Source of the DNA: an uncultured bacterium | Lineage (GTDB): Bacteria > CAIJMQ01 | Assembly: GCA_964573245.1 (NCBI GenBank) | Contig: CAZNJA010000048.1 | Location: 1 to 10,389, forward strand | DNA: 10,389 nt | Reading direction: 5' to 3' | Shown here: one piece after another, positions 1-10,389 of the stretch | How positions within the stretch are numbered: the first letter of the stretch is position 1 | How the letters are laid out: the number at the start of each line of letters is the position of its first letter | Notes under the pieces: generated by a model | Databases searched by the model: none | What the model was told of the DNA's origin: nothing | The model's input: only the letters and a program-made list of their open reading frames with translations | Program-made: the position numbers and the translations under genes

Positions 1-103
1 GTATGGCGCCGCGCCAGGTAAAAGTTAAAACCTGTCCGACTTTTTCCTCCAAACTCATCTGTGCTACTTTTTTGCTTACGAATTCATCTCGTTGGTTCGA
101 CAT
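1..103 (-). CDS. Glycoside hydrolase family 3 protein (beta-N-acetylhexosaminidase/beta-glucosidase-like), N-terminal fragment running off the window
   Basis: Not in the ORF track. Manual translation from ATG at 103 gives MSNQRDEFVSKKVAQMSLEEKVGQVLTFTWRGAI; MSLEEKVGQ is the typical GH3 N-terminal motif (M[T/S]LEEK[I/V]GQ). SD AAGGGAG at 114-120; lies downstream of a sugar kinase. Confidence 0.8.
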   Translation of the reverse strand, partial: MSNQRDEFVSKKVAQMSLEEKVGQVLTFTWRGAI

Positions 104-149
104 TTTTTTATATCTCCCTTTTTTTAATTTAGTTTAAGATTCCCACTTG

Positions 150-272
150 CCCCGTTAGAAATAGTCCCGATGTTACATCGGGACGTAAATCTAATTTAGT
201 GTTAGGCAAGGTATTTTCTTGTTTCCAAAGCGTGATATAAATCATAACTTTTCTTTTTAATTTCTAACGGGG
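150..272. mobile_element. 123-bp MITE-like non-autonomous element
   Basis: Perfect 13-bp terminal inverted repeats CCCCGTTAGAAAT (150-162) / ATTTCTAACGGGG (260-272), with TTG on both flanks (147-149, 273-275). Contains the internal palindrome GTCCCGATGT-T-ACATCGGGAC (164-184). Confidence 0.7.
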
Positions 273-1478
273 TTGACCGCGATTGTCCGGACCCGCCCAG
301 AACTGTCCTTCTTTTTTCCAGCCAGGTTCTTCAATTTGCAAATCCTTTGTTTGCCAACCCGCTTCGATTCGTTTTGTTAAATCCTCGAATCCTTTATTCC
401 ATGTCAGACCGTCGGGAACGGTAACATTCATGCTTCCCGCGGCATTTGCATACCTTAAGCAGGATTCAATCGTGTGTTCGCGCACGAATGCAGAAAGGAA
501 TCCGGCTATTGCCGAATCGCCCGAACCGAGCGCTCCGACGAATTTTTCTTCCCTGTAAACAGGGAACCATAATTCGCGGTTTGCCCAATTTTCGATATCT
601 TTGCATCCTGCCGCGCCTAATTGTTTAAGCCTGTCTTCGCCTGCAGTGCGAATATACAATCCACGATGCCCGCATTTGACCATTGCCATCGCTGTGCCCA
701 TATTTATCAAATCTTTGCCGAGAGCGGAAATGTCCTTGACTGTCATATGGTCAAGCACACTTTCTTTTGGACCGAGTTGCGCCTTCTTTTCGAGGAATTT
801 CTCTTTATAAAGGAAATAAAATATCTCTTCCGCACTTGGCACCATAACGTCTGAAAGCGGCACCCAGTCGGTAAGAATTGCTTTCCAGTCAACTTGTCCG
901 GCCGGACTGTTTACATCGGGAAGTGAAAGGTCTAAAGCAGTTGTTGTCCCTAATTCTTTTGTCTTTTTGAGAATTTTGGTAAGCTCGGCTCCTGTATTAT
1001 CATAAATTTTCTTCATCCATGGCGGATAGCCGAAAAGCATTAATTTTGAACGTTTGACAAGGTCAAAATCCATGTCATCATAACCGAATGTATTATTTGC
1101 TCCGCAGTGATGCAGATAAAAGCGGTCTATCCCGGGAATACATATCGCAATAGTGTACGAAGTTGATTCGCCTTCAACCATTTTAATCCCTTTAAAATGT
1201 CCTTCGTACTCCTCATACCACGCAAGAATTTGTTTGCCGAAATCGTCATCGCCTACTTTGCCTATCAATTCTGTTTTTACTCCGAGCCTGCGGATAGATA
1301 CGCCGGCATTTGTAACAGGCCCGCCTCCGACAACAACACATTCACCCATGTTAATCATTTTGCCCGGCACGAGGACGTCAGTCATTTTGTCGACTTTGCC
1401 TTCGATTGTGAAGGCGGGTATCAAGTCTAAACAAGTATGTCCGGCGGCTACTATATCAAGGTCTTTTTTATCTTCCAT
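264..1478 (-). CDS. PfkB/ribokinase-family carbohydrate kinase
   Basis: GGPVTNAG..RRLG..LIGKVGDDDFG (N-terminal PfkB signature), PSAEE, VKCGHRG and GALGSGDSAIAGF (anion-hole motif), YANAAG. SD AAGGAG upstream. Confidence 0.93.
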   Translation of the reverse strand: MEDKKDLDIVAAGHTCLDLIPAFTIEGKVDKMTDVLVPGKMINMGECVVVGGGPVTNAGVSIRRLGVKTELIGKVGDDDFGKQILAWYEEYEGHFKGIKMVEGESTSYTIAICIPGIDRFYLHHCGANNTFGYDDMDFDLVKRSKLMLFGYPPWMKKIYDNTGAELTKILKKTKELGTTTALDLSLPDVNSPAGQVDWKAILTDWVPLSDVMVPSAEEIFYFLYKEKFLEKKAQLGPKESVLDHMTVKDISALGKDLINMGTAMAMVKCGHRGLYIRTAGEDRLKQLGAAGCKDIENWANRELWFPVYREEKFVGALGSGDSAIAGFLSAFVREHTIESCLRYANAAGSMNVTVPDGLTWNKGFEDLTKRIEAGWQTKDLQIEEPGWKKEGQFWAGPDNRGQPR

Positions 1479-1526
1479 TTCAAACTCCTTTTCTATTATA
1501 TAATTTGGCGTAAAGTTGGAGTCGGC

Positions 1527-1556
1527 ATTATATTATCTTTGATAATTTGGTGTCAA
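1527..1556 (-). promoter_or_regulatory. Sigma70-type promoter of the pfkB-GH3 operon with a palindromic operator candidate
   Basis: TTGACA (1556-1551), 18-nt spacer, TATAAT (1532-1527). Palindrome ATTATC-TTT-GATAAT (1532-1546) in the spacer. Confidence 0.7.
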
Positions 1557-1622
1557 GTTTTATAATATCGAAACAAAAAAACTAACGGTGCTCATTTCTC
1601 GTTTAAAAAACTAGCGGTTTTC

Positions 1623-1730
1623 TCCCCCTACATTTCTTTGAAATGTAACAGGGGGACATGGGTGTTCCCCGAGAAATGCAAAGCATTTCAGGGACTTTGG
1701 TCCTTGAAATCACCCCGTGATTTCTAAGGG
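1623..1730. repeat. Cluster of nested palindromes/hairpins
   Basis: TCCCCC-TACATTTC-TTT-GAAATGTA-ACA-GGGGGA (1623-1656); GAAATGC-AAA-GCATTTC (1673-1689); ATTTCAGGGAC-TTTG-GTCCTTGAAAT (1685-1710); GAAATCAC-CCC-GTGATTTC (1706-1724). Confidence 0.75.
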
Positions 1731-1773
1731 CGCGAAAACCTAAAACCGTTTTTAGTCTTTACGAAAACCGTGT

Positions 1774-2508
1774 CTATTCCCCGCTTTCCAATCTTTCCGC
1801 AAGTCTTTCCGGCAGTCCCGCTTCGATAATTTTCTCCTGCGCTTTTTTGATGTCGTATTCCACCCTTTTTATCTCTACTGTTTGTGTTTCCTTGTCATAT
1901 ATACAGTAGCATGCTCTTGGGTCGCCGTCTCGCGGCTGTCCAACGCTTCCCACATTTATAAAATATTTGTATTCGTCTTCTATTTGTATTGTCGTTTCTT
2001 TTGTAAATTTTACCGGCCCCTTGATTTCTGCCGGTTCCAAGAAAGCAATCGGCACGTGAGAATGCCCCGCAAATGAAATAGGCGTTTTCTGAACCTCCAT
2101 GCTTTTATGCGCTTGGAATGTGGAGCGGATATATTCCCATTTTTCGGAATTTGATAGTGTAGAATGCACCATGGTTATATCGTTTATTGTTTGGACCAAA
2201 GGAAGTTTTTTCAAAAATTTCTTGTCTTCTTCTGATAACTGCTGCATTGTCCATTGGATGGCTTGTTCGGCGTAAGGATTAAAATTTTCTATTGACGAGA
2301 GCTCAACCGCACCCCAATCGTGATTTCCGGCAACAGATATGCATTTTAATTTTTTCAATTCGGCGATACATTCGCAGGGATTGGCTCCGTAACCTACTAT
2401 ATCTCCCGCAAATAAATATTTATCTATCTTTTCTTCTTTAATTGCTTGTATCACTTTTTGGAACGCTTCCAAATTACTGTGAACATCGGATATTATTGCG
2501 TACTTCAT
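1774..2508 (-). CDS. Calcineurin-like metallophosphoesterase (YfcE/MJ0936-like family)
   Basis: All metal-binding motifs are present: SDVHSN, GDIVGYG, GNHD, MVH, GHSH, plus INVGSVGQPRDGDPRA. Confidence 0.93.
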   Translation of the reverse strand: MKYAIISDVHSNLEAFQKVIQAIKEEKIDKYLFAGDIVGYGANPCECIAELKKLKCISVAGNHDWGAVELSSIENFNPYAEQAIQWTMQQLSEEDKKFLKKLPLVQTINDITMVHSTLSNSEKWEYIRSTFQAHKSMEVQKTPISFAGHSHVPIAFLEPAEIKGPVKFTKETTIQIEDEYKYFINVGSVGQPRDGDPRACYCIYDKETQTVEIKRVEYDIKKAQEKIIEAGLPERLAERLESGE

Positions 2509-2532
2509 GATTTTATCTTTTACGGCAAATAC

Positions 2533-2575
2533 CAGTGCGCTACTCTGAAAGAGATAATTCCAGAGTAGCGCATTG
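2533..2575. other. Strong stem-loop (possible terminator or REP-like hairpin)
   Basis: TGCGCTACTCTG (2536-2547) / CAGAGTAGCGCA (2561-2572), a perfect 12-bp stem extendable to 15 bp with one mismatch. No clear U-tract. Confidence 0.55.
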
Positions 2576-2596
2576 ATATCAATTATTTCTTTTACA

Positions 2597-2649
2597 AGTA
2601 TCCAGAATCCCCGCCTGCTTGCAAAGCGGGCAGGCAGTATCTAGTATCT
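2597..2649. repeat. AGTATC(T/C) heptamer tract interrupted by a 25-bp palindromic element (2610-2634, minus orientation)
   Basis: AGTATCC AGAATC[CCCGCCTGCTTGCAAAGCGGGCAGG]C AGTATCT AGTATCT. Confidence 0.75.
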
Positions 2650-2655
2650 ATCTTT

Positions 2656-2796
2656 TTATTTGCCTAATATCTTAAACATGCTTGTTCCGCAGTCGGGACA
2701 TTTGCCTTTAGCCGCTTTCCTGCCGTTTTTCATGGTCACTTCTTGGGTGTCCTTCATTTCCTTCTTCGCTTTGCATTTAACGCAATAGCCTTCCAT
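2656..2796 (-). CDS. 46-aa basic four-cysteine (zinc-ribbon-like) protein, DUF5679-like
   Basis: Not in the ORF track. MEGYCVKCKAKKEMKDTQEVTMKNGRKAAKGKCPDCGTSMFKILGK; the YCVKC...KNGR..KGKCPxCG pattern fits DUF5679. Perfect SD AGGAGG (2801-2806). Confidence 0.88.
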   Translation of the reverse strand: MEGYCVKCKAKKEMKDTQEVTMKNGRKAAKGKCPDCGTSMFKILGK

Positions 2797-2880
2797 AATT
2801 CCTCCTTTTTTATAATCCCGAACGATTTCAAGTCCGAGACAGTTTTAATTTTTATCGTTTTTTATTCGTGCAACAAGTAA

Positions 2881-2909
2881 ATGATATACCTTTATTCAAT
2901 CTTATGCAA
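2881..2909 (-). promoter_or_regulatory. Sigma70-type promoter for the DUF5679-like gene
   Basis: TTGCAT (2909-2904), 17-nt spacer, TATCAT (2886-2881). Confidence 0.5.
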
Positions 2910-3061
2910 TACTTTTCTGCCTGTTTCATTCCCGTCCTTCTTTACCGGGCGAGTATCCGATATTGAAAATTGGGCCGTATTATGCGGTAAAGCCCTTGAC
3001 ATCAGGCTTATAATCAGTTGGTGTTAGGTAAAGAAAGGGAAACCCGGGAATCAGTAAGGAG

Positions 3062-3295
3062 ATGAGTGGAATGATTATCAAAGTAATAGGCCGAAAAGAG
3101 GACTTGGATAAAAAGGTGAATACTCATTACCTGCTTAGCAACGGCAATATCTATACAAGGGAAGAAACTATAGATATGTGGCGACGCCGTTTACTGCCGG
3201 GTTACCATGTGCGTAACAGAAACGGGGTAGAAGAGTTGTGCAACACTCCCCATACCAAAGAAAGCGATAATATAGACAATCAACCGCTGATATAA
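3062..3295 (+). CDS. Small DUF3892-like protein (true start probably ATG 3071)
   Basis: Y.LSNG..YTREE.I...YHV..RNG...L...P.....DNIDN.P resembles the DUF3892 pattern. SD AAGGAG (3056-3061) abuts ATG 3062 but is 9 nt from ATG 3071. Confidence 0.65.
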   Translation: MSGMIIKVIGRKEDLDKKVNTHYLLSNGNIYTREETIDMWRRRLLPGYHVRNRNGVEELCNTPHTKESDNIDNQPLI

Positions 3296-3304
3296 TTCCT
3301 CAGC

Positions 3305-3333
3305 CCTGTATCCTGTGTGGTACAGGTTTCTCT
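3305..3333 (+). terminator. Probable intrinsic terminator between convergent genes
   Basis: CCTGTATC-CTGTGT-GGTACAGG followed by TTTCTCT, about 10 nt after the stop. A second G-U-rich hairpin lies at about 3337-3369. Confidence 0.45.
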
Positions 3334-3378
3334 CCTTCCCTCTTGATTTCGACTCAAAATCAGGGGGGATTTACGTAT

Positions 3379-3861
3379 TTAAAACTGCAATTGCCAGATG
3401 GAATAATTCAGATAAGCCGCAAAACTCACCCAAAGAATATACGGCGCCAAAAGCCATGCGGCAGGTTTGGAGATTTTGGAGAATGTAATTATAGTCGCAA
3501 GAATTGCCAGCCAAAGAAATATAATCTCAATGAACGCTCCGAATGGACTGTGCAATCCGAAAAAGATAATCGACCAAAATGTATTCAGCATTAACTGAAC
3601 TGCAAAAACACCCAGCGCTATTTTTACATCTCTGCGCTTAAGCCCGTTAGTCCAGATTAGAAATGCCGCAATGCCCATCAGAATATATAATGTCGTCCAC
3701 ACAGGGGCAAAAACCCAGGACGGAGGCGTAAGTTTAGGTTTGGCAAGTAAGGCATACCATGCAGGTATTGATTGAGCAGTAAACAAAGAACCGATTATTC
3801 CCGCAAATTCGCAAATTAAGATTGAAATAAAAAATTTTAAGAAACTGATTTTTTTGACCAT
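3379..3861 (-). CDS. tspO: TspO/MBR tryptophan-rich sensory membrane protein
   Basis: WY..L.KP..TPPSWVFAPVWTTLY..MG, QL.LN..WS.IFFG, AAWLL.PY..WVSFA..LN; five hydrophobic helices. Confidence 0.95.
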   Translation of the reverse strand: MVKKISFLKFFISILICEFAGIIGSLFTAQSIPAWYALLAKPKLTPPSWVFAPVWTTLYILMGIAAFLIWTNGLKRRDVKIALGVFAVQLMLNTFWSIIFFGLHSPFGAFIEIIFLWLAILATIITFSKISKPAAWLLAPYILWVSFAAYLNYSIWQLQF

Positions 3862-3865
3862 TTAG

Positions 3866-5038
3866 TCAGTTGTCTTCCTTTTCCTCTTTTTCTGAATCCT
3901 TAAACTCTTCTTTTTCTTTCAAAAGGTCTGTTATCTTGTCCGAATAAATAGCAAAACTATAATCCTTGAACAGATAACCTGAAGTAACAATACCTATCAA
4001 CTCACCATACTCATTAATCAAAGGCCCTCCGCTATTACCGAAAAAGATAGTAGCATCCGTCTGAATATACTCATCACGCAAAGCAGAAATAATCCCCTCC
4101 GTAAACGTGTTAGTCATTCCGATGGGAGTCCCCAAACTATAAACCCTATCACCCACACTTTGATATTTTTTAGGCGAAATAGTAATTATCTCCACATACT
4201 CCTGCGGCATCTTTGCCCTTAATAAAGCCAAATCCCTTTCCCTGGAATAAAAGTCTAAACGCGCATCAAACCTTGCGCCGGTATAAAGTTTAATTTCGTA
4301 ATATTGCGGTTCTTTAATTTTGGATTTTCTGCTTTCAACAACATGCTTGTTCGTCAGAATATAATAATCGTTTTCACCTTTTCCTATAATAGAACCCGTC
4401 CCCTGAGAAACCTTCTTATCACCCTCCTTAACATAAACCGTAACAACGCATTTGCGCATACTTGCATAAATTTCACCTGCGGAAAGTTTTTCCCTTCCCG
4501 GCATATCCCATTCTGATAACACATTAATACTTATAGATTCTTTTTTTGTATTTTCTCTTAAAAACTGTTTAAAATCCTTCTTGTGAAACGAACGGGGGAA
4601 AAACAGTAGACCTATCCCAATAATCACAGCTATTACTACGAACCTCTTTACATTCCTTTTTATTTTCACCCCTTTATAAATCCGCGCTTCGCTTATTTTG
4701 CTGCGGTAATACTTATTATCTATGCCGCAAACCTTTTTCAAATCCTTCAAAAACCTAAGGTCGGGACAGTCCAAAAGTTTATCGCTTGTAATTATCCCGA
4801 AGCACTCTTCAAAGATAAACTGTTTATCGTCCTTTGATAAATCCCCAATCTCGGATTCCAATACCTTCAGATTTATATCCTGAGTCTGGATTTTCCTTAA
4901 TATATTCTTTCCTTTTTCATCTTCAGCCAACCTCTCTATCAAATTGCCGACATAATCCCTCTCCTGCTTTACCATCTTCTCATTCGCCCATAAAGCAGCA
5001 GCACAAACCTTAAAAATCAATATCTTCTTCTTATCCAT
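3866..5038 (-). CDS. Membrane-anchored trypsin-like (HtrA/S1C-type, no PDZ) serine protease with an N-terminal TerB-like domain
   Basis: Catalytic triad motifs TNKHVV, RDLALL, IQTDA.I..GNSGGPL; single TM segment FVVIAVIIGIGLLFF; helical N-terminus with a duplicated A..A[N/D].....E pattern reminiscent of TerB (less certain). Confidence 0.85.
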   Translation of the reverse strand: MDKKKILIFKVCAAALWANEKMVKQERDYVGNLIERLAEDEKGKNILRKIQTQDINLKVLESEIGDLSKDDKQFIFEECFGIITSDKLLDCPDLRFLKDLKKVCGIDNKYYRSKISEARIYKGVKIKRNVKRFVVIAVIIGIGLLFFPRSFHKKDFKQFLRENTKKESISINVLSEWDMPGREKLSAGEIYASMRKCVVTVYVKEGDKKVSQGTGSIIGKGENDYYILTNKHVVESRKSKIKEPQYYEIKLYTGARFDARLDFYSRERDLALLRAKMPQEYVEIITISPKKYQSVGDRVYSLGTPIGMTNTFTEGIISALRDEYIQTDATIFFGNSGGPLINEYGELIGIVTSGYLFKDYSFAIYSDKITDLLKEKEEFKDSEKEEKEDN

Positions 5039-5073
5039 TTTTATTTATTCTAATTATCTCTTATTATTTCACA

Positions 5074-5369
5074 GGTATCCAGCATCTAGCCTGCCCGCCA
5101 ATCCTTAGTGGCGGGTATCTAGAATCGAGAATTCAGCAACTATCAACTAGCATTTTTCATTTATTATTTATCACTTGCCAAATGTTAATTGTTAATTGCT
5201 AACTGCCAAATGTTAATTGCTAATTTTAATATTTCGTTTCTTATTTCTTGGTCCCCAGTCTGTAGTCTGTAATTTATAGCTTATCGTTTATTACTTGCTC
5301 ATTGCTAATTGTTAATTGTTCGTCGTCCATTGTTACTTGCTAACTGTTGGTTGTTACTTGCTAATTGTT
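5074..5369. repeat. Mosaic of degenerate 7-bp tandem repeat tracts containing a 26-bp palindromic element (5090-5115)
   Basis: AG(T/C/A)ATCT-type units at 5074-5155; AATTG(T/C)T-type units at 5173-5228 (8 units) and 5293-5369 (11 units); TAGTCTG-type units at 5256-5290. Confidence 0.85.
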
Positions 5370-5375
5370 AGGTTC

Positions 5376-6428
5376 TCACCATTTCCACCCTGCACCCACA
5401 TATATAGCGGCTTCCTTTTTATCCTTTAAGAGCTTGATGAAAGCTTCGCCATCGCCTGCGAGTAGTTTTCTTGATAATTTAAGCTCCATGCCTAAATCTT
5501 TCCCCTCCTCATTCTTAATACTGAATTTGACCTCATCTCTCTTGGTCAACTTGGCATCAGCCCCAAACTTAATAGCTTTGGGTTTACCTCGCCAATCTGT
5601 GGTGGCGGGCCTGCCCGCCGAATCTTTTGTGGCGGGGTACTTAATTTCAAACAACAGTCCAACCCTCCGCTTTATCTTCCATTTGCCATAAAGGAACAGG
5701 GTCCGATTAACCGGCTTCCTTCTGTTAGAACCCCCTATGCCTATTTCGTATTTTATATAATCCTCATGCAGAAAACCCAAGCCGGTCCGGAAGTCAAAAC
5801 CGGATTTTCCGTCCGGGCTTAGTTCATAGGACAGCCTGTTCCGCTTAGTGATATCAAAAACACCTTTGAAAACGAGAGTTTCTTTCAGTGTCTTTTTTCG
5901 TATCAGTTGGGCCTTTTCATATTTATAAACGAGCCGGTGCTTCTTATCGAGCTCCCAGATGCCGTCAAGGGTCAGGGTGTCATGCCTGCCTTTTCCTTTC
6001 TTTACTTTAAAGGTAAGGCGGTTATGCTCATCCGCCTGCCACCTTCCCTCCAGTTTCAGAATATTTTTTATATCAAGGTTCTTTTCCGACCTTGTCGTGA
6101 CTGCAAAAGAGAGGGAACTGGAAGAAACGGATACTATCTGCCCCTGCAGGGTAACTTCGTCCCCTAATGTCTGCCTTCGCCAGTTATCCAGCGTCAGCAC
6201 CAAATCATGTTCTTTATTTAAAGACCATTTACCCCTTAACTTTACCTGATGCGGCGCCTTGAGATTATCCCCCATAGGGGCTTTGATATGATAAATCAGA
6301 GTATTGTTCGGCCCGGTTTTGAACTTTCCGTCAAACACCCTGCGGAAATAGGTCAGAGGAAGTTTTCTACCGGTTTCCCGAACAACCAACCTGTTATTAG
6401 GATCAACCTCGTATCGTAACTTTTGCAT
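5376..6428 (-). CDS. Hypothetical, highly basic all-beta repeat protein
   Basis: 350-aa ORF with about 9-10 repeats of roughly 30 aa, consensus L.L.G.W.(L/I)...(H/N).L.(Y/F).(I/L/V). Ends YVGAGWKW; no signal peptide evident. Confidence 0.8.
   Translation of the reverse strand: MQKLRYEVDPNNRLVVRETGRKLPLTYFRRVFDGKFKTGPNNTLIYHIKAPMGDNLKAPHQVKLRGKWSLNKEHDLVLTLDNWRRQTLGDEVTLQGQIVSVSSSSLSFAVTTRSEKNLDIKNILKLEGRWQADEHNRLTFKVKKGKGRHDTLTLDGIWELDKKHRLVYKYEKAQLIRKKTLKETLVFKGVFDITKRNRLSYELSPDGKSGFDFRTGLGFLHEDYIKYEIGIGGSNRRKPVNRTLFLYGKWKIKRRVGLLFEIKYPATKDSAGRPATTDWRGKPKAIKFGADAKLTKRDEVKFSIKNEEGKDLGMELKLSRKLLAGDGEAFIKLLKDKKEAAIYVGAGWKW
5587..5636 (+). repeat. Two tandem palindromic elements inside the CDS
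   Basis: CCTCGCCAATCTGTGGTGGCGGG (5587-5609, degenerate) and CCTGCCCGCCGAATCTTTTGTGGCGGG (5610-5636, 27 bp, exactly 9 codons). Confidence 0.8.
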
Positions 6429-6462
6429 AGTATCTAGTACATAGTACTTAGTATGTAGTATT
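6428..6462. repeat. TAGTA(T/C)N heptamer tract, five units, abutting the start codon
   Basis: TAGTATC TAGTACA TAGTACT TAGTATG TAGTATT. Confidence 0.85.
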
Positions 6463-6491
6463 TTGTCTAAGGTTTAGTGTCCAGCCAGATA

Positions 6492-6932
6492 TCATTTCAC
6501 AAGTATCTCTTTTGCTTTTTCTAAAAATGCTTCAGCGCTTTTGATTAACTCTTCAGCTCCGGTTTCGGAAAACTCCCCATGATAATCTGCATCTTCACGC
6601 AAAATCATTGCGTCATGCATTTTTCTTACCATTGCTTGCTCCAAAACACCTTCTTCCACAAACAAAGCCTTCAGGGCAACCAACAAAAAATAATGACTCT
6701 TTTCTCTGAAACACTTAGAGTAAACAAGCGCCCTTGCAGCGTGGAATATAGAATAATATGCCATTATAGTCGCATATTTATACTTCTCATTTTCAAATCT
6801 ATCCTGGGCTTCTTTCAGGTCATCCCCGGATTCTTTCAGCTCTTTTGTAACAAGATGCTTACCCTTTGGGAAAGGTAAAATCCTGCGTTTTGCAATCGCT
6901 TCTTTAAATTCTATATTCTCTATTTTTCCCAT
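6492..6932 (-). CDS. HEPN domain protein (UPF0332-like), putative toxin partner
   Basis: A...AYYSIFHAARAL, KSH and REDADY (Rx4Y variant of the HEPN motif); overlaps the upstream MNT gene by 13 nt. Confidence 0.9.
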   Translation of the reverse strand: MGKIENIEFKEAIAKRRILPFPKGKHLVTKELKESGDDLKEAQDRFENEKYKYATIMAYYSIFHAARALVYSKCFREKSHYFLLVALKALFVEEGVLEQAMVRKMHDAMILREDADYHGEFSETGAEELIKSAEAFLEKAKEILVK

Positions 6933-7459
6933 AACATGATCCCATTTAAAATTTCACTATAAAAAACCTTGTTATTCTTGCGCAACACAGCAAACTCATT
7001 TGGCGTATTCACAATGCATTTAACTTTCTCCCCAGATTTACTGTCAAAAATTATTTTTTGGACCTCTTTAGGTTCTCTTGTAAGAACAAAAATATCAAAA
7101 TCGCTACCAGCCGTATTTTCCCCTTTACTTGCGCTGCCATATAAAACCATTTGAAGAGATAAAGGGACCAACTTATCTATTAACGGTTTCAGAAATACTA
7201 TATTTTGGACAACTTTGAATTCTTTTATAAGAGCATTTTTGCGTTCTAAGCGATAAAAAGACATTCTGCCTCTATTTTCCCTCTGTACCAATCCCGCCTT
7301 TTCCAATTCTCTCAAAGCAAAGTTTGCCCCTGCCCTGCTTACACCCGCAAGTTTTGATATCTGACGGTCATAGAATTCCTCTCCTATATGCTCCATTAGA
7401 AAATAGAACACCTTCTGGTTATTTGTAGCATATAGAATTTTTTCTATTGAATTAGTCAT
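6920..7459 (-). CDS. Winged-HTH plus minimal nucleotidyltransferase (MNT) fusion, putative antitoxin/autoregulator
   Basis: N-terminal wHTH (RQISKLAGVSRAGANFALRELEKAGLV) and MNT motif LYGSASKG....SDFDIFVL (GSx10DxD). Confidence 0.9.
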   Translation of the reverse strand: MTNSIEKILYATNNQKVFYFLMEHIGEEFYDRQISKLAGVSRAGANFALRELEKAGLVQRENRGRMSFYRLERKNALIKEFKVVQNIVFLKPLIDKLVPLSLQMVLYGSASKGENTAGSDFDIFVLTREPKEVQKIIFDSKSGEKVKCIVNTPNEFAVLRKNNKVFYSEILNGIMLWEK

Positions 7460-7470
7460 AGCGCACCTCG

Positions 7471-7522
7471 TCTAATATATTAGATTTATGTCTATTATAT
7501 TAGATTAAGTTAGAAATGTCAA
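7471..7522 (-). promoter_or_regulatory. Consensus sigma70 promoter overlapped by a tandem palindromic operator
   Basis: TTGACA (7522-7517), 17-nt spacer, TATAAT (7499-7494). Palindromes TCTAATATATTAGA (7471-7484, perfect) and TCTATTATATTAGA (7491-7504), 20 bp apart. Confidence 0.85.
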
Positions 7523-7543
7523 CCTCCTTAGACCTTGCCCTGT

Positions 7544-7846
7544 TTATTTTTGTTGCTTAAGTTTGCCTTCTATACCGATGGTCTTGCGGATTATCTCTTT
7601 GAACTCATTATATATAGGGTATGACTTATTCAACCTGTAAAGTTTTAAATTGCCGAGTGTTCTGTGCGTAAACAAACCCTCTGCCTCCAGGTTATTCATT
7701 TCCCTGCGGATATTGCCTACGGAGTAGCCGAGCAGTTTTTCGAGCTGCCTTAGGTAATATTCCTGCTCGGGGTCATTGAAAAATAGTCCGAGAATATCCC
7801 GCCTTGTTTTTGATTTTGTTATTTGGGGGATAATTATATTATTCAT
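7544..7846 (-). CDS. ArsR-like winged-HTH protein; probably the N-terminal half of a truncated wHTH-MNT
   Basis: SKTRRDILGLFF.DPEQEYYLRQL.....SVGNIRRE...LE..GL......GN...Y.LN...PIY.E...II.KT.G is the typical N-terminus of wHTH-MNT fusions; the ORF stops where the MNT domain would begin. Confidence 0.75.
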   Translation of the reverse strand: MNNIIIPQITKSKTRRDILGLFFNDPEQEYYLRQLEKLLGYSVGNIRREMNNLEAEGLFTHRTLGNLKLYRLNKSYPIYNEFKEIIRKTIGIEGKLKQQK

Positions 7847-7847
7847 T

Positions 7848-7895
7848 GTAGTCCTTTCTGACTACGATTGTAGTCCAGAAGGAATGGGAAGTAAA
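7848..7895 (-). promoter_or_regulatory. Promoter and GTAGTC/GACTAC operator half-sites of the wHTH gene
   Basis: TTTACT (7895-7890), 17-nt spacer, TACAAT (7872-7867). Half-sites GTAGTC 7848-7853, GACTAC 7860-7865 and GTAGTC 7870-7875 cover the SD and the -10. Confidence 0.65.
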
Positions 7896-7903
7896 GGGGT
7901 TAG

Positions 7904-7945
7904 AAATGATAAATGACAACTGCTAATTGCTAAATGCTAATTGTT
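7904..7945. repeat. AA(A/T/C)TGNY heptamer tract, six units
   Basis: AAATGAT AAATGAC AACTGCT AATTGCT AAATGCT AATTGTT, 3 nt from the stop codon at 7949. Confidence 0.85.
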
Positions 7946-7948
7946 AGT

Positions 7949-8500
7949 TTAGGGCATCCAAATATCGTCTATTGTGTTGAATAGAGTAGGGTTGTCGAAA
8001 TCGGCGGGGACGATATCTTCAATAGGGCGGTTGAACAAATTATAACCCTGCTTGTAAAAGCCGTCCGTTATAAGTTCCGAACAGATTAAACGCTTTTTAC
8101 TGTTAAGTATATTTCTGATAAACAATAACAGCCTTCCGAGCAAACCGGCAACATCGGCAAGAATAGGGAAGCGCAAAAGCTGAAGGTAATCATAAGGGAC
8201 GTTGTTCATAGTCGCCCACCACAGCGCAACCTTTATTCTTTCATAATCGCTCTCGAATTTTCTCCTCATAACTTTTATTTCTATTCCCCTGTCGACATAC
8301 TTTTTCTGCAGATTGCTCACCACCGATTGGGGGATCCAACCTTCGACTAAATCATACCCGCCGATACTGCCCGCAACATGCGTCCACTTACTGCTCTTGC
8401 CATACCCCAGCTTCTTCTGAACGTTAATCGTCGCCCTCGTCCCCCCGGCAACCAGAATAATGTCGCCGATTTTGATTTTGTTTGGGTCAATTATCTTCAT
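7949..8500 (-). CDS. Permuted papain-like amidase (YiiX/YaeF, peptidase C92; NlpC/P60 superfamily)
   Basis: GDIIL, WTHVAG (catalytic His), PYDY, LICSELI (catalytic Cys after His, i.e. permuted order), IVPADF. Confidence 0.85.
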   Translation of the reverse strand: MKIIDPNKIKIGDIILVAGGTRATINVQKKLGYGKSSKWTHVAGSIGGYDLVEGWIPQSVVSNLQKKYVDRGIEIKVMRRKFESDYERIKVALWWATMNNVPYDYLQLLRFPILADVAGLLGRLLLFIRNILNSKKRLICSELITDGFYKQGYNLFNRPIEDIVPADFDNPTLFNTIDDIWMP

Positions 8501-8508
8501 TTCGTTAC

Positions 8509-8668
8509 GAGCATCTACTATTTAGTCTAATGTCTCAAGTCTAAAGTCTGTTGTTTATAAATGGGATGTGTCCCTAATTTTGTCCCTAATTTTTACTATT
8601 TTTAAAATTTTTAAATTTTTAATCATGTTTTCCTTGGAAAACAGAGGGGAGAGACCTAACCCCGTTTT
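8509..8668. repeat. Heptamer tract plus REP-like motifs
   Basis: NNGTCTN units at 8523-8557; tandem 12-mer TGTCCCTAATTT (8569-8580, 8581-8592); hairpin TGTTTTCC-TT-GGAAAACA (8626-8643); AGACCTAACCCC (8652-8663). Confidence 0.65.
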
Positions 8669-8679
8669 TGTACTATTTT

Positions 8680-9690
8680 TTATAAAAATCTAGGGTTTAG
8701 CACTATCAACTTGCTAACTTCTTTTGTTTTGACATCAAAATGATGACCAGATGCTATCGGTCTCCATATAGTTTTATAATTACTACATAACTTAACAAGA
8801 TAAGTGTTCATATTAAATATACTGACTTGGCTAATCAAATTTAATCCCCGCCACTCAATTGTAACAAGGTGTCCATTTGTTACTCTCATATTATATCTTT
8901 TTAATCTCCTATCATCATAAAGGATGGGGGGTTGATTTACAGCAAAGTAATCATTACTATTCCCTTTTCCATATCTTATAAAATTTCTTATCCCATTAAA
9001 TTCTTCCGAGAGAGCTAAATCTCTTCTCTCAATATAGGTTAAATAATTAAATGCTATTTTTGCTATACCTCGATATATTATCAATCCAATTCTTGCAGTT
9101 ATTTTAATCAATACTTTCTTTCTTTTCTTAACATCTTCTGGCCACTCTTGCCTATCTTCTAGCTTAGTATGCATGCCTCTTTCTTTAAGTATCTTTAACA
9201 AAAATTCCCGTTCTTTATCGTTTTTTTCTATAAGTTTAATATTCTTCCCCTTCATCTCATAACCTTGTTTCTTTAATTCTTTGACAGGCGGAATATCTTC
9301 TGGTTCAAAATAAACATACTTTTGCTCGTCATTTTTGAAAAAACCAACTTGTAAAACAGGTTCAATATCGATTTCATTAGGAATACCTGAGTATATTGGA
9401 GTGACTATGATTCCCCTAAGTTCTCCTTCATCAATTTTGAATTTTAGTCTCTCGTGCTTGGGTTTTCCACTTGATTTAATTCCGTGCCTATATCTTTGTA
9501 TTCCTTCAATGGTATCTCTGCCTAAATGTAATTCTATGTTATCGCCAAAATATTGATTGCATTTGTCACACACAGTTTGATTAAGAATAAGATTGTTGGG
9601 CGTAAATGTTCCATAGCATTGGGGTAGAACATGCTCGCGGTTTTTAAACTCATCGCTTGGTTTATCTTCTAAACAATAAATACATCTCAT
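8680..9690 (-). CDS. HNH endonuclease domain protein (HNH_5-like N-terminus, uncharacterised C-terminus)
   Basis: CIYC...EHVLPQCYG...VCDKCNQYFG zinc-binding HNH motif; later R.IAKIAFNY, typical of this group; visibly more AT-rich than pfkB. Confidence 0.85.
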   Translation of the reverse strand: MRCIYCLEDKPSDEFKNREHVLPQCYGTFTPNNLILNQTVCDKCNQYFGDNIELHLGRDTIEGIQRYRHGIKSSGKPKHERLKFKIDEGELRGIIVTPIYSGIPNEIDIEPVLQVGFFKNDEQKYVYFEPEDIPPVKELKKQGYEMKGKNIKLIEKNDKEREFLLKILKERGMHTKLEDRQEWPEDVKKRKKVLIKITARIGLIIYRGIAKIAFNYLTYIERRDLALSEEFNGIRNFIRYGKGNSNDYFAVNQPPILYDDRRLKRYNMRVTNGHLVTIEWRGLNLISQVSIFNMNTYLVKLCSNYKTIWRPIASGHHFDVKTKEVSKLIVLNPRFL

Positions 9691-9743
9691 AAAATCTATT
9701 TTCTAGGTTTTTTGTTGGTTAAATATCATCTCTCAATGTGTTA

Positions 9744-9814
9744 CCTGTCCCCCTTTTACTTTCGCAAGAAAGTAGGGGGAATGCCTGCCCGCCTCTGGCG
9801 GGCAAGACCTGACC
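9744..9814. repeat. Composite palindromic repeat cluster
   Basis: Hairpin TCCCCC-TTT-TACTTTC-GCAA-GAAAGTA-GGGGGA (9748-9780); element CCTGCCCGCC-TCT-GGCGGG (9784-9802); CAAGACCTGACC (9803-9814). Confidence 0.75.
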
Positions 9815-9845
9815 AAAACTCGCAACTATTTATCATCTATCAATG

Positions 9846-10389
9846 CTATTCCATTAACACTAATCTTCCTGGGCTATACCGTCCGGAGCTGATCATGTGA
9901 ATGAGTATGTCTCGCATGAGATCATTGGCAGCTAAATGAAGCGATATTTTCGCATCAGGAGAGAGTAATTTTAATAGGTCGTCGAGAAACTCCGTAAGTG
10001 TGCTAGGATTAAACGCGCCAAAAGGTATATCCATTCTGTAGTTCTTGCATCCATCTGGAATATCAACAAACATCTTAACGTTACTATATGACGAGTATCG
10101 CCCCTCTTTAAATTGAATAACGCATTCCCTCGGAAGAGTTAAAGACGAAACCTCTTTTGAAAACTCCATTAAGATCTGATTCCAACCCTTTTTATATATG
10201 TAGGAGTATTTCATCAGAGAAGCCCACTTAGCAAGAAACTGGTGGAAATAGAGTAATCCCACGCCCGAAGATGTTGCAGATGGCTTAGATAAAGCGTTGA
10301 ACCTACAACCATTGTCAGTGAAAAACAGACGGTTTTCGTCAAACCGAATTATGCAACGCTTGGCATCTCCGTGCTCAAACGCGTTCAGC
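9846..10389 (-). CDS. GHKL/HATPase_c ATP-binding protein, C-terminal part (start lies beyond the window)
   Basis: The frame of the 9846-10262 ORF is open to the window edge and adds LNAFEHGDAKRCIIRFDENRLFFTDNGCRFNALSKPSATSSGVGL: N box (NAFEHG), G1 box (DNG) and G2 box (GVGL). Confidence 0.72.
   Translation of the reverse strand, partial: LNAFEHGDAKRCIIRFDENRLFFTDNGCRFNALSKPSATSSGVGLLYFHQFLAKWASLMKYSYIYKKGWNQILMEFSKEVSSLTLPRECVIQFKEGRYSSYSNVKMFVDIPDGCKNYRMDIPFGAFNPSTLTEFLDDLLKLLSPDAKISLHLAANDLMRDILIHMISSGRYSPGRLVLME

What the first reader, a model, noticed from the sequence alone, without database searches (positions are those of the whole stretch)
2610..9802. A 19-27 bp palindromic micro-element that appears to insert cleanly, without target duplication
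Seen: five copies of CCTGCCCGC(C)-Nn-GGCGGG, at 2610-2634 (minus), 5090-5115, 5587-5609 (degenerate), 5610-5636 and 9784-9802. Arms are conserved, loops differ, and the four intact copies are each preceded by G. Deleting 5090-5115 rejoins AG|TATCT and restores the 7-bp register; deleting 2610-2634 restores AGAATC|C; deleting 9784-9802 yields TG|CAAGACCTGACC, a motif echoed at 8652. Known: an asymmetric 5' tail plus hairpin and no TSD is the logic of REP sequences and HUH/Y1 (RAYT, IS200/605) transposases. Inference: a very small non-autonomous unit, mobilised in trans as a single hairpin.
Basis: partly seen in the sequence, partly recalled or inferred. Interest (0 to 1): 0.8.

Follow-up and report, generated by a model that had tools for sequence, protein, structure and literature searches.

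The report
Tiny hairpin DNA element inserting inside genes
A 24-33 base GC-rich hairpin repeat is scattered through this small uncultivated bacterium's genome, slotted in cleanly both between genes and, in frame, inside essential genes, which makes it a very small relative of known bacterial palindromic repeats with no visible enzyme to move it.

Summary
CCTGCCCGC-N-GCGGG occurs 4 times in the window (0 of 200 shuffles gave any), with a fifth, degenerate copy. It occurs 36 times in the 1.46 Mb genome and 0 times for the reversed control. Allowing one mismatch per arm gives about 80 loci.

It is a real insertion unit. Orthologue alignments show gaps that match CCTGCCCGC...GCAGGCGGG exactly, without target duplication: lolD-like ABC ATPase 33 nt and trmD 27 nt, and 11 of 21 testable sites in a sister species. 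Removing it in silico restores a tandem, mostly 7-bp, register at 16 of 50 intergenic copies, against 7 of 400 random non-ORF positions.

These include window copies 5587-5636, which sit inside ORF 5376-6428.

The RAYT/Y1 idea is not supported. The sister genome with most copies has no Y1 gene, and 18 Y1 loci examined are not flanked by the motif.

The same arms occur in Bacteroidota, KSB1 and other MAGs.

Verdict: an orphan REP-like micro-element, a new variant of a known kind. This scan noted the same phenomenon earlier on other DNA.

The parts
2610..2634 (-). 25-nt copy (CCTGCCCGCTTTGCAAGCAGGCGGG). It is intergenic, between the DUF5679 gene (2656-2796) and the metallophosphoesterase gene (1774-2508), and sits inside an AGTATCT-type 7-bp array.
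   Evidence: Exact match. Folds as an imperfect hairpin on both strands. Removing it restores a 7-bp array across the junction. Absent from this spacer in G001, G002 and G003, but the spacer is too diverged to give an exact empty site.
5090..5115 (+). 26-nt copy with a 4-nt CCTG tail plus a CCCGCC/GGCGGG stem. It is intergenic, upstream of the trypsin-like protease gene 3866-5038 (-), inside a 7-bp array.
   Evidence: DNA fold -8.9 kcal/mol, z -4.2. (array GTATCTA spans the junction after removal). (7-bp arrays at 5151-5370).
5587..5609 (+). Degenerate copy, in tandem with the next one, inside ORF 5376-6428 (-).
   Evidence: Together with 5610-5636 it corresponds to a 45-nt in-frame gap in the G003 orthologue. 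G002 holds a decayed version.
5610..5636 (+). 27-nt copy read in frame (reverse orientation) as PATKDSAGR within ORF 5376-6428 (-).
5376..6428 (-). Host gene of the two tandem copies. It encodes a 350-aa protein with no Pfam family. Its nearest Atlas clusters are 'lipocalin-like/hypothetical', commonest in Candidatus Omnitrophota, with weak porin-like leads.
   Evidence: The protein is conserved in G002 and G003.
9784..9802 (+). Shortest copy (19 nt, CCTG tail plus a 6-bp stem and a 3-nt loop). It is intergenic and directly follows another hairpin repeat at 9749-9781.
   Evidence: A diverged copy sits at the orthologous place in G002, so this one is old and no empty site was found.
2636..2650 (.). 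AGTATCT 7-bp array adjoining the 2610 copy. It is the target context.
5151..5374 (.). Run of degenerate 7-bp arrays downstream of the 5090 copy. It is the target context.

Best explanation
The motif is a family of orphan, REP-like micro-elements, called E here. E is a 24-33 nt (rarely 19-26 nt) GC-rich imperfect palindrome with constant arms, CCTGCCCGC...GCAGGCGGG, or the one-sided form CCTG+CCCGCC...GGCGGG. The centres vary but usually pair with themselves.

Shown:
- E is gained as a block with exactly these ends and without target-site duplication.
- It sits preferentially in short tandem arrays (mostly 7 bp), whose register it interrupts without disturbing. It also sits inside other small hairpin repeats.
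- About 4 copies in 10 sit inside conserved genes. There, almost only the 24/27/33-nt forms occur. Most copies are stop-free in all six frames, so they are evidently translated as 8-11 extra loop residues.
- Occupancy differs between species of one genus.
- The same arms occur in other phyla.

Inferred mechanism: the unit is cut out or copied as a single-stranded tailed hairpin. It is then joined into DNA that is transiently single-stranded (replication forks, slipped tandem arrays, extruded hairpins) by a trans-acting enzyme that recognises the arms. My odds for what that enzyme is:
- about 35%: HUH/Y1-like strand-transfer logic, from an enzyme not recognised or not assembled here;
- about 25%: an unrecognised or host replication/repair activity;
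- the rest: open.

No resident transposase can be assigned.
For: Copy number and non-randomness:
- Window: 4 copies, against 0 in 200 shuffles.
- Genome: 36 exact copies, reversed-pattern control 0.
- About 80 loci at one mismatch or fewer per arm, controls 0-2.

Precise gain without duplication:
- lolD-like ABC ATPase: a 33-nt gap in G001, G002, G003, G004 and G007 that coincides exactly with E. trmD: a 27-nt gap in the same five genomes.
- Window ORF: a 45-nt in-frame gap in G003.
- Of 21 G001 genic copies with a G000 orthologue covering the site, 11 show a gap of exactly E's length. At nucleotide level, 5 have exact boundaries and 7 slide by 1-7 nt.
- 6 of 9 G000 genic copies with a covering hit on G001:C11 are cleanly absent there.

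Target context:
- After in-silico removal, a tandem array spans the junction at 16 of 50 intergenic copies, against 7 of 400 random non-ORF positions.
- E lies inside other hairpin families that also exist without it.

Translation:
- 31 of 34 copies with at least 60 open codons on both sides are multiples of 3, against 37 of 56 others (Fisher p = 0.010).
- 13 of 14 copies of the 25-nt form are intergenic.
- 64 of 90 copies have no stop in any of the six frames (all three).
- Host genes are bona fide: ABC_tran, tRNA_m1G_MT, GIDA, Mur ligase, UvrC, TRCF, Radical_SAM, transketolase and others.
- Solved TrmD and LolD homologues show a gap at the insert.

Constraint on the arms and the hairpin:
- Lineage-specific centres with constant arms.
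- Centres continue the helix: mean 1.83 pairs against 0.64 when shuffled, reached by 0 of 1000 shuffles.

Range:
- Exact 27-mers in MAG records titled Candidatus Omnitrophota, Saprospiraceae, Chitinophagales, Cyclobacteriaceae, KSB1 and Saccharimonadales.
- 65, 18, 12, 9 and 1 pattern matches in five of those genomes, with reversed controls 0-1.
Against: - No mobilising gene was found, so mobility is inferred from presence/absence between species at roughly 75-87% DNA identity, not observed.
The one metagenome scan could only detect gaps of 3-33 nt and found one filled allele.
- Several sites do not give clean gaps: cysS shows 15 nt instead of 27, der shows none, and L088 and L100 show none. 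Three G001 sites show larger gaps.
- Three sites are occupied in both species. Two of these (uvrC and a ligA-like gene) carry different subtypes, which could mean in-situ turnover rather than new insertion.
- Against a Y1-like mechanism: there is no conserved 5' target tetranucleotide, no clear strand bias (22 of 32 on one strand of a 593-kb contig, p = 0.05, confounded with gene orientation), and no Y1 gene in G001 or G006 or in G044.
- All genomes are MAGs. Repeats and transposase genes are often unassembled.
Confidence: 0.72

Rival explanations
1. Classical REP/REPIN-RAYT system. The hairpins are mobilised by a resident single-copy REP-associated Y1 (HUH) transposase that recognises the CCTG tail plus the stem.
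For: Tail-plus-hairpin anatomy on each strand and conserved mismatches in the stem. No target duplication. Y1_Tnp genes exist in some carriers: G002 has 4, G003 has 2, G007 has 3 and G010 has 5; G041 has 6 and G045 has 2.
Against: - The own-genome hit has no HUH motif (SSDKVYLLI in its place), is fused to a membrane segment and another domain, and has no motif nearby.
- G001 (56 copies, 92% complete, 10 contigs) and G006 have no Y1 hit. G044 (9 copies) has none either.
- Of 18 Y1 loci read with about 1.5 kb of flank, only one has a copy nearby: a 19-nt copy 1.2 kb away, beyond another ORF.
- The Saprospiraceae RAYT-like genes are flanked by other palindromes.
- The tag is neither GTAG nor CGTC. 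Copies are mostly singlets, not inverted doublets.
Confidence: 0.13
2. Sequence-independent propagation of small hairpins by the host's own replication/repair machinery. Extruded hairpins would be cut out as oligonucleotides and ligated in at nicks or slipped structures. E would be just the most successful of several hairpin lineages and would spread between phyla on any transferred DNA.
For: - Several unrelated hairpin families coexist in the same small genomes. CCCCACACC...GGTGTGGGG has 5 copies without E and 4 with E at the same junction. CCCGTTAGAAAT...ATTTCTAACGGG has 11 copies with diverse nested hairpins. Window repeats 1615-1750 have dozens of copies in the genus.
- There are no multi-copy sequences of 200 bp or more other than tuf and three short pairs in G000, and none on 593 kb of G001.
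- E is enriched in slippage-prone arrays.
Against: - The unpaired CCTG tail is part of the inserted block in one-sided copies: 27-nt gaps for trmD, mnmG, L089 and L105. A purely structural cut would not predict this.
- The arms are identical across phyla while the centres vary. This points to sequence recognition.
- I know of no precedent; that is a recollection, not a search.
Confidence: 0.17
3. A host-selected functional site, such as a protein-binding palindrome, an mRNA-stabilising hairpin or a terminator, that is kept by selection rather than spread as selfish DNA.
For: Per base, copies are about 11-fold enriched in the roughly 12% non-ORF DNA: 22 of 36 copies, with 88% of the genome in ORFs of at least 100 aa. 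Arms are conserved across phyla. REPs are reported to have such roles (abstract of PMC3733652).
Against: - 14 of 36 copies interrupt conserved proteins at lineage-specific places, in both orientations and several frames.
- Right flanks carry no T-run.
- There is no Rfam match in the window.
- Occupancy is not conserved between sister species.
Confidence: 0.05
4. An artefact of assembly, or a protein-level repeat motif selected for its peptide.
For: All data come from MAGs. Many genic copies read PAR..AGG or PAT..AGR.
Against: The element occurs in independent assemblies from several phyla and studies and in one JGI metagenome contig at the lolD site. It is read in at least five different frame/orientation combinations and is also abundant outside ORFs.
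Confidence: 0.02

Closest known systems
CGTC-tagged REPs, including the Rickettsia conorii RPE-4/RPE-6 repeats (Di Nocera, De Gregorio and Rocco 2013, PMC3733652; I read the abstract and the sections 'Genome distribution of REP sequences' and 'REPs and tyrosine transposases')
   Same: Small GC-rich palindromic repeats with an unpaired tag. No associated transposase gene. A sizeable share of copies lies inside ORFs and is read in frame, often in DNA-repair and tRNA-related genes. Here the hosts include uvrC, mfd, radA, a ligA-like gene, trmD, mnmG and cysS.
   Different: - The tag is CCTG (CCCG on the other strand), not CGTC or GTAG.
- Units are 24-33 nt singlets rather than mostly dimers.
- Carriers are Omnitrophota-like, Bacteroidota and KSB1 MAGs rather than mainly Proteobacteria.
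- Insertion into tandem arrays with preserved register, and nesting in other hairpins, is not described in the sections I read.
GTAG-type REP/REPIN elements with their RAYT (Y1/HUH) transposases
   Same: A 20-40 bp imperfect palindrome with a 4-nt 5' tail. Many copies. No target duplication is expected for Y1 chemistry (that point is recalled, not from a call).
   Different: No REPtron: no RAYT flanked by E in 18 loci, and there are carriers without any Y1 gene. Copies are mostly singlets, not inverted doublets. 39% of copies are intragenic.
Rickettsia palindromic elements RPE-1 (Ogata et al. 2000; recalled, and mentioned in PMC3733652 section 15)
   Same: Palindromic repeats inserted in frame into housekeeping genes and tolerated as extra protein segments.
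   Different: RPE-1 is several times longer (about 100-150 bp, recalled) and restricted to Rickettsia. No sequence comparison was made here.
IS200/IS605-family single-strand transposition and its hairpin-ended derivatives
   Same: Hairpin recognition, single-strand logic, precise ends and no target duplication (recalled knowledge of the family).
   Different: Those elements have two different subterminal hairpins and insert 3' of a fixed tetra- or pentanucleotide. E is a single hairpin and shows no fixed 5' target.
Mobile GC clusters of yeast mitochondrial DNA (recalled from memory; no paper read here)
   Same: Short GC-rich palindromes in an AT-rich genome, found optionally in intergenic DNA and inside a coding gene, with an unknown mobilising activity.
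   Different: Organellar and eukaryotic, with unrelated sequences. This is a resemblance only.

Membership tests
REP/REPIN-RAYT system | Short (20-40 bp) imperfect palindrome present in many copies | tested here: met
   36 exact copies and about 80 relaxed loci in 1.46 Mb, with reversed controls 0-2. Hairpin folds are shown.
REP/REPIN-RAYT system | Unpaired GTAG (or CGTC) tag at one end | tested here: not met
   The tail is CCTG on one strand and CCCG on the other.
REP/REPIN-RAYT system | A RAYT (Y1/HUH) gene flanked by the repeats (REPtron) | tested here: not met
   The own-genome hit lacks HUH and has no motif nearby. G001 and G006 have no Y1 hit, nor does G044. Of 18 Y1 loci, none is flanked by E; one 19-nt copy lies 1.2 kb away beyond another ORF.
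REP/REPIN-RAYT system | Predominantly extragenic, often as inverted doublets (REPINs) | tested here: not met
   14 of 36 copies are inside conserved genes. In the relaxed list of 83 loci, only about 5 close pairs appear, most of them direct.
IS200/IS605-type (Y1) non-autonomous element | Insertion without target duplication | tested here: met
   Exact-boundary gaps with no repeated flank. The tandem register is preserved.
IS200/IS605-type (Y1) non-autonomous element | Fixed tetra- or pentanucleotide target immediately 5' of the element | tested here: not met
   Flank counts over 90 copies give only weak preferences: A at -1 in 37 of 90, and G-A-T at +1..+3 largely from one array family.
IS200/IS605-type (Y1) non-autonomous element | Orientation bias with respect to the replication strand | tested here: inconclusive
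   22 of 32 copies are on one strand of a 593-kb contig (p = 0.05). 21 of 32 have the top strand on the locally G-rich strand (p = 0.11). 20 of 32 are co-oriented with the nearest ORF.
MITE (DDE-transposase derived) | Terminal inverted repeats plus a target-site duplication | tested here: not met
   The arms could pass for TIRs, but no duplication is seen at 12 nucleotide-resolved sites or at lolD and trmD.
Rickettsia palindromic elements (RPE) | In-frame palindromic insertion in housekeeping genes, read through | tested here: met
   This concerns behaviour only.
Rickettsia palindromic elements (RPE) | Sequence or length kinship with RPE families | not tested
The sizes differ greatly by recollection.
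Intrinsic terminator | GC-rich hairpin followed by a T-run, downstream of genes | tested here: not met
   Right flanks are not T-runs, and many copies lie inside ORFs.
Any Rfam RNA family | Covariance-model match | tested here: not met
   The only hit in the window is a chance-level miRNA match at 5125-5230 (E = 0.63). Nothing matches at the copies.

The most novel reading that the evidence does not exclude
E is among the smallest mobile DNAs known: a 24-nt tagged hairpin that moves without any transposase resident in the carrier genome. In this reading it exploits single-stranded or slipped DNA (tandem heptamer arrays, loops of other hairpins, replication forks). The activity would be either a still-unrecognised enzyme class or a housekeeping nuclease/ligase. 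The same arm sequence would be maintained across at least three phyla because that activity reads it. Together with the co-resident hairpin families, this would point to a general, undescribed 'hairpin transposition' pathway in small-genome uncultivated bacteria.
Probability: 0.2. Interest if true: 0.85.

Novelty: new variant of a known kind. Interest (0 to 1): 0.55.

Why it matters
If the reading is right, this is a minimal case for asking how 'orphan' palindromic repeats, meaning those with no RAYT, actually move. That question was left open for CGTC-type REPs in the 2013 survey (PMC3733652).

The case has clean features:
- The unit is only 24-33 nt and its ends are defined to the base by many independent empty sites.
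- It has a measurable target preference for tandem arrays and other hairpins.
- It occurs in several phyla, which allows phylogenetic profiling for the missing enzyme.

It also matters practically:
- These inserts add 8-11 residues to essential proteins of uncultivated small-genome bacteria.
- They can mislead alignment, gene calling and phylogenomics.
- They give species-level presence/absence markers.

Tried and rejected
- RAYT/Y1 search in the own genome, 40 relatives and 4 carriers from other phyla. No association was found.
- Genes lying between close pairs of copies in G001. They are ordinary housekeeping genes, not transposases.
- Long-repeat search for IS elements. G000 has only tuf and three short pairs, and G001:C11 has none. 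MAG assemblies may have lost such repeats.
- Rfam on the window: nothing.
- Viral contigs. Type C is in 2 high-GC contigs, type A in 1, and the 33-nt form in 0. This is too few to argue for a viral vector.
- Orientation against strand, skew and gene direction: inconclusive.
- Flank logos: no fixed target.
- Exact empty site for the intergenic 2610 copy: the spacer is too diverged.
- Empty site for 9784: the copy is shared with G002.
- Sequencing runs: 15 DNA runs were listed and no RNA holder.
- Metagenome scan for the lolD site. My pattern allowed gaps of 3-33 nt only, so a true empty allele could not match. One filled allele was found.
- Literature. The motif 10-mers returned 224 papers, and the 25 listed were unrelated uses such as primers and promoters. 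'Omnitrophota' plus 'palindromic' returned 10 papers, none on this by title or abstract. General searches led to REP/RPE/MITE papers only. Supplementary files were not consulted; Additional files 2-5 of PMC3733652 list the REP families and could in principle hold a related one.
- Coding-motif reading (a selected peptide): rejected, because all orientations and several frames are used and most copies are non-coding.

Full report
**What is there**

The window is a whole 10,389-base contig (C48) of a 1.46 Mb, 110-contig, 38% GC metagenome-assembled genome that is 93% complete. On its affiliation:
- Relatives of one of its proteins are commonest in Candidatus Omnitrophota.
- The motif also occurs in a record titled Candidatus Omnitrophota.
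- Its GTDB phylum holds only 9 species in the collection.

The pattern CCTGCCCGC-N(3-20)-GCGGG matches at 2610-2634 (-), 5090-5115, 5610-5636 and 9784-9802, while none of 200 shuffles gave a match. 5587-5609 is a degenerate fifth copy. Genome-wide there are 36 exact copies, and none for the pattern read backwards. With one mismatch allowed per arm there are about 80 loci, against 0-2 for reversed controls.

**Anatomy**

Most copies have two constant arms, CCTGCCCGC and GCAGGCGGG. They pair over nine positions with one T·G and one C·A mismatch. Alternatively, each strand can be read as a 4-nt tail (CCTG or CCCG) plus a perfect 5-6 bp stem.

Preferred lengths are 24, 25, 27 and 33 nt. A one-sided form, CCTG+CCCGCC...(A)GTGGCGGG, accounts for window copies 5090 and 5610.

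The centres differ between copies and lineages but tend to continue the helix. The mean is 1.83 consecutive pairs against 0.64 for shuffled centres, and 0 of 1000 shuffles reach the observed value. Rfam has nothing at these places.

**It is an insertion unit with exact ends and no target duplication**

- In the lolD-like ABC ATPase gene, G000 has 33 extra bases that are exactly CCTGCCCGC...GCAGGCGGG. Five other genomes (G001-G004, G007) have an uninterrupted sequence there. trmD shows the same for a 27-nt copy. cysS does not give a clean result, showing a 15-nt gap in a variable linker.
- The two tandem copies in the window lie inside ORF 5376-6428 (-). G003 lacks 45 in-frame bases there, and G002 has a decayed version.
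- In the reciprocal test I fetched all 52 loci (54 pattern matches) of the sister genome G001 and compared them with G000. Of 21 genic copies whose G000 orthologue covers the site:
  - 11 show a gap of exactly the element's length;
  - 2 show nearly that;
  - 3 show larger gaps;
  - 3 sites are occupied in both genomes;
  - 2 show no gap.
- At nucleotide level, 5 gaps coincide with the element to the base and 7 slide by 1-7 nt because of similar end bases. No flanking repeat appears.
- Conversely, 6 of 9 G000 genic copies with a covering hit on the 593-kb G001 contig are cleanly absent there: trmD, folC, radA, a B12-radical-SAM gene, mnmG and lolD. One is shared (transketolase) and two are ambiguous.

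**Genes**

14 of the 36 exact copies interrupt conserved genes. These are an ABC ATPase, FolC, CysS, Mfd, MnmG, RadA, Der, UvrC, a radical SAM protein, transketolase, RACo, TrmD, Thi4 and the window ORF. About 88% of the genome lies in ORFs of at least 100 aa, so copies are roughly 11-fold denser per base outside genes. This is what purifying selection on random insertion would give.

Over G000 plus G001 (90 copies):
- 31 of 34 copies with at least 60 open codons on both sides have lengths divisible by three, against 37 of 56 of the rest (Fisher p = 0.010).
- The abundant 25-nt form is intergenic in 13 of 14 cases.
- 64 of 90 copies have no stop in any of six frames (all).

Both orientations and several frames are used: PAR..AGG, xLPAS..QAG, PAT/PAC..AGR, PPAK..RAG and TRLLRSGQ. 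Solved TrmD and LolD homologues simply lack the segment. I infer that the inserts are translated as short extra loops. This was not tested directly.

**Target context**

After removing the element in silico, Tandem Repeats Finder reports an array running through the junction at:
- 16 of 50 intergenic copies (period 7 in 11 of them);
- 4 of 34 genic copies;
- 7 of 400 random non-ORF positions.

Period 7 is the commonest tandem period in this genome (241 of 960 arrays). It also occurs in the sister genus that has no copies of E, so the arrays are independent of the element. The same placement is seen in an uncultured 1-Mb genome and in a KSB1 MAG.

E also lies inside other small hairpin repeats that exist without it:
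- The CCCCACACC...GGTGTGGGG hairpin has 5 copies without E and 4 with E at the same junction. Two of the latter are 20-residue inserts in folC and the radical SAM gene, so the composite itself has spread.
- The CCCGTTAGAAAT...ATTTCTAACGGG family has 11 copies whose loops carry assorted hairpins, among them E in uvrC. Window 153-269 is a member.

At uvrC and at a ligA-like gene, G000 and G001 carry different subtypes at the same place. This could be repeated hits or in-situ turnover; I cannot tell which.

**Who moves it**

The RAYT idea fails every test I could make.
- The single Y1_Tnp hit of this genome lacks the HUH motif, is fused to a membrane segment and a second domain, and has no copy nearby.
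- Among 40 relatives, copy number and Y1 genes do not go together. G001 has 56 pattern matches and no Y1 hit, and G006 likewise has none. G003's hit is an ordinary IS200/IS605 with a TnpB-sized neighbour.
- Eighteen Y1 loci in seven genomes are not flanked by the motif. In Saprospiraceae the RAYT-like genes are flanked by other palindromes.
- No fixed base or tetranucleotide precedes the element.
- Strand bias is weak and confounded.
- There are no multi-copy IS-sized repeats in G000 (the only long repeat is tuf) or on 593 kb of G001. MAGs may have lost such sequences.
- Genes between close pairs of copies are ordinary.

**Range**

- Same-genus genomes have 56, 32 and 11 pattern matches. The sister genus has 0.
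- Another genus of the same class carries its own centre variant (CCCT[TC]CGGGAG) between the same arms.
- An exact 27-mer family occurs in records titled Saprospiraceae (four MAGs), Chitinophagales, Cyclobacteriaceae, KSB1, Saccharimonadales and an uncultured bacterium. Five of these genomes give 65, 18, 12, 9 and 1 pattern matches, with reversed controls of 0-1.
- In those genomes most of the copies I looked at are intergenic. The exception is the 1-Mb genome, where two sit in one 547-aa ORF.
- Only three viral contigs carry a copy.

**Comparison with what is known**

The closest description I could read is the survey of tagged REPs (PMC3733652; abstract and two Results sections). According to it:
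- REPs of 20-40 bp carry a GTAG or CGTC tag.
- GTAG REPs go with RAYT genes, and CGTC REPs have no transposase.
- REPs inside ORFs occur in several species, often in repair and tRNA-related genes. [quoted passage not shown]

E behaves like the orphan, partly intragenic CGTC class. It differs in these respects:
- it has another tag;
- its units are smaller and single;
- it has another taxonomic range;
- it has a demonstrable preference for tandem arrays and other hairpins.

It fails the defining tests for a REP-RAYT system, for an IS200/605-type derivative (no fixed target) and for a MITE (no duplication).

My literature searches found no description of this motif or of such elements in this lineage. 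These searches cover open-access text only, and I did not see supplements.

Earlier notes of this scan describe the same general phenomenon in other windows, and another hairpin family in this same genome. I treated them as leads. One of them pointed me to the Di Nocera paper.

**Verdict**

The 'clean insertion, no duplication, mobilised in trans' reading is supported as far as comparative data can go. The Y1/RAYT mechanism is not supported.

The element is best filed as a new, very small, orphan variant of REP-like palindromic repeats that is tolerated in frame in essential genes. The mechanism remains inferred. I favour recognition of the arms by a trans-acting single-strand enzyme. My odds are about 35% for HUH-like logic and about 25% for an unrecognised or host activity.

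Noticed in passing
window 153-269: Member of a second repeat family with 12-13-nt inverted ends, CCCGTTAGAAAT...ATTTCTAACGGG. G000 has 11 copies with 3 to about 100 nt between the arms. The interiors hold assorted small hairpins (here GTCCCGATGTTACATCGGGAC), like nested dolls. One copy sits in uvrC with E inside it.
   Followed up: partly
window 1615-1750: Three consecutive hairpins (for example CCCCCTACATTTCTTTGAAATGTAACAGGGGG). They are multi-copy repeats across the genus, with dozens of BLAST matches in G001-G004 to 1615-1663 and 1661-1750. The hairpin at 9749-9781 beside the 9784 copy looks similar.
   Followed up: no
window 2636-2650, 5151-5374, 6427-6461, 7904-7940, 8524-8549: Intergenic DNA is largely made of degenerate 7-bp tandem arrays with different units. 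Period 7 is the commonest TRF period genome-wide (241 of 960 arrays). It also occurs in the sister genus without E. Heptamer arrays are reported for Beggiatoaceae (PMC4679880; title and abstract seen only in a search listing).
   Followed up: partly
G000:C12, L001 1429-2739: A 436-aa ORF with an N-terminal Y1_Tnp-like domain that has lost the HUH motif. It also has a predicted membrane segment and a C-terminal domain paralogous to the 202-aa protein encoded just upstream (L001 299-907). It looks like a domesticated or inactivated transposase domain.
   Followed up: partly
window 6492-7459: Overlapping HEPN (6492-6932) and nucleotidyltransferase-plus-wHTH (6920-7459) genes on the minus strand. 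This is the usual layout of a HEPN/MNT toxin-antitoxin-like pair.
   Followed up: no
window 8652-8661 and 9805-9814: The 10-mer AGACCTRACC occurs twice in the window (0.02 expected) and 8 times in the genome. One copy directly follows the 9784 element. Its meaning is unknown.
   Followed up: partly
G000:C42 9477-9525 versus L091 (G001); G000:C22 11575-11601 versus L109 (G001): At the same codon position of uvrC and of a ligA-like gene, the two species carry different subtypes of the element: 27-nt against 24-nt, and one-sided against two-armed.
   Followed up: partly
L033 (G002:C85), orthologue of window 9735-9815: G002 has the 19-nt copy in diverged form. It also has an extra 20-nt hairpin-like segment (TTTACCTCGCCTTCGGCGTG) between that copy and the CAAGA(C/T)CTG motif.
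   Followed up: no
L101 (G001:C11 about 21568-21624): Two copies in the same orientation are separated by exactly one 7-bp unit (GATTCTG) of the surrounding array.
   Followed up: no
L070 (IMG/VR contig, 67% GC) 8782-8857: Two exact 24-nt copies lie in inverted orientation 28 nt apart. Each sits in the loop of a longer palindrome (GACGCGGCA...TGCCGCGT), giving a REPIN-like doublet in a putative viral contig.
   Followed up: no
G000:C23 about 12440-12500 (radA): Just downstream of the 33-nt insert in radA, G000 has a further 9 residues that are absent in G001. They are encoded by a CCTGCCTCGCC...GGCAGG segment, which may be a second, diverged hairpin insert.
   Followed up: no
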